A stretch of DNA of 64,000 nucleotides from an uncultured Chloroflexia bacterium (GCA_963763775.1 CAVXPZ010000003.1:736001-800000), one strand, 5' to 3'; counted from the first letter of the stretch, positions 1 through 64,000 are shown. The notes: generated from the letters alone by a model not told the origin. Numbers and translations are program-made.

Positions 1-334
1 TCGTCTCGAGCCGCAGGCCCCCGTCAGCGTCCGCATGTCCGCGCTCCGCGAGCGCGACCCCGCTCGCGATCGTGGCGTGACCGCAGAACGGCACCTCGGC
101 GAGCGGGCTGAAGTAGCGGACGCGATGGCCGCCCGGCCGGCCGGTCCCGTCGGGGACGAGGAACGCCGTCTCGGAGTACCCGACCTCGGCCGCGATGCGC
201 TGCATCGCCGCGTCGGCCGGGAACGACGGGCCGATCCAGACGCCGGCGGGGTTGCCGCCCGCGGGGTCGGTCGTGAAGGCCGCGAGACGCAGGAGCGTCC
301 CGGCGGCCTCCGGATCCTCGTGGCGATCGGGCAT
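1..334 (-). CDS. PhzF family isomerase (5' part; runs off window start)
   Basis: Manual translation from ATG 334 gives AAFTTDPAGGNPAGV, GYSETAF and RYFSPLAEVPFCGHAT, the PhzF/DAP-epimerase-like motifs. TATCCT -10 box 6 nt upstream. Confidence 0.9.
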   Translation of the reverse strand, partial: MPDRHEDPEAAGTLLRLAAFTTDPAGGNPAGVWIGPSFPADAAMQRIAAEVGYSETAFLVPDGTGRPGGHRVRYFSPLAEVPFCGHATIASGVALAERGHADADGGLRLET

Positions 335-429
335 CCGCGAAGGATACGGTCCCGCGCCGATGCGCCGGCTCCATCACGCTGCGCGAGCGCGGTCGAACGG
401 CGACTGAGCCGGGTGCTACCGTCCCGTTC

Positions 430-1247
430 GTGGACCCCACGCGACCTGGCCGAACGAGAGCACGCGAACTGGTCGACACCCTCGCGATCTTCTGCGCGGA
501 CGTCGAGGGCGCCGTGCTCCGGCGGAGCGGACGGCGTGGCGCTCGTCGTCACCGGGCTCCCGCTGTACCTCTTCAACCAGGTCCTCGTCGAGGGCGACGA
601 CGCGACGGAGACCGCCATCGCCGACGCCGTGGACGTCACGCGGGGTCGCGGCGACCGGTTCATCGTCAACCTGCGCGTCGGCACCGACGACGGGTTCCTG
701 CCGCTGATGACGCGCCTTGGCCTCGTGCCGATCTCCGACGACCCGTGGCTGCCGGGCATGGCGTGGCATCCGCTGCCGGCCGGTGCCTGGCCGGCCTCGT
801 CGCCGGAGGGCCACGAGATCCGGCAGGTCCGGGATCACGCTGGTCTCGAGGACCATGTCATGACCGCGGTCGCCGGGTTCGACATGCCGGAGGCGTGGCT
901 GCGGGCCGTGATGCGCGAACGCCATGCTGGACCGACCCGAGAGTCGCGGTGTACGTGGGCTACGCGGACGGCCAGCCAGTCAGCACCGGGCTGGCTGCCG
1001 GACCGGGCGGACGATCGGCGTCTACAACATCGCGACGATCCCATCGGCCCGCGGTCGCGGCTACGGCGCGGCGATGACCGCGCGGGTGGCAGCGGACGGG
1101 GCGAGCGCCGGCTGCGACGTGGCCACGCTCCAGGCGAGCGAGATGGGCTACCCGATCTACGAGCGGTTCGGCTTCCGGACCGTCGTCGAGTACATGGGCT
1201 ATGCCGAGCCCCGCGATCCGGCACCGAAGGCCACCGACCCGGCCTGA
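430..1247 (+). CDS. GNAT family N-acetyltransferase (apparent frameshifts)
   Basis: Pieces in three frames: LYLFNQVLVE; VAVYVGYADGQPV; IGVYNIATIPSARGRGYGAAMT...LQASEMGYPIYERFGF (acetyl-CoA binding motif). Confidence 0.8.
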
Positions 1248-1286
1248 CCGCGTCGACCGACACGAAGATCCAGGAGAGCACCGAGC

Positions 1287-1502
1287 ATGACCACCCAGGA
1301 ACCGCTCATCTGCGAGGTCTGCGGCGAACCCATCGAGACCGGCGAGGCCGTCGTGCTGGGACAGGAGGCCGACGGCATCACACTGGTCGGGCTGCAGGAC
1401 GCGGCCGCCGACGGCCGGATCGCCATGTTCCACGAGGCCCACTGGCCGGACCGGATCGGCGACTGGACCGAGCGCGACCGGGGGCACGCGACCGCGCGCT
1501 AG
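1287..1502 (+). CDS. small hypothetical protein with CxxC and distal His residues
   Basis: 71-aa ORF with AGGAG RBS; ICEVCGEPI and MFHEAHW. Confidence 0.6.
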   Translation: MTTQEPLICEVCGEPIETGEAVVLGQEADGITLVGLQDAAADGRIAMFHEAHWPDRIGDWTERDRGHATAR

Positions 1503-1533
1503 GGCCCGGAGCGCGGCGGCGACAGCCCCGACG

Positions 1534-4186
1534 TCAGGCGCCCGGCGCGGGCATCTCCAGGACCTGCTCGATGATGTCGGGGATCGGGATCAGCTCGCCC
1601 TCGGCGAGCAGCTCGGCCGTGCGCGCGGGTCCGAGCCGTTCGGTGGCCATCCCCGCCGGGTCCGGGAGGTGCAGCACCTTGACCGGCGCGATCATGACGC
1701 CCTGGTCTCGCACGAGGCGGTAGACGGCCCCGGCGATCCGCGTCCCCGTCTCGGGGTCGCCGTCCGAGAGCTGGATGATCGCGGCCATCCCCAGGACGCG
1801 CGCCAGGCCCGACGCGCTGTCGATCTCGGCGAAGAACCGCAGGGCGTCCGTGGCGTGGCCCCACGACGCGGCGGGGTCGCCGACCCGCCAATCGATGGCG
1901 GACAGCAGCGTCGTGCTGTCGGCGATCTGGAAGAGCGAGCCAGTCCGCCGGAACACCTCGAGGTTCTCGAGCTCGAGCGTGCGGGCTCGCTCGTTCTCGC
2001 CGCCCAGGAAGACCGCGAGGACGAGGGCCTGTCGCGCGCGCACCGCGGCGTCCTCGCGATCGGCCGCGAGGTACAGGTCCAGCGCCCACTGCTCGTGCGC
2101 GCGCAACGCCTCGCCGTCCTCCTCGACCATCGAGAGGAAGCCGATGTCGTAGTGGGCGTCGGCGCGCAGGAGCGGATCGCCGGTCGACTCGGCGAGCTCG
2201 AGCCGCTCCTCGTACGCCCGGCGCGACCCGACGAAGTCGTTCATCCAGTAGGCGAGGCCTCCCTCGGCGGCGAGCGCCGAGATGCGCACCCGGATGTCGC
2301 CGTCCACCGAGTCGGCGAGGAGTTCGGCCAGCAACGCGCGCGCTTCCCGGAGCCGGCCGCGCTGCTGGAACCAGCGCCAGATCGCGCCCATGATCCGGAG
2401 CCCCGCATCGGGACGGCCGTTGGCGCGGGACCAGTCGATCGCGGCCCGGATGTTGCGGTCCTCGCGGTCGAGTCGGCGCATGCTCGCCTCGCCGGTCGGC
2501 CCGAGGATCGCCTCGCCGGCCGCGTCGGCGATCCCGACGCAGACGTCGAGGAACCGGCCCTCGGTCGCGATCCGCTCGGTGCTCCCGTCGAGCTGCTCGA
2601 GCGCGAACTCGCGAAGGAGCGGATGGATGCTGAACCGGGTCTCGTCGCCGGCCGCCGATGCGTCGTCGTCGCCGGGCTCGATGCGCACCAGGCTCTTGTC
2701 GGCGAGGGACTCGAGACCCGTGGCCAGGTCGATCCCGAGATCCCCGTCCGCGTCGGCGACCGTCCACGCCGCATCCGCCGTCCAGCCGCTGGCGAACACG
2801 GCGAGACGCATGAACAACCGACGCTCGTCGATCGGGAGCAGGTCGTAGCTCCAGGCGATGGCGCCGCGCAGCGTGCGCTGCCGCTCGGGGACGTCGCGAG
2901 CCCCGCCGCCGAGGTCCAGGCTGCGCCCGAGTCGCTCCAGGATCAGGCCCGGGCTGAGCACGCGGATCCGGGCGGCCGCCAGCTCGAGGGCGAGCGGGAG
3001 TCCGTCGAGGCGCACGCAGATCGCCCGGATCGCTTCGAGGACATCGCCGGTGATCGCGAGATCCGGCCGGTGCGAGCGGGCGCGGTCGACGAACAGCTCG
3101 ACGCCGGCCTCGATGCCCAGGGGCGGGACCGGGTGGCCTCGCTCGCCGGAGATCCGGAGCAGCTCCCGGCTCGTGACGAGGACGCGCAGCCCGGGCGCCG
3201 CGCGGACGAGCCGGGCGACGACCTCGGCCCCGTCCGGGAGGAGCTGCTCGAGGTTGTCGAGGAGCAGCAGGGCCGTCCGGTCTCGCAGGTGACCCAGGAG
3301 GGCCTCCTCCACCGTCCGGTCCGGTGACTCGCGGACGTCCAGCGTCGTCGCGATCGCCGATTCGAGGAGCGCCGGGTCCCGGACCGCGGCCAGATCCACG
3401 AACCACACCCCGTGCGGGAATCCGCTTCGCGCGGTCCGACCGACCGCGAGCGCGAGACGCGTCTTCCCGCTCCCGCCGGGGCCGGTGAGTGTGACGATCC
3501 GGCTCTCGCGAAGGTCGTCGCGAACCGCATCGATGTCGTCCTCCCGGCCGACGAACGTCGTGACATCGCCCGGGAGGTTCGAGGGGATCTCGGTCGTCCG
3601 CAGCGAGCGAGCGTCGTCTGCCGCGCCGGGCACCATCAATCGATAGAGGGACGCCGGGTCGTCGAAGTCCTTCACGGTCCGCGGGCCCTCGTCCACGAGG
3701 TCCACGTCGCCGAGGCCGGTCAGGCGCGTCAGGTCCCGTGGGAGCGCGCCGACCAGCGCGTCGGAGAGGACGATCTGGCCGCCGTTGGCCGCCGCGGCGA
3801 TGCGGGCCGCGTAGTTCACGTCGATCCCGACATAGTCGTCGCGCTCGCCGGGCTCGCTCGTCGCCCGCAATCGGCCTTCGCCAAGGTGCAGCCCCATGCG
3901 GACACGCAGCGCGACGCCGTCGTCCCACGGCTCGTCGGCGATGGCGCGCTGCGCCGCGACGGCCGCGACGACGGCCGGATGCCGGCGCATCGAAGGCCGC
4001 GAAGAACGCGTCGCCCTCCGTCTTGACGACGACGCCGCCCGCGGTCTCGATCGCCGTCCGAAGGAGCCGGTCGTGGCGTTCGACCAGCGGCGCCCAGGCT
4101 GCGGACCCGACGGCTCGCTCGAGCCGCGTCGACCCTTCGATGTCGGTGAAGAGGAAGACCACGGCGGGACCGGTCGGGATGGTCAT
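1534..4186 (-). CDS. adenylate/guanylate cyclase + STAND (NB-ARC-like) ATPase + TPR-like protein (frameshift near 3985)
   Basis: Cyclase motifs FLFTDIEGST, KTEGD and DYVGIDVNYAAR; Walker A GPGGSGKT; Walker B LLLLDNLEQ; GLPLALELAAAR; helical C-terminus. Confidence 0.9.
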
Positions 4187-4263
4187 GGCAGTCTGCCGAT
4201 CATGTTCGTCTCGTCGACCACGTGCACGTCATCAAGGGGCGCCGCTGGCCCGGATCGCTGCGG

Positions 4264-4680
4264 TCAGATCGCGCTGGCGTCCTCGAGCGCCCGAAGGCGC
4301 TGGCCCACCGCTTCGAGGATCGCGGCCCGGATCTCGGGCGACGCGTCCAGCAGCTCGTGGAACATCTGATAGGTCATCGACAGCAGCCGGCACGGCGTCT
4401 CCGTCGTCGCGGTCGCCGTCCGCGGGCCGCCGTCGAGCAGGGCGATCTCGCCGAGGAAGTCGCCCGGCCCGAGCGTGTTGATCGTCTTGCCCTCGCGCTC
4501 GATCCGGACGGTCCCGGACTCGATGACGAAGAAGAACCCCTCCCGATAGCCCTCGCGGGTCAGGATCGTCCCGGCGCGCACGTCCATCTCGTCGGCGATC
4601 GCGCCGAGCTCCTCGAGGCCCGCGGCGGACACACCCGCGAACAGCGGGACCCGCTCCAGGAGCTCCGGCTTCGGCGCCAT
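4264..4680 (-). CDS. cyclic nucleotide-binding domain protein
   Basis: LLERVPLF...GPGDFLGEIALLDGGPRTATA phosphate-binding cassette; TATCCT-N6-ATG start. Confidence 0.9.
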   Translation of the reverse strand: MAPKPELLERVPLFAGVSAAGLEELGAIADEMDVRAGTILTREGYREGFFFVIESGTVRIEREGKTINTLGPGDFLGEIALLDGGPRTATATTETPCRLLSMTYQMFHELLDASPEIRAAILEAVGQRLRALEDASAI

Positions 4681-4703
4681 GCCCGGAGGATACCGTGCCG
4701 GCA

Positions 4704-5733
4704 TCAGGATCCGGGGTCGACTCCGGCGAGGCTCGGTCCTTCGGCAGATGCGGCGTCGCCGATCGTGATCACCAGCTTTCCGATCGGCCGGCCGGCCTGG
4801 AGGTCGCGGAGCGCATCGGGCACCTGCGCGAGCGGGTAGCGTCGGTCGATCGCCGGCCGGATCGCGCCGGTCTCCAGGAGCCTCGAGATGGCCGCGATGT
4901 CCGTCGGGGCGAACGGCTTCCAGCCCCACAGCATGCCGAGCTTCCGGCTCCCGGCGAGCGACAGGAGGGGACCGAGGAGCAGGGCCTCGAAGATGGCGCC
5001 GGTCGTGCCACCGGCCATGACGTATCGGCCGCCGGGCTTCAGGACGCGACGTGGCGCAAGGAAGGACCGTCGGGCCGAGATGTCGAGGATGTAGTCGTAT
5101 CGGACGTCCATCCGCGTGTAGTCGTCACGCGTGTAATCGATGACATGGTCGGCGCCGAGCGAGTGGACGAAGTCCATCTTCCGGGTGCTACACGCGCCGG
5201 TGACGGTGGCCCCGAGATGCTTCGCGAGCTGGACAGCGAACGGTCCCACGTTGCCCGACGCCCCGTTGACGAGGACGCTGTCGCCCGGCCCGACGCCGCG
5301 GCCCTGTCGCAGCCCCTGATACGCGATGATCGACGACTCGGGGAGCGTGGCCGCGTCCTCGAACGACGACCCGGCGGGCATCGGCTCCCACGCCCGCTCG
5401 AGCCGTGCAGGCGTACTCGGCGAACGCGCCGTACCCGTACATCGTGAGGTTGGCGAAGACTCGGTCACCCTGGCGGAAGCGCGTGGCGCCCGGGCCGACG
5501 GCATCGACGATCCCCGCGGCGTCCAGGCCGAGGCGCGGCGACTTCGGCCGCCGCAGGCCCGAGCCCAGCTTGGTGATGAACGGCTTGCCCGTGAGGTAAT
5601 CGAGGTCCGCGCGGTTCACGGACGCGGCCTGGATCCGGACGAGCAGCTCGCCCTCACCGGGGACGGGCGTCGGCACCTCGCGCAGCTGGAGGACGTCGGG
5701 TGGTCCGTAGCGGGTGCGGAGGAGGGCTTTCAC
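4704..5733 (-). CDS. NAD(P)-dependent MDR-family oxidoreductase (frameshift near 5400)
   Basis: YGPPDVLQLREVPTP, GLDAAG, GAFAEY, then VLVNGASGNVG, LGADHVIDY and IDRRYPL in a second frame. Confidence 0.88.
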
Positions 5734-5886
5734 CAACCGACGCTACCACGTCGCCGAGCGGTTCCGGCCCCGGCCCGGAAGGGTTGGCTGGGGGTTCCGC
5801 TGCGGCTCCCCCCACGGGCCGAAGCGTGCGATCTCAGGATAGCGACCCCGCGACGTGCCGGACGCGACCCTGACTAGACTGCCGTC

Positions 5887-6123
5887 GTGCGGATCCTGAC
5901 CCGCCTCACCGATCTCCTCACCGGCCGCGGACGATCCCGAGCGCCGCTGCCGAGCCGGCACGAGCGCCGTGAAGCGGCGCGCCGGCGACATCAGGAGACC
6001 GGCGAGCCGATGTGGACCGCGGACGACCGCCACCTCGGTCCCGACGGCGAGCATGTCGTCGCGGACGTCACGCCGGGGACGCCCGGCCACTTCGGGTCGG
6101 TCCGGACGATCAAGGACGACTGA
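5887..6123 (+). CDS. hypothetical protein (78 aa)
   Basis: ORF with TAGACT-N6-GTG start; fills the gap between two minus-strand genes. Confidence 0.55.
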   Translation: MRILTRLTDLLTGRGRSRAPLPSRHERREAARRRHQETGEPMWTADDRHLGPDGEHVVADVTPGTPGHFGSVRTIKDD

Positions 6124-6135
6124 GCCGGCCGGCGA

Positions 6136-6432
6136 TCAGGCCTTCGGCGCCGCGCCCACGACGATGTCGTGCGTCTCTGGGTGGCGCTCCACATACGCCC
6201 TCACGTATGGGCAGGTCGCGATCACCCGCAGGCCCCGCCGACGTGCGTCGTCGAGCGCGAACACCGTGAGACGCGAGGCGACGCCCTGCCCCTGGTGGTC
6301 CGGGAGCACCTCGGTGTGCACGAGCGCGATCCGATCACGTTTCACGACATAGTCGAGGAAGCCCGCGAGTGCGCCGTCGTCGCGTGCCTCGTATCGCAGG
6401 GCGGCCTCGGCGTCGGTGATCGTCACTTCCAC
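6136..6432 (-). CDS. small GNAT acetyltransferase (YjdJ-like)
   Basis: HTEVLPDHQGQGVASRL...VIATCPYV motif; TACCAT-N7-GTG start. Confidence 0.88.
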   Translation of the reverse strand: MEVTITDAEAALRYEARDDGALAGFLDYVVKRDRIALVHTEVLPDHQGQGVASRLTVFALDDARRRGLRVIATCPYVRAYVERHPETHDIVVGAAPKA

Positions 6433-6523
6433 GCCCGCGATGGTACGCGGCGGGACGGCCGACGATGGCGATGGTGCGCCGGTTCGTCGACCACCCGAGC
6501 GGCCAGCTGAGGTGGGAGACTTC

Positions 6524-8279
6524 GTGCCGATGGCCATCGACACGCCGAGCGCCTCGTCCTCGTCGCGCTTCACACGGTTCGTCCCGATCCTCGAGTGGTC
6601 GCGCCGCTACGACCGTCGCTGGCTTCGCGGTGACGTGATCGCCGGTGTCGCTGTCGCCGCGATGATCGTGCCCAAGAACCTCGGCTACGCCGGTATCGCC
6701 GGGATCCCGGTGGAGAACGGCCTCTACGCCGCCGCAGCAGCCGCGATCATCTACGCCCTGTTCTGTACCTCGCGGCACATCTCGACCGGCCCGAGCTCGT
6801 CGCTGGCGGCCGTCGCCGGCGGCGCGGTCCTGGTGACCGGCTCGACCGGCAGCGACGCGGCCCAGCTCGTTGCCGCGATCGCCATCGCGACCGGCGCGCT
6901 TGTTCCTCCTCGTCGCGGTCCTGAAGCTCGGGTGGCTGGCCAGTTTCCTCTCGCGAGCCGTCGTCACGGGATTCCTCGCCGGCGCCGCCATCGACGTGGT
7001 CATCGGCGAGCTGCCCAAGATGACCGGCACGTCCTCCGACGGCGTGAATGCGTGGCAGGAGTTCGCCTCGTGGGTTCGCGGCCTCGGCGAGGTGAGCACG
7101 ACGACGCTCGCGGTGGGGCTTGTCGCGCTGGCCGTCATCCTGGGCCTGCGCTTCGCCGTCCCCAGGATCCCCGGCGCGCTCGTCCTGGTGGTCGGCGGCC
7201 TGATCGCGTCGATCGTGCTCGATCTGGGTGCGCACGGCGTGGCCCTGGTAGGGACCGTGCCACGCGGGCTGCCGGTGCCGCAGGTGCCATCGCTCGACCT
7301 GGTTTCGCAGAACCTTCCGGCCATCGTCGTCGCGTCGTTCGCGCTCCTGCTGATCGGGTTCTCCCAGACGGCGGGTGACGCGCAGGCGTTCGCGACGCGG
7401 CATCGATATCGCGTCGACTTGAACCAGGAGTCGATCGCGCAGGGGATGGCCAACCTCGGTGCCGGTGTCTTCCAGGGCATGCCGGTCTCGACCAGTCTCT
7501 CGGCGAGCTCGTTGAACGAGTCGGCTGGGGCGCGGACCCCGGTCGCCTCGCTCGCCACCGGGGCGATCGTGCTGGCTACCCTCGTGCTGCTCGCGCCGCT
7601 CTTCTCCGAGCTGCCCAAGCCGGTCCTCGCCGCGATCATCATCGATGCGGTCGTCTTCGGGATGATCGACATCGCCGAGTTCCGGCGGCTCCGCCGGGTG
7701 AAGCGATTCGACTTCTGGATCGCGGTCGCGGCGCTGCTCGGCGTGCTGTCGGTCGGCGTCCTGCTCGGCGTGGTCGTCGGGATCGTGCTGTCGCTGCTGT
7801 GGCTCATCCATGTCGCGACCCGGCCGTCGATGCCGATCCTGGGTCGGGAACACGGCACGCAGGTCTACCGCGGTCTCGACGAGCATCCTGACGACGAGAC
7901 CGACCCCGGTGTGGCCGTGGTCCGCATCGATGGCGGCCTGTTCTTCGCGACGGCGGGGGCCCTGGACGAGAGAGTCCGCGCGATCCTCGAGAGCCAGCCT
8001 GGTCTGCGGTCGCTCGTGCTCGACCTCGAGGGCGTGAACTTCGTCGACTCGCAGGGGGCGGCCAAGGTCCACGACCTCCACGAGCTCGCGGAGGCCAACG
8101 GGATCGAGCTGCGCCTGGCTCGTCTCAAGCCGGGTGTCGCCGAGGTCCTCTCGGCCGACGGCGTCCTCGACGAGGTCGGCCGGGACAAGATCCATGGCAA
8201 CGTCCACCGGGCCGTCGAGGCGGCACAGGCGGCGAATGCCCGGGGGGCGGTAGACCTTCCGGAACCGCCGGGGCGCTAG
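6524..8279 (+). CDS. SulP family anion transporter with STAS domain (frameshift near 6900)
   Basis: WLRGDVIAGVAVAAMIVP, GLY and STGPSS motifs; NQESIAQGMAN; C-terminal STAS LVLDLEGVNFVDSQG. Confidence 0.92.
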
Positions 8280-8331
8280 CGGCGGGCGGCGGCGATCCTC
8301 GTGCGTGCCGGCCCGGACGGGCCGACGAAGA

Positions 8332-9336
8332 TCAACCCTGTTCCCCGCGGTGGCGCGTCGCAGCGAGCGCTTCCAGGTCGGCCGTGTCCAGGCCGTCGGC
8401 CGGAACGTCGGCGACCCGTGCGGCCGTCGTGGCTCGCAGTGTTGCCGTCCGGAGGCCGCCCTCGAGCGCGGCCCGCTCGCCGACCACCGCGCCGGGTCCG
8501 ATCTCGGCGACCGGCTCGCCGTCCACCTCCACGACGAAGATGCCGTCGAGGATCAGGAACACATCAGTCCCGGGCGCCCCCTGCTCGAGCAGCGTGGTGC
8601 CGGCCGGGATCGTGCGGATCCTCGGCTTCTGCCCGCCACGCATGATGCTCGCCGACAGTTGGCGCTCGAGGCTCGACTCGACGCTGGCGACGACGGCCGG
8701 CGAGTCCGAGGTGCCCCATGGCGTGCGATCGCCGAATGAGTCGTTGAACCACGTCGTGAAGTCCACCACGCCCGACTTCTCGACCAGCCGGCCGTCGTTG
8801 TCGTAGATCCAGTGGCGTGGGAACGGGCTGGCGCCAGCCAGTTCGTGGCGCGACGAGCCGTCGACATCGAGCGTCAGTGCGAGCGTCGTCCAGGCGATCG
8901 ATGGCCAGAACTGCACGAACGGCTTGTGGCGAACCGGCCGTGGCGTCGGCAGACCCATCCGCCCGCCCACCGTCTGGACGAACCGCACCGACGTCGCGGT
9001 CACGACCGGATCCGGACGGAGGTCGGGCAGGTGGACCGCCGGAAAACGGATGGCGGCCGGACCGACACGCACCGTGGTCGCGCCGATGTGCCCCTGGCCG
9101 AGATGGCCGTGCCCGACGATCCGTCCGTCCTCGACCTCGATGAACGCCCGGAGCTCGTTCGCTTCCCGGAAACGATCGGTTCGGCGCAGCTCCTCGAGGT
9201 CTTCCAGCTGGTCGGGGGGCGGCGCGTCGTAGTGGGTGACACCCATCTCGAACGGCACCTTCGAGAGGCCGGCGATCGCCTCCGAGGGGATCCAGGAGAT
9301 GGCTGTGACGGACGATTCGACTCGTGTGCGTGCCAC
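8332..9336 (-). CDS. protein with uncharacterised N-terminal domain and C-terminal cNMP-binding domain
   Basis: 334-aa ORF; C-terminal LLEQGAPGTDVFLILDG...GPGAVVGERAALEGGLRTATL. Confidence 0.85.
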   Translation of the reverse strand: MARTRVESSVTAISWIPSEAIAGLSKVPFEMGVTHYDAPPPDQLEDLEELRRTDRFREANELRAFIEVEDGRIVGHGHLGQGHIGATTVRVGPAAIRFPAVHLPDLRPDPVVTATSVRFVQTVGGRMGLPTPRPVRHKPFVQFWPSIAWTTLALTLDVDGSSRHELAGASPFPRHWIYDNDGRLVEKSGVVDFTTWFNDSFGDRTPWGTSDSPAVVASVESSLERQLSASIMRGGQKPRIRTIPAGTTLLEQGAPGTDVFLILDGIFVVEVDGEPVAEIGPGAVVGERAALEGGLRTATLRATTAARVADVPADGLDTADLEALAATRHRGEQG

Positions 9337-9430
9337 GGGACGGTCACCTCACATGGCGGCGGGGACGCCGCCTTCGGTTGCTGCCGGAGGGATCGATGAT
9401 GGCTGATGGATCCGGTGTACGTCCAGAACG

Positions 9431-10351
9431 TCAGGCGGATCCGGGCATCGGGACCGAGGCCGCAACCGGTGATTGACGCAAGATCCCGAAGAGGGCCACC
9501 AGGACGATGGCCGCGCCGACCCATTGGCGAGGATCGAGTCGCTCGCCGAGGATCAGCGCGCCTGCGGCGACCCCGACGACCGGGATGAGGTAGAAGGACA
9601 CCGCGGCGAACGATGCGGGGACGTGTCGTAGAGCGCCCAGGTAGAACCAGTAGGCGCCGGCGTAGTACAGGACGCCCGAGCCGATGGCGCTGGCCAGCCC
9701 GAGTGGCGTCAGTGCCGTCGGGACGATCGCAGCTCCGGCGAGGCCGACGACCACGACGAGCAGGATGGCGAGGACGAGCGCGTGGGCTTGCTGGGCGAGG
9801 ATGACCTGCGTCGTCTCCTTCGCGTCGGGGATCCAGCGACGGGCGACCACGGAGTAGACGGCACAGCAGACGATCCCGGCGAGCGTCAGGGCGACACCGA
9901 TCAGCTGACCGCTGCTCGACGACGGGTCATAGACGATGACGACCATGCCGGCGACCGCGACCATCGACAGGACGATGAATGCCGGCGTCATCCGCTCGCG
10001 CAGGAACCAGGCGGCGAGGAACAGGATCATCAGCGGCTCGAGGGCCCAGAGCAGGACGTACAAGCTGGCGCTGATCATGGTCAACCCGATCAGTCCCAGC
10101 GCGTAGGCAAGACCGGGGTTGAGGAGTCCGAGCCGGCCAAGCAGCGGCGAGCCCTCTGTTCGAAAGGAGATCCCCTGGCGACGCATCAGGATCGCCAGGA
10201 TCGCCAGGCTGGCGGCGAGCTGGATCGGCAGCAGGGTGAACGGCGAGATCTCGTCGAGGGCGGCCTTGCTGATGACCGTGCCAACCCCCCAGCAGGTGGC
10301 GGCGAGGATCAGCGCGGCGAGATCACGCGGGGCGACGGATGCCGTGGCCAA
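9431..10351 (-). CDS. EamA/DMT family transporter
   Basis: About 10 hydrophobic segments with two EamA repeats (FLRER...; LILGERL). Confidence 0.9.
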   Translation of the reverse strand: MATASVAPRDLAALILAATCWGVGTVISKAALDEISPFTLLPIQLAASLAILAILMRRQGISFRTEGSPLLGRLGLLNPGLAYALGLIGLTMISASLYVLLWALEPLMILFLAAWFLRERMTPAFIVLSMVAVAGMVVIVYDPSSSSGQLIGVALTLAGIVCCAVYSVVARRWIPDAKETTQVILAQQAHALVLAILLVVVVGLAGAAIVPTALTPLGLASAIGSGVLYYAGAYWFYLGALRHVPASFAAVSFYLIPVVGVAAGALILGERLDPRQWVGAAIVLVALFGILRQSPVAASVPMPGSA

Positions 10352-10359
10352 GACGCGGT

Positions 10360-11175
10360 TCAGCAGCAGCCAGATCCGCCGCAGCAGCCGCCGACCTCGG
10401 CGACCGGGAGCATCTCGCGAGGCGCCGCGAGGTCGATCAACGGACGGGCGTCCGCGGGCTTGGTCGCCTTGATGATGGCGCTGATCATCCCTTCGACGAC
10501 CGTGTGCGACGGCGTGATCGAGATGTCAGTCAGGCCGACGGCCTCGAGCCCCCCGCGGAACTCCGAGATCGACAGCGCGCCCGCGATGCAGCCGGCGAAG
10601 GAGCCGCGCTCGGCACGCTCGTCCGGGCTGAGCGAGTCCTCGGCGACGATGTCGCTGATGCCGATCCGCCCGCCCGGTCGAAGGACCCGGGCGATCTCCG
10701 CGAAGACGGCGCGCTTGTCGGCGGCGAGATTGACCACGCAGTTGCTGATCACGACGTCGATGGATTCGGCGGGCAGGGGGATGGCTTCGATGTGGCCCTT
10801 CAGGAACTCGACATTGGTCGCGCCTGCCTCCGCGGCATTGTGCTGGGCAAGGGCGAGCATCTCGTCGGTCATATCGACGCCGAACGCCCGCCCGGTGGGG
10901 CCGACGCGCTTGGCCGACAGGAGCACATCGATGCCGCCGCCGGAGCCGAGGTCGAGGACGCGCTCGCCTGGGTGCAGGTCCGCGACCGCGGTCGGGTTGC
11001 CGCAGCCCAGCGAGGCCAGCACGGCAGCGTCGGGCAACTCGTCGCGCTCGAGCGCCGAGTAGAGGTTGGCGCCGATGGTCTCGGGGTCACTGCAACAGGA
11101 CGTGCCCTGGGAGGCGCGGACCGCGGCGTCGGCGTAGTGCTGGCGCACGGTCTCGTGGATGGTCTCGGTGGTCAT
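10360..11175 (-). CDS. arsM: arsenite S-adenosylmethyltransferase
   Basis: SCC...ASLGCGNP, VLDLGSGGGID, VISNCVVNL, AGCIAGA and a C-terminal CCGGSGCC; divergent from arsR. Confidence 0.93.
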   Translation of the reverse strand: MTTETIHETVRQHYADAAVRASQGTSCCSDPETIGANLYSALERDELPDAAVLASLGCGNPTAVADLHPGERVLDLGSGGGIDVLLSAKRVGPTGRAFGVDMTDEMLALAQHNAAEAGATNVEFLKGHIEAIPLPAESIDVVISNCVVNLAADKRAVFAEIARVLRPGGRIGISDIVAEDSLSPDERAERGSFAGCIAGALSISEFRGGLEAVGLTDISITPSHTVVEGMISAIIKATKPADARPLIDLAAPREMLPVAEVGGCCGGSGCC

Positions 11176-11212
11176 GGCTGGATCGCTCCTGCTTCCGTCG
11201 CGGTTCGTGTGG

Positions 11213-11252
11213 TGTATTGATACTTGACGATATAGACATCTGTCAATACAGT
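11213..11252. promoter_or_regulatory. ArsR operator and divergent promoter
   Basis: AT-rich TGTATTGA-N22-TCAATACA inverted repeat with inner dyad TATAGAC-N4-GTCAATA. TTGACG (11224)-N17-TACAGT (11247) lies 6 nt before GTG 11259. Confidence 0.75.
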
Positions 11253-11258
11253 GGCCGG

Positions 11259-11592
11259 GTGAAACGTCAGACCGACCCGGACGTGCGGCTCCTCCAGGCC
11301 GCGGCCGATCCGACCCGACTCGCGATCCTGCGGCAGCTCTCCGACGTCGCCGAAGTGTGTGCGTGCGACTTCACCGCGTGCTGCGACGTGAGCCAGCCGA
11401 CGGTCTCGCATCACCTCAAGGTCCTCCGGGACGCGGGCTGGATCGAGGGCGAGCGGCGCGGCACCTGGGTCTGGTACTCCATGCGACCAGCGGCGGTGGC
11501 GCGGTTCCGCGAACTCGCTGGCGGGTTCGGCCCGGTCCTCGCCCCAGCCGATCACCTCGCGCCGGCTGCCGGTCCTCGAGGCTCGCGCCTAG
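11259..11592 (+). CDS. arsR: ArsR/SmtB family metalloregulator (probable frameshift near 3' end)
   Basis: ADPTRLAIL...EVCACDFTACCDVSQPTVSHHLKVLRDAG. An alternate frame ends RLPVLEARA-TAG at 11592. Confidence 0.88.
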
Positions 11593-11714
11593 GACGTCAC
11601 GGCCGAGACGACGGGTCGTTGGCCCGATCACCGATCTCAACGGTGGCTGACTACGATGGCGCGAGGCAGGACGTCGCCAAGCGTTCCGGCCGACGTCAGG
11701 ACGGGAGCACACGG

Positions 11715-12650
11715 ATGACGACCAACGTCACGCCTCGATTCCGTCGCCGGCTCGCGGCAGAGATGCCCGATGCTTTTCGCGTCTTCCGTCACTCGCTGTT
11801 CGACTACCTGCGACGCACCGGGCAAGTCGACGCCTCGGCGGACTGGACGTCTTCGGCCGCGATCGCCGAGGCCTGGGGCAGGCACTCCAGGTGGATGGAG
11901 CACCTCGCCGCGACCGCCGCGGAAGACTGGGTGGCCGAGGACGCGGATGGCAGGATCATCGGGTGGGCGCAGTCGATCGAGCGCGACGGCATGCTGGAGC
12001 TGACCATGTTCTTCGTCGATCCTGACGCGCAGACGCGAGGTGTCGGGCGAGGACTGCTCGAGCGGGTGTTCCCCCTCGGCCGAGGGCATACGCGGACCAT
12101 CTCGGCGACCCAGGATCCGCGGGCGGTGGCGCTGTATCTGCGATTCGGTGTCTCGTACCTCACGAGTTCGATCGACGTGCTCGGTCCACCGCGAGCGTCG
12201 GTGATCGAGACCGATCTTCACATCGAACGCGTCCTGCCGGGCGGCATGGCCGACGCGGAGATCGCCATCGCCGACTTCGAGCGACAGCTTCTCGGCCACG
12301 CGCGGCGCGAGGACACGCGGTTCCTTCTCGGCGAGCGTCCTGCCTGGCTGGCGCGCCGCGGAGACCGAGTGGTCGGCATGGCATTCGGCATGAACGGGGA
12401 TTGCACGGGGCCGATCGGGGCGTTGGACACAAGCGACCTTCCCGCGCTCATGGCCACCGTCGAGAACGACGCCGTCGACCGGGAGGTCAAGGAGTTGGGG
12501 TTCACGATCCCGATGGTCAACGCGACCGCTCTCGCGTACGTGCTCGGACGGGGATACCAGGTGGATACGTTCTACACGTTCATCTTGAGCAGCAGCGATC
12601 ACATGCGACTTGATCGATACATCGAGACGCAGCCGACCTTCATCTTCTGA
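11715..12650 (+). CDS. GNAT family N-acetyltransferase
   Basis: Own GGGAG RBS and ATG 11715; FFVDPDAQTRGVGRGLL...ALYLRFG. Confidence 0.82.
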   Translation: MTTNVTPRFRRRLAAEMPDAFRVFRHSLFDYLRRTGQVDASADWTSSAAIAEAWGRHSRWMEHLAATAAEDWVAEDADGRIIGWAQSIERDGMLELTMFFVDPDAQTRGVGRGLLERVFPLGRGHTRTISATQDPRAVALYLRFGVSYLTSSIDVLGPPRASVIETDLHIERVLPGGMADAEIAIADFERQLLGHARREDTRFLLGERPAWLARRGDRVVGMAFGMNGDCTGPIGALDTSDLPALMATVENDAVDREVKELGFTIPMVNATALAYVLGRGYQVDTFYTFILSSSDHMRLDRYIETQPTFIF

Positions 12651-12876
12651 TCGATAACGTCTACGCGTGGATGGGCTCGGGGACATCGCCGGAGGCCTGG
12701 CCGGTGTCAGTCTGCTCGCCTTGGCACGTCGCAGACTCGGAGCAGGGACCACCATCGTGATGACCAGGGTCTTGCACCCAGAGGACCCGTCGGAGTCCTG
12801 AGCGCAGCTCGACCGTGGCGACGGTCTACGATGGCCGCTCCGCGTCGCCCGGCGCGGCAACACGTGGGTGGACCGG

Positions 12877-14097
12877 ATGTCGGACCAACGCCACCGCGAG
12901 TCGCGGGACGCGCTGACCGCTGAGCGTTTGGCTCGTGAGGCTGGCTCGACGCCCGACTACATCGCCCGGCTCGTCGAGGCGGGCGCCATCAGCGCCGATG
13001 TCGACGGGCGGTTCGCGATCGAGGACGTGCCTCGGGTCCGGCTGACGCTGGCCCTGGCGGACGGCGGGATCGAGTTCGACGACCTGATGTCCGTGATCCG
13101 CAGCGGAGCCCTCCAGCTCGACTGGGTCGCTCGGCTCTGGACACTGGGTGAGCCATCCGGACGGACGTTCGATGCCTTTGCCCGATCACTCGGCGAGCGG
13201 GCTGCCGACCTGCCGGCGATCTACGTTGCGCTCGGCCTGGCGCCACCCATGCCGGACACGGTCATGCGCCAGGACGAGGAGCGCGTCATCACGGACTTCC
13301 TCGAGCTTTGGGACCTGGTCGACGATCGCCCTGAGGTCTCCATTCGCGCCGCACGCATCGCCGGCGACGGGGTCCGACGGATCCAGGGCGCGACACAGGA
13401 CCTGTTCGACGAGCTTGGGGGACCTCCCGGGAACCAGGCAGCCAAGGGAATGTCTCCGGACGAGGCGATGCGGCCGGCGTTGCTTCTTGGCCCGGTCCTC
13501 GCGGAACTGATGGTCTGGCTCCAGGCGCGCCACCAGGAGAACGAGGTCTTCGCACGGATCGTGCCGTACGTCGAGGAAACCCTGATCAAGGCCGGGCATG
13601 GCGAACGTCATGGCCAGCAGCCCGCGATCGCGTTCGTCGACCTCGCGGGCTACACCGAGATGACGGTCTCCGGGGGCGATGATCACGCCGCTGAGTCTGC
13701 GACGACGCTGCAGATCCTGGCGGCATCGGCGGTCCGCAGCCACCGCGGTCGGGTCGTGAAACTGCTCGGTGACGGTGTGATGCTCCAATACGCCTCGATG
13801 GTCGATGCCATCGGCTCGGTTCGCGACCTGATGGCTTCCATCGCGGCGGCAGGCCTTCCGCCAGCGCACGCGGGCATCGCCTCAGGGCCGATGGTGGTCC
13901 GCGACGGCGACGTCTACGGACACACCGTGAACCTCGCGGCCCGGATCGCCGGCCACGCCCGCGCGGGCGAACTGCTGATCGCCGCAGATGGAGCGAACCA
14001 GCCGATCGGCGATCCTGTCGAGTTCGAGGACGCCGGGTCGGCCGCCCTCAAGGGCATCGCCGATCCCGTCCGCCTGCTGCGGGTGCTGCCCGGATGA
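12877..14097 (+). CDS. class III adenylate cyclase with N-terminal regulatory domain
   Basis: AFVDLAGYT, VKLLGDGVM and DVYGHTVNLAAR. Confidence 0.88.
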   Translation: MSDQRHRESRDALTAERLAREAGSTPDYIARLVEAGAISADVDGRFAIEDVPRVRLTLALADGGIEFDDLMSVIRSGALQLDWVARLWTLGEPSGRTFDAFARSLGERAADLPAIYVALGLAPPMPDTVMRQDEERVITDFLELWDLVDDRPEVSIRAARIAGDGVRRIQGATQDLFDELGGPPGNQAAKGMSPDEAMRPALLLGPVLAELMVWLQARHQENEVFARIVPYVEETLIKAGHGERHGQQPAIAFVDLAGYTEMTVSGGDDHAAESATTLQILAASAVRSHRGRVVKLLGDGVMLQYASMVDAIGSVRDLMASIAAAGLPPAHAGIASGPMVVRDGDVYGHTVNLAARIAGHARAGELLIAADGANQPIGDPVEFEDAGSAALKGIADPVRLLRVLPG

Positions 14098-15456
14098 GTC
14101 GGGCCACGCCAGCACGACCCGAGGGTGGCGACGGTCCAGGCGCTGCGCAGCAGACGTCCGCATCGACGGATCCGCCGATCATCGAGCTCCGTACCGACCG
14201 TGGGGAGCTCCGACGCGGCTCGCTGCGGTTCGTCGACGACCGAGTCGAACGGCGCTACCAGCGCCAGGGCGGAGCGGAGAGCAAGACGGGATTCCGCATC
14301 GCCACCGCCACGGCGGCGGTCATGTGGCTCCTGGCCGCCGCCGTCATCCCGATGGGCACACCGATCCCGGCCGATCGTGCGATCCCCGTGTGTCTCGCGA
14401 TGGCGGTCTTCAACCTTGCCGGCTTCCTGTTGTCGGCCGGGGCGGACACCCTGGATCGCCAGCACTCGATCGTTTCCGTCCTGACCGCGGTCAACGGGCT
14501 GGTCATCCTCTGGCTGGCGTCGGCGGGCGGCGTCCTGCCTGGATACGGGATCAGCGCGATCATGCTGCTGTTCGTCTTCGGGTTCGTCGCTCGCACCGGT
14601 TTCATCTTTGCCGCGTCGCGAACCGCCGTCATCGCCGTCGGCTTCCTCGTGGCTGCCGTGCTCTATGCGGGCCGGAGCAGCCTCCTCGTGGACGCGTTCA
14701 TCTTCGCGGCCGCCGTGATCGGCAGTCTCCTGGCGCTGCGACTCCTCGAGCAGTCACGCCGCCGCGTCTTCTACCAGGACATCGTCATCACCCGACAGGC
14801 AGACGAGTTGAAGGTCGAGAAGGACCGGGCCGACGCGCTGCTGCTGAACGTCCTTCCGGGATCGATCTCGTCGCGCCTCCTCGCGGGCGAGCGGACGATC
14901 GCCGACGCGTATCCGGCCGTCACCGTGCTCTTCGCGGACATCGTCGGGTTCACGCCGATGACCGCGCGTCTGCCAGCCGACGACGTGGTCGGGATGCTCG
15001 GCCGACTCTTCGCTCGCTTCGACGAGCTCGTGTCCGCGCGCGGCCTCGAGAAGATCAAGACCATCGGGGATGCGTACATGGCCGCGGGCGGACTGCCCGA
15101 GCCGCTCGACGACCACGCCGCTCGCGTCGTCGATCTCGGCCTCGCGATGATCGACGCCGGCCTACGAGGAGACCAACCGGATCGCCGACCTTCGGATCCG
15201 AGTCGGCGTGCATTCAGGGCCGGTCATCGGCGGCGTCATCGGCCACCGCAAGTTCGCCTTCGACATCTGGGGCGAGACCGTGAACATCGCCAGCCGGCTG
15301 GAGTCGCACGGCATCCCTGGCCGCGTCCACGTCAGCGCCGAGACCTGGCGGATCGTGCAGGACCGGTTCGATGCGGAGCCGCGCGGCCCGATCGACCTTC
15401 GCGGCTACGGACCGATGGAGACCTACGCGATCATCGGGCGCCGGGCCGGTCCATAG
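14094..15456 (+). CDS. membrane-anchored class III adenylate cyclase (frameshift near 15170-15200)
   Basis: About 6 TM segments; LLLNVLP, FADIVGFT, KIKTIGDAYM; then HSGPVIGGVIG...FDIWGETVNIASRLES in a second frame; ATGA overlap with the upstream cyclase. Confidence 0.88.
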
Positions 15457-15611
15457 GTCGTGTCGAGGAGCCGGTCGTGGCGCCCGACGCAGATCGAACC
15501 ATCGGATCTCACGCCGTCTCAATGGGGATGACCGGCGAACAGGCCTTGGGCTCGACCAGGCCGGCCGTGGTCGAGTCACGCATCGAACCGCCAAGGTCGG
15601 AGGGTCATCTC

Positions 15612-16448
15612 ATGCGCCGGATCCTAGGTACGGTCCTGGTCGCCGCGGCGGTCGCCGCCTGTACCGCGACGGGGGCCTCGCCTGGCGTCGGCTCCGGACC
15701 GCCGGTCCCATCGGTCGCGGTGACCGCACCGCCGGTCTCGGCCGGTCCGCCCCTCGACCGCTTCGCCCGCTCCATCGGTCGCGGTGACCGCACCGCCGGT
15801 CTCGCCTTCCGCCGCGATCTCGCTGTCGCTCCCCAAGACCTTCAAGTCGAAGGAGTACGGCTACACGATGGGCATGGCGGCGGACTGGACCGCGAAGGCG
15901 GCGACCCTGCTCGTCGATGACCCCAAGTCCACCGGCGACTCCGGGACCGATCTCATCACCGTCACCGGCACCGATACCACCATCCCGGTGGTCGCCTGGG
16001 ATCTCGGCCATCAGACGTTCGCCGCCTGGCTCGAGGATTACCGGGCGGCATGTCTCGGCGTCCGACGGGTGGCGGCGACTGGACCGCGAAGCGGCCACCC
16101 TGTCGTCGATGACCAAGTCACCGGCGACTCCGGGACCGAGTGCATCGCCGCACCGCGCACCGATACGACATCCGGTGGTCGCTGTCTCGGCATCCGTCCC
16201 GAGGAACGGGCGGCCATGTCATCGGGCGTGCCGGCGGGTTGCGACGGCGGTGATCCGTCACCTGGCCGCCCGTGGCGATCGGCGACCTTCAGGGGGTCTG
16301 GCAGCAGAAGTGCAACGCCGCGGTCGCGACCGTGGAGCACGGCGGCAAGGCCTACCAATTCGCCTGGGAGAACAGCACCTTCGAGGGCAGCAAGCACTTG
16401 TCGGAGACGAACTTCAAGGCCGTGCTCGCGTCCGTCAAGTTCCGGTAG
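15612..16448 (+). CDS. putative lipoprotein, disrupted by indels and an internal duplication
   Basis: MRRILGTVLVAAAVAAC lipobox, Pro/Ser linker, KEYGYTMG, and terminal frame WQQKCNAA...FKAVLASVKFR-stop. Confidence 0.6.
15708..15804 (+). repeat. 33-bp direct repeat x2 (VAVTAPPVS linker)
   Basis: CCATCGGTCGCGGTGACCGCACCGCCGGTCTCG at 15708 and 15772. Confidence 0.9.
15876..16230 (+). repeat. ~190-bp tandem duplication, second copy heavily degenerate
   Basis: 15876-16060 (GACTGGACCGCGAAG...GGCGACTCCGGGACCGA) recurs at 16071-16230 with many deletions. Confidence 0.8.
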
Positions 16449-16674
16449 GCGGCAGGGCACAGCCGACGTTCGGTACTCCTCGATCGATGCCGACGCCCAC
16501 AAGCCCGGGTGGCATCCGCGACGTTCCTGGCAGTACCGGAATCCGGACAACTGAGCGTGGCCGCGCCCAGAAACGACAGGATCCTGTCGATCAGGGACTC
16601 GACCACGAGAGGCCTGTGGCAAAACCGGTACTGGCAGGAACGCGACTTCGCGGCGCCGGACTCGGGGTCTTTGT

Positions 16675-17115
16675 CTACAGCTCGCGGGCTTCCATCCGTT
16701 CTCGCAACGAGGCGAGGTCGCGCTCGAATTGGCGAGTGGCCAGCCTCGCGAACAGCGGGCCGAGCAACCGGAACCCGCCGGTCGGCGTCGCCTCGAACGT
16801 CGCCGTCACGTTGGATCCGCTGCCCTGTGGTTCGACATCGAACGACCCGGCGAACGGGAACGGTCCCGACTGTGTTTCGTAGGCCAGCCGCCGACCCGGG
16901 ACGAAGTCGGTCACGGTCGAGTCCGTCTCGATGCGCCGACCGAGGAAACGGGTCACCTCGCGCGCGGTGCTCCCGACCCCGACCGGTCCCGTCGACGTCA
17001 GGTGTCCCTCGATCGATGCCGATGCCCACTGGGCATTCTTGCTGACGTCGGCCAGCACGGCGAACACGTCGTCGGGCGCTCGCTGGATCTGGACGCTCGC
17101 GCTCCCTCGGGCCAC
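16675..17115 (-). CDS. SRPBCC family protein
   Basis: SVQIQRAPDDVFAVLAD...GPVGVG...DLASLRERME. Confidence 0.85.
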   Translation of the reverse strand: MARGSASVQIQRAPDDVFAVLADVSKNAQWASASIEGHLTSTGPVGVGSTAREVTRFLGRRIETDSTVTDFVPGRRLAYETQSGPFPFAGSFDVEPQGSGSNVTATFEATPTGGFRLLGPLFARLATRQFERDLASLRERMEAREL

Positions 17116-17203
17116 GATCGGACTCCGTGTGTGCGGTCGGACGACGTTGATCGGCAGTGTCGCATGCCGTCGTCGTTCGGCGTCTCGCCGATGGGCGCGG
17201 GGC

Positions 17204-17648
17204 CTACAGCTCGCCGGCTTCCATCATGGTCTTGAGGTTCGAAAGGTCCTTCGCGAACGACCGCTTGTAGACGGCGGCGAGGAGCGGGGCCATCGGCCGC
17301 ATGACGCCAGTGGGCTCGAACGACACGAGCCAGTCGAGACGGGCTGCTGTCACCCAGGCTGATGCAGTCGATGGCGATGCGGACCTCGAACGGGAACCCA
17401 GAGATGCTGCGCATCGCGAGCCGCCTGTTCGGCTCGAATTCGGTGAGCTCCATCTCGTTCTCCGTCGTCCGTCCGCCGAATGTCGGGACGATGGCCCGCC
17501 GTCTCGTGCCGACGCCCATCGGGCCAGGAGTCGTGACCGTCTCCTCGATGGCACGGGACCACTTGGCGGCATTCTCGAGGTGGGTCAACACGGCGAAGAC
17601 GTCGTCGACCGGTCGCCTGATCGTGACGGTCAGCGCTGCCGTGCTCAT
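17204..17648 (-). CDS. SRPBCC family protein (frameshift near 17350)
   Basis: TIRRPVDDVFAVLTHLENAAKW...TEFEPNRRL, then DLSNLKTMMEAGEL; paralog of its neighbour. Confidence 0.82.
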
Positions 17649-17684
17649 GGCCGAAGCCTACTCGCGCGAGACTCCGGTTCGGTT

Positions 17685-17745
17685 GGGCCCGCCCGGCGGG
17701 ATCCGAGCGCGCGGTGCAAACCTCTCGGGTGGAGGGGGTCGAGGA
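17685..17745 (+). repeat. tRNA-Arg 3'-end att-like repeat R1
   Basis: GGGCCCGCCCGGCGGGATCCGAGCGCGCGGTGCAAACCTCTCGGGTGGAGGGGGTCGAGGA. Confidence 0.9.
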
Positions 17746-17829
17746 TGCGCCGTTTGCGACCGGGCGGCGCCGACGGTGGTCATCATGGTGGCCGTGGGAC
17801 GTTCTGGGCTCGAGCGGCATCTACCTGAC

Positions 17830-18378
17830 GTGAATGCCCACGAATTGGTCGACACGACGGCGACGGCCGAGCTGCTGGCTCGTGCGCGGACCGGCGAGCG
17901 CGAGGCCTTCACCGCCCTTGTCGAGCGGCATCATGCCGAACTCGTGCGCATCGCCTATGCCATCACCGGTGACGTCGACGCGGCCCGCGATGCCGCCCAG
18001 CTGGCGTGGATCAAGGCTTGGCAACAGCTGCCGAAGGTCCGCGAGCCCGAGCGCCTCCGGGCATGGCTGATCGCGATCGCGGCGAACGAAGCGCGCCAGT
18101 ACCTCCGCGCGCATCGACGGCGTCATGTGCGCGAGATCGCACCGCCGACCCTGGATGAGATGCCCGGGCACAGTGTGATCGCCTCAGCCGATCGACTCGA
18201 TCTCGCCGCCGCCCTGGTGCGTCTCGATCCGGCCGACCGCGGCCTGCTCGCGATGCGCTATCTGGCCGGCCTGACCGCGGAGGAGATCGGAACAGCGACC
18301 GGGCGATCCGCTTCGGGGGTTCGCACCCGTCTGTCTCGCCTCATCGCCCGTCTGCGTGAGGACCTTGACCATGACTGA
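17830..18378 (+). CDS. ECF sigma-70 factor (start uncertain, ATG 17785 possible)
   Basis: EAFTALVERH, ARDAAQLAWIKAW, RAWLIAIAAN; region 4 GLTAEEIG...SGVRTRLSR. Confidence 0.9.
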   Translation: MNAHELVDTTATAELLARARTGEREAFTALVERHHAELVRIAYAITGDVDAARDAAQLAWIKAWQQLPKVREPERLRAWLIAIAANEARQYLRAHRRRHVREIAPPTLDEMPGHSVIASADRLDLAAALVRLDPADRGLLAMRYLAGLTAEEIGTATGRSASGVRTRLSRLIARLREDLDHD

Positions 18379-19491
18379 CCGACCGACGTTCGACCCGTTC
18401 GAGCAGCGTATCGCCGCTGAGTTCGAGCGATATGTCCAGCCGGCAGCTGATCCGACGCCGGTCTCCGCGATCGCAGGGGCCGCGATGCGACCGCGCGGTC
18501 TCGGGGTCCGTGCTCGGAACCTGTCACGGCCACGCCGCTTCCTGCTGCTCGGGATCGCCGCGGCCTTCCTCGTGCCGGCGACATACCTCGCCGCGGGCAG
18601 CCTGCGACCTCCGACTCCGGACCTGAACGACCAGGTACAGCCACTCAGCCGGATCCAGGTCGGCGATCCAGGCGGCGCCGCGCTGGTTCGCTGCCGACGA
18701 CACGTCGCTCTGGGTCCACGAGCCCACGAGCCTGGTGCGCGTGGATCTGGCGACGTCCGCCGTCACGGGAACCGTCCCCCTGAACGGGATGGAGTACGGC
18801 TATGACGACGACCGGGGCCGGTTCCGTCTGGCAGACGGACTACGAGAACGACGTCCTCGTGAGGATCGACCCGGTCAGCCGGCAAGGTCATTGCGTCGAT
18901 CCCGGTCGGATCGGCACCGGCAGGCGTCGCCGTCACCGAGGGCTCGGTGTGGGTGGCCAACGAGCACAACGGGACGGTCAAGCGCATCGATCCCGCGACC
19001 AACAAGGTCGTCGCGACGATCGCGGTCGGTCCGGCCGGATCCGCCGGCCCACAGATCATGACGGCCGGACCCGGTGGTGTCTGGGTGGACATCCAGAACA
19101 ACGGCGATCGGTGGTGCGGATCGATGCCGCGACGAACACGGTCGGGCTGCGGGTGCCGCTGGACGGCCCGGTGGCGAGCGACGGCAGAAGGTCTGGATCG
19201 GCGTCGATGCAGGGACCGAACGGACTGTCGCAGGTCGTGCGCATCGACCCGGTCTCGGGCAAGGTCATCACCACGGTCGACCTCGATACCCAGGGCATCT
19301 GCGGCCTGGCCGTCGGCCTCGGATCCGTCTGGGTCGCCGACGGCGGGTTGACGCGGATCGACGCCGCGACGGGACGCATCCTCGGGCACCTCGATACCGG
19401 TGGCGACTGCGGCAACGTCGTCGTGGCGGGTGGCGCGGTCTGGGTCACCGCGGACGGTCAGCCGTACGTGCTGCGGATCTCGCCGCCGTAA
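18371..19491 (+). CDS. anti-sigma-like membrane protein with extracellular YVTN/Vgb-like beta-propeller (frameshifted)
   Basis: Overlaps the sigma stop; DPFEQRIAAEF N-terminus, a TM segment, repeats GSVWVAN...RIDPATNKVVATIAVG. Confidence 0.75.
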
Positions 19492-20722
19492 CCACGGTCG
19501 CCGGACGCTCCGGCCGGCAACCCGACTGGTCGCACGCCGGCGCGGAAGCCTGGCAGCGACTCCCACAGCGCGGCAGGGCCCTGGACTCAGGACGCCCTGG
19601 CCGTGACCTGACAACAAACCGACCTCGTCAAGAAGAGGAGTCCGAGATGCGTCATGCCTCAGTGGTCGTGCGGGCGAGCGTCGCCGCCATGGTTGCGATC
19701 TCCGTCGGAGCCTGTGGGGCGACACCGGCGAGTCCATCGCCCCGCGAGACCGCGCCGGCGGCTTCCGCGAGCGTGTCAGCCACGAGCCTCCACGGACGTC
19801 GTGGAGTCGCCGTCGGCCTCGACGACCGCGGCTCCATCGCCGTCTCCGTCATTCCCGGCCGGGGCGACGATCGACGGCCGGATCCAGGTCGGCGACCCCG
19901 TCGCACCGCGCTGGTTCGCTGCCGACGACACGTCGCTCTGGGTCCACGAGCCCACGAGCCTGGTGCGCGTGGATCTGGCGACGTCCGCCGTCACGGGACA
20001 GTCCCGCTGAACGGATGGAGTACGGCTACGCACGACCGGCGCCGGTTCCGTCTGGCAGACGGACTACGTTGAACGACGTCCTCGTGAGGATCGACCCGGT
20101 CACGGGCAAGGTGGTCGCGTCGATCCCGGTCGGATCGGCACCGGCAGGCGTCGCCGTCACCGAGGGCTCGGTGTGGGTGGCCGACGAGCACAACGGGACG
20201 GTCCAGCGCATCGATCCCGCGACCAACAAGGTTGTCGCGACGATCCCGGTCGGGCCGATCGCACCGACTGGGCCGCAGATCATGACGGCCGGTCCCGGTG
20301 GCGTCTGGGTGGGCATCCAGCACACGGGTCGAGAACGTGCGGATCGATGCCGCGACGAACAAGGTCGGCCTGCGGGTACCGTGGGACGGCCCGGTGGCGA
20401 GCGACGGCAAGCAGGTCTGGATCGCCGTCGATGCCAGGACCGAACGGGCTGCCGGCAGGCCATCCGCATCGATCCGGACACGGGCAAGGTCATCACGACG
20501 GTCGACCTCGATACCCAGGGCATCTGCGGCCTGGCCGTCGGCCTCGGATCCGTCTGGGTCGCCACAGGCGGATTGACGCGGATCGACGAGGCGACGGGAC
20601 GCATCGTCGGGCGCCTCGATCTCAATGGCGATTGCGGCAACGTCATCGTGGCGGGTGGCGCGGTCTGGGTCACCGCGGACGGTCAGCCGTACGTGGACCG
20701 GATCTCGCCGCAGTGACCACGG
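18648..20722 (+). repeat. ~850-bp near-identical duplication (18648-19497 vs 19877-20722)
   Basis: Long identical stretches, e.g. CGCTGGTTCGCTGCCGACGACACGTCGCTCTGGGTCCACGAG; similarity extends just past both stop codons. Confidence 0.9.
19647..20716 (+). CDS. lipoprotein with YVTN/Vgb-like beta-propeller (frameshifted)
   Basis: GAGGAG RBS; MRHASVVVRASVAAMVAISVGAC lipobox; RIDPVTGKVVASIPVG repeats. Confidence 0.75.
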
Positions 20723-20828
20723 CTGATCGCCCGCGCCGAGGGTCAGGGCCATCGCGGTCGGTGGCAGGTACAGGGGACCTCGACCGACGCGCACCGTTTG
20801 GCGCTGGCCCTACCGGAGAGAGTTGCAG

Positions 20829-20890
20829 TGGCTACGCCCGGAGGGATCCCAGCGCGCGGTGCAAACCCTGCGCGTCGAGGGGGTCGAGGA
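20829..20890 (+). repeat. tRNA-Arg 3'-end att-like repeat R2
   Basis: TGGCTACGCCCGGAGGGATCCCAGCGCGCGGTGCAAACCCTGCGCGTCGAGGGGGTCGAGGA. Confidence 0.92.
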
Positions 20891-21282
20891 ACTTGTCGCG
20901 GTGCTGAGAGCGGCCTGACCGTTGTCACGTAGAGTCGGCGGTGTGGTCGCAATAGTAGTGCGACCTACACGATCACAAGCAACGAGCTCGTGAGAGCCCG
21001 CTGGGAGCATGCCGGGTCGTGGTCGCGGTCACATGGGATCGGCTGACCGAGGTAGCCGGCCGGTACTGGGCAAGGCCCAGCCGATGGCGGTCGATAACCG
21101 ACTCCAGACGCACTCCTGGGAACGAGGACGCCGGCAACGCCTGTCGTCAGGTCGGGCCCAGGCGTCTCGGAGTCAAGGCCCTGCCACGCGGGTGTTAGCC
21201 AGACGAGCGCGTCACCACGGCCCGACTCGGGTCATCGTCGCCCCGCCTCGCTCTCGACGCGACAGGCATACAAAGTGGGCCG

Positions 21283-21549
21283 TCAAGCGGGCAGGGCCGG
21301 GCGCAGCGAGGCGAGACCCCACCAGACGACCACTAGGAGCGCGACGGCGATGGCGATCCGTGTTCGCGATGTCCCGGCCCGAGTCGCGTACCAAATCACA
21401 CAGAGCGGTGCGACCAGAACGGCCCACAGCAGAACGACAGCGTCCGGGTAGGCATGGTTGACGATGGCGAGCCCGACGACGATCCAAGCCACCACCGTCC
21501 AGACCACGATGGTCCATGTTGAGACACGCCACGCTGGGATGGATGGCAT
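21283..21549 (-). CDS. small hypothetical membrane protein (cargo between R2 and R3)
   Basis: 88-aa ORF with three hydrophobic segments. Confidence 0.55.
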   Translation of the reverse strand: MPSIPAWRVSTWTIVVWTVVAWIVVGLAIVNHAYPDAVVLLWAVLVAPLCVIWYATRAGTSRTRIAIAVALLVVVWWGLASLRPALPA

Positions 21550-21866
21550 CGGCTAGAGATTACCGCTGTGGCGTCGTCGTCACCCTGCGCCATCGCTGGC
21601 GCCGATCAGGTCGGGTAGGCGGCGGCAGACCCGTAGCACCCGGCGACCGACGCGCCGACTGGCCCCACCGCGCGCACGCCGGACCACGTTGCCCGCGGCT
21701 AACCGACACAACGTTACCGATGGAGCCGAGTGCCGTGACGCGAGACTCGGACCGTAACGTCTTGCTCTCGGGTACCCATCGCGGGCCTGCGCCACCTAGG
21801 CCACGACGTCAGGCGAGACGAACGTCTCCGACTGACCGCCTCCGCCACGTCACGCGCCCGAGAGAC

Positions 21867-21927
21867 TGGCCCGCCCGGAGGGATCTGAACGCGCGATGCA
21901 AACCCTTCGCGTGGAGGGCGTTGAGGA
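21867..21927 (+). repeat. tRNA-Arg 3'-end att-like repeat R3
   Basis: TGGCCCGCCCGGAGGGATCTGAACGCGCGATGCAAACCCTTCGCGTGGAGGGCGTTGAGGA; first 17 bp identical to 23444-23460. Confidence 0.95.
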
Positions 21928-22140
21928 GCTAATGCGGGCGCTGCGGGCGGCATGAGGGTGCTACCGAGACCGCGGCCGGCCTGCCGCCAGGCATGACTGA
22001 TGGCCACTGCCCCGGTCTAGCCGCGCGGCCGGCCCGCGCGCTGCCGGCAGCGTCGCGGCGCCACCTCTTGCATCGCGTCGGGCGGCACGACCAGCGCACG
22101 ACCGGTCCCGGCTCACATCGCCTTCGTCGTCGCGCCAGGC

Positions 22141-22557
22141 CTAGCGGAACCGGCGGAGGACCCGCTGTAGGACGACCCCGAGCAGGACGAGCGTTCCAAC
22201 GAACCAGATCATCCCGAGGACCGCTGCCGGGGTCCCTTGCGCATGAGTCACGTTCCCGATCACGCTGAACACCAGGAAGGTGCCGACGAATATCGGGATG
22301 GACACCAGTATCGCCATCAGCAAGAGGCCGATGCCCGCAAGCCCGACGGCGAGGTCGCCGATGTAGGACCCTGCGATCCCCCGAACAACCTTGCGCGCGT
22401 CCGGCGCTACCTCGGGCGGGGCCTCGCCGACAGGCGCGATAGTCGGGGCGACGGGGATCGTCCACGAAGGCGCCTGCCCTGATTCCGCCAACCTGGATGC
22501 GCGCAGGCGTCGCGACTCCTCCGCGATTGGATTTGGCTCAGCCTCATGGTCGTCCAC
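22141..22557 (-). CDS. hypothetical membrane protein (cargo between R3 and R4)
   Basis: 138-aa ORF with two C-terminal hydrophobic segments. Confidence 0.6.
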   Translation of the reverse strand: MDDHEAEPNPIAEESRRLRASRLAESGQAPSWTIPVAPTIAPVGEAPPEVAPDARKVVRGIAGSYIGDLAVGLAGIGLLLMAILVSIPIFVGTFLVFSVIGNVTHAQGTPAAVLGMIWFVGTLVLLGVVLQRVLRRFR

Positions 22558-22707
22558 AGCAATGTCTCATCGGCATCGTATGACATCGGCGTCTCGTCGC
22601 CCGTGCACGGATGGGTGGCGACCACGGTATAGATCTCGGGCCGGATCGCCTCGGCGCAGAGAACGACCCCAGGGGCACTCGACTTGGGTCGTGTCGTGCT
22701 CAGAAGC

Positions 22708-22768
22708 TGGTCCGCCCGGAGGGATCTGAGCCCGCGGTGCAATCCCTTCGTGTGGAAGGTGTCGCGGG
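22708..22768 (+). repeat. tRNA-Arg 3'-end att-like repeat R4
   Basis: TGGTCCGCCCGGAGGGATCTGAGCCCGCGGTGCAATCCCTTCGTGTGGAAGGTGTCGCGGG. Confidence 0.92.
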
Positions 22769-22794
22769 TCGCCGGCTCTCGGCGTCGGCGCACA

Positions 22795-23322
22795 ATGGCC
22801 ACGATGGACCATCAGCGTGAAGTGTCGGGTCAAACGTGGGATGTCACCGTCGAAGGGTCGCCTCTCCTTGTGGAGCTAGTGCCCTACGGAGGACGGCTGT
22901 GGGGCGCGCCGAGCAGCTTCCGAATGGGCATGGTCGAACAGACCCTGTCGTGGTCACCCGGGGTGTCCCGATGGCAGCGCACCAGGGCGCCGAAGGTCGG
23001 ATCGATCAATGCAGGCGATCACCGTCTCAGGATGACCTTGAACACGATCCAGCTCTCGCACCGGGCTGCGCTGGGTCGGAATGTGTCGGGTCTCAAACGG
23101 AGTGGACCTCTATCCTTCCTCGGCACCCTTGTCGGTGGCGCAGGGCTGGGAGCCGGCGCAGCAGGAGCGTCCCAGACGACCTTGACGTGGCTGATCTACG
23201 AGCTCGACATCGACGGTGTCCCCTACGGCTCGTGGGTCGCCAAAGCCGTCGACGGCCGCCCTGAGCGGTGGACCTTCGTGCTGCCGGGCGGCGTGCTCCC
23301 CGACGGTGAGTCGCGCGACTAG
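22795..23322 (+). CDS. hypothetical protein (cargo between R4 and tRNA; start 22795 or 22804)
   Basis: Open frame with protein-like composition and a Gly-rich hydrophobic stretch FLGTLVGGAGLGAGAAG. Confidence 0.55.
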   Translation: MATMDHQREVSGQTWDVTVEGSPLLVELVPYGGRLWGAPSSFRMGMVEQTLSWSPGVSRWQRTRAPKVGSINAGDHRLRMTLNTIQLSHRAALGRNVSGLKRSGPLSFLGTLVGGAGLGAGAAGASQTTLTWLIYELDIDGVPYGSWVAKAVDGRPERWTFVLPGGVLPDGESRD

Positions 23323-23443
23323 TAAGACCCGACAAGGACGTCGCGACGTCCAGTGCCGCAGTCGCAGCACGTAACGTGCCTTCTAGGACCGTGACCGGGG
23401 TCGGGGCCGACGACCCCAAGATTCGACCCACGTTTCAGAATCT

Positions 23444-23521
23444 TGGCCCGCCCGGAGGGAATTCGAACCCCCGACCTACTGATCCGAAGTCAGTCGCTCT
23501 GATCCACTGAGCTACGGGCGG
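23444..23521 (-). tRNA. tRNA-Arg (anticodon TCG)
   Basis: CCGCCCG/CGGGCGG acceptor stem, TAGCTCAGTGGA D arm, ACTGA-CTTCGGA-TCAGT anticodon arm, GGTTCGAAT T loop, encoded CCA; one extra base in the T arm. Confidence 0.95.
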
Positions 23522-23561
23522 ACGCCCGCGGATGATACCGCGTTACGCGCCGCTCGAGCCG

Positions 23562-24017
23562 TCAGGCGTAGAGGCGCGTGTCGACCGCGGCGATCTCGGC
23601 GTCGAGCAACGTCCGGCGCTGGAGCTGGCTCATCTCGTACCACGAGAGCGTGGCGCGGTTGATCTCGCTCGGGCTGACGTTGCACTGGCGGGCGATCAGG
23701 CTCGCCCGGACGGCGGCGCTGACCAGGACCGCGGCGACCCGGGCGGTGATCCCGAACGCATCGACACCATCCTGGCAGGCCGTCTTCTCGACGTCGCGCG
23801 CCCGGGCGAGGGTGTCGTCCATGAACTCGGCGCCATGATCGGACGGCAGCAGCGCGACACCCGATGCGAGCAGCTGGCGTGCGGCCTGGACGGGTGCGAT
23901 GGGGGCGCCGGACGCGTCCCGGAGCGGGATCTCACGGCCGTCGAAGCCGCGCATCGGGACACCGAGGCGCAGTCGGTCGGCGAGGAGGTGGAGATCGTCG
24001 TGGGCGTCGTGGGGCAC
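23562..24017 (-). CDS. hypothetical protein
   Basis: AAGGA RBS before GTG 24017; GC3-rich frame PHDAHDDLHLLADRLRLG... Confidence 0.65.
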   Translation of the reverse strand: MPHDAHDDLHLLADRLRLGVPMRGFDGREIPLRDASGAPIAPVQAARQLLASGVALLPSDHGAEFMDDTLARARDVEKTACQDGVDAFGITARVAAVLVSAAVRASLIARQCNVSPSEINRATLSWYEMSQLQRRTLLDAEIAAVDTRLYA

Positions 24018-24296
24018 GGGGCGGCGTTCCTTCGGGTGGTTCGGCACCCGCGACGGGCCCGATCTCCTGACAGTAGCGACCGTCGGTAGCGGCGCCGCAT
24101 CCGGAACGATGAAGAGTTCGCTACCGTCCGCCGCGACCCAACCGAAACCTTGTCCGACCACGACCCCGTCTGGCAGACTGCCTCGGTGATCGCCCATCGG
24201 TGCGCCAGGGACATGTGTACGAGCACGCCGCCTCGTCTCGTTCCTCGCTGAGCGCCTGATGCTGGGCCGAGCCCCAGCCCCACGAAGGGATCACCC

Positions 24297-25655
24297 ATGA
24301 CCACGACCAACGATCCGTCGAGTCCATCGCCGGAGACGATCTCCGCGTCGGACCTCCATGCCCGCCTCGCGGACTCGAACCTCACGATCATCGACGCCCG
24401 CACGAGTGCGGCGTACAACGGCTGGCGCCTCCAGGGCGAGACGCGTGGCGGCCACCTCCCGGGCGCGGTCTCGTTCCCGGTGGCCTGGCTCCAGAGCGTC
24501 GACGCGCCCGAAGTGGCGCGGCAGTTCGCCGACAAGGGCGTGACCACCGACCGCGAGATCGTCGTGTATGGCGACGGACTCGCCGACGCCGACGCGGTCC
24601 GCGTCCGGCTGACCGAGCTCGGCCATCGTGGCGTGCTGGTCCTCGAGCCGGGGTTCTCGGCCTGGGCCGCCGACCCGGCCCTGCCGCTCGACCGGCTTCC
24701 GCGCTACGAGCGGCTCGTCCACATCGACTGGCTGCGGGACCTGCTCGACGGCGGGAGCCCCGAGGCATTCGACGGCGGCGAGTTCCGGCTGCTCCACGTG
24801 AACTTCGGGGTCCCGGAGGAGTACGCAGACGGGCACCTGCCGGGCGCCCTGTACCTCGACACCAATCGACTGGAAGACCCGCTCGACTGGAACCGCCGCT
24901 CGCCCGAGGAGATCGGCGCGACCCTGCGCTCGCTCGGCATCGCGCACGACACGACGGTGATCGTGTACGGCCGCGACACGGTCGGCGAGGCCAACGAGAA
25001 GTGGCCGGGCCGCCGGGCCGGGCAGATCGCCGCGACCCGCGCCGCCCTGATCCTCCGCTACGCCGGCGTCAAGGACGTCCGGCTCCTCGACGGCGGCTAC
25101 GACTGGTGGGTGACCGCCGGGCTCCCGCTCGAGACGGTCGCCCGCGAGCCATCGCCGATCGCCGACTTCGGCGTCTCGATCCCGCAGCGCCCGGACTTCC
25201 TGGTGGACCTGCCCGAGGCCAAGGCGATCATCGCCGACCCCGATGGCGCGGCCCTGGTCAGCGTCCGGACCTGGCGCGAGCACATCGGCGCGGTCAGCGG
25301 CTACAACTACATCGGCCCGGCCGGCCGGATCAAGGGCGACGTCTGGGGCAACTGCGGCTCCGACGCGTACCACATGCAGCACTACCGCAACGTGGACAAC
25401 ACGATGCGCGCGTACCCGGAGATCGTCGCGAACTGGGCCGAGGCCGGCATCACCGCCGACAAATGGGTCGCGTTCTACTGCGGCACCGGTTGGCGCGCGG
25501 CCGAGACCTGGTTCTACGCGGACCTCCTCGACTGGACTCGGATCGCCGTGTACGACGGCGGCTGGTTCGAGTGGAGCGCCGACCCGGTCAACAACCCGAT
25601 CGAGATCGGGGAGCCGACCGACACGGCGATCCAGCCCAAGGAGTACGCCGCCTAG
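24297..25655 (+). CDS. three-domain rhodanese sulfurtransferase (YnjE-like)
   Basis: GHLPGA motifs, LLDGG, catalytic loop FYCGTGWRA, and YDGGWFEWS. Confidence 0.9.
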   Translation: MTTTNDPSSPSPETISASDLHARLADSNLTIIDARTSAAYNGWRLQGETRGGHLPGAVSFPVAWLQSVDAPEVARQFADKGVTTDREIVVYGDGLADADAVRVRLTELGHRGVLVLEPGFSAWAADPALPLDRLPRYERLVHIDWLRDLLDGGSPEAFDGGEFRLLHVNFGVPEEYADGHLPGALYLDTNRLEDPLDWNRRSPEEIGATLRSLGIAHDTTVIVYGRDTVGEANEKWPGRRAGQIAATRAALILRYAGVKDVRLLDGGYDWWVTAGLPLETVAREPSPIADFGVSIPQRPDFLVDLPEAKAIIADPDGAALVSVRTWREHIGAVSGYNYIGPAGRIKGDVWGNCGSDAYHMQHYRNVDNTMRAYPEIVANWAEAGITADKWVAFYCGTGWRAAETWFYADLLDWTRIAVYDGGWFEWSADPVNNPIEIGEPTDTAIQPKEYAA

Positions 25656-25658
25656 GGT

Positions 25659-27008
25659 TCAGCGCGTGAACTCCGGGAGCCGCTGGCGGTCCAGCCACTC
25701 CCCGGGCTCCTGCCGCGGGCGGATGAGCGCCGCCTCGCCGCCCCGCACGGCTACCTCGGCCGGGATGGGGTGCGACAGGAACAGCGGCATCGACTCGGTG
25801 AAGCCGTAGGCGCCGACATCGAGGACCGCCACGAGGTCGCCCACGTCCGGTGCGGCCATCACGGCGCCCTGGGCGAACACGTCCAGCCCCGAGCACAGCG
25901 GTCCCGCGACCGTGATCGGTACGAGCCGGCTGCCGGTCGCCGTGCCACGTCCCGACACGGCGCGCACCCGATGCTCCTGCCCGACCAGCGCCGGACGGAG
26001 CAGGTGATGGACGCCACCGTCGAGGATGACCGACGGTCGAGCCGTCGACCGACTTGCGGTCGACCACGCGGGCCAGGTAGGCGCCGGCCGGCCCGACGAG
26101 GAAGCGCCCCGGCTCGAGGAGGAGCCGCGCGCCGTCCAGCAGCGGGTCGCCGGGCCACGCGGCGGCGATCTCGGCGATGCCCCGGCCGAGGCGGGCGAGG
26201 TCGAGCGAGTCCTCGTGCGGTTCGTAGGGGATCCCGAGCCCGCCACCCGCATCGATGAGCCGGACCGTCGTACCGGACCGCCGCGCGAGCTCGCGAGCCG
26301 CCCGGACGGTCGAGGCGACGTGCGCCACCAGGGACGCGGCGTCGAGCACGTTCGAGGCGCCGAACGCGTGCAGACCGAGCAGCTCGAGATGCGGTGACGC
26401 GGCGGCGCATCGGGCGCTCGCCACGAGATCCGCCGCGTCCATCCCGAACTTGCCCGCGCCATCGTCACCGACGAGTCGGACCCGTTCCAGGCGGGCGTCC
26501 TCCGAGACCGCGGCGCGGAGCATGACGGGCACAGGGCCACGGTCCGCGTGCGCGGCGATCGCCTCGAGCCGCGCGAGCTCGCCAGGCGATTCCACCGTGA
26601 TGGCGCGGATCCCAGTGACCACCGCGGCCTCGAGTTCGTCGTCTCGCTTGCCCGGGCCGGTCATGACGATGCGCGAGGGCTCGATGCCCGCGCGGAGGGC
26701 CGTGGCGAGCTCGCCGCCCGAGGCGACATCGGCACCGAGCCCGAGACGCCGCCGAGATGCGCGACGACCGCGAGCGCCGGGTTCGCCTTGACGGCGTAGG
26801 CGATGTCGACGACCGGAGGCAGTGCCGCACGGAGCGCCGCCACCTGTCGCTCGATCACGTCGAGGTCGTAGACGTAGCAGGGCGTGCCGAACCGCTCGGC
26901 GATGGCCTCGGCCTCGAGACCGCCGAGCCGGCCCGCCCGGAGGATCTCGTTGCGGGCGGGCGGCCGGCCGCGGCGGGGTGCCTCGGCACGCTCGATCGTG
27001 AGGCTCAT
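25659..27008 (-). CDS. lysA: diaminopimelate decarboxylase (two apparent frameshifts)
   Basis: FGTPCYVYD, YAVKAN (PLP lysine), TGPGK, KFG, DAGGG, EPGRFLVG, GPLCSGLD and GAYG; ATGA overlap with dapD. Confidence 0.85.
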
Positions 27009-27817
27009 CGGAGTGCGCCCTCCAGGGCCACCCGCGCGGACGTGCCGGCGTCGCGGTCCTTGACGAGCAGCGCGGTCGCGATCGACAACCCGTGGCTCGC
27101 GGCGAACGACCCCGGCACGGAACGAGCGCCCGGCACGATCACCGCGCCGGCCGGGATCACCAGCGGGCGCTCGGTCGAGCCCTCGAGCACGCGCTCGCGG
27201 ACGAGGTCGTACACGCGGCTTGCGCCCGTCAGGGTCACGCCCGCCCCGATGACCGCGCCGCGGCCCACGAGCACGCCCTCGAGCAGCGCACTGCCCGCGC
27301 CGACGAACGCATCGTCCTCGACGATCACCGGCCGGGCGCCCGGCGGCTCGAGCACGCCGCCGATCGTGACGCCCGCGGCGAGATGGACGCGCGCCCCGAT
27401 CTGCGCGCAGGAGCCGACCAGCACGTGCGAGTCGACCATCGTCTCGGCGCCGACGAACGCGCCGATGTTCAGGTAGGACGGCGGCATGACGACGACGCCG
27501 TCGCCGAGGTGGGCGCCGCGGCGGACGGCGGTACCGCCCGGTACGATCCGCCACGGACCGTCCTCGAGATCGGCGCGCGGCGGGACGCCCGCCCGGTCGC
27601 GAAATGTCAGCGGCCCCGCGACCCACGAGCGCGTGGTCCGGTCCGCGAAGCACGCGAGGATCGCCGTCTTCACGTCGGGCCGAACGCGCCAGCCGTCGGG
27701 TGCGTCGTCATCGGGCTCGGCCGCGCGGACCCGGCCCGCCTCGAGGTCGTCGAGGATCGTGGCCGGGTCGATGGCGATCGCTGGGGGTCGCGTCGCGAGG
27801 CTCGTCTCGCCGGTCAT
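27005..27817 (-). CDS. dapD: tetrahydrodipicolinate N-succinyltransferase
   Basis: RIVPGGTAVRRGA, MPPSYLNIGAFVG, VGSCAQIG and GGVLEP. Confidence 0.92.
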   Translation of the reverse strand: MTGETSLATRPPAIAIDPATILDDLEAGRVRAAEPDDDAPDGWRVRPDVKTAILACFADRTTRSWVAGPLTFRDRAGVPPRADLEDGPWRIVPGGTAVRRGAHLGDGVVVMPPSYLNIGAFVGAETMVDSHVLVGSCAQIGARVHLAAGVTIGGVLEPPGARPVIVEDDAFVGAGSALLEGVLVGRGAVIGAGVTLTGASRVYDLVRERVLEGSTERPLVIPAGAVIVPGARSVPGSFAASHGLSIATALLVKDRDAGTSARVALEGALR

Positions 27818-28816
27818 GCCACGGCCTCGCGGGTCACGGTCGGGGCGGCCATCCGCCCGCCGCCCGCTTCGATGAGCCCGAGCGACCGGAGCGTGGTCGC
27901 CATCGCGGCGCGAGCATCCGGGTCGAGCGGCAGGAGCGGCGCCCGGACGGCATCGCCGTCGAGGAGGCCCATCAGCGCCAGCGCGGCCTTCGCCGGGACC
28001 GGGTTCGGGCCGCCGCGGAAGTTGCCCTGGAACAAGGGCAGCCATCGCTCGTGGATCCGGCGGGCGCCGTCCCAGTCGCCGGCCCGGGCCGCCGCGCAGA
28101 GCGCCACGAGCTCGCCCGGGACCTGGTTCGAGGCCACCGAGACCACGCCGTCGCCGCCCATCGCGAGGATCGGCAGGGTCCAGGCATCGTCCCCGGCGAG
28201 GACGGCTACGTCTCGCGGCCGGTCGCGACAGATGCGGGCGATCTGGTCGAGGTTCCCGCTGGCCTCCTTCACCGCGACGACGCGCGGGTGCTCGGCGAGC
28301 CGAAGGAACGTGTCGGTGTCGACGTTCGTCCCGGTCCGGCTCGGCACGTTGTAGACGACGATCGGCAGGTCGCCGTCATCGGCGACGGCACGGTAGTGGG
28401 CCTTCGAGCATCCGGCCGTCCGGCCGGTTGTAGTACGGGGCGACGACGAGCGCGGCATCGGCCCCGAGCTCCGCGGCCCGCCGGGTGGCCCGGATCGTGG
28501 CGGCCGTGTCGTTGGTGCCGGTCCCGGCGATGACGCGGACGCGAGCGCGGGACGCCCGCTCCGCGGCGACCTCCACGGTCGCGGCGATGAGGCGCTCGCG
28601 CTCGGCCTCGGTCAGGGTGGGGGACTCGCCGGTCGTCCCGCATGGGACGAGGCCGTCGATCCCGGCCAGGATCTGCCAGCGGACGAGCCGGCGGAAGGCG
28701 GTCTCGTCGAGGGTGCCGTCGGCGGTGAACGGCGTGACGAGCGCGGTGAACGCGCCGCGCAGACGCATGGTCGCGGGTCGGGTGGTGGAGCGGGGCTGTC
28801 GGTCGGGGCGAGGCAT
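27814..28816 (-). CDS. dapA: 4-hydroxy-tetrahydrodipicolinate synthase (frameshift near 28400)
   Basis: TALVTPF, CGTTGESPTL, APYYNRP, YNVPSRTG, AVKEASG and NPVPAK. Confidence 0.93.
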
Positions 28817-28828
28817 CGGGGTCTCCTT

Positions 28829-29566
28829 TCAGGCCGCGTCGGCGGCCACGGTGTCGCGAGCGAGGAGCTCGTCGACGATGGGATCGAACGGGTGGAGGCC
28901 GGCCGGCCGCTCCGTCCGGGACAGCCAGTCGGCGGCGGCCAGCACGCCGGTGGCGTACGCCGAGCGGTCGCGGGCGGTCAGTCGGAGCTCGAGGGTCTCG
29001 CCGGGCGCATCGAACCCGAGCAGGTGCATGCCGGGCGAGGAGCCCGCCCGGATCGCGACGACCTCCAGGTCGTCCGCGCGACCGAGGCGCGGATGGCCGG
29101 CGACGATCCTGCTCGTCAGATCGCGGGCCGTGCCCGACGGCCGGTCGAGCTTCGATCGTCGATGCCACTCGACGAGGTACGGCTCGAAGCCTTCGACCCG
29201 GCCGTACAGCTCGACGGCCCGGTCGACGAGCCGCCCGAAGAGCGCGACGCCGAGGCTGAAGTTGGACGCGGCGACGGCGGCGGCATGCCCGCCCGTCAGG
29301 AGTCCGCTGACGAGGTCGCGATCGGCCGTCCAGCCGGTCGTCGCGATGACGAGCCGGTGGCAACCCGCCTCGACCGCCGCCGCGACGTTCGTCGCGACGG
29401 CGTCGGGCCGCGAGGCCTCGACCGTGACATCGGCACCGGCAAGGTCGGCGGGATCGTGTCGTCCGCCGGTCGGCCGGCCGAAGACTCGGACGTCGTCACC
29501 GCGGGCGGTCGCGGTGTCGGCCACGGCGCGACCGAGCGCCCCGTCGCCAAGGATGGTGATCTGCAT
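28829..29566 (-). CDS. dapB: 4-hydroxy-tetrahydrodipicolinate reductase
   Basis: ILGDGALG, IATTGW, SNFSLG and EWHRRSKLDRPSGTA. Confidence 0.9.
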   Translation of the reverse strand: MQITILGDGALGRAVADTATARGDDVRVFGRPTGGRHDPADLAGADVTVEASRPDAVATNVAAAVEAGCHRLVIATTGWTADRDLVSGLLTGGHAAAVAASNFSLGVALFGRLVDRAVELYGRVEGFEPYLVEWHRRSKLDRPSGTARDLTSRIVAGHPRLGRADDLEVVAIRAGSSPGMHLLGFDAPGETLELRLTARDRSAYATGVLAAADWLSRTERPAGLHPFDPIVDELLARDTVAADAA

Positions 29567-29626
29567 CGTCGTGGACCCTCACTTCGTCGTTTGCTGGTGA
29601 GGGGCCGCCGGGATGGAGGGGCCAGG

Positions 29627-29663
29627 AATCACGAAGCCGCGGTCACCGTCGTGGTGCCGCGGC
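29627..29663 (-). terminator. attenuator terminator hairpin upstream of dapB
   Basis: Minus strand GCCGCGG-CACC-ACGAC-GGTG-A-CCGCGGC followed by TTCGTGATT. Confidence 0.65.
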
Positions 29664-29712
29664 CCCTGGAGCCTCCGTTCCCTGGAGGCCCCGGTTCGTC
29701 GTTGACGCGCCG

Positions 29713-29793
29713 TTAGAGCCCCAGGGCCCGTGCCTCCCGGCAGGGCCGCCAGAGCTTCTTCTTCGAGTCACTCGAGAAGGTTCGGCGGTTCAT
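29713..29793 (-). CDS. lysine leader peptide MNRRTFSSDSKKKLWRPCREARALGL
   Basis: ATG 7 nt after TATAGT (29801-29806); AAG AAG AAG run; TAA stop; upstream of dapBAD-lysA. Confidence 0.8.
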   Translation of the reverse strand: MNRRTFSSDSKKKLWRPCREARALGL

Positions 29794-29912
29794 CTGCGGA
29801 ACTATACGCATAGAACGACTCTCATGCAACCATTTCCAGGGCCCGGGCTCGTCGGTCCCCGGTCAAGGCCTCACGCTTGCGAGGAACGGCCCGGGGGTGG
29901 TACACATCGCCG

Positions 29913-30908
29913 GTGCCCCTGAACCGTCGCTCACGCGGTCCCGGCCCCCTCGATTCGCTCCCGCGACCCCTGTCGGACCGACACCGCCGAGGGCGCGGTC
30001 GGGGTCGTCTGCTCGCCCTTGCCACGATCGTCCTGATCGTCGGCGCCCTGATGATCGGGGCGAACCCGCTTGCCGGCCGGTCCGCCCCCGCGGTCGGCGA
30101 GGTCGCGGGGATCACCGCGACACCCGAGCCGACGATGATCGCCTTCGGGGTCGATCCGGAGTTTCCCGTGGCGGCCGCCCTCGCGACGCCAACGCCGGTC
30201 CCGGCGGCTCCCGTGGTCGAGCCGGCCGCGATCCCGACACCAGCCGTACGCGCCACGCCGACGCCCTCGGCCGCGCCGACACCGGATGCCAGCGCCCTCG
30301 CGGCCCAGGACATCCCGCACGGGCCTGATCCGGCGGACCTCACCGGCTATCACTGGCCGCTCGCGCATGCCCGGCTGACCTTGCCATTCGGCCCGACGCC
30401 GTGGGGCGGCTGGGTGGCGGGCGGCAAGCTGATGCATGACGGCATCGACCTGGCGACCTTCTGCAACGACCGGATCATCGCGGCCCATGACGGGGTCGTC
30501 CTCGCGGCAGGCCGGCATTTCGACGACCAGATCGGCTGGGTCGGCAGTCTCAACGCGTACTACTCCCGCCTCGACAAGAAGCACCTGTGGAACACCCTGC
30601 CGATCGTGATCATCACGGACGATGGCAACGGCTACCGGAGCATCTACGCCCACATGTGGAAGATCGACGTCAAGAAGGGCGACATGGTCAAGGCCGGCCA
30701 GCTGCTCGGCTACGAGGGGATGACCGGCCGCGCGTCCGGCTGCCACCTGCATTACGGACTCTTCAGCCCCGTCGAGACCACGACGTTCCTGACCGAGAAG
30801 GGCGTGGCCAAGCGGATGAAGCTGCCGAAGGCGGAGATCGCGCGGATCGATCCCCTGCTCGTGCTGCCGCCGCGTGCGAAGGACCCGAAGCCGGTCACGA
30901 CGCCCTGA
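29913..30908 (+). CDS. M23 family metallopeptidase, membrane-anchored
   Basis: TM segment, Pro/Thr linker, HDGID, YAHM and SGCHLHY; start approximate. Confidence 0.88.
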   Translation: MPLNRRSRGPGPLDSLPRPLSDRHRRGRGRGRLLALATIVLIVGALMIGANPLAGRSAPAVGEVAGITATPEPTMIAFGVDPEFPVAAALATPTPVPAAPVVEPAAIPTPAVRATPTPSAAPTPDASALAAQDIPHGPDPADLTGYHWPLAHARLTLPFGPTPWGGWVAGGKLMHDGIDLATFCNDRIIAAHDGVVLAAGRHFDDQIGWVGSLNAYYSRLDKKHLWNTLPIVIITDDGNGYRSIYAHMWKIDVKKGDMVKAGQLLGYEGMTGRASGCHLHYGLFSPVETTTFLTEKGVAKRMKLPKAEIARIDPLLVLPPRAKDPKPVTTP

Positions 30909-30918
30909 GGCGTCCGGG

Positions 30919-32323
30919 CTAGGCCGTGATCCGCCGGTATCGCCGGCCGATGAGCCAGTAGGCCGGGATCGAGGCCAAGGCCGTCGCGAGCGACGCCGCC
31001 TCCCCGTCGCGCGTCTCGAGGGCGAGGAGTCCGTCAGTCGAGGAGGCGCTCGCCGGTCGGGCATCCACCTCCGCGAGGTCGATCGCGATCCGTCCGGGCT
31101 CCGCGGCGCCCAGCGAGGCGATGAGCCCGTCCGGCCGCGCATCCGCCTCGAACTCCGCGCGGATCTCCGCCTCGGCACGCCACGTCGGCTGGCGCAGCAG
31201 GATGGCTCGCCAGGCATCGGCGATCGCGGACGTCACGGTCCCGTCACCCGGACCGGGGGTCGACGCGATGGACTCGCCGCGGGCCCAGCGGGCGGCCTGG
31301 TGGAGGAGCGCATATTCGTCGAGGTCGGCGAAGACCGGCAGGTTCTCGGCAGGTGAGGCGTCGCCGACCAGCGCCCGGACGGACGGCCCGAAGACCGCCG
31401 CGAGGTCGAGGTCGATCGCACGCACCGTGCGGTGGAAGTACACCTGTTGGTACATGAACCGGCGGGCCGTCAGGAAGATCTCGAGCGCGCCCAGCCCCGG
31501 CTCATACAGGGTCAGTCCGCGGGACGAGATGAACGTGTACCGGCGCAGCCGCTCGACGTCGATCGGCCCGACCGAGACGCCCGTCAGATAGGCGTCGCGC
31601 CGGACATAGTCGAGGTTGTCCACGGTGAAGACACCGCTGAGCAGCGGCTGGAGCCAGCGCAGCCACTGCGGCATCGTCGCGTCGACGATGGCGGGCTTCG
31701 AGATGAGGTACGCCACCCAGCGAGGGTCGATCACCTCGTCCGTCGAGAGCGCGTCGCGCTCGGGCACGGAGCCCGGGGCGCGACGGAGGCCGCGGATCAG
31801 CGGCCCGAGCTCGTCTTCGATGATGCGGCCGGACAGGTCTTCGTGGGTGAGGCGCTTCGCCTTTCGGCCGGCGCGGGTCCGCGGGCGCCTCGAAGGCGGC
31901 GAGGACGTGGTCATCGAAGAAGTGGGCGAACGGCCCGTGCCCGACGTCGTGAAGCAGCCCGGCGACGCGCATCGTCTCGACGACGAGCCCCTCCGACGGG
32001 ATCGGCTGGCCGGCCGCCTGGAGCTCCGCGCGAAGACTCGGGTACAGCGACCGAGCCCAGGTGCCCGCCTCGTGCATGACCCCGAGGCCGTGAGTGAACC
32101 GCGAGTGCTCGGCGGTGGGGAAGACCCAGCGAGCGCTCTGGAGCTGGCTGATCCGCCGGAGTCGCTGGACCCACGCGGTGTCCAGCAGGTCCTGTTCGGC
32201 GACGTCTTCGTCGGCGAGCCCGGCCGCAGCGGACTCGGCGGCGGTGAGGCGCTTCGTGAGGTCGATGTACCCGTGGATCGGGTCCGAGATCAGGTTGACC
32301 GCGATGAAGCGCCGCGTGCGCAC
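30919..32323 (-). CDS. HD-domain phosphohydrolase, dNTP triphosphohydrolase-like (frameshift near 31860)
   Basis: DPIHGYI, QRLRRISQL, HSRFTHGLG, LLHDVGHGPFAH, DNLDYVRRD and MYQQVYFH. Confidence 0.9.
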
Positions 32324-32327
32324 CGGG

Positions 32328-33101
32328 TCAGGGGACCCGTAACCGCAGTTCCGGGGACCAGCTGCCGATGTTGCCGGCCCGGTCCCGGGCGCGGACACGC
32401 AGGCCATAGGTGTGCCCGCCCGAAAGACCGCCCCACGCTCTCGACGTGGCTGTGGTGTTCCGCGCGACGGTCCGCCACGGACCCGACCCGACGCGGGTCT
32501 GGACGTCGAACGATCTCAGCCCGGCAGTGTGCGTCTGGAGGACCGGATCCGACCCATGCCACGACCATCTGGCCTGGCTGCCGTTGGTCGAGAGCCCGTC
32601 GATCTTGGCCCCGGGTTTCGTCATGTCCCGCGATTCGGTGAAGATCAGCGAGCCGAACGTCTTGTTGCCGCTGGCGCGATACGCGAGCCCGACGCCGATG
32701 TAGTTGTAGGTCGGGCTGAGGATCAACTTCCAGTGCATCGGACTCGCCTTCCACATCCGGAAGAGGTCGCTGATGGCGGCCTGTCCGCGGCGTGTCCTCG
32801 TGTACCCGATGTCCTCGCCATACCCGTACCACGGCACGTTCCTGGCCTTGAGCTGGGACGCGATGCTGCCCGCCACGGAATGGCTCAGGACGTTCGTCGA
32901 GGCCATCCGCGCGGCACGGTACCCGGCGATCGCCCACGGTCCGGAGGCGTAGCGCAAGGGCTTCAGTCCGTGCTCCGTTCGAGCCCCGTTGATCATGTCC
33001 ATGAGGTCACGTTCGAGGTCGAAATTGGAGGTCGCCGCCTGGGCGGGATGGGCCGAGACGGTCAGGGCAAGGACGGCCAACAGGCCTGCGAGCACTTTCA
33101 T
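32328..33101 (-). CDS. secreted CAP (SCP) domain protein with FN3-like C-terminus
   Basis: Signal peptide; INGART, LSHS, GEDIG, WKASPMHWKLIL; RVRARDRAGN. Confidence 0.88.
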   Translation of the reverse strand: MKVLAGLLAVLALTVSAHPAQAATSNFDLERDLMDMINGARTEHGLKPLRYASGPWAIAGYRAARMASTNVLSHSVAGSIASQLKARNVPWYGYGEDIGYTRTRRGQAAISDLFRMWKASPMHWKLILSPTYNYIGVGLAYRASGNKTFGSLIFTESRDMTKPGAKIDGLSTNGSQARWSWHGSDPVLQTHTAGLRSFDVQTRVGSGPWRTVARNTTATSRAWGGLSGGHTYGLRVRARDRAGNIGSWSPELRLRVP

Positions 33102-34100
33102 CTAGGGATGGTAACGGCTCGCGGCCCTTCTGTGTGTGGCCCCCACATCCGCCCGGAGACCGGGCGGTTCGAGGACCTCGACATCGTCGCCCCAGGACAG
33201 GATCCAGAGCCGGATCTCGATGGTCCCGGCGACCGTCGCACGCCATCGGAGGGACCCGTCGGGCTCGGTCGAGACCGCCTGCGTCGGGTGCCAGACCGTC
33301 TCGCTGACGCGTGCCGCGACCCCTGGCGTGAAGCGCAGGACGATGTCGGTCGCGGGCTGGTCCGCGATGATGTCCCACGCTCGGCGCAGCTCCGCGGTGG
33401 TCCCTGCGGGGTCCGGCGCATCGAACGACTGCGGCGTCAGCGACACCGATTCGATGCGCTCGATCTTGAACGTCCGGATCGCCTCGCGCTCCTCGTCGAA
33501 CCCGATCAGGTAGAGCGCGTGCGTCTGCAGCGACGGCTCGATGAGGTACGGCCGGACCGTCGCCTTGCGCGGCTTCGCCCCACCCTCGTACCGGGCCGGC
33601 CGGTAGTGGATGGTCACGACGCGGCGCTCCGCCCAGGCCTTGGTCAGCAGCCGGACATGTCCGGCGAAATCGGGGTCCCGAGGCGCCATCGTCATGACGT
33701 CGAGCGTCCGCTCGACGTACTCCGCGAGGGCCGGTGGCAGGCCCACCGCCAGCTTCTCGAAGGCGGCCGCGAGGTCGGGGTCGTACTTGTCCGCGTAGCG
33801 GACCATCAGGCGGGCGGACAGGACCACGGCCATGGCCTCGGCCTGGGTCAGCTTGAGCGGTGGGAGGAACGCCTTCTCCTGGTCGATGCCCCAGCGGCCG
33901 CCGTCGGCCCAGACGGGGACGATCTCCTCGTCGATGGCCTTGAGGTCGCGGTACACGGTCCGCACCGACATCCCCACCCGCTCGGCCAGCTCGGCCGTGC
34001 GCATGCCGTCCGGGTGCGCCTGGAGGAGGCCCATCAGCCGGGTCATGCGGGCGAGGCGGTCGCGCTTGGCGCCGTGCCGCTCGGACTCGTCGTGGGTCAT
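33102..34100 (-). CDS. HTH-WYL (PafBC/YafY-like) transcriptional regulator
   Basis: ELAERVGMSVRTVYRDL HTH; PY..., LYLIGFD, RTFKIERI; WILSWGDDVEVLEP. Confidence 0.92.
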   Translation of the reverse strand: MTHDESERHGAKRDRLARMTRLMGLLQAHPDGMRTAELAERVGMSVRTVYRDLKAIDEEIVPVWADGGRWGIDQEKAFLPPLKLTQAEAMAVVLSARLMVRYADKYDPDLAAAFEKLAVGLPPALAEYVERTLDVMTMAPRDPDFAGHVRLLTKAWAERRVVTIHYRPARYEGGAKPRKATVRPYLIEPSLQTHALYLIGFDEEREAIRTFKIERIESVSLTPQSFDAPDPAGTTAELRRAWDIIADQPATDIVLRFTPGVAARVSETVWHPTQAVSTEPDGSLRWRATVAGTIEIRLWILSWGDDVEVLEPPGLRADVGATHRRAASRYHP

Positions 34101-35350
34101 GACGCCGGAGGATAGACGGTCAGGGCGCGGTCCCGTTCCGTCGCCGCGAGCCGGACCTGGATCTCGGCCGTCAGCCCGTCCGGGTCGATGCCCGACGCCT
34201 CGCCGCTCGCGCTCCCGATGACCTGGCCGAGCTGGCCGTCCATGAAGACCCAGTAGTCGAGCTGCCCGCGCCAGCGGTGGAGGTCCGCGTCGCCGACCAG
34301 CAGGCGGACCTGGGGGAACGCGGACTGGAACGTCTTGCCGTCGACCGCGACCCGGCACCGACGCGCCCGGGCCCCCTCGATCACGTCCACCCCGCGATCC
34401 TCGGCGGTCGCCCGGTTCCCGGCGGTGAGGGCGGTGGCGAGCACCTGCATGTCGATGGACTCGTCGGTCACCCGCGTCGGGTCGGTTCGCGCCCACGGTC
34501 GACCCGGGTCGCGCCACCACGTGCTCTCGCCGATCCGGGCGGCGCCGGCCTGCCCGAGCCGCTCGTCCGTGGCGACGTACGCCGACCAGCGGAAGTCGTC
34601 ACCGGAGCGGACCCCGCCGCCCTGCACGCTGCCGATCGGTCGCAGATCCATGGAGCCGGTGAGATCGATGTCGAGCGCGGCGTCCGGGCCGGCGGCGAGT
34701 GGACCGTCGCACAGGGGCGGTTCGCCCGCCGGGTCGGTCGGCCCGAAGCGGGACGACGCGGGGACCGTCCCGCGCACGGCCAGCTCGTTGGCGACGGCCG
34801 CGCCGGTGAACAGGAGCGCCGACCCGACGGTCAGCAGGACGGCGATGAACGCCCCGTCGACGAACCGCCGGCGTCGCAGGGCCGTCGCGCCGCGTAGCCG
34901 CCGGCTGATGCCGAGGCCGCTGAACAGGCTGGTCGCCAGCAGCGCCAGGATCCAGGGGTAGGCCGCCTCGAGCGACGGCAGCAGGGTCTGCGAGCCAAGG
35001 GCCTGGAGCTGCTGGATCAGCCCGGTGATGGAGGGCAGGAGACACAGCAGGGCGCCGATCCCGAGCCAGATCATCGCGGCGAACGCGTGGCTCCCGCGCG
35101 TGACCGGCGGCCACACCGTGCCCGCCACCGCGATGAGGATCGGGATCGCCATCGTCAGCCCGACGAGGACGTCGAGCGGGCCGCCGGGTCGGTAGGCGAG
35201 GAGCACGAGGCCGAACGCGACCGTCCAGCCCGCCACGAGGGCCGTACCGACCAACCGCAACTCGAACCGCCGGACCCGCACGCTCGCGAGTCTACCGGCC
35301 AGGCCGGGCACCGGCGCCCGGTGCGTCGACGCAAGTACCGGGGCACCCAT
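34097..35350 (-). CDS. hypothetical membrane protein
   Basis: About 5 N-terminal TM segments and a soluble C-terminal domain; ATGA overlap with the WYL gene; start approximate. Confidence 0.7.
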   Translation of the reverse strand: MGAPVLASTHRAPVPGLAGRLASVRVRRFELRLVGTALVAGWTVAFGLVLLAYRPGGPLDVLVGLTMAIPILIAVAGTVWPPVTRGSHAFAAMIWLGIGALLCLLPSITGLIQQLQALGSQTLLPSLEAAYPWILALLATSLFSGLGISRRLRGATALRRRRFVDGAFIAVLLTVGSALLFTGAAVANELAVRGTVPASSRFGPTDPAGEPPLCDGPLAAGPDAALDIDLTGSMDLRPIGSVQGGGVRSGDDFRWSAYVATDERLGQAGAARIGESTWWRDPGRPWARTDPTRVTDESIDMQVLATALTAGNRATAEDRGVDVIEGARARRCRVAVDGKTFQSAFPQVRLLVGDADLHRWRGQLDYWVFMDGQLGQVIGSASGEASGIDPDGLTAEIQVRLAATERDRALTVYPPAS

Positions 35351-35601
35351 GACCGCCGGGTCATCGCGGGTGCCGCCGTCCCGGCAGGAACATGCGCGGA
35401 CCGCACCCAAGCGGACCGTGAAACACACAGCCACGGGCACGGGGGATCGATTGCGTCATGGCCGGACAGGCACCGCGCGGATCACGGGGACACGGGCGAC
35501 CATCTCGCCGCGCCTCGTCCTGGGCGGCTCCCTCGCCGTCCGTGGCCGCGCCTGGTCCCGCCTCCACCTCGCCCAGCCGGCGGACGACACGCGAACGGCC
35601 G

Positions 35602-35814
35602 ATGACCCCCGCGACCCGGCGGACGTTTCGATCGCTGACGGCCCTCGGCATGACGCCTGAGGAAGCCGCCAACCTGACCGCCTTCCTGTGCGGCCTCCCC
35701 GTGGAAGGCACGCACTGGTCGATCCGGCAGGTCAACCAGCTCCTCTTCCTTCGCGAACTCCGACGGACCGGGCGGTTCGGCCGGATGGACGGGCGGTCAG
35801 CCCGCCCGCACTGA
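35602..35814 (+). CDS. small hypothetical protein (start may be further upstream)
   Basis: MTPATRRTFRSLTALGMTPEEAANLTAFLCGLP...WSIRQVNQLLFLREL with GC3-biased codons. Confidence 0.6.
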   Translation: MTPATRRTFRSLTALGMTPEEAANLTAFLCGLPVEGTHWSIRQVNQLLFLRELRRTGRFGRMDGRSARPH

Positions 35815-36073
35815 CCCTTCGTATCGACCGGCCCCGACGGCGAATCCCTCCTCCCGTCGTCAGGGCCACTCCGTCGAAGCGGCGCCGAGCCTCCTCCCGG
35901 CGCCGCTTCGGCACGTCAGGCGCGGGCGACGGCACCGGTCACGCGCCGTGGGCGAGACGGTGGGGTCTAGGGTGGTTTAGTGTTGTCGACTGAGCGCGCC
36001 CGCCGTGTCAGTCCAACGGGTCTCGGGGCCCGACTGACAGGCATCTGCCGTTCCGGCTCGAAGGAGCGGATCC

Positions 36074-36737
<664 letters not shown>

Positions 36738-36836
36738 TCCGGGCACGTCGATCAGGCCGGCCGGCGTAGCCGTCCGGCCACGCTCCTCGGCGCCGCTTCG
36801 GCGCGCCAGGGCCCGGCGCTTGGGTACCATCGGCCG

Positions 36837-37664
36837 ATGAGCCGACCCGTCATCACCTTCACCACCGATTTCGGTCCTGCTGCACCGGCCGTCTGCCGCG
36901 GCGTGATGTTCCGGATGTGCCCCGACGCCAACATCATCGATGTCAACCACCAGGTCCCGCGCTACTCCATCCGCGACGGGGCCGGGACGCTGGTGTTCGC
37001 GCTGCCGCACATGCCCGTCGGCACCCATGTGGCGGTCGTGGACCCAGGTGTCGGGACCGAACGTCTGCCCGTTGCTCTGAAGGTCGCTCGGGGCGACGTC
37101 CTCATCGGCCCGGACAACGGCTTGCTGATCGCGGCCGCGGACGCGCTCGGCGGGGTCGTGGAGGCGCGGGCCATCGAGAACCGTGACCTGATGCTCCCGG
37201 TCGTCACCTCGAGCTTCCATGGGCGCGACATCTTCGCGCCCGTCGCCGGTCACCTCGCCGCCGGGGCGCCGTACGAATCGGTGGGGCCGACGATCGCCAT
37301 CGACGGCCTCACCCGGCTGCCCGAGGTCCGCCCTGTGATCGGCGACGGCGTCCTGGACACGACCATCGTCCACGTCCTGATCTACGGCAACGTGACGTTC
37401 GCCGGGACGCCGGCCGACCTCGAGGCCGCGATCGGCCCGCTGGTCGCCGGACGACCACTCCTGCTCGAGTTCGCGCCGCACGGGTCATCGCCGGCCATCG
37501 TCGAGCGGACGATCTGGGAACGGACCTTCGGCCAGGTGCCGCTCGGCGCGTCGCTGCTGATGGCCGATTCGGAGGGGCATCTGTCGCTCGCCGACAACCA
37601 GGGCGATGCCGCCAAACGCCTCGGTCTCGCCCTGGACCGACCCGTCCGGATCCGGCCGGCCTGA
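36837..37664 (+). CDS. DUF62 SAM hydrolase / SAM-dependent halogenase family protein, copy 1
   Basis: TTDFG, VVDPGVGTER, GPDNGLL and SSFHGRDIFAP. Confidence 0.92.
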   Translation: MSRPVITFTTDFGPAAPAVCRGVMFRMCPDANIIDVNHQVPRYSIRDGAGTLVFALPHMPVGTHVAVVDPGVGTERLPVALKVARGDVLIGPDNGLLIAAADALGGVVEARAIENRDLMLPVVTSSFHGRDIFAPVAGHLAAGAPYESVGPTIAIDGLTRLPEVRPVIGDGVLDTTIVHVLIYGNVTFAGTPADLEAAIGPLVAGRPLLLEFAPHGSSPAIVERTIWERTFGQVPLGASLLMADSEGHLSLADNQGDAAKRLGLALDRPVRIRPA

Positions 37665-37669
37665 CCCGG

Positions 37670-38497
37670 ATGGCCGGGCCGTTCATCTCGTTCCTGACCG
37701 ACTTCGGCGGCGCGTTCGCCCCGGCCATCTGCCGGGGCGTCCTCTGGTCGATCGCGCCGGACGCGCGGATCCTCGATCTCACGCATGCCGTGCGGCCGTT
37801 CGCGGTCCGCGACGGGGCGTTCCTGCTGTCGCAGGCCGTCGGGTACCTGCCGGTCGGGGTGCACCTGGCCGTCGTCGACCCCGGTGTCGGGACGGCGCGG
37901 CGGCCCATCGCCATCCGGACCGTCCGCGGGGACCATCTGGTCGGGCCGGACAACGGGCTGCTCCGCCCGGCAGCCGAGGTGCTCGGCGGTATCGACGAGG
38001 CCCGCGAGCTGACCAACGACGACCTGTTCCTGCCCCGGGTCTCCAGCACGTTCCACGGCCGCGACCTGTTCGCCCCCGTCGCGGCGCACCTCGCGATGGG
38101 CGTGCCGTTCGAGTCGGTCGGCCCGACCGTGGACCCGGCCTCGCTCGCGGCGCTGGTCCTGCCGGTCCCGGCGGTGCGCGACGGCGGTCTCGACTCGGCG
38201 GTGCTGTTGATCGACCCGTTCGGGAACACCCGGATCGCCGGGCAGCGCGAGGACCTCGAGCGGGTCACCGGGCCGCTCGCGCCGGGGCGGCCGCTGCGGC
38301 TGGCCTTCGCGAACGGGACGACCGTCGAGATGCCGTGGGCGACGACCTTCGGCGAGCGGGCCGTCGGCGAGGCGATGGTCTTCCTCGACGCGGAGAACGA
38401 GGGCCTTGGGATCGCGGTGAACCAGGGGTCGGCCGCGGCGCGGTTCGGGCTCGCGCCGGACGACGTCGTCCGCATCGAGCCGGTCGACCGCCCGTGA
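37670..38497 (+). CDS. DUF62 SAM hydrolase / SAM-dependent halogenase family protein, copy 2
   Basis: LTDFG, VVDPGVGTARR, GPDNGLL, STFHGRDLFAP and IDPFGN. Confidence 0.92.
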   Translation: MAGPFISFLTDFGGAFAPAICRGVLWSIAPDARILDLTHAVRPFAVRDGAFLLSQAVGYLPVGVHLAVVDPGVGTARRPIAIRTVRGDHLVGPDNGLLRPAAEVLGGIDEARELTNDDLFLPRVSSTFHGRDLFAPVAAHLAMGVPFESVGPTVDPASLAALVLPVPAVRDGGLDSAVLLIDPFGNTRIAGQREDLERVTGPLAPGRPLRLAFANGTTVEMPWATTFGERAVGEAMVFLDAENEGLGIAVNQGSAAARFGLAPDDVVRIEPVDRP

Positions 38498-40272
38498 CCG
38501 AGGTGACGACGTCGGCCGATCCGTCGGCGCCAGCGACGACGGCCCCATCCGATCCGCCGACGGCGACCGTGCCGCTCGTCGAGGTCAGCGGGCTCACGTT
38601 CCGCTATCGGCGCGCCACCGAGCCGGCGATCCGCGACGTCTCGATCACCGTCCACCCGGGCGAGGTCATCCTGGTCGCCGGTCCCTCGGGCTGCGGCAAG
38701 AGCACGCTCATCCGGGCGATCAACGGCCTGATCCCGCACGCGTACCCGGGCGAGATCTCGGGCGAGGTCCGCGTCGCCGGCGAGCTGACCGGGGACATCA
38801 AGCTTCGCGATATCGCGCGGACGATCGGGACCGTGCTCCAGGACCCGGCGAAGCAGATCGTCGGTGCGACCGTCGAGTCCGAGCTCGCGTTCGGTCCGGA
38901 GAACATGGGTGTCCCGCGGGCCGAGATGCGGGAGCGGATCGACCAGGTCGCGGCACGGGCCGGGATCGAGCCGCTGCTCGGTCGCGAGACCCACGCGCTG
39001 TCGGGTGGCGAGCGACAGCTGCTGGCCGTCGCGGGGATCCTGATGATGCAGCCGCGGCTGTACGTGGTCGATGAGCCGTTGGCGAACCTTGATCCGGTGA
39101 CCGCGGAGCGCCTGCTGCAGCTGCTCCGGGCCCTCGCCGACGGCGGCGACGCGGTCCTCATCGTCGAGCATCGGGTCGAGGAAGCGCTCGACCTGCGGCC
39201 CGACCGCGTCCTCTACCTCGAAGAGGGCCGGACCCGCTATCTCGGCGCCGTCGAAGGGTTCCTCGCCATCGCCGACCCGCGGGCCGTCAAGCTGCCATTC
39301 GACGTCATCCTCCAGCACGTCCGCGACCATCCCGAAAGCGCCAGCGACACCGAGCCGTCGGTGGCGCCGACAGCCGTGTCGACCGATCCCTCATCCATGT
39401 CTCTGAGTCGCCTCGAATTCCGAGACGTCCATGCCGCGATCGACGATCACGAGATCCTGCGTGGCGTCGATGCGCGCCTCGGCGCCGATGAGGTCGTCGC
39501 GATCCTCGGTCCGAACGGCTCCGGCAAGACGACCTTGTTCCGGACGGCGATGCGGCTGCTCGGCGTGACGGCCGGGACCATCCTCATCGACGAAACGCCG
39601 TTGGGCGACCGAAAGACCGCGCAGCTCGCGACCGAGTTCGGCTACGTCTTCCAGAGCCCGAGCCAGATGCTGTTCTCGCGGACGGTCGAGGAGGAGGTCC
39701 TCTTCGGGCCTCGGAATCTCAAGCGCGATCCGACGACGTTCGAGGCGCTCCTCGCCGACTGCCTGCAGCGGACGTCGCTGGATGCGGTCGAGGACATCCG
39801 CGAACGACCGCCGCTGGCGCTGTCGTTCGGCCAGCAGAAGCGCCTCGCGCTGGCCATCGCGCTCGCCCTCCGCCCGCCGACCCTCATCCTCGACGAGCCG
39901 TCGGCCGGCCAGGATCATCAGACGGCCAACGCCTTCATGCGGGCGGTCGTCGCGATCCCCGGGCTTCGCAGCCTGTATCTCGTGACCCACGACGTCGACC
40001 TTGCATTGACGTATGCAGACCGTATCCTCTTGTTCAGGGACGGCCGGGTCGTGGCCGACGGTCCCCCGATCGATGTGATCGCGGATGCAGATCGCTGGCG
40101 CGCCTGCAACCTTCGATCCACATCGCTCATGCAGGCCAACCTTCGGTATGGCGTACCGCAGGAGGGATTCCTGGATGCCGAGACACTCGCACGCCGGATC
40201 ATCGCCCTTGGTCCGGATGCGCGCCGGCGATCGGAAGGAGGCCCGGGCGAGGAGCTATTGACCGAGCACTGA
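38494..40272 (+). CDS. ECF transporter fused double ATPase (A-A')
   Basis: Two ABC domains: GPSGCGKS/LSGGE/DEP and GPNGSGKT/LSFGQ/DEP; GTG overlaps the upstream stop. Confidence 0.92.
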   Translation: MTEVTTSADPSAPATTAPSDPPTATVPLVEVSGLTFRYRRATEPAIRDVSITVHPGEVILVAGPSGCGKSTLIRAINGLIPHAYPGEISGEVRVAGELTGDIKLRDIARTIGTVLQDPAKQIVGATVESELAFGPENMGVPRAEMRERIDQVAARAGIEPLLGRETHALSGGERQLLAVAGILMMQPRLYVVDEPLANLDPVTAERLLQLLRALADGGDAVLIVEHRVEEALDLRPDRVLYLEEGRTRYLGAVEGFLAIADPRAVKLPFDVILQHVRDHPESASDTEPSVAPTAVSTDPSSMSLSRLEFRDVHAAIDDHEILRGVDARLGADEVVAILGPNGSGKTTLFRTAMRLLGVTAGTILIDETPLGDRKTAQLATEFGYVFQSPSQMLFSRTVEEEVLFGPRNLKRDPTTFEALLADCLQRTSLDAVEDIRERPPLALSFGQQKRLALAIALALRPPTLILDEPSAGQDHQTANAFMRAVVAIPGLRSLYLVTHDVDLALTYADRILLFRDGRVVADGPPIDVIADADRWRACNLRSTSLMQANLRYGVPQEGFLDAETLARRIIALGPDARRRSEGGPGEELLTEH

Positions 40273-40314
40273 CTCGATATCTCCTTCATCTGACATCCAT
40301 CCTCGGGAGGAAGC

Positions 40315-40889
40315 ATGTCCACCATGACCGCGCAACCCAGTCGCAATCGGCTCTGGGAAGTGACCTCGCGAACCATCGTCTATTCGCCGCCATCGGCGCG
40401 GCCCTCTACGGGATCCTGCTCGTCGCCCAGATCCCGATCCCGGGCAGTACCGTGTCCGTTCGTCCGGCCTTCGCCCTCGTGCCGTTCTTCGGCTACGCGT
40501 TCGGGCCGATCGTCGGCTTCTTCACCGGCCTCGTCGGTAACGGGATCGGCGACCAGATCTCCGGCTGGGGTGCCCTGACCTCGTGGAACTGGAGCATCGC
40601 CAACGGGCTCGTCGGCCTGATCGCCGGCCTTGCCCCGCTGTATCTCGCCAGCTGGGTCGCCGGCAACATCCGACAGCGTGCGATCGGCGGCGCCATCGCC
40701 GGCTCCATCGGCGTGGTCGTCGGCTTCCTGTTCGTCTTCACGGACATCGTGCTCAATGGCTACGACTTCGGGACGGTCCTCACGACCGAGTACCTCCCGG
40801 TCATCATCGGCGACCTGATCGGCACGATCATCCTGGTGCCGATCCTCGTCTACGCCTGGGAACCCGTGAAGGAGCGTCTCGGTCGCTGA
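40315..40889 (+). CDS. ECF transporter S component (frameshift near 40385)
   Basis: GGAGG RBS; RTIVY.AIGAALYG; FGYAFGPIVGFFTGLVGN...WNWSIANGLVG. Confidence 0.85.
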
Positions 40890-40907
40890 CCGGCGCCCTC
40901 CCCGCGC

Positions 40908-41766
40908 ATGAATATCGCTCCGCGATATCTGGGCCGAGGGTCGTGGCTTGCCCGCCGCGACCCTCGCGTCCTGATCCTCGTCATCGTCTTCTTCATCTTC
41001 ACGGTGCTGCAGGTCTGGGACGGGCGTGTCGTCTTCGCGCTCCTGCTCGTTTCGATCGGTCTACTACCGCGCCGCCGGTATCCCGTGGCGGCAGATCCGT
41101 CGGAACTGGGCGGTCGTCTTCGTGTTCATCGGCTTCCTCGTGACCGTGAACACGATCATCGCCGGCGGCGACGTCCAGGGGATCCCGGCGTCCGAGACCA
41201 ACGTCCTCTTCTACATGCCCATCTTCGGAACGCCGATCTCCGCGCAGTCGATCAGCCTCGCCGTCACCCAGCTGATGCGCTACCTCGCGATGGCCACGGT
41301 CGGCTTCCCGCTGGCCTTTGCCGTCGCGCCGGCCGACTTCGGCGTGGCGTTCCACCGGCTCGGCGTCCCGGAGAAGTTCGCCTACGGCATCGACCTGACC
41401 TTCCGGTTCCTGCCCTCGCTCGCGGCTGACCTGCAGACGACCGCGGACGCCCAACGGATCCGCGGGTTCGACTGGACCGAGGGGGCGACCGGGGTCCTCG
41501 GTCGGCTGCGACGATCCGTGCCGGTGGTGGTCCCGACCGTGATCAACGCCATCGCCGGCGCCGAGGACACCATCGATGCGATGGACCTGCGCGGGTTCGG
41601 GACCTCGCGGCGGACGTGGCTTCGGCACCTCGTCTATGAGCGGATGGACTTCCTCGTGATCGGCTTCTTCGCTGCCCTGCTCGTGATCATCACGATCCTC
41701 GGGTTCATGGGGATCACGTCAGTGCTGTGGACCCCGCCGTTCCTCATCGACCTCGCCAACCGATAG
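40908..41766 (+). CDS. ECF transporter T component (frameshift near 41060)
   Basis: SWLARRDPR; LTFRFLP; AQRIRG and AMDLRGF Arg motifs. Confidence 0.9.
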
Positions 41767-41787
41767 GCGGACGGTCCCGGGCCGCGC

Positions 41788-42539
41788 TCAACGATGCGAG
41801 GCGGGCCCGCGAGCGGCGTCGACGAAGACCGAGAACAGCCGCTCGAACGCGCGCGGCGTCGACTCCGTCCGCTCCGGATGGCATTGGACGCCGATGATGA
41901 ACCGGCCATCGGCGGCCTCGAGCCCCTCCACGATCTCGCCGGCCGGGCTGGACGCCCACGCGCTCGCGACCAGTCCCGGCGCCAGGTCGGCGGCGCGCAC
42001 CGCCTGGTGGTGGTACGAGTTGACTGAGAGCGCGCCACCACGGGCGTTCGTCGGGAAGAGGATCCGCGTCAGCCGACTCCCCGGTGCCGGGCGCAGCGGA
42101 TGGGTCGCGGCCGGCCCGTGCCCCCAGCCTGGCCCGGCGTGACCGGCGACGTCCTGCAGGAGTGTCCCGCCCGCGAAGACGTTGATCGCCTGCAGCCCGC
42201 GACAGATCCCGAGTACGGGCAGCGTTCCGGGCCATCGCCGCCGCCCACGCTTCGGCCTCCAGCGGCATCCCGATCGGGCTGGAGGTCCGTGGCGCCGGCC
42301 ACCGGCCGGCCATACCGCGCCGGATCCATGTCCGCGCCGCCACTCAGCAGCAGCCCGTCCATGGCCGCGAGTGCCGCGGCGCGAGGGCCCGCCGCGCTCG
42401 AGGCATCGAGGAGGACCGGTCGGCCGCCGGCGCGTTCGATCGCCGCCGCGTACAGCTCGTTCTTGCGCGTCGTGATGTCCGGCTCGCTGGTCGCCGCCGG
42501 GGCCGCGACGGTGACGACGATGGACGGGGTCGCCGGCAT
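41788..42539 (-). CDS. peptidase C26 / gamma-glutamyl-GABA hydrolase family (frameshifts)
   Basis: DGLLLSGGADMDP, GICRGLQ, VNSYHHQ and GVQCHPE across frames. Confidence 0.85.
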
Positions 42540-42541
42540 GC

Positions 42542-43039
42542 TCAGGCGCTCGGCGACGGGGTCGGCGCGGGTGTCGTGGTCGGCTTCGGCGTCAACGTGG
42601 GCAGGGCTTCGGGATCGACCTGGGCGTTCGGGACGAGGACGAGCTCCCAGCCGACCTCGAGCCGGTCCGGGCGGTACTTCGTCGACTCCGGGTCCAACGA
42701 CGGATACGTCACGCGGTTCCAGTAGCTGATGCTCAGGGCGGTCGTCTTGAACTGCTTCGCGATCCTGGCGAGCGTGTCCCCCCGCTTGACCTTGTAGGTC
42801 GCGAACGACGGCCCCGGCGTGGGCGTCGGCCGGAAGAACGAGGGCGTCGGGCTCGGCCCGGTCGGGATCGATCCGGACGGGGAGGGGGACGACCCGTCGG
42901 CCGTCGCGGCGCTCTGGCTTTGGCGGAACGCGGGCTCGGGCACGCAGGCCCAGAGCGCCAGCGTCAGCGACACCAGCGCGAGCTTCACCACCCCGGAGGA
43001 CCGCGATCGTCGCATCGTCGTCGGGTCATGGTGACGCAT
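42542..43039 (-). CDS. LysM domain lipoprotein
   Basis: LALWAC lipobox; YKVKRGDTLARIA...WN...LEVGWEL. Confidence 0.85.
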   Translation of the reverse strand: MRHHDPTTMRRSRSSGVVKLALVSLTLALWACVPEPAFRQSQSAATADGSSPSPSGSIPTGPSPTPSFFRPTPTPGPSFATYKVKRGDTLARIAKQFKTTALSISYWNRVTYPSLDPESTKYRPDRLEVGWELVLVPNAQVDPEALPTLTPKPTTTPAPTPSPSA

Positions 43040-43055
43040 CCGCGTCTCGCGAGCC

Positions 43056-45986
43056 TCAGTCGGTCGAGGTCGTCGGGTCGATCGGCGTCGGGGACTGGAG
43101 CGAGACCTCGGCCGCGAGCGCGGAGCCTTCGGCCGCGGTCGCGATGCGATCGCGCCCGCCGCGCTTCGCGACGAAGCAGGCACGGTCCGCGGCCAGGAGC
43201 ACGGACGTCGCGTCGAGCCCGTCGGCCGGATACGTCGCGATCCCGATCGAGGCACTGACTCCGTGGCCGGCCGTCTTCACGGATTGCGACGCCCGCTCGG
43301 CGACGAGCATGGCACCGGTCGCCTCGGTTCCCGGGAGGAGGAACGTGAACTCGTCGCCGCCGTATCGGAAGATCAGGTCGCTGTCGCGGCCGGCGCGGAC
43401 GAGCGCCGTCGAGATGTCGCGCAGCAGTCGGTCCCCGGCCTGGTGGCCGAGGCTGTTGTTGACGTTTCGGAAGTCGTCCAGGTCGAGCATGATCAGGCTG
43501 AACGGCAGGCCGGCGTGGACGGCCCGGCCGAGGCGGTCCTCGAACGTGCCGTGGTTCAGCAGACCGGTCAGGTCGTCGGTCTGCGCGCGGAGTTCGAGGC
43601 CGCGGAACGCCTCCGCGTTCTGGAGCGCGATGGAGACCTGCGCGGCGAACAGCTGGATGAGCTCGAATTCGTCGTCGGCGAAGGTGTTGCCCACACCGAG
43701 TCGCTCGACCGTCAGGACGCCGATCGCGCCATCACGGCCGCGGAGCGGGACGACGACCAGGCTGCCGTCCTGCGACTCCTCCTCGCCGAAGTGGTTGACC
43801 CGCGAGTCGTGCCGCTCGTCGGCGATGTACGTCGGCTCGTTGTGCTCGACGACCCAGGTCGCGATCCCGGTCTCGCCCGGCTCCCACGGCAACAGGTAGC
43901 TCTTGGCATGGACGCCCCGGGCGGTCAGCGGCGTGAGGAGGGCCGTCGTCGGGTCGATGACCTCGATCGCGATGTTGTCGCAGGCGACGAGGCCGCCGAG
44001 CCGCTCGGTGATGGTCTCGAGGACATCGCGGCCGTCGAACGTGGTCAGGATCGACTCGGTGATCTGGAGGAGTTCGCGCTGGCCGCGCACCTGCCGTTCG
44101 AGCGCCGCGCTCTGCTCGCGCAGCCGCTCGGTGGTGTCGGCGTTCGCCATCGCCTGCGCGGCGAAGCTCGCATAGATCACGAGGAGTCGCAGGTCGTCGT
44201 CCGTGAACTGCTCTAGTCCGAGCTTCGAGAGGACGAGCACGCCCATCACCCGATCGTCGAAGGTCATCGGGGCGAGCAGCATCGACTCGTCGAGGTCGTC
44301 CTCGGTCCCCGGGATCGTGTTGGCCCGCGGGTCCTTGGCGGCGTCGCCGAGGTTCTGGGCCACGCCGTGCTCGGCCACCCACCCGGTGATGCCCTCGCCG
44401 AGCTTGACCCGCAGCTGGTCCGGGGTCTCGTCGACGTACTCGCCGACCTGGCCCTTCATCGCGACCGGGATGAGGTCCGTCCCGGTCAGGCGGTAGACGC
44501 GGACGTTGTGGTAGTCGATGAGCTGTCGGAGCTCGGTGGCGATGGCCAGGCCGATCTCGTGGACGTCCGACAGGCGATTGAGTCGCGTCCCGAGCTGCTG
44601 GATGGACTGCAGCTGCGCCGCCCACGACGCCATCTGCTGGTAGTCCTGGGCTGCCCGGATCGCGACGCTCGCCTGGGTCGCGAGGGCCTCCATCGTGTCG
44701 AGGTCCCCCTCCGACCACGCGTGCGGCCGGTCGTGGTACACGTTGAGCAGGCCGAGGAGGTGGTCGCCCTCCAGCAGCGGCGCGGCGCAGATCGTGTCGA
44801 ACCCCTCCTGGATGATCGCGGCCCGCAGCTCCGCGCCGCGCGGGTCATTGCGGTACCCCACGGCGAACAGCGGCTGTCGGGCCGCCACGGCGGCGGCGGG
44901 GAGCGACCCGGGGCGGAGTTCGCGGATGTGAGCGAGATAGGTGCCCGAGAGGCCCCGGCTCACCTCGGCCACGGTGGTGCCGTCGGGACGCCGCAGATAG
45001 ACCGCGCCACGGTCGCCCTCGAACAGGACCATCGCGTGCTGGACCAGCCCGGACAGGATCCGGTCGAGGTCGAGGCGGCTCCCGATGTCCGTCGAGACAC
45101 GCCGGAGCGCGTCCGAGCGGTGGAGCTGGCGAGCCGTCTCCTCGCCGCGCTTCGCGAGCGACGTCACGGTCCCGATGCCGTCGGCCACCACCGAGACCAC
45201 TTCGAGGTCGTACGCGGAGAACCGCGCGCGCCGATCCGCGGCAAGGTGCAGGACGCCCCACGGCTCGTCGAGACCGGGGATGACCGCCGCGATCTCGATG
45301 CGACCGCCGGGCAGGAGTGGCAGCGGGCCGGGCCCCGGTTCGTGGCCGGTCGTCGCCCGACCGCGACCACGACCCACGACGGCGTCCGCGAGGGCGGCGC
45401 CCAGGACGCCGAACGCGCGCGGCCGATCGATGAGGTGGTCGTGCGACACGCCCTCGGCCCACGCCGTGACCCGGGGCACGAGGCGATCGCCGCGCAGCTC
45501 CCAGATGGCCGCGAGATCGTGCCCGCCCGCGTCACGGATCGCCTCGGCGGCACGGGTGAGGTCGGTCTCGAGGTCGCCGCTATCGACGGCGAGGCGGGTG
45601 ATCACGTCGATCAGGGCAAGGTCGGCGATCTGCCGATCGTCGGCCAGCGGGTCCGGCTCGCGCGGGATCGGCGGGGCGGCCTGGGCGCGGCGATCCGTGG
45701 GGCTCGCGAGCGGGATCCGGGCGAGCGGTCCGCCCCGTCGGCCGCCGGGGCCGGCGCGAGGCGGCCATGGGGCCGTCGACTCGGATCCGGCCTCGGCCGC
45801 GGCGAGGAACCGCTGGAGGTCGGTCAGCCGGTAGCGTCGGTCGCCACGCGGATTGATCCGGTAGTAGCGAAGCCGGCCGGCGTCACTCCACGCCCGGACC
45901 GTGTTCGGGTGCACCCCCAGCAGGCGGGCGGCCTTGGTGACGGTCAGCGTCGCGTCCGTAGGTCGGGATGGAAGGGCCGTGCTCAC
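43056..45986 (-). CDS. diguanylate cyclase with N-terminal MerR/excisionase-like HTH and multiple GAF domains
   Basis: LTVTKAARLLGVHPNTVRAWSDAG...GDRRY; GAF repeats; TDDLTGLLN; RDSD I-site; RYGGDEF. Confidence 0.92.
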   Translation of the reverse strand: MSTALPSRPTDATLTVTKAARLLGVHPNTVRAWSDAGRLRYYRINPRGDRRYRLTDLQRFLAAAEAGSESTAPWPPRAGPGGRRGGPLARIPLASPTDRRAQAAPPIPREPDPLADDRQIADLALIDVITRLAVDSGDLETDLTRAAEAIRDAGGHDLAAIWELRGDRLVPRVTAWAEGVSHDHLIDRPRAFGVLGAALADAVVGRGRGRATTGHEPGPGPLPLLPGGRIEIAAVIPGLDEPWGVLHLAADRRARFSAYDLEVVSVVADGIGTVTSLAKRGEETARQLHRSDALRRVSTDIGSRLDLDRILSGLVQHAMVLFEGDRGAVYLRRPDGTTVAEVSRGLSGTYLAHIRELRPGSLPAAAVAARQPLFAVGYRNDPRGAELRAAIIQEGFDTICAAPLLEGDHLLGLLNVYHDRPHAWSEGDLDTMEALATQASVAIRAAQDYQQMASWAAQLQSIQQLGTRLNRLSDVHEIGLAIATELRQLIDYHNVRVYRLTGTDLIPVAMKGQVGEYVDETPDQLRVKLGEGITGWVAEHGVAQNLGDAAKDPRANTIPGTEDDLDESMLLAPMTFDDRVMGVLVLSKLGLEQFTDDDLRLLVIYASFAAQAMANADTTERLREQSAALERQVRGQRELLQITESILTTFDGRDVLETITERLGGLVACDNIAIEVIDPTTALLTPLTARGVHAKSYLLPWEPGETGIATWVVEHNEPTYIADERHDSRVNHFGEEESQDGSLVVVPLRGRDGAIGVLTVERLGVGNTFADDEFELIQLFAAQVSIALQNAEAFRGLELRAQTDDLTGLLNHGTFEDRLGRAVHAGLPFSLIMLDLDDFRNVNNSLGHQAGDRLLRDISTALVRAGRDSDLIFRYGGDEFTFLLPGTEATGAMLVAERASQSVKTAGHGVSASIGIATYPADGLDATSVLLAADRACFVAKRGGRDRIATAAEGSALAAEVSLQSPTPIDPTTSTD

Positions 45987-46073
45987 GAGACTCTGTAGCA
46001 AGAAATGTGAAGTCGACGCGGCGAGCCTACCAAGCTCACAGTTCTTGCCAATAGTCCGAAGGTCCCGGGACGG

Positions 46074-46313
46074 TCAGCCCGTGCGGCGGCCACCCGACAG
46101 GCGGATGTAGACGAGGGTGACCACCAGCGTCCCCACGCCGATGGCCAGCACGGCCAACAGGGCGAACGCCGGGTCGCCGACGAGTCCGGGTCCCTGCCCG
46201 GAGCTGCGGGGGTCGCCGCCGGTGCCCGGGGTCGGACTGGCGGCCAGGACGGCACCGACGGTGGCGAGGCTGAGCGCGACGGCCACGACGGCCGCCGCGG
46301 CGGCGCCGATCAC
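46074..46313 (-). CDS. small membrane protein
   Basis: 79 aa with two hydrophobic helices flanking GGDPRSSGQGPGLVGDP. Confidence 0.65.
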   Translation of the reverse strand: MIGAAAAAVVAVALSLATVGAVLAASPTPGTGGDPRSSGQGPGLVGDPAFALLAVLAIGVGTLVVTLVYIRLSGGRRTG

Positions 46314-46328
46314 GTCGGCGAACGGATC

Positions 46329-47042
46329 TCACAGCACGAGGTCGGCGATGGCCCAGATGATGCCGATCGTCAGCAGGACCATCGCGGCGCCGAGGCTGAT
46401 GGCGGCCGCCAGCGGACGGCGCGACCCGCTGCCCGCCAGGACCCGCATCGCCTCGTCGGGCTCGAGCGTGCTCAGGACCAGCGGACGGCCGAGTCCCGCG
46501 GTCATGCGCGGCTCGCCGTCCGGGCCGACCGTCGGCATCCCCAGCACGAGGGCGTGCTCGACCGAGGAGACCTGGTCGACGCGGAGGCGGACCGGCGTGG
46601 CCGGGGCGGTGCCGGCCGGGACGCGGTCGGGCGCGTCCGCGGCCGTGCCCACGGACTCGCGCGGGATGACGACGAGGCCGTCGTCGAGGGCGTCGGCATC
46701 GATGTCGATCCCATCGAGCCCCTCGCGGACCTGGAACGCGACGGTCTCGCGCCGCTCGTCGATGACGCGCCAGTCCTTGCCGTCGCGCAGTTCCAGACGT
46801 GTCCGCCGCAGGACGAGCGGGCGATGCGCGTCGTCCTCGAACTCGTCCTCGGCGTCGATCCGGCCGCTGATCCGCACGTAGCGTGACGGCCCGGCCGCGG
46901 CGGCGATGGCATCGGCGACGGACACCGCGGGCGTCGTCGTCAGGAGCCGGCCCACGCGATATCGCGGGCCGAACGAGCGGAGGATCGACGCGCCGATGGC
47001 GAGCGCGATGAGGCCGGCGACGATGGGGATGAGGGAGGTCAC
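46329..47042 (-). CDS. hypothetical protein with terminal TM helices
   Basis: TATCAT-N7-GTG start; TM, soluble domain, TM; GC3-rich. Confidence 0.7.
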   Translation of the reverse strand: MTSLIPIVAGLIALAIGASILRSFGPRYRVGRLLTTTPAVSVADAIAAAAGPSRYVRISGRIDAEDEFEDDAHRPLVLRRTRLELRDGKDWRVIDERRETVAFQVREGLDGIDIDADALDDGLVVIPRESVGTAADAPDRVPAGTAPATPVRLRVDQVSSVEHALVLGMPTVGPDGEPRMTAGLGRPLVLSTLEPDEAMRVLAGSGSRRPLAAAISLGAAMVLLTIGIIWAIADLVL

Positions 47043-47364
47043 GGCGGCGATGATAGCGCCGGGCATGGAAAGGCCCGAAGGAACCTACCCGACACGTGGG
47101 CGTTGATGCGATCGCCGCCGTTAGTGTCGCTCGACCCCTCCGGGCTGACATCCACGATACGGTGCCCGCCCGCACCGACGCAATGGAGATGTCCACCACT
47201 TCGCGTCGACACCACTGGGTTATCCACCGGCCGTCCACAGTCGGAGCCGCGTGGTGGGCGGTCGGCCGGCTCGCGCTCCGATCGCCTCGCGCACTCGCGC
47301 ACGCCTGCGTGGGCGTGCGACTCGCGAGTTCGGCGCTGCCGCGTGCCGGCCACCCGCCCGCGGA

Positions 47365-47935
47365 TCAGGCGGCAGAGCGACCGGTCGCGGGGTCCAGGGC
47401 GTTGAGCTGGCCGTCGTAGCTGGTGAGGACGAGGCGGCCGCCGATGAGTTCGGCGGCGGTGACGACGTCGGAGTGGGCGAGACGCCAGGCGACGGTGCCG
47501 TCGGACTCGATGGCGAACGTCTCGAGTTCGCCCTGGACGATGACGTGCGGCCATCGCGACGAGCCGATGAGGGCCACGATCGGCGTCGCCGAGCGGTGCT
47601 CCCAGGCCGGCTCACCGGTCGCCGTCGCGAGGCCGAACGTGTGGAACCCGTAGCTCACGACCAGCAGTCCGGCCGTGTCCCAGTGGACGGCCCGGGGCTC
47701 GTCGGAGATCGTCGAGGCGAAGCGGGCGGTCCACGCTCCGCGCGGCCCTTCGAGCCGGAGTTCGGCCCGGCAGAGCGGCTCGGGTCGGCGGCGACACGCG
47801 GTCCGAGATCGACGACCGTGCCGCCCACCTCGGAGAGGGCGAAGACCGCTCGCCGCTGCCGCTGCCGCCCCATCGCCATCGGGCGCGCAGCCCGCCGGGG
47901 TAGGTGATCGTCGCGTTCCGCGGTTCGGCGGTCAC
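47365..47935 (-). CDS. hypothetical protein with PQQ-like propeller motifs (frameshifted)
   Basis: ATGEPAWEH, DGTVAWRL and LNALDPATG; GTGA overlap with the YbaK gene. Confidence 0.6.
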
Positions 47936-48565
47936 GCGCTGGGGGCGGTCTCGGCGGATCGGTCGGAGGTCGCCGCGTCGGGCTCGCCATCGGCGGCCGC
48001 GTCGCCGCCCGCCGAGTCGCCTCCGCCGCCCGACGCCTCGGGCTCGCGCGCGGGCTCGGGGGCCGGCCGCTCCTCGGTGATCGGCGCGACGGTCGCGTTG
48101 GCGAGGATCCGGAGCGTCCCCGGTGGGACCGGGAAGACGGCCGTCGGGAGACCCGCCGCCGCCCACACGACCTGGTAGCGGCCGAGGTCCGGGTCCATGA
48201 CGACGCGGACCGGGCGGATGTGGCCGATCGGCGGGATCCCGCCGATGACGAAGCCGGTGAGGTCGTTCGCCTCGCGGGCGGTCGCCCGCCGGATGTCCTG
48301 CTCCCCGGTGACCGCGGCGAGCCGCGCCAGGTCGACGCGGTTCGGACCGGAGACGAGGGCGAGGATCGGCTCGAGGCCGTCGTCGCCCGGGGCGGCGAAC
48401 ACGAGGGACTTCACGATCTGGCCGAGCTCCGCGCCGACCGCGGCCGCGGCTTCCTGCGCGGTGTGGGTCGACTCGTCGAACACGCGTGACCTCGAGGGTC
48501 ACGCCCTTGCGCGCCGCGGCCTCGATGACGCGGCGGACGGCGGGATGGTCGAGCGGGTCGGGCAC
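47932..48565 (-). CDS. YbaK/EbsC aminoacyl-tRNA editing family protein (frameshift near 48485)
   Basis: HTAQEAAAAVG, QIVKSLVF, TGFVIGGIPPIGH and VWAAAG. Confidence 0.9.
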
Positions 48566-48604
48566 GGCGCGGAGTCTAGCATCGGACCGGGTAGCATCGA
48601 CCCG

Positions 48605-49293
48605 ATGCACGCCCTGGTCCTCGCCGACGGTGACGCCCCGGTCCGGGCGACCCTCGACGCTGCCTGGCCCGGCTGGGCGGACGGCGTGGGGTTCGTCGTG
48701 GCGGCGGACGGCGGGGCGCGACACGCGGCTGCGCTCGAGGTCGCGATCGACCTGTGGGTCGGCGACGGCGATTCGCTCGGCCCGGACGGTCTCGCCGCGG
48801 CTCGAGGCGGATGGCGTCCCGATCGAGCTCGCCCGGACCGACAAGGACGAGTCGGACACGGAACTCGCGGTCCGGGCCGCGATGCGACATGCCCCCGACG
48901 CGATCGTCGTCGTCGGCGCCGTCGGCGGAGCCCGGCTCGATCATGCGCTGGCGAACATCGGTCTGCCGGCGCTCGCGATCGTCGCCGGGGTGCCGGTCAT
49001 CCTCCTGACCGAGTCGGCCAGGGTCGGATGGCTGACCGGCCCGGGCGTGGACGGCACCGCGGCGACCTGGCCGTTCGTCGGCGGACCTGGCGGGCTCGTC
49101 TCGCTGCTGCCGATGGCGGTCGGGCGTGGACGGCGTGACCACCGACGGCCTCCAGTACCCGCTTCGCGACGAGCCGCTGCCGGCCGGCTCCACCCGCGGC
49201 CTCTCGAACGTCATCGAGCGCGCGGGCGCCGAGGTCACGCTCCGGTCGGGCTCCCTGCTCGTCATCGAATCGCCTGCTACGCTCCGGGCATGA
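48605..49293 (+). CDS. thiN: thiamine diphosphokinase (frameshifts)
   Basis: AADGGA, VGDGDS, DKDESDTELA, GGARLDH, GLQYPL and RGLSNV. Confidence 0.88.
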
Positions 49294-49776
49294 GCATCCC
49301 GCAACCCGGCGATATCGCGCCGGACATCGCCCTGCCGGACGAGACCGGCACCATCCATCGACTGGCCGACCAGCGCGGCCGCTGGACGATCGTCTACTTC
49401 TACCCGAAGGACGACACCCCCGGCTGCACGGTCGAGGCCTGCGAGTTCCGCGACGCGAACACGACGATCCACGAGCGCGGCGCCGACGTCTGGGGGATCT
49501 CGCCCGCAGGGCTCGGGCAGCAAGCGGGCGTTCCGCGAGAAGTTCGAGTTGCCGTTCACGCTGCTCGCCGACGAGCGCCATGAAGTGGCCGAGGCCTACG
49601 GCTCGTGGGTCGAGAAGATGAACTACGGGAAGACGTACATGGGGACCGCCCGGACGACCTTCCTCGTGGACCCGGACGGCCGGATCGCCCGAACGTGGCC
49701 CAAGGTGAAGCCCGAGGGTCATGCCGCGGATGTGCTCGCGACGCTCGACGAACTCCAGGCGGTGCGGGCCGGGTGA
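49290..49776 (+). CDS. bcp: peroxiredoxin Bcp (frameshift near 49510)
   Basis: YFYPKDDTPGCTVEACEFRD; LPFTLLAD; RTTFLVD; VKPEGHA. Confidence 0.92.
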
Positions 49777-49929
49777 CGGAGCGGAGGCGATTGAGACTTC
49801 GCTCGTGGGGGGAGACGAGCGAAGCCTCGGCCGGAAGGGTACTGCCGCGTCATGCCCGGTGCAAGACGCGTCGTCGAGTTTCGCAAACGTCCCGCGAGGC
49901 TCGTCGGCCACTGCCTGCGATGGCTGCGC

Positions 49930-50707
49930 ATGACCGAGCCGACGAGCGATCCCGCGGCGCCGCCGGCGAACGAGCCGCACGCGTGGCGCCCTGAGCGGTT
50001 CATGGTGATCGCCGCCCATCCCGACGACGCGGAGTTCGGGCCGGCCGGGACGGCCGCGCGCTGGATCGACCAGGGCGCCGACGGCTGGCTGGTGTGCTGC
50101 ACGAGTGGCGACCAGGGCGGGGAGGACCCCGACGCCGACCCGATCGAGCTCGGTGCGCTGCGCGAGCGCGAGCAGCGGGCGGCGGCCGAGGTGATCGGCT
50201 ACGACGGGGTCTCGTTCCTCCACCATCCGGACGGCGGACTCGCCAACGACCTCGCCCTCCGCGAGCAGCTCGTCCGCGAGATCCGGACCTTCCGGCCGGA
50301 TGCCGTCTTCGCCACCGACCCCGAGGCGCTCTTCTACGACGACGGCGGCGTGAACCACACCGACCATCGGGCGGCCGGGTTCGCGGCGGTCGACGCGGTC
50401 TACCCCGCGGCCCGCAATCCGATGGCGTTCCCGGCGCTGGCCCGCGGCGGGTCTCGGGGCCCACCGCGTCCGCCGCCTGTACCTGTTCTGGTCGAACCGA
50501 CCCACCGTCTGGGTGGACATCTCGACGACCTTCGATCGCAAGGTGGACGCGCTGCGGGCGCACGCCAGCCAGATCAAGGATCCGGGCGGGCTCGGCGAGC
50601 GGATGCGCGAGTGGGCCGCCGAGGAGGGCAAGGCGATCGGCGTCGATGCCGCCGAGGCCCTTCGCTTGATCGTCATCGATGACGACGAGGACGAGGGTCC
50701 GGGCTGA
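49930..50707 (+). CDS. PIG-L/LmbE family deacetylase (frameshift near 50450)
   Basis: AHPDDAEF, REREQRAAA, NHTDH and DIS...KVDALRAHASQ. Confidence 0.9.
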
Positions 50708-50719
50708 GCCTGAAGCGCC

Positions 50720-52595
50720 TCAGGCGCCGTCGAGCAGCAGCGGCCGCACGCGGCCCCACTCGTTCCACAGGTCGGCGAGGCCGTCCGCCCGGCGTCCGAG
50801 GAGGGCCACCAGCTCGCTCAGGCTGAGGTCGCCGGCGGTCTGGGCGAGATGCTCGTCCGCCGCGACCGACACGTCGCGGTACAGCTCGGCCATCTCGGTC
50901 TCGGTGGGCCACGAGCGCATCCGCATCGGGTCGAGCCCGGCATACCCGAGCGCCAGCGACAGGTCGCGTTGGGATGGGACCCGCTCGTCGGCGAACCCGC
51001 CGAGCCCATCGAAGCGGTGGCCGAGCGAGGCCAGCGCCTGCGAGATCTCGCGATCCTGGACCAGGGTGAACGTGCCCCAGAACGGGTGCTCGGTCGGGAA
51101 CACGAGAGCACCGGCCTCGATGCTGACCGCGACGACCGCGTCGACGAGGTTGCTCAACGTCAGCTGCCAGCGCCGCCGCGCGACGGGATCCTCGCCCGCG
51201 AGGCGATCGACGAGGGCGATGAGCGCCGTCCGGTCGCCGCGGACCAGGCGGAAGATCGTGGGCGTCCCGCCGCCGCTGAGCGCTGCGGCCAGCGGCTGAT
51301 CGTCCTCGTTCGAGGGACCCGGGCGCTCCACCCATGGCGCCGCCGGGATCGGCTCGACGACGCCCGCGGCGGACCGCTCGTCGCACTCGGCGAGTGACTG
51401 GCGTGCGGCGAGGCAGGCCGCCTCCGCCTGCTCGGCCGCGATCCGGACCGCATCCGCCTCGAGCGCCATGCGCTCGAGCGAGGCCCCCAGGTTGGTGGCG
51501 GCCATTCGCTCGCGCTTGGCCGTGGCCGCGGCGGCGCGCGCCGTGCTGTTGACGTCGTTGATCTCGACCAGCCAGTCCCGGGCGGCCGCCTCGGCGTCCT
51601 CGGCCGACTTCGCGCCGTTGTAGGCGGTCCGGAACCGCGCCTGCGCGGCCTCCTTCTCGCGGCGGACGGCGCGCGCATCCGCGATCGCGGCGGCGGCGTC
51701 GGCCTTGGACATGTGGTCGTCGTAGGTGCGCTGGGCGAGTCGCACGGCATCGGCCGCCTCGGTCGCGCCGGCGCGCGCCCGGACCGCGAGGCCGCACCGT
51801 TCCGCGGCGATCCGCCGTTCCCCGGCGCACGGGTCGCTCGTGTCGAGGACCGCGTCGATCCCGGCGCCGTCACCGCTCCCGGCGGCACCAGCGCCGGCCG
51901 CGCCCGCGGAGCCACCCGACCCGCTCGCCGTGCCGTCGGCCGGGCGCCTGCGGCCCGTCCGCGCCGCCCGGCGCCGCGTTCTCGGCGACGGGTCGTTCGA
52001 GGACGGCGATCGCCGTCCCGATCCGGAGCGGTTCGGCTTCCAGTGCGGGCGAGCCCTCGGGATCCGCCCCGTCGACGGACCCGGTGCCGCTCGAACGCAT
52101 CACGGACGTCACGGCGCTCACCCCCAGTGCGGCCAGGACGGGATCGTCGCCGCCGTCCACGGGGATGCCGACGAGCGAGCCGACGGGCCCGGTGGTGCCG
52201 CCCGGATCGGCGAGCGGGTAGGTCGGCCCGATCACGCGCTGCATCGATGGCCCGCCCTGGGCGGTCGATCCCACGGCCATGGAGGCGGTCGCGAACACCG
52301 GAACGCCGGGGCCGGACCGAACGCTCGTTCGACGTTCGACGGTTCGGTCGGCCATGGGGACCTCGGTAAGGCGACGGTCCGCGGGACCGCCGCGAGCGGG
52401 TTCGGCACCGGCGGTCATGAACGCGTCGTCCGACAGCGTCGACGGGCGGCGTCGTGGGATGGCATCCGTCTCCACGATCACGCGAACCGGTCGCGGAACG
52501 GGGGGTCGGGCTCGCAACACCTCGACGAGGGCGGCGCCACTGGCGATCCCGAGCACGAGGCCCAGGGCCAGGAAGGTGAATTCGCTGGCGGTCAC
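50720..52595 (-). CDS. large membrane-anchored coiled-coil hypothetical protein (frameshifted)
   Basis: N-terminal TM TASEFTFLALGLVLG; Ala-rich coiled segment; C-terminal HPFWG/FDGLGGF domain. Confidence 0.6.
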
Positions 52596-52827
52596 GCTGC
52601 CCGCATCTCTCGGCTCGACTCCCTCCGAGTCACGGCGGTTGCCCGAGGCAGCGTAGCTGCGAGATCGGGCACCGTCAACTCGCGCGGAACGTCCCGGACC
52701 TCACTCTCGGGCCGCGGTCGGGGCTCTTTGCAGGGGCGGAGACGCGGATGGTAGATTCGCCTCGACGGCCGCCTGCCGCTCTTCAGCCTGCGCTCGACCC
52801 CCTCCGAAGGGAAAGGCACGACCCCGC

Positions 52828-54663
52828 TTGGCCATCGACTCGCCACAGGAATTCCTCGTCCAGCCCGTCGACGCCTCCTGGCTCCAGTGCAACATCGAGT
52901 GCCAGGAAGCGTGCCCGGTCGGGACCAACTGCCGCGGCTACCTCAATCTCGCGGCGGAAGGCCGCTTCGAGGAGGGGTACATCCTGTCGCGCGACCCGAA
53001 CCCGGTCGCGGCCATGTGCTCGTACGTCTGCTCTGCCCCGTGCGAACGCGCCTGCCGGCGCGGCGACATCGACCGCCCGCTCGCGATCCGGGCGATGAAG
53101 CGGTTCCTCGTCGAGTGGCACGAGGCGTCCGGGATCCCCGACGTCATGCCCCAGATCACGGCGCGCGAGGAGCGCGTCGCGGTGGTGGGCGCCGGACCGT
53201 CCGGTATCGCCGTCGCCCGCGAGCTCGCGACGAAGGGCTACCAGGTCACCGTCTTCGACAGCCTCCCCTACGGCGGCGGCACGATGCTCATCGGCGTCCC
53301 GGCGTTCCGCCTCCCGCGCGAGGCCATCGAGATGGACGTGCGGCTGGTCGAGCGGCTCGGCGTCAAGTTCGTGTTCGACACGACGATCGGCAAGGACATC
53401 CCCTTCGACCAGCTCCAGCGCGACTTCGACGCGATCGCGATCACCGCGGGCGCGATGGACGCGGTGGCGCTCGACATCCCGGGCTCCGAGCTCGAGGGTG
53501 TCGACTACGGCGTCGACTTCATGAAGAAGGCGAACCTCGGCCAGCCGCTCGAGGTCGGGACCGACGTGGTCGTCATCGGCGGCGGCTACACCGCGATGGA
53601 CTGCTCGCGCACGAGCCTGCGCCATGGCGCCGAGCGCGTGTCGATCGTCTACCGCCGCACGCGCTCCGAGCTCGTCGTCGACGAGGAGGAGCTGGGCGAG
53701 ACCGAGCGCGAAGGCGTGCGCATGGAGTTCCTCGCCAGCCCGATCGAGATCGTCGGCGAGGACGGCAAGGTCGCCGGCGTCAGGTTCATCCGGAACCGCC
53801 TCGGCGAGCCGGACGCGTCCGGCCGGCGCTCGCCGATCCCGATCGAAGGCTCAGAGTTCATCATCCCGGCCCAGACGGTGATCCCGGCTGTCTCCCAGGC
53901 GGCGGATCTGACCTTCCTCCCGATCGAAGCGAAGTTCGAGATCAACCGCGGCCGGGTCAAGGTGGACCCCGCGACCTACGCCTCCAACGTCAAGGGCGTC
54001 TTCGCCTGCGGCGACTTCGTGACCGGCCCGACGACGCTCATCGAGGCGGCGGGCCACGGCAAGAAGTGCGCGTACGCGATCGACCGCTATCTCTCCGGCC
54101 GCACGGACGTGACGGTCGCGGCGAACGTCAAGATCACCAGCTCGTGGCGCCACGACATGCCGGAGTTCTACGACGTCCTGCCTCGCCAGCACATCCCGAT
54201 GGTGCCGCTCTCGGCGCGGATGCCCTCGACCGAGCCGGTCGTCAACTTCAACACCCCGGTCGAGCTGGGCTACGACGCCACCGGTGCGGTCGCCGAGTCG
54301 ACCCGCTGCCTGATGTGCAACTACAACATCTGGTTCGACCCGTTCCGCTGCGTCCTCTGCGGCGCGTGTGCGGATGTCTGCCCCGAGGGCGTCATCCACA
54401 TGGTCGACATCAACGCGCTCAAGTCCGAGGGGCTCCTCCCCGAGCTCGAAGAGGCCTACGGCTGGGACCAGGGCGGCGCCATGATCCTTGACGAGGAGCG
54501 CTGCATCCGCTGCGCACTCTGCGTCAAGCGGTGCCCGTTCGACGCCATTACGATGGAGCGGTTCGAGCTGCAGGAGATCTCGACCGACGGCCGGCTCTAT
54601 AAGGAGTCGTACCGAGACGCGCAACTCGCCGGGACGCCCGGCGTGGCAGGAGGAGCCCGGTGA
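52828..54663 (+). CDS. GltD/NfnB-like FAD/NAD(P) oxidoreductase with N-terminal Fe-S and C-terminal 2x[4Fe-4S] domains
   Basis: CQEACP...CSYVCSAPCERAC; GAGPSG; GGGYTAMD; FACGD; CVLCGACADVCP and CIRCALCVKRCP. Confidence 0.92.
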   Translation: MAIDSPQEFLVQPVDASWLQCNIECQEACPVGTNCRGYLNLAAEGRFEEGYILSRDPNPVAAMCSYVCSAPCERACRRGDIDRPLAIRAMKRFLVEWHEASGIPDVMPQITAREERVAVVGAGPSGIAVARELATKGYQVTVFDSLPYGGGTMLIGVPAFRLPREAIEMDVRLVERLGVKFVFDTTIGKDIPFDQLQRDFDAIAITAGAMDAVALDIPGSELEGVDYGVDFMKKANLGQPLEVGTDVVVIGGGYTAMDCSRTSLRHGAERVSIVYRRTRSELVVDEEELGETEREGVRMEFLASPIEIVGEDGKVAGVRFIRNRLGEPDASGRRSPIPIEGSEFIIPAQTVIPAVSQAADLTFLPIEAKFEINRGRVKVDPATYASNVKGVFACGDFVTGPTTLIEAAGHGKKCAYAIDRYLSGRTDVTVAANVKITSSWRHDMPEFYDVLPRQHIPMVPLSARMPSTEPVVNFNTPVELGYDATGAVAESTRCLMCNYNIWFDPFRCVLCGACADVCPEGVIHMVDINALKSEGLLPELEEAYGWDQGGAMILDEERCIRCALCVKRCPFDAITMERFELQEISTDGRLYKESYRDAQLAGTPGVAGGAR

Positions 54664-55388
54664 GTTTCCTCGAGCGGGTGGACCAGACCATCCGCCGGAG
54701 CCCGGTGTGGCGGTCGATCTTCCGCCAGCCGTACCCCCGCGACGAGCGCTCGCGCGCCTACGCGGTGATGAACAACGTCTTCCTGCACATCCACCCGGTG
54801 CGCGTCCGCCAGCACGCGGTCAAGTTCGCCTACACGTTCTGCCTGGGCGGGCTCAGCTTCTTCCTGTTCCTGGTCCTGACCGTGACCGGCGTGTACCTGA
54901 TGTTCTTCTACGTGCCGAGCGCCACGCAGGCCTACACGAACATCCTCGAGATCCAGAGCCAGGTCGTGTTCGGGCTGCTCACCCGCAACGTCCACCGGTG
55001 GGCCGCCCACCTGATGGTCTTCTTCGTGTTCCTGCACATGATGCGGGTCTTCTACCACGGCGCCTACAAGCCGCCGCGCGAGTTCAACTGGGTCGTCGGC
55101 GTGGTCCTGCTGTTCCTCACGATCATGCTGTCGTTCACCGGCTACCTGCTCCCGTGGGACCAGATCGCCTACTGGGCCATCACCATCGGCACGAACATGG
55201 GCGGCTACGCGCCGCTGTTCAACACGCCGACCAAGCTGATGCTCCTCGGCGGCCTCGAGGTCGGCCAGAACACGCTGCTGCGCTTCTACGTGCTCCACAT
55301 CATGGTGTTCCCGCTCGTGGCCGCCATCTTCCTGGCGGTCCACTTCTGGCGCATCCGCAAGGACGGAGGCATCAGCGGCCCGCTATGA
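54660..55388 (+). CDS. cytochrome b6-type subunit of Rieske/cyt b complex
   Basis: FCLGGLSF (heme ci Cys), HRWAAH...LHMMRVF, REFNW, GYLLPWDQ and LH...VH heme ligands. Confidence 0.93.
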   Translation: MSFLERVDQTIRRSPVWRSIFRQPYPRDERSRAYAVMNNVFLHIHPVRVRQHAVKFAYTFCLGGLSFFLFLVLTVTGVYLMFFYVPSATQAYTNILEIQSQVVFGLLTRNVHRWAAHLMVFFVFLHMMRVFYHGAYKPPREFNWVVGVVLLFLTIMLSFTGYLLPWDQIAYWAITIGTNMGGYAPLFNTPTKLMLLGGLEVGQNTLLRFYVLHIMVFPLVAAIFLAVHFWRIRKDGGISGPL

Positions 55389-55506
55389 CCGCCATCTGCT
55401 TCGTTGTCGCCTGCGCGCCTCGCTCACGCACCTCGAAGTGCGCTCGCTCCGGTGCTCAGCTCCGCCTTGCGTCTGACGGTCCTATCGGCCCACTCGGATT
55501 CGCAGC
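55389..55506. repeat. REP-like imperfect palindromic insert between cyt b and subunit IV
   Basis: Non-coding 118 bp with a CGCAC-CTCGAA-GTGCG core hairpin and looser flanking dyads. Confidence 0.45.
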
Positions 55507-56109
55507 ATGAGCGACGTGAAGGCGCCGCCCGAGAAGCGCGAAGTGCTGCCGGTCGATCCGACCCGTCGGACCGAGATCGACAAGCAGCGCGTCCCGATGT
55601 CGGCGCGGCCGTACCGGTTGCTCGCGCTCGTCAAGCAGGATGCCGTCGTCCGCGTCCAGAAGGAACCGGACGACACGGTCATGACCTGGCCGCACCTGCT
55701 CACGATCGAGTTCCTCGCGGCCGGCATGATGAGCATCTTCCTGCTGCTGATGGGCCTGATCATCAACGCCCCGCTCGAGGAACTGGCGAACGGCAACGTG
55801 ACGCCGGCGGTGGCCAAGGCCCCGTGGTACTTCCTCGGATTGCAGGAGCTGCTCGCCTACTTCCACCCGACGGTGTCCGGCGTCCTCGTGCCGACGTTCG
55901 TGCTGGTGGGCGCCGCCCTCATCCCGTTCATCGACCGCGCCAACATCCACACGATCCGACCGTCGGAGCGCAAGACCGCGGTCGCGCTCTTCACGCTGTT
56001 CTGCATCCTCGGCCTGACGCTGACGTTCGTCGGCATCTTCTTCCGAGGCCCCGGCTACACCTTCATCATCCCGTACGTCACGGCCCCCGGCGTCTACTTC
56101 GCCCTATGA
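55507..56109 (+). CDS. cytochrome b6f subunit IV-like protein
   Basis: WPHLL, APLEELAN, KAPWYFLGLQELL and IPFIDR; three TM segments. Confidence 0.9.
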   Translation: MSDVKAPPEKREVLPVDPTRRTEIDKQRVPMSARPYRLLALVKQDAVVRVQKEPDDTVMTWPHLLTIEFLAAGMMSIFLLLMGLIINAPLEELANGNVTPAVAKAPWYFLGLQELLAYFHPTVSGVLVPTFVLVGAALIPFIDRANIHTIRPSERKTAVALFTLFCILGLTLTFVGIFFRGPGYTFIIPYVTAPGVYFAL

Positions 56110-56134
56110 CCGCAACCCGAAGGATCCCCTCGCG

Positions 56135-56809
56135 ATGAGCAACTACCACGTCGAACCGGCCGCCAAGCCCGCCGCCCTCACGAAGGAGGCGATCAAGAGC
56201 CTGCGCAAGGAGCAGGTCCAGGGCATCTCGCGGCGGCAGCTCATGCGCACCGCCATCGGTGCCGGGATCGGGCTGTGGCTCCTCGAGGTGACCGCCGGAA
56301 CGCTCGCGTTCATCTGGCCGAACCTCTCGGGCGGCTTCGGCGCCCCGATCGAGATCGGCACGCTCGAGATCGTCAAGGCCCAGAACTCCCAGCTGCCCAT
56401 CGGCGACGGCTTCCCGGCGTACTACTCCGAGGCCCGGGCGTTCGTGATCCTCTACAACCCCGGCCAGCAGGAGTTCCTGCCCGGTGAGGACACGACGGGC
56501 AACGGCCAGGCGCTCAACGTCCGCGCGCTCTACCAGCGCTGCCCGCACCTCGGCTGCAAGCCGAACCCGTGCCAGAAGAACTTCTGGTTCGAGTGTCCGT
56601 GCCACGGCTCGCGCTACGACCGGCTCGGCCAGAAGGCCGACGGACCGCAGTACGGACCGGCGCCGCGGAGCATGGACCGCTTTTCGATCACCGTGAGCAG
56701 CGGGGGCGTGCTCACCATCAACACCGGCAAGATCACGCTCGGCCCGCTGCCGATCGCGCTCGGCCAGCCGGGGCTCATCCCGCCCCTCTCGCCCACGGGC
56801 TGCATCTGA
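56135..56809 (+). CDS. Rieske [2Fe-2S] protein with Tat signal
   Basis: SRRQLM; CPHLGC and CPCHGSRY; GPAPRSMDRF. Confidence 0.95.
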   Translation: MSNYHVEPAAKPAALTKEAIKSLRKEQVQGISRRQLMRTAIGAGIGLWLLEVTAGTLAFIWPNLSGGFGAPIEIGTLEIVKAQNSQLPIGDGFPAYYSEARAFVILYNPGQQEFLPGEDTTGNGQALNVRALYQRCPHLGCKPNPCQKNFWFECPCHGSRYDRLGQKADGPQYGPAPRSMDRFSITVSSGGVLTINTGKITLGPLPIALGQPGLIPPLSPTGCI

Positions 56810-56854
56810 CGCCGTGACCGACCTGGACCGACGAATGACCCGCCGAGGAGATCG

Positions 56855-57949
56855 ATGAGCGACACGCCCGGACGCGAGCCCGAGGAGCGTCTGCCCGCGA
56901 CCCGGCCGTCCGGTGACGTGGCGCCCGTCGAGGCCGCGCCGGTCGAGCGGTTCAGCTCGTCCGCGTCCACGCGAAGCGTGGAGCTCTCGCCGGAACGAGC
57001 CGCGCAGGTCGTCCGACAGTCGTCGAACGCCCGCTGGGTCGGGTTCCTGGCCGTCGTCGTCGTGATGCTGTTCGTGGCGATCTACTGGTTCTACGAGGTC
57101 GGCACGCCGCTCGGCATGTCCGAGTCGCGGCTGGACCAGGACGCCACGAACCAGGCCGTGGTCAACGTCGAGCGCGGCTACAACGTGTTCGAGGCGAACT
57201 GCGCGCGTTGCCACGGCGCCAATGGCGAGGGTGGCATCGGACCGAAGCTCAACGATCAGGAAAAGCTGTACCAGCACCTCAACGCGAACTACCTGAACAC
57301 CGTGCTGACGGCCGGTGGCCGATACGTCTGCGGCGACGCCAAGTCGCTCATGCCGGTCTGGTCGAACACGGCCACGCCGCCCGGGCCGCTGAACTACCGT
57401 CAGATCCAGGAGGTCATCGCGTTCATCCGCGCGACGGACGAGGTGACCTACACGATCCGCGACCCCGAACTCGGGACACCCGAGGTGGACCCGGTGACCG
57501 GCAAGGTCAAGACGTTCCAGGGCTGGGTCGACCCGAACTACCAGCCGGCGCCCGATGCCACGCCGTTCCCGGCCTGCTGGAAGGACCAGTTCACGACGCC
57601 GTCCGCCGCGCCGTCGGCCTCGGCCGGGGCGTCAGGTGGTCCGATCGCGTCGCCGACGACCGCCCCCACCGGCACGACGATCCCGCTCACCGCGCAGGGC
57701 ATCGCGTTCACCTCGACCGAGCTCACGGCCCCGGCGAACCAGGCCTTCTCCATCGAGTTCGACAACCAGGACGTCGGCGTCCCGCACAACGTCGCCATCC
57801 AGGACTCGACCGGGCAGTTCGTCTTCAAGGGCGAGACCTTCCCGGGGATCGCCAAGCAGGACTACGCCGTCTCGCCGCTCACGGCCGGGACGTACACCTT
57901 CGTGTGCACGGTGCACGCGAACATGAAGGGCACGCTGACGGTTCAATGA
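56855..57949 (+). CDS. membrane-anchored cytochrome c fused to cupredoxin domain
   Basis: TM; CARCH; MPVW; Ser/Pro linker; HNVAI...YTFVCTVHANM type-1 copper ligands. Confidence 0.9.
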   Translation: MSDTPGREPEERLPATRPSGDVAPVEAAPVERFSSSASTRSVELSPERAAQVVRQSSNARWVGFLAVVVVMLFVAIYWFYEVGTPLGMSESRLDQDATNQAVVNVERGYNVFEANCARCHGANGEGGIGPKLNDQEKLYQHLNANYLNTVLTAGGRYVCGDAKSLMPVWSNTATPPGPLNYRQIQEVIAFIRATDEVTYTIRDPELGTPEVDPVTGKVKTFQGWVDPNYQPAPDATPFPACWKDQFTTPSAAPSASAGASGGPIASPTTAPTGTTIPLTAQGIAFTSTELTAPANQAFSIEFDNQDVGVPHNVAIQDSTGQFVFKGETFPGIAKQDYAVSPLTAGTYTFVCTVHANMKGTLTVQ

Positions 57950-57994
57950 TCGGCGGTCGGTCCGTCGGATCGACCGGATGAGGATGGGAGGACG

Positions 57995-59440
57995 ATGGCG
58001 CAGCAGGCGCTCACACCCGGGATGACGGTTCCGCGGAAACGGGCCATGTTCGGCCTGCTCGACGCGGACGGTTGGGGTTGGGCGTCGGTCAAGGCCTTCG
58101 TCTGGATGGTGTTCATCATCATCATCCTCGGCTACATCCCTGACCGCGCGTACTACTTCACGGTCGGGCGCACGGTCGACCTCGGGGTCCTGGTCTGGTC
58201 GCCGATCAACCTCTGCCCGCCGACCAACGGCTCACTCCCGTGCCCGGCGCCCCTCGGCGCCGTCGTGCCGTGGGAGACCTCGCCGCCGCAGCTGGCGCTC
58301 CCGGCCGCGCGGACCGATGGCTCGATCGTCCAGGTCGGGACCAAGCTGCTGTACATCGGCGGCAGCGATGGGACCGCGGCCAAGCCCGACGTGTACGTCG
58401 CGGAGACGACCGGGACCGGGAACTTCGACAAGTGGGTCCCCGGGCCGTCGCTGCCCGTGGCCCGCTCCGACGCCTCTGCGATCTACGTCGCCGGCAAGAT
58501 CTACCTGCTGGGCGGCAAGGACGAGACGGGCGCCCCGACGGACACGGTCTTCGTCCTCACGCCGAACGCCAGCGGCGACCTCGGGGAGTGGGCCCCGGCC
58601 GACAAGCTGAAGTTGCCCGAAGCGCGCTACGGCACGGCCGCGACCGCCACCGCGGACGGTCTGCTGCTGATCGGCGGTTCGAACGCCGCCGGGCCGGTGG
58701 CGACCACCTGGAAGTCCCTCCTCGACAAGCAGGGCGCGCTCGGGGATTGGGACACCCAGGCGCCGCTCGTCCACCCGCAGTCCGACGGGGCGGCGGCGGT
58801 CGCCGGTAACTACATCTGGTACTTCGGCGGGCACGATGCGACGGGGCCGGTGGGCGCCGTCCAGCGCGGCACGCTCGGGCTGGCGGCCGCCGAAGGTTTC
58901 CCCGAGAACCCCGACGAGGGCAAGCTCGTCCAGTGGGCGATCAGCGACGCCTCCAACCTGCCGGCCGCCCGCGACGATCCGGTCGCCTGGTCGAACCAGG
59001 GGATCCTGTATGTCGCCGGCGGCTCGGACGCGAACGGCCTCCAGAAGGAGCTCTACTGGGCCCCTCCGACCGCCGACGGCGCGATCTCCGAGTGGAAGCA
59101 CCTCGACGTCAGCGACCTGCCGTATCCGCTGGCCGGCGGCGCCGCGCTCGTGAACGGCCCGGCCGCCACGATCGTCGGCGGGACGACGCCGGACGGCGTC
59201 ATCGCCTCGAGCCTACGGGGGAACGCCGCGCCGCAGGCGCCGTTCTTCCGGCTCGGCCTGCTCGGCGCGACCGTCCCGGGTCTCACGATCCAGGGCGAGA
59301 TCGGCCAGCAGCTCGGCTACCTGAACGCGGCCGGCGCGGGCACCGTCGACTTCATCATCCTGATCCTGATCGGCGTGGCGTTCGCCCACAAGGAGCAGAC
59401 CAAGGCCCTCTTCGCGAGATTGTTCCGCCGCAAGCGGTAG
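57995..59440 (+). CDS. Kelch-repeat membrane protein
   Basis: LLYIGG, IYLLGG, LLIGG, IWYFGG and LYVAGG repeats between N- and C-terminal TM segments. Confidence 0.85.
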   Translation: MAQQALTPGMTVPRKRAMFGLLDADGWGWASVKAFVWMVFIIIILGYIPDRAYYFTVGRTVDLGVLVWSPINLCPPTNGSLPCPAPLGAVVPWETSPPQLALPAARTDGSIVQVGTKLLYIGGSDGTAAKPDVYVAETTGTGNFDKWVPGPSLPVARSDASAIYVAGKIYLLGGKDETGAPTDTVFVLTPNASGDLGEWAPADKLKLPEARYGTAATATADGLLLIGGSNAAGPVATTWKSLLDKQGALGDWDTQAPLVHPQSDGAAAVAGNYIWYFGGHDATGPVGAVQRGTLGLAAAEGFPENPDEGKLVQWAISDASNLPAARDDPVAWSNQGILYVAGGSDANGLQKELYWAPPTADGAISEWKHLDVSDLPYPLAGGAALVNGPAATIVGGTTPDGVIASSLRGNAAPQAPFFRLGLLGATVPGLTIQGEIGQQLGYLNAAGAGTVDFIILILIGVAFAHKEQTKALFARLFRRKR

Positions 59441-59451
59441 GGTCGGCGCTG

Positions 59452-59723
59452 GCCAAGTGCTCCCGTCCGTGGCGGTTCCGGCCTGGCCGTCCGACCCGCA
59501 CGTTCCGACCCCGCGCCCCGGGCCCCGGGCCCCTCTCACTTCCTGCCAGATGCCACTCAGGCGAGCACTGGTCAGCGTTTCTCTGACAGATGCCACTCAG
59601 GCGAGCCGTTGACGAGATCCCAGGCTCGGAGCGAGCGTGGCCCACGCTCATCCACGACCCACCGACGACTCGGATGGCGGCGATCCCATGACGATGGCCC
59701 GCCTGATGAGCACTTGGCAGGAA
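59452..59723. repeat. cluster of short related repeats between convergent genes
   Basis: CAGATGCCACTCAGGCGAGC at 59547 and 59587; related inverted copy at 59701-59723; GCCAAGTGCTC (59452) inverted at 59708. Confidence 0.75.
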
Positions 59724-59823
59724 CTCGGGTCGGCGGCGACCCACCGCGTTGCGCGAATCGGTGGCGTCACGCCGACCCGCGGGCCCGCGTCGCTGTCGCG
59801 CCGACCCGCGCCGCAGACCGGCG

Positions 59824-60192
59824 TTACGCCGGGACGTCGCCCTCGCCGGGTTCCAACGCTCCGCGACGGACCGGCAGCCCGGCTCGTTCCCACGCGTCCA
59901 TGCCACCAGCCACGTTGACCACGTCCGTGCGGCCGGTGCGAACGAGGTAGCTCGTCACCGACGCGGACCGTCCGCCGACGTGGCAGATCACGAGCAGTGG
60001 CCGATCAGCCGGGACATCGTCGAGCCGCGCCATGAACACGGACGTCGGGATCAGCACCGCGCCTTCGGCGCGCACCGTCTGGAACTCACCGGGCTCCCGG
60101 ACATCGAGCAGCACCGGGTGCGACGGATCCTCGCGCAGCCGGCGTTCGGCTTCCGCGACGTCGATGGTCGGCACGGCACCGGGCAGGGTCAT
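59824..60192 (-). CDS. single-domain rhodanese
   Basis: LLDVREPGEF, ICHVGGRS and NVAGGMDAW. Confidence 0.9.
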   Translation of the reverse strand: MTLPGAVPTIDVAEAERRLREDPSHPVLLDVREPGEFQTVRAEGAVLIPTSVFMARLDDVPADRPLLVICHVGGRSASVTSYLVRTGRTDVVNVAGGMDAWERAGLPVRRGALEPGEGDVPA

Positions 60193-60665
60193 CGGGCTCT
60201 CCTCACGAGGGTCGGGGGTGGAAGGGTCGGACCGTCGGGATGGGCCGCGAGGTCCGCGAGGCGGAGATCGATCTCGAGGATGAGGGCCGGGACATCGACG
60301 TCGAGCCCGCCCGCGCCGCCCGCGCCCGCCGCCCGGCCCGCGCCGACACCCGCGACCCCCTCGGCCAGCCTGTCCCGTGCCCCAACCAGGTTCTTCTCGA
60401 TGCCGGGCGGGTTCCCACGCACCTCGTGGACGTACGCCGCAGCCAGTTTGATCAGGCCCTGGAGCACCGATCGCTCGGCCGGGTCCGCGCTCCCCATCCA
60501 GGCTGGCTCCAGCAGCTCGTGCGCCTCGAAGTAGTCGCCGCGGTCGTACGCGTCCAGCCCGTCCCGGACCGCGGCCACACGCACGTCAAGCGGCAGGGGC
60601 CGGTATGCCTTGGCGCGTCCATCGGCGCCGAGGATCGTCGCGGGCGCCTCCGGCCGGCCGGTCAC
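60189..60665 (-). CDS. DUF309 family protein
   Basis: YFEAHELLEPAW...QGLIKLAAAYVH...GN. Confidence 0.85.
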   Translation of the reverse strand: MTGRPEAPATILGADGRAKAYRPLPLDVRVAAVRDGLDAYDRGDYFEAHELLEPAWMGSADPAERSVLQGLIKLAAAYVHEVRGNPPGIEKNLVGARDRLAEGVAGVGAGRAAGAGGAGGLDVDVPALILEIDLRLADLAAHPDGPTLPPPTLVRRAR

Positions 60666-61108
60666 ACCAGCTCGCTGAGAGGCTGCCGGCCGCCGAACCC
60701 CGACTCCAGATCGTGCCAGAAGCCGACCTCGGCCTCGCCGAGCTTCCAGCACAGCCAGATCTGGCGGCCGTTGACGAGCGCCGGGAAGTCCACCAGCCCG
60801 TCGGGGATGTCGCGGAGGGTGATGCCCATCGCCTCGATGCGCGCGACGCCGGCCGCCATCTGGTCGATCAGGCCCTGCATCCGAAGTCGCGCGAGGCGCA
60901 GCTCGTCGGCGGCCACCGCGGCCGGCGTGGGCTCGGTGGGGGTCGCGAGGGACGCCGGCGCACCGGCCGCATCGGGATCGGGATGCGCGGCGAGCACCTC
61001 GTCGCGGAGGCGGACGAGATCGGCGCGCTGGCCTGCGAGCGTCGCCAGGATGTCCCGGAGGTCCGGCAGGGCGGCGTTGGCGTCATCGATGTCGTAGAAG
61101 TGCGTCAC
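60662..61108 (-). CDS. DUF2203 family protein
   Basis: ANAALP...LRDIPDGLVDFP...LCWKLGE...WH...GFGGRQP. Confidence 0.88.
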   Translation of the reverse strand: MTHFYDIDDANAALPDLRDILATLAGQRADLVRLRDEVLAAHPDPDAAGAPASLATPTEPTPAAVAADELRLARLRMQGLIDQMAAGVARIEAMGITLRDIPDGLVDFPALVNGRQIWLCWKLGEAEVGFWHDLESGFGGRQPLSELV

Positions 61109-61196
61109 GGAGCGGCGATTCTAGCCGGACTCGTCGCGTACCATCGAAGCGGAAGGGGCGATGGGACCGCCGACCTGATCGGCGAAGGAGGAGAGC

Positions 61197-62120
61197 ATGC
61201 GCCGGGTCTTCCTGTGGGCCGCCCGGAATCGATGGCTGAAGGCGCACCTGCCGCGACTCGGCTTCATGCGTCGCGCGGTCCGGCGGTTCATGCCGGGCGA
61301 GACCATGGACGAGGCGATCGCGGCCGCTGCACCGCTCGAGGCCGCCGGCATCCGCACGATGTACACCCGGCTCGGGGAGAACCTCGAGAGCCTGGCCGAG
61401 GCCGACGACGTCGTCGCGCACTACGTCGAACTGATCGACCGGATCGCCGCCGCGGGCTACCACGGCGAGGTGTCGGTGAAGCCGACCCAGCTCGGCCTCG
61501 ACGAGGACGCCGACGTCTGCCTCGCGCACCTCGTGCGCCTCGCCGAGCACGCGGCCGCCGCCGGCTCCTACCTCTGGATCGACATGGAGGGCAGCGCCTA
61601 CCGCGAGGCGACGATCAGCCTCTACGAGCGCCTGCGGGCGACGCAGCCGAAGACGGGGATCTGCCTCCAGGCCTACCTCCGCAGCACCGCCGACGACCTG
61701 ACGCGACTGCTTCCGCTCGACCCCGCCGTGCGGTTGGTGAAGGGCGCCTACGACGAGCCCGAGTCGATCGCCTATCGGGACAAGCGCGCCGTCGATTCGA
61801 ATTACGCGGCGCTGGCGGTCCGGTTCCTCCTCGAGGGACGCGGCCGGTCGATGCGGCTCGGGCTGGGAACGCATGACGTGGGGCTCATCGAGCAGATCGC
61901 CGCGACCGTCGAGCCGTCGGGGGTCGCCCGGGACGGCTTCGAGATCGAGATGCTCTACGGCATCCGGGCCAACGAGCAGCAGCGGCTCGCCAAGGCCGGC
62001 TACCGCGTCCAGGTGCTCATCGCCTACGGCGAGCACTGGTACCCGTGGTACATGCGTCGCCTCGCCGAGCGACCCGCGAACGTCTGGTTCGCCCTCCGCC
62101 AGATGATCCCGTCGCGGTAG
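61197..62120 (+). CDS. monofunctional proline dehydrogenase
   Basis: RFMPGE, LGE, SVKPTQLG, IDME, LQAYL, RLVKGAY, THD, MLYG and YMRRLAERP. Confidence 0.93.
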   Translation: MRRVFLWAARNRWLKAHLPRLGFMRRAVRRFMPGETMDEAIAAAAPLEAAGIRTMYTRLGENLESLAEADDVVAHYVELIDRIAAAGYHGEVSVKPTQLGLDEDADVCLAHLVRLAEHAAAAGSYLWIDMEGSAYREATISLYERLRATQPKTGICLQAYLRSTADDLTRLLPLDPAVRLVKGAYDEPESIAYRDKRAVDSNYAALAVRFLLEGRGRSMRLGLGTHDVGLIEQIAATVEPSGVARDGFEIEMLYGIRANEQQRLAKAGYRVQVLIAYGEHWYPWYMRRLAERPANVWFALRQMIPSR

Positions 62121-62169
62121 CGACCGACGCGAAGCCCGGTCGGTTCGGCCGCTCAGGTACGCTGTCGGT

Positions 62170-62244
62170 GGGCCGGTAGCTCAGCGGTAGAGCACGGGAC
62201 TTTTAATCCCTTGGTCGTGGGTTCGAATCCCACCCGGCTCGCCA
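62170..62244 (+). tRNA. tRNA-Lys (anticodon TTT)
   Basis: GGGCCGG...TAGCTCAGCGGTAGAGC...GGGA-CTTTTAA-TCCC...GGTTCGAATCC...CCA; TACGCT -10 box upstream. Confidence 0.96.
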
Positions 62245-62279
62245 GGCCCTGCCCCGCCCGGCCCGACGCTCGCTGGCGG

Positions 62280-62345
62280 TGCTCGGCGATGTCGTAGAGC
62301 TCCAGGGTCGTCGTCGAAGGTGGTTCTCAGGTCAGTGTTCGGCAT
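62280..62345 (-). pseudogene. 5' fragment resembling a class I SAM methyltransferase start
   Basis: MPNTDLRTTFDDDP-ELYD then collapses about 35 bp before the tRNA-Lys 3' end. Confidence 0.4.
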
Positions 62346-62370
62346 GTCCGCTCGTACGGCAGCGACCCTG

Positions 62371-62799
62371 CTAGACGTACGACGCGTCCGCGTAGTCCCA
62401 GGCGCGGATGACCGTCGGCACGATCCGGACGATGATGCCGCCGTCGAGCAGGTAATCGTCGACCGTCGCGCCCGGGTCGTGCGCCTCGACGTAGCGGCGG
62501 ACGATCTGTGGGCCAAGAGTGCCGTAGTCGTCAGTCGAGGTCTGGCCCTCGCCTCGGACCTCGATGCCTCGGTACGGCTGCTCGTCCTCGGCGACGAGGA
62601 TCGTGCAGCGCGGGTCGCGCGCGAGCATCGACACCTTGCGGTCGCCGCCGGGGAACTGGACGTAGAACGTGCCGTCCCGGAACAGGTGCCAGACCGGCGT
62701 CAGGAGGATCGAGCCATCCTGCCGGTGCAGCCCCAGGACGGCATTCAGCGGCCGATCGAGCAGATCGCCAAGGTCGCTCGGCTGGAGGTTCCGGCGCAC
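62371..62799 (-). CDS. PPOX/pyridoxamine-phosphate-oxidase-like (F420-type) protein
   Basis: DGSILLTPVW, KVSMLARDPRC and YRGIEVRG; TACACT-N6-GTG start. Confidence 0.85.
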   Translation of the reverse strand: MRRNLQPSDLGDLLDRPLNAVLGLHRQDGSILLTPVWHLFRDGTFYVQFPGGDRKVSMLARDPRCTILVAEDEQPYRGIEVRGEGQTSTDDYGTLGPQIVRRYVEAHDPGATVDDYLLDGGIIVRIVPTVIRAWDYADASYV

Positions 62800-62886
62800 G
62801 ACACGAGTGTAGGCACGACGCGCGGACGGTACCGTGGCAAGCCCAGCGTGGTCAGTCGGTCGGATGGATGGTGAGGAGGGGATCCG

Positions 62887-63207
62887 ATGGGGACATGGAC
62901 GCGCAGTTCGGCGCCGCCGGACGCTGCGGAGGTGCTCGGGGCGGTCTCGATCTTCGAGCGGCCGGCGGGGCCGGACCAGCTCATCGTGCTGTACCTGACA
63001 CCCGACACCGGGGCGCAGGTGGATCCGGCGGTCATGTATGCGGCCGTCGCGGAGGACGCGGCCATCCGGGCCGGCGCCGGCTGGCGGATCATCTCCACCG
63101 ACTCGCTGTCGTACCGGCAGATGGGGACCGCGGGGAACATCCTGTTCCAGAGCGGCGGCCAGTACAGCACGCAGGCCGCCGTGTCGGTCGTCTTCGAGCG
63201 CCGCTAG
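62887..63207 (+). CDS. hypothetical protein
   Basis: GAGGAGG RBS; 106-aa GC3-rich ORF. Confidence 0.65.
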   Translation: MGTWTRSSAPPDAAEVLGAVSIFERPAGPDQLIVLYLTPDTGAQVDPAVMYAAVAEDAAIRAGAGWRIISTDSLSYRQMGTAGNILFQSGGQYSTQAAVSVVFERR

Positions 63208-63360
63208 CGTCGGTCCGCCGGCCGGACGGCCGGACGGCCCGAAGGCTCCGTGACCCTCGGCCCTCGCAGACCTTGCGCGGCCATGGAAGAATCGACGGAG
63301 CCCGCGTGACAGGCCGCTCGGTTCGCCGCCTGACGAGGGCGGAGCATGCGGTAGCCCACC

Positions 63361-64000
63361 ATGCGCATCCGACGCGGCCTGCTGTTCGCCGGCCTCTTCT
63401 TCATCCCGGTCGGCGTGATGACCCTGCTGGTCCGCGCCGGCACGATCAGTGCCGCGTCCCTCGCGGACGTGTGGCGGTTCTGGCCGCTCGTCCTGATCGG
63501 CATCGGGATCGCGCTGCTCCTCGGGCGAAGCCGGGCCGCCTCGGTCGGGATCGCCATCGCCGCGCTGGTGCTCGGCATCCTGGTCGGCAGCGCGATCGCC
63601 TCGAACGGCGACTGGATCGCGACCTTCTCCCAGTGCGGCTCCACGACCGCTGACTCGGAGCAGATCGACCGGAACGGCGCCTTCACCGCGTCGGCGACCA
63701 TCGACCTGAAGCTGCGATGCGGGACCGCCACGCTGACGACCGGGCCGGGAGATGCGTGGGGGCTCCAGGCGCGATACGACGGGGCACCGCCGACGGTCGA
63801 CGAGGCGCCCGATCGACTCCAGGTGCAGGTCCCCGACGGCTCGGGCGTGCGCCGCAACGACTGGACGATCACCGCCCCGACGGGCCGGTTCAGCGTGCTG
63901 CGCGTCGCGTCGAACGCCGCGACCGGCTCGTTCACCCTTGCCGGTGCCACGCTCCAGGGCGTCACGGTGCAGGCGAACGCCGGCGACATCCTCGTGGACG
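63361..64000 (+). CDS. membrane protein with LiaF-like N-terminus (partial, runs off window end)
   Basis: MRIRRGLLFAGLFFIPVG...WRFWPLVLIGIGIALLLGR, then a beta-rich extracellular region. Confidence 0.75.
   Translation, partial: MRIRRGLLFAGLFFIPVGVMTLLVRAGTISAASLADVWRFWPLVLIGIGIALLLGRSRAASVGIAIAALVLGILVGSAIASNGDWIATFSQCGSTTADSEQIDRNGAFTASATIDLKLRCGTATLTTGPGDAWGLQARYDGAPPTVDEAPDRLQVQVPDGSGVRRNDWTITAPTGRFSVLRVASNAATGSFTLAGATLQGVTVQANAGDILVD

Follow-up and report, generated by a model that had tools for sequence, protein, structure and literature searches.

Four tRNA-Arg(TCG)-derived repeats in a Chloroflexia genome are probably scars of successive integrations by a serine recombinase element family

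Decayed islands that form arrays at tRNA genes are a textbook phenomenon attributed to tyrosine integrases. Integrons, which consist of intI, attI and attC cassettes, likewise employ a tyrosine-family enzyme (IntI); their attC sites are imperfect palindromes that recombine in folded single-stranded form. In large serine recombinases (LSRs), the first part of the Resolvase domain holds the catalytic serine. Passages of PMC5704250 describe a route in which an element integrates, decays until its integration genes are gone and is joined by the next element through accretion. Serine recombinases that target tRNA genes are called rare in part of PMC3218068, and the Islander paper states, where it deals with them, that no serine-family integrase is known to use a tRNA gene as its target and that standard island finders ignore serine recombinases at such genes (PMC4383910). 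Canonical serine integrases recombine attP with attB only, according to the relevant passage of PMC3783163.

The window analysed here is a stretch of 64,000 nucleotides on contig C3 of assembly G000 (3.3 Mb, 87 % complete, carrying indel errors), from an uncultured Chloroflexia bacterium. ARAGORN and a repeat search bear out the proposal, made from the sequence alone, of four co-oriented repeats (R1–R4, Table 1) that begin with the tRNA-Arg(TCG) 3′ end, continue into a common arm and delimit segments of ∼ 3.1, 1.0, 0.84 and 0.74 kb. The repeat of ∼ 61 bp then described is real, but the conserved unit is longer in R2 and R3, where it extends ∼ 89 nt up to a common stop codon. The repeat search of the window returned a direct-repeat family of four 84-nt copies (17690, 20835, 21872 and 22713; spacings of 3145, 1037 and 841 nt) with 67, 100, 79 and 62 % identity to the reference copy. 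The 17-nt core from the tRNA 3′ end was found at 17685, 21867, 22708 and 23444; with up to two mismatches allowed, these 4 occurrences compare with 0.17 expected, and 0 of 100 shuffles reach 4. The 20829 copy was found by alignment alone, because its core has one inserted base (TGGCTACGCCCGGAGGGA). The intact tRNA-Arg(TCG) gene with four co-oriented displaced 3′-end fragments downstream fits the signature used by Islander for tRNA-gene islands, namely a whole tDNA with a displaced fragment of it downstream in the same direction.

Table 1. Features of the array and its flanks (window coordinates).
Feature	Position	Strand	Remarks
Two SRPBCC/polyketide-cyclase-like genes	15457..17684	-	Region without repeat boundary
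R1, putative attL scar, most distal	17685..17773	+	Core 17685-17701, 2 mismatches
Unit 1 cargo	17791..20716	+	ECF sigma factor and two beta-propeller genes
ECF sigma factor	17791-18378	+	Unit 1
Membrane-anchored beta-propeller, anti-sigma-like	18356-19491	+	Unit 1
Second beta-propeller lipoprotein, tandemly duplicated	~19650-20716	+	Unit 1
Probable LSR gene remnant, last ~10-15 codons (ALALPERVAV), left of R2	20797..20828	+	Sequence reading, weak
R2, putative attL scar	20829..20918	+	Core with one inserted base
Unit 2 cargo, 88-aa hydrophobic ORF	21283..21549	-	No family match
Probable LSR 3′ remnant, left of R3	21808..21861	+	VRRDERLRLTASATSRAR versus LSR ...VAREEYLLLVASATARAQ, 11/18 identical
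R3, putative attL scar	21867..21955	+	Core perfect
Unit 3 cargo, 138-aa ORF, hydrophobic C-terminal half	22141..22557	-	
R4, putative attL scar, nearest tRNA	22708..22796	+	Core with 1 mismatch
Unit 4 cargo, 175-aa ORF	22795..23322	+	No family match
tRNA-Arg(TCG)	23444..23521	-	ARAGORN; presumed integration target, attB-like or attR junction

The repeat is not scattered through the genome but confined to the array locus. A BLAST search of the complete assembly with the 101-nt R3 region recovers R3, R2 and R4 alone at E < 1e-10 (remaining matches ≤ 23 nt, E ≥ 0.04), and a profile of the arm translation hits exactly four places in G000, the four repeats. The tRNA gene is the sole one with a TCG anticodon in the assembly; it measures 78 nt versus 77 nt in all relatives, the extra A at 23460 probably being an assembly indel. 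Two further arrays of this kind lie at tRNA-Arg(CCT) and tRNA-Arg(CCG). Over 15000–25000, Rfam reports the tRNA only, and a hairpin-like stretch left of R3 has no family match. A semi-conserved YTCRGR motif is seen left of many cores.

The arm is coding sequence, namely the native end of an LSR gene with its final ∼ 22 codons and the stop. The tails of R1–R4 align to LSR C-termini, as expected of a junction derived from the attP of an LSR element, and the R3 tail is identical at 25 of 29 positions to residues 303–331, the C-terminus, of P0017, a database LSR fragment (Recombinase, Zn_ribbon_recom) that is 88 % identical to the LSR of the relative G072. The frame is intact in R2 (LRPEGSQRAVQTLRVEGVEELVAVLRAA, stop at 20916–20918) and R3 (ARPEGSERAMQTLRVEGVEELMRALRAA, stop at 21953–21955); R1 (ARPAGSERAVQTSRVEGVED) and R4 (VRPEGSEPAVQSLRVEGV) are degenerate beyond these residues and have lost the stop. 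A 28-codon frame with an identically placed stop is kept in R2, R3 and a copy on metagenome contig L044. In the three comparisons among these copies the differing codons are synonymous versus non-synonymous in ratios of 9 to 5, 10 to 2 and 9 to 5, and third codon positions hold 11/18, 9/13 and 12/17 of the base differences.

This pattern bears on the idea that a single att junction was multiplied by local segmental duplication or unequal crossing-over. A propeller gene of unit 1 does occur twice (∼ 90 % identity, 1224 nt apart) and only once in the relative G117. The repeats, however, differ by 13–21 %, mostly synonymously, a divergence of the kind that working genes acquire while selected; the intervening DNA segments show no relationship, and the same tail family marks the tRNA in 12 other genomes of the genus and on a metagenome contig. 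We therefore regard local duplication as very improbable.

Two relatives illustrate how such a tail may come to lie beside a tRNA fragment. At tRNA-Arg(TCG) of G072, a 495-aa LSR ORF with Resolvase, Recombinase and Zn_ribbon_recom domains reads into the tRNA gene and ends ...ARPEGFEPPTY, and a tRNA fragment with the displaced tail lies 8.6 kb from the tRNA. A recombinase gene containing the att sequence, as the sequence-only reading had envisaged, thus exists in the form of an LSR whose reading frame crosses the att core. The G072 enzyme is probably dead, because the first ∼ 40 positions of its Resolvase domain, with the catalytic serine, are missing. The G087 LSR covers positions 4–142 of the 145 of this domain and belongs to a complete 13.3-kb element at tRNA-Arg(CCG), with a distal fragment plus tail and genes for the LSR, PrimPol and AAA_25, a PD-(D/E)XK nuclease, HNH and an amidase. 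The 56 nearest homologues in the database comprise 34 whose last residues are tRNA-antisense, 7 with a long tail of native type (-AA end), 9 with other ends and 6 truncated ones. The database homologue P0002 (533 aa) has all three domains. Integrated LSRs end ...ARPEGFEPPT versus native ends ...ARPEGSERAMQTLRVEGVKELVRALVAA. The evidence that attP sits inside the integrase gene thus comes from relatives and from proteins in the database rather than from G000. Because its tail matches the LSR C-terminus and G072 shows the LSR and tail laid out at the same tRNA, each of R1–R4 is read as an attL scar.

In G000 itself, Recombinase (PF07508) and Resolvase (PF00239) have no match anywhere in the assembly, and neither an LSR gene nor a sizeable LSR fragment was found in the window or the assembly, so that the LSR assignment draws on the relatives and on tails of 22–28 residues. 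The gene with Resolvase, Recombinase and zinc-ribbon domains that defines an LSR element is present at the same tRNA in G072, and the window also lacks the integrase gene inside each island by which Islander recognizes one. For tyrosine recombinases (PF00589), all six matches in the assembly are on contig C1 and none on C3. The absence of a recombinase gene from the window had been noted at the outset and is upheld.

We consider it scarcely credible that the repeats are ordinary tyrosine-integrase island scars or an assembly artefact. Tyrosine integrases are the rule at tRNA genes, as passages of PMC4383910 and PMC8092301 put it, but the tails match LSR C-termini rather than tyrosine integrases and no PF00589 match lies near the tRNA in G000, G005, G017, G007, G010 or G011. 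The indel errors of the assembly speak for an artefact; against this, repeats of 61–89 nt at 79–87 % identity are too diverged for mis-assembly, equivalent arrays exist in relatives, and short contigs of sequencing run X1, none bridging a repeat, match 22316–22855 without difference. Of the words sampled from the stretch, at most 0.09 are present in any one sequencing run. The four runs compared consist of contigs from other soil samples, whose coverage is chiefly of the ECF/propeller module and the tRNA; no repeat is bridged by any of these contigs, and no joint connects one repeat with another.

The array is thus probably a stack of attL scars left by successive integrations of one element family that uses an LSR, not a tyrosine integrase; the earlier proposal of four or more integrations of one family at the 3′ end of tRNA-Arg(TCG) is retained. 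The element's attP would lie inside the 3′ end of its LSR gene, where the 17-nt block common with the tRNA would encode ...ARPEG and be followed by ∼ 22 further LSR codons and a stop. Integration at the tRNA 3′ end would regenerate the tRNA, leave the LSR gene reading antisense into it with a new short end (...ARPEGFEPPTY*) and carry the native tail, along with the former tRNA 3′ end, to the element's other side. Such a displaced ‘tRNA end plus tail’ is what each of R1–R4 would represent. At least four elements would have arrived one after another, every newcomer shifting its predecessors further from the tRNA. All of them would have lost the LSR gene and backbone by deletion and kept small cargo, namely the ECF sigma/propeller module and three short ORFs. 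These units would now be immobile unless a recombinase comes from outside, and the window's own array is most likely inert. Decay followed by accretion at tRNA genes is known biology; the serine recombinase is the unusual part.

Traces of the lost LSR genes probably persist. The stretch 20797..20828, which includes a degenerate core-like 17-mer at 20805, reads as a probable remnant of an LSR 3′ end, and a better-kept counterpart (ALALPDEARVRMARPEG) occupies the matching place in G117. Left of R3, the probable remnant at 21808..21861 is in a frame different from that of the tail and goes undetected when the flank is searched alone. Overall, the P-side arm amounts at best to 10–20 degenerate codons at R1, R2 and R3, short and weakly supported, and is undetectable at R4 and at the tRNA. 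Two points sit uneasily with the attL-scar reading. Since canonical serine integrases recombine only attP with attB, re-entry at an attR-occupied tRNA needs an extra assumption, namely that the P arm was lost first or is tolerated. Random erosion, furthermore, should leave LSR remnants of all lengths, and none adjoining the tRNA is detectable in five genomes (G000, G066, G127, G130 and G042). An order of erosion first and reloading afterwards was considered because LSRs do not use attR, and was set aside: the possible LSR remnants left of R1–R3 would fit entry before erosion.

Unit 1 combines the sigma factor with two propeller genes that both read as frameshifted. This module is 89.7 % identical between G000 and G117, compared with 77–78 % for the flanking housekeeping DNA, and has therefore moved horizontally. 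The unit 3 ORF has a single, sub-threshold match in Pfam (PspC transmembrane region, E 0.005), and the three orphan ORFs and a 211-aa neighbour have no match in PHROGs or NCBIfam. The non-coding stretch 21677–21807, right of the unit 2 ORF, is common only to metagenome contig L044, and a 207-nt stretch left of R3 was not found elsewhere in the genus (matches ≤ 51 nt only). The cyclase-like region 15457..17684 is possibly an older, boundary-less part of the island; in G012, a homologue of the cyclase gene ending at 15456 lies 90 nt from the tRNA.

Across the genus, the 30 loci surrounding LSR matches include 22 with a tRNA gene (Pro-CGG 12, Arg-CCG 7, Arg-TCG 2, Arg-CCT 1). The tail profile detects 13 of 131 genomes at E < 1e-3, and in every case where tail and tRNA share a stretch, the tail is 0.8–8.6 kb downstream of the tRNA and co-oriented with it. 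Relatives vary in the number and content of their cassettes, from 0 to 7 fragments (1 to 7 in 5 of the 14 examined, none in 9). A first degenerate DNA pattern of core plus tail had no match in viral or genome contigs; a second matched only a G005 contig among genome contigs, only L044 in metagenomes and nothing viral. Long frames upstream of the tails in G117 and G069 (415–417 aa) were rejected as antisense to real genes or spurious.

The sequence-only reading had left open whether the units are eroded islands or cassettes moved in trans; the former is favoured and the latter retained as a minority possibility. Under the cassette model, non-autonomous ‘core plus tail’ units would be excised and re-inserted by an LSR acting in trans, and the tRNA would serve as a gene-capture platform. 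Of the seven genomes that combine a family-1 tail with the tRNA, only G072 has the LSR gene there (absent from G000, G005, G066, G127, G042 and G130), which, like the lack of LSR remnants at the tRNA, would suit cassettes; so would the intact frame and stop in 7 of the 13 tails read, ‘empty’ units that measure 128 nt in G005 and 230 nt in L044, and the horizontal movement of the ECF/propeller unit, although the last is equally explained as cargo of a complete element. In two families, the best dyad-symmetry centre of the reconstructed attP falls after core position 15 (G072, 14/22; G087, 15/22), which would place nearly the whole identity block in one half-site, but the signal is modest (values reached by 72 and 7 of 2000 shuffles, respectively) and the G000 scars give other centres. 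Against the model, the analysis saw no circular junction, no polymorphic presence/absence and no cassette that recurs unchanged at a second place; G000 yielded no LSR gene, the 190-nt module left of R3 is not found elsewhere in the genus, the arm looks like the cut-off 3′ end of a recombinase gene rather than a dedicated recombination module, and the canonical mechanism, as given in part of PMC3783163, forbids attL × attB. We judge the cassette model unlikely.

A broader proposal is tentative and, on balance, rather doubtful: in this LSR clade, placing nearly the whole identity block in one half-site of an attP spanned by the gene would make cassettes mobile in trans and switch the enzyme's C-terminus. 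If so, a bare ‘tRNA end plus tail’ of ∼ 60–90 nt would suffice in cis, recombinase-less units would be trans-mobilizable cassettes, and tRNA-Arg/Pro genes would be reloadable gene-capture sites genus-wide. Integration would switch the LSR between a native form, whose conserved 22-residue tail (-AA end) may act as an ssrA-like degradation signal, and a tail-less form encoded by the tRNA, giving the recombinase a built-in record of whether the element is free or inserted. Apart from this proposal, serine-integrase traffic may be recognizable after the enzyme is lost, as the scar would hold the enzyme's own last codons in protein-readable form. The scar points to a soil Chloroflexota LSR clade that targets tRNA-Arg/tRNA-Pro, spans its own attP and changes its C-terminus on integration. 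For annotation, this would explain integrase-less variable regions in the genus; for recombinase engineering, natural attP/attB pairs could be read directly from genomes.

Among known systems, the array shares with integrons a series of short co-oriented units, mostly of one gene, with a recombination-site repeat at the border of each. However, it has no adjacent integrase gene, attI or common promoter, its repeat is explained as a tRNA end plus the tail of a recombinase gene and not as an attC, and the recombinase is of the serine family, not a tyrosine IntI; with no resident integrase beside it and no attI/attC organization recognized, the integron-like platform once suggested is not borne out. 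With CIME/accretion arrays it has in common site-specific integration, loss of the integration genes, retention of att scars and next entry at the regenerated target: the window holds co-oriented recombinase-less units. In a CIME both attL and attR are kept, which lets a related element excise the unit; in the window attL-type sites (core plus tail) are retained at all four units. Those systems use tyrosine integrases and conjugative elements, whereas the scars in the window come from an LSR and the P-side arm is mostly gone. Tycheposon islands of Prochlorococcus, in the portions of the preprint that describe them (bioRxiv 10.1101/2020.12.28.424599), are small replicative integrative elements at tRNA genes, with degenerated remnants and extra partial tRNAs scattered and with primase/helicase replication modules, as in the G087 element. 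They belong to a different phylum, 910 of 937 carry a tyrosine recombinase, and those portions describe no attP-inside-gene arrangement; the hallmark deep-branching tyrosine recombinase is replaced here by an LSR. Serine recombinases that target a tRNA gene are given, in part of PMC3218068, for Mycobacterium AICEs (tRNA-Leu) and phage phiRSM1 (tRNA-Ser), in a different host phylum and at different tRNAs. Finally, although the Int of myxophage Mx8 is a tyrosine recombinase, its attP, according to passages of PMC6070905, likewise lies within the integrase coding sequence, and integration gives the gene a new 3′ end.

The sequence-only reading had described four co-oriented repeats (R1–R4), each consisting of a tRNA-Arg(TCG) 3′-end core and a shared non-tRNA arm, and this description is borne out by the repeat search, the count of 17-mers, BLAST and a profile of the arm translation. 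All four copies lie downstream of the tRNA gene, i.e. to its left on the plus strand, and this gene is the only one with its anticodon among the 52 tRNA genes of the assembly (G000). At up to two mismatches the 17-nt core occurs 4 times in the window versus 0.17 expected, and none of 100 shuffles reached 4; R2 (20829) has one base inserted in its core and is visible by alignment only. The repeat is not scattered genome-wide: with the R3 region as query, BLAST of the assembly (3.3 Mb in four contigs) returned R3, R2 and R4 alone at E < 1e-10, and the profile of the arm translation matched exactly the four copies at the array.

Features of the array, of neighbouring genes and of two further arrays of the same genome (bare positions refer to the window, C1 and C3 are contigs)
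Feature	Position	Strand	Description
Cyclase gene	14094-15456		split between frames
SRPBCC gene	16998-17648		split between frames
17-nt reverse complement of tRNA-Arg 3′ end	17685, 21867, 22708, 23444		last copy within the tRNA itself
84-nt repeat family	17690, 20835, 21872, 22713		spacing 3145, 1037, 841 nt
Unit 1	17685-20828		ECF sigma factor (Sigma70_r2/r4; TIGR02937 89 bits) and two tandem beta-propeller genes
Beta-propeller tandem copies	18356-19497, 19650-20722		~90% identical, spacing 1224-1228 nt, both frameshifted
Units 2-4			one ORF each: 88, 138, 175 aa
tRNA-Arg(TCG)	23444-23521	minus	tRNA gene call; Rfam tRNA 64 bits
Decarboxylase-like gene	25588-27653		split between frames
tRNA-Arg(CCT) array	tRNA C1:607326, span C1:600532-607401		3 downstream 3′-end fragments, integrase-less
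tRNA-Arg(CCG) array	tRNA C3:528118, span C3:517863-528193		2 downstream 3′-end fragments, integrase-less

In the plus-strand frame in which the core encodes ...ARPEG, R2 and R3 continue for ∼ 22 further codons to a stop at a shared position, their tails translating as SQRAVQTLRVEGVEELVAVLRAA and SERAMQTLRVEGVEELMRALRAA respectively. R1 and R4 keep the first 15–18 tail residues and are degenerate beyond. R2 and R3 differ by 9 synonymous and 5 non-synonymous codons (11 of 18 base differences at third positions), R2 and a tail on the metagenome contig L044 by 10 and 2 (9 of 13), and R3 and the L044 tail by 9 and 5 (12 of 17). The differences between intact tails are mainly synonymous, thus the copies diverged as parts of working genes. 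The body of the gene to which the tails belonged is missing in this genome; 5′ of every core the frame stays open for no more than 11–50 codons and lacks a start codon.

A recombinase gene containing the att sequence, which the sequence-only reading had named as something to look for, is present in relatives and in the database: the ARPEG frame crosses the core in the genus genome G072, and the end of the database protein P0017 matches R3. A profile from an alignment of seven tails, searched in 131 genus genomes, matched 13 (G000 included) at E < 1e-3, counted from the matches listed, and 46, mostly weakly, at E ≤ 0.1. Wherever tail and tRNA-Arg(TCG) share a stretch, the tail is downstream and in the same orientation (at 3.7 kb in G066, 8.6 kb in G072, 4.5 kb in G127, 7.6 kb in G042 and 3.1 kb in G130). 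At tRNA-Arg(TCG) itself the G072 frame is open over 515 codons, with an ORF of 495 aa whose Resolvase, Recombinase and Zn_ribbon_recom domains identify it as a large serine recombinase (LSR). It ends in EARVWMARPEGFEPPTY and a stop codon, the final residues being encoded by the tRNA antisense. Since ∼ 40 positions are missing from the start of its Resolvase domain, this LSR is itself probably decayed.

With the G072 LSR as query, 83 homologues were found in the protein collection at E ≤ 1e-10, with Chloroflexota and Candidatus Limnocylindrales as source names. Full-length homologues are numerous (532–560 aa, starting ...RGL[IV]RES[TS]...), and P0002 has all three domains (Resolvase positions 3–136 of 145). 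Among the closest 56 homologues, 34 have their C-terminus in tRNA-antisense residues (...ARPEGFEPPT and similar), 7 end in a long tail with final -AA, 9 end in other ways and 6 are truncated ahead of the core. The R3 tail is identical to the C-terminus of P0017 (...EARVWMARPEGSERAMQTLRVEGVKELVRALVAA) at 25 of 29 positions. Given this match and the C-terminal groups, the arm is the native 3′ end of an LSR gene, with the predicted attP inside the gene; integration would cut the last ∼ 22 codons off the rest. We speculate that the conserved -AA end of the native tails recalls ssrA-like tags, which one paper discusses in connection with integration-dependent immunity (PMC8092301).

At E ≤ 1e-5, LSR homologues occur in 23 of the 131 genus genomes, G000 not among them, and a tRNA gene lies within 1.5 kb at 22 of 30 matching loci (Pro-CGG 12, Arg-CCG 7, Arg-TCG 2, Arg-CCT 1). 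An apparently complete element is located at tRNA-Arg(CCG) of G087, where 13.3 kb separate tRNA fragment and tRNA. Its LSR frame (550 codons) runs into the tRNA, and after the distal tRNA fragment comes the tail VGRALATYEIPIEGRDEWLAAARRLA with a stop codon. Other genes of the element include PrimPol plus AAA_25, a PD-(D/E)XK nuclease, HNH, an amidase, an adenylyltransferase and an N-acyltransferase. LSR elements of this kind are predicted to be small, self-replicating integrative elements.

The comparisons show each repeat to have the composition predicted for an attL scar, an old tRNA 3′ end plus a displaced LSR tail. Elements of one LSR subfamily would have entered at tRNA-Arg(TCG) at least four times, each new entry shoving earlier units outward, and every element would then have lost its LSR gene and backbone. 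The interpretation made from the sequence is partly supported: the tRNA end and LSR tail at R1–R4 uphold repeated entry of one family, and the integron-like character proposed as one alternative is not supported.

A domain search of the G000 assembly found no Recombinase or Resolvase domain and the G072 LSR as query had no match there; since the assembly is 87% complete, the LSR is 'not found' rather than 'absent'. No tyrosine recombinase is present near the tRNA-Arg(TCG) locus in G000, G005, G017, G007, G010 or G011. Weak putative remnants of the last 10–20 LSR codons can be seen left of R1 (..RARLRFGW|ARP), R2 (ALALPERVAV; compare ALALPDEARVRMARPEG in G117 and ALALPEKVEMARPTG in G087) and R3 (VRRDERLRLTASATSRAR), and a search with the five G000 flanks alone gave no remnant at E ≤ 0.01.

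Serine integrases normally recombine attP with attB only (PMC3783163), so that repeated entry beside attR needs explaining. An unlikely reading, which this and several further observations keep in play, is that core and tail alone may suffice in cis. Islands typically lack the LSR (6 of the 7 genus genomes in which tail and tRNA can both be seen), five of these six have no detectable LSR remnant beside the tRNA although many tails are still intact, and some units, 128 and 230 nt long, are 'empty'. For two families, dyad symmetry in the reconstructed attP peaks at a centre after core position 15 (14/22 and 15/22), a modest signal, as 72 and 7 of 2000 shuffles reach those scores and the G000 scars give different centres. 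We favour repeated entry of LSR-bearing elements followed by their decay.

Cassette number, which the sequence-only reading had proposed to compare between strains, is variable across 15 stretches from 14 relatives. G005 has six tRNA fragments at up to two mismatches and a seventh at three, G017, G007, G010 and G011 have one apiece, and nine of the 14 have none at tRNA-Arg(TCG). The arms are of at least three kinds and match different database LSR C-termini (ARPEGFGRAGTT... and ARPEVSEFRT). Because a homologue of the cyclase gene is only 90 nt from the tRNA in G012, the inserted region of G000 may reach back to 15457. At junctions of the third arm type (stretches L028 of G005 and L034 of G010) a 14-nt inverted repeat (ATGTCGCGACTCAT / ATGAGTCGCGACAT) flanks the core. 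G010 shows 97.6% identity between two 165-nt flanks, one left of the fragment and one left of the tRNA, and it shares with G005 the 1.33-kb unit that separates fragment and tRNA. L044 carries two scars with the tail type of R1–R4 just 230 nt apart (476–791); in the 5.4 kb beyond them no tRNA-Arg is seen, only tRNA-Gly(TCC) on the other strand; either the array has come away from its tRNA, or the tRNA sits at a greater distance.

G000 itself has two more arrays (see table). Both tails at tRNA-Arg(CCG) are conserved, ending ...IPIEG[RH]DEWLAAARRLA and a stop codon, and resemble the tail of the G087 element. On contig C4 (617226 and 629693–629789) 17 nt of the tRNA-SeC 3′ end recur without a mismatch 12.5 kb downstream of that tRNA, with identity extending into the T-arm, and may mark another island; recombinase families had no match on C4.

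Over 1.7 kb the sigma-plus-propeller module of unit 1 shares 89.7% identity with a copy in G117, which adjoins att fragments on a 12-kb contig. For housekeeping DNA on the right side of the tRNA, identity between these genomes is 77–78%, so the module has moved horizontally. In G117 the propeller gene is single, without the duplication. With > 40 tblastn matches to the sigma factor across the 3.3-Mb assembly, G000 has many ECF sigma factor paralogues, several grouped near the end of C3 (matches at about 824–869 kb). Searches of Pfam, PHROGs and NCBIfam gave no above-threshold match for the ORFs of units 2–4, and their GC3 is 0.76–0.81, versus a higher 0.85–0.95 in adjoining chromosomal genes. 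Left of the R3 junction lie ∼ 130 nt of non-coding DNA (21677–21807) with an inverted repeat (CGTTACCG...CGGTAACG), ∼ 78% conserved in L044 (340–420); the stretch has no Rfam match and no further copy in the genus.

The tRNA-Arg(TCG) gene is 78 nt long, with an extra A at 23460 that is found in no relative, nor in contigs from three further sequencing runs (X2, X3, X5). Assembly errors probably account for the frameshifts in the propeller genes, in the cyclase and in the decarboxylase on the right side. The extra A and the split genes look like homopolymer indels from a long-read assembly, not like pseudogenes.

Though probably inert, the array of the window clearly preserves the traces of tRNA-targeting serine-integrase elements, a class that has been little described. 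Serine recombinases at tRNA genes are presented as rare in one source (Mycobacterium AICEs at tRNA-Leu, phage phiRSM1; PMC3218068) and called unknown in another (PMC4383910). An attP within the integrase gene is on record for Mx8, whose integrase is of the tyrosine type (PMC6070905); a literature search of limited scope turned up no LSR gene reported to span its attP at a tRNA. Decayed islands standing in tandem at tRNA genes are already known. The decay-and-accretion route proposed here for the G000 array has been described for streptococcal elements (PMC5704250), and the array resembles the tycheposon-built islands of Prochlorococcus, for which the preprint reports adjacent elements parted only by partial tRNAs, fragmented integrases and extra partial tRNAs (bioRxiv 10.1101/2020.12.28.424599).
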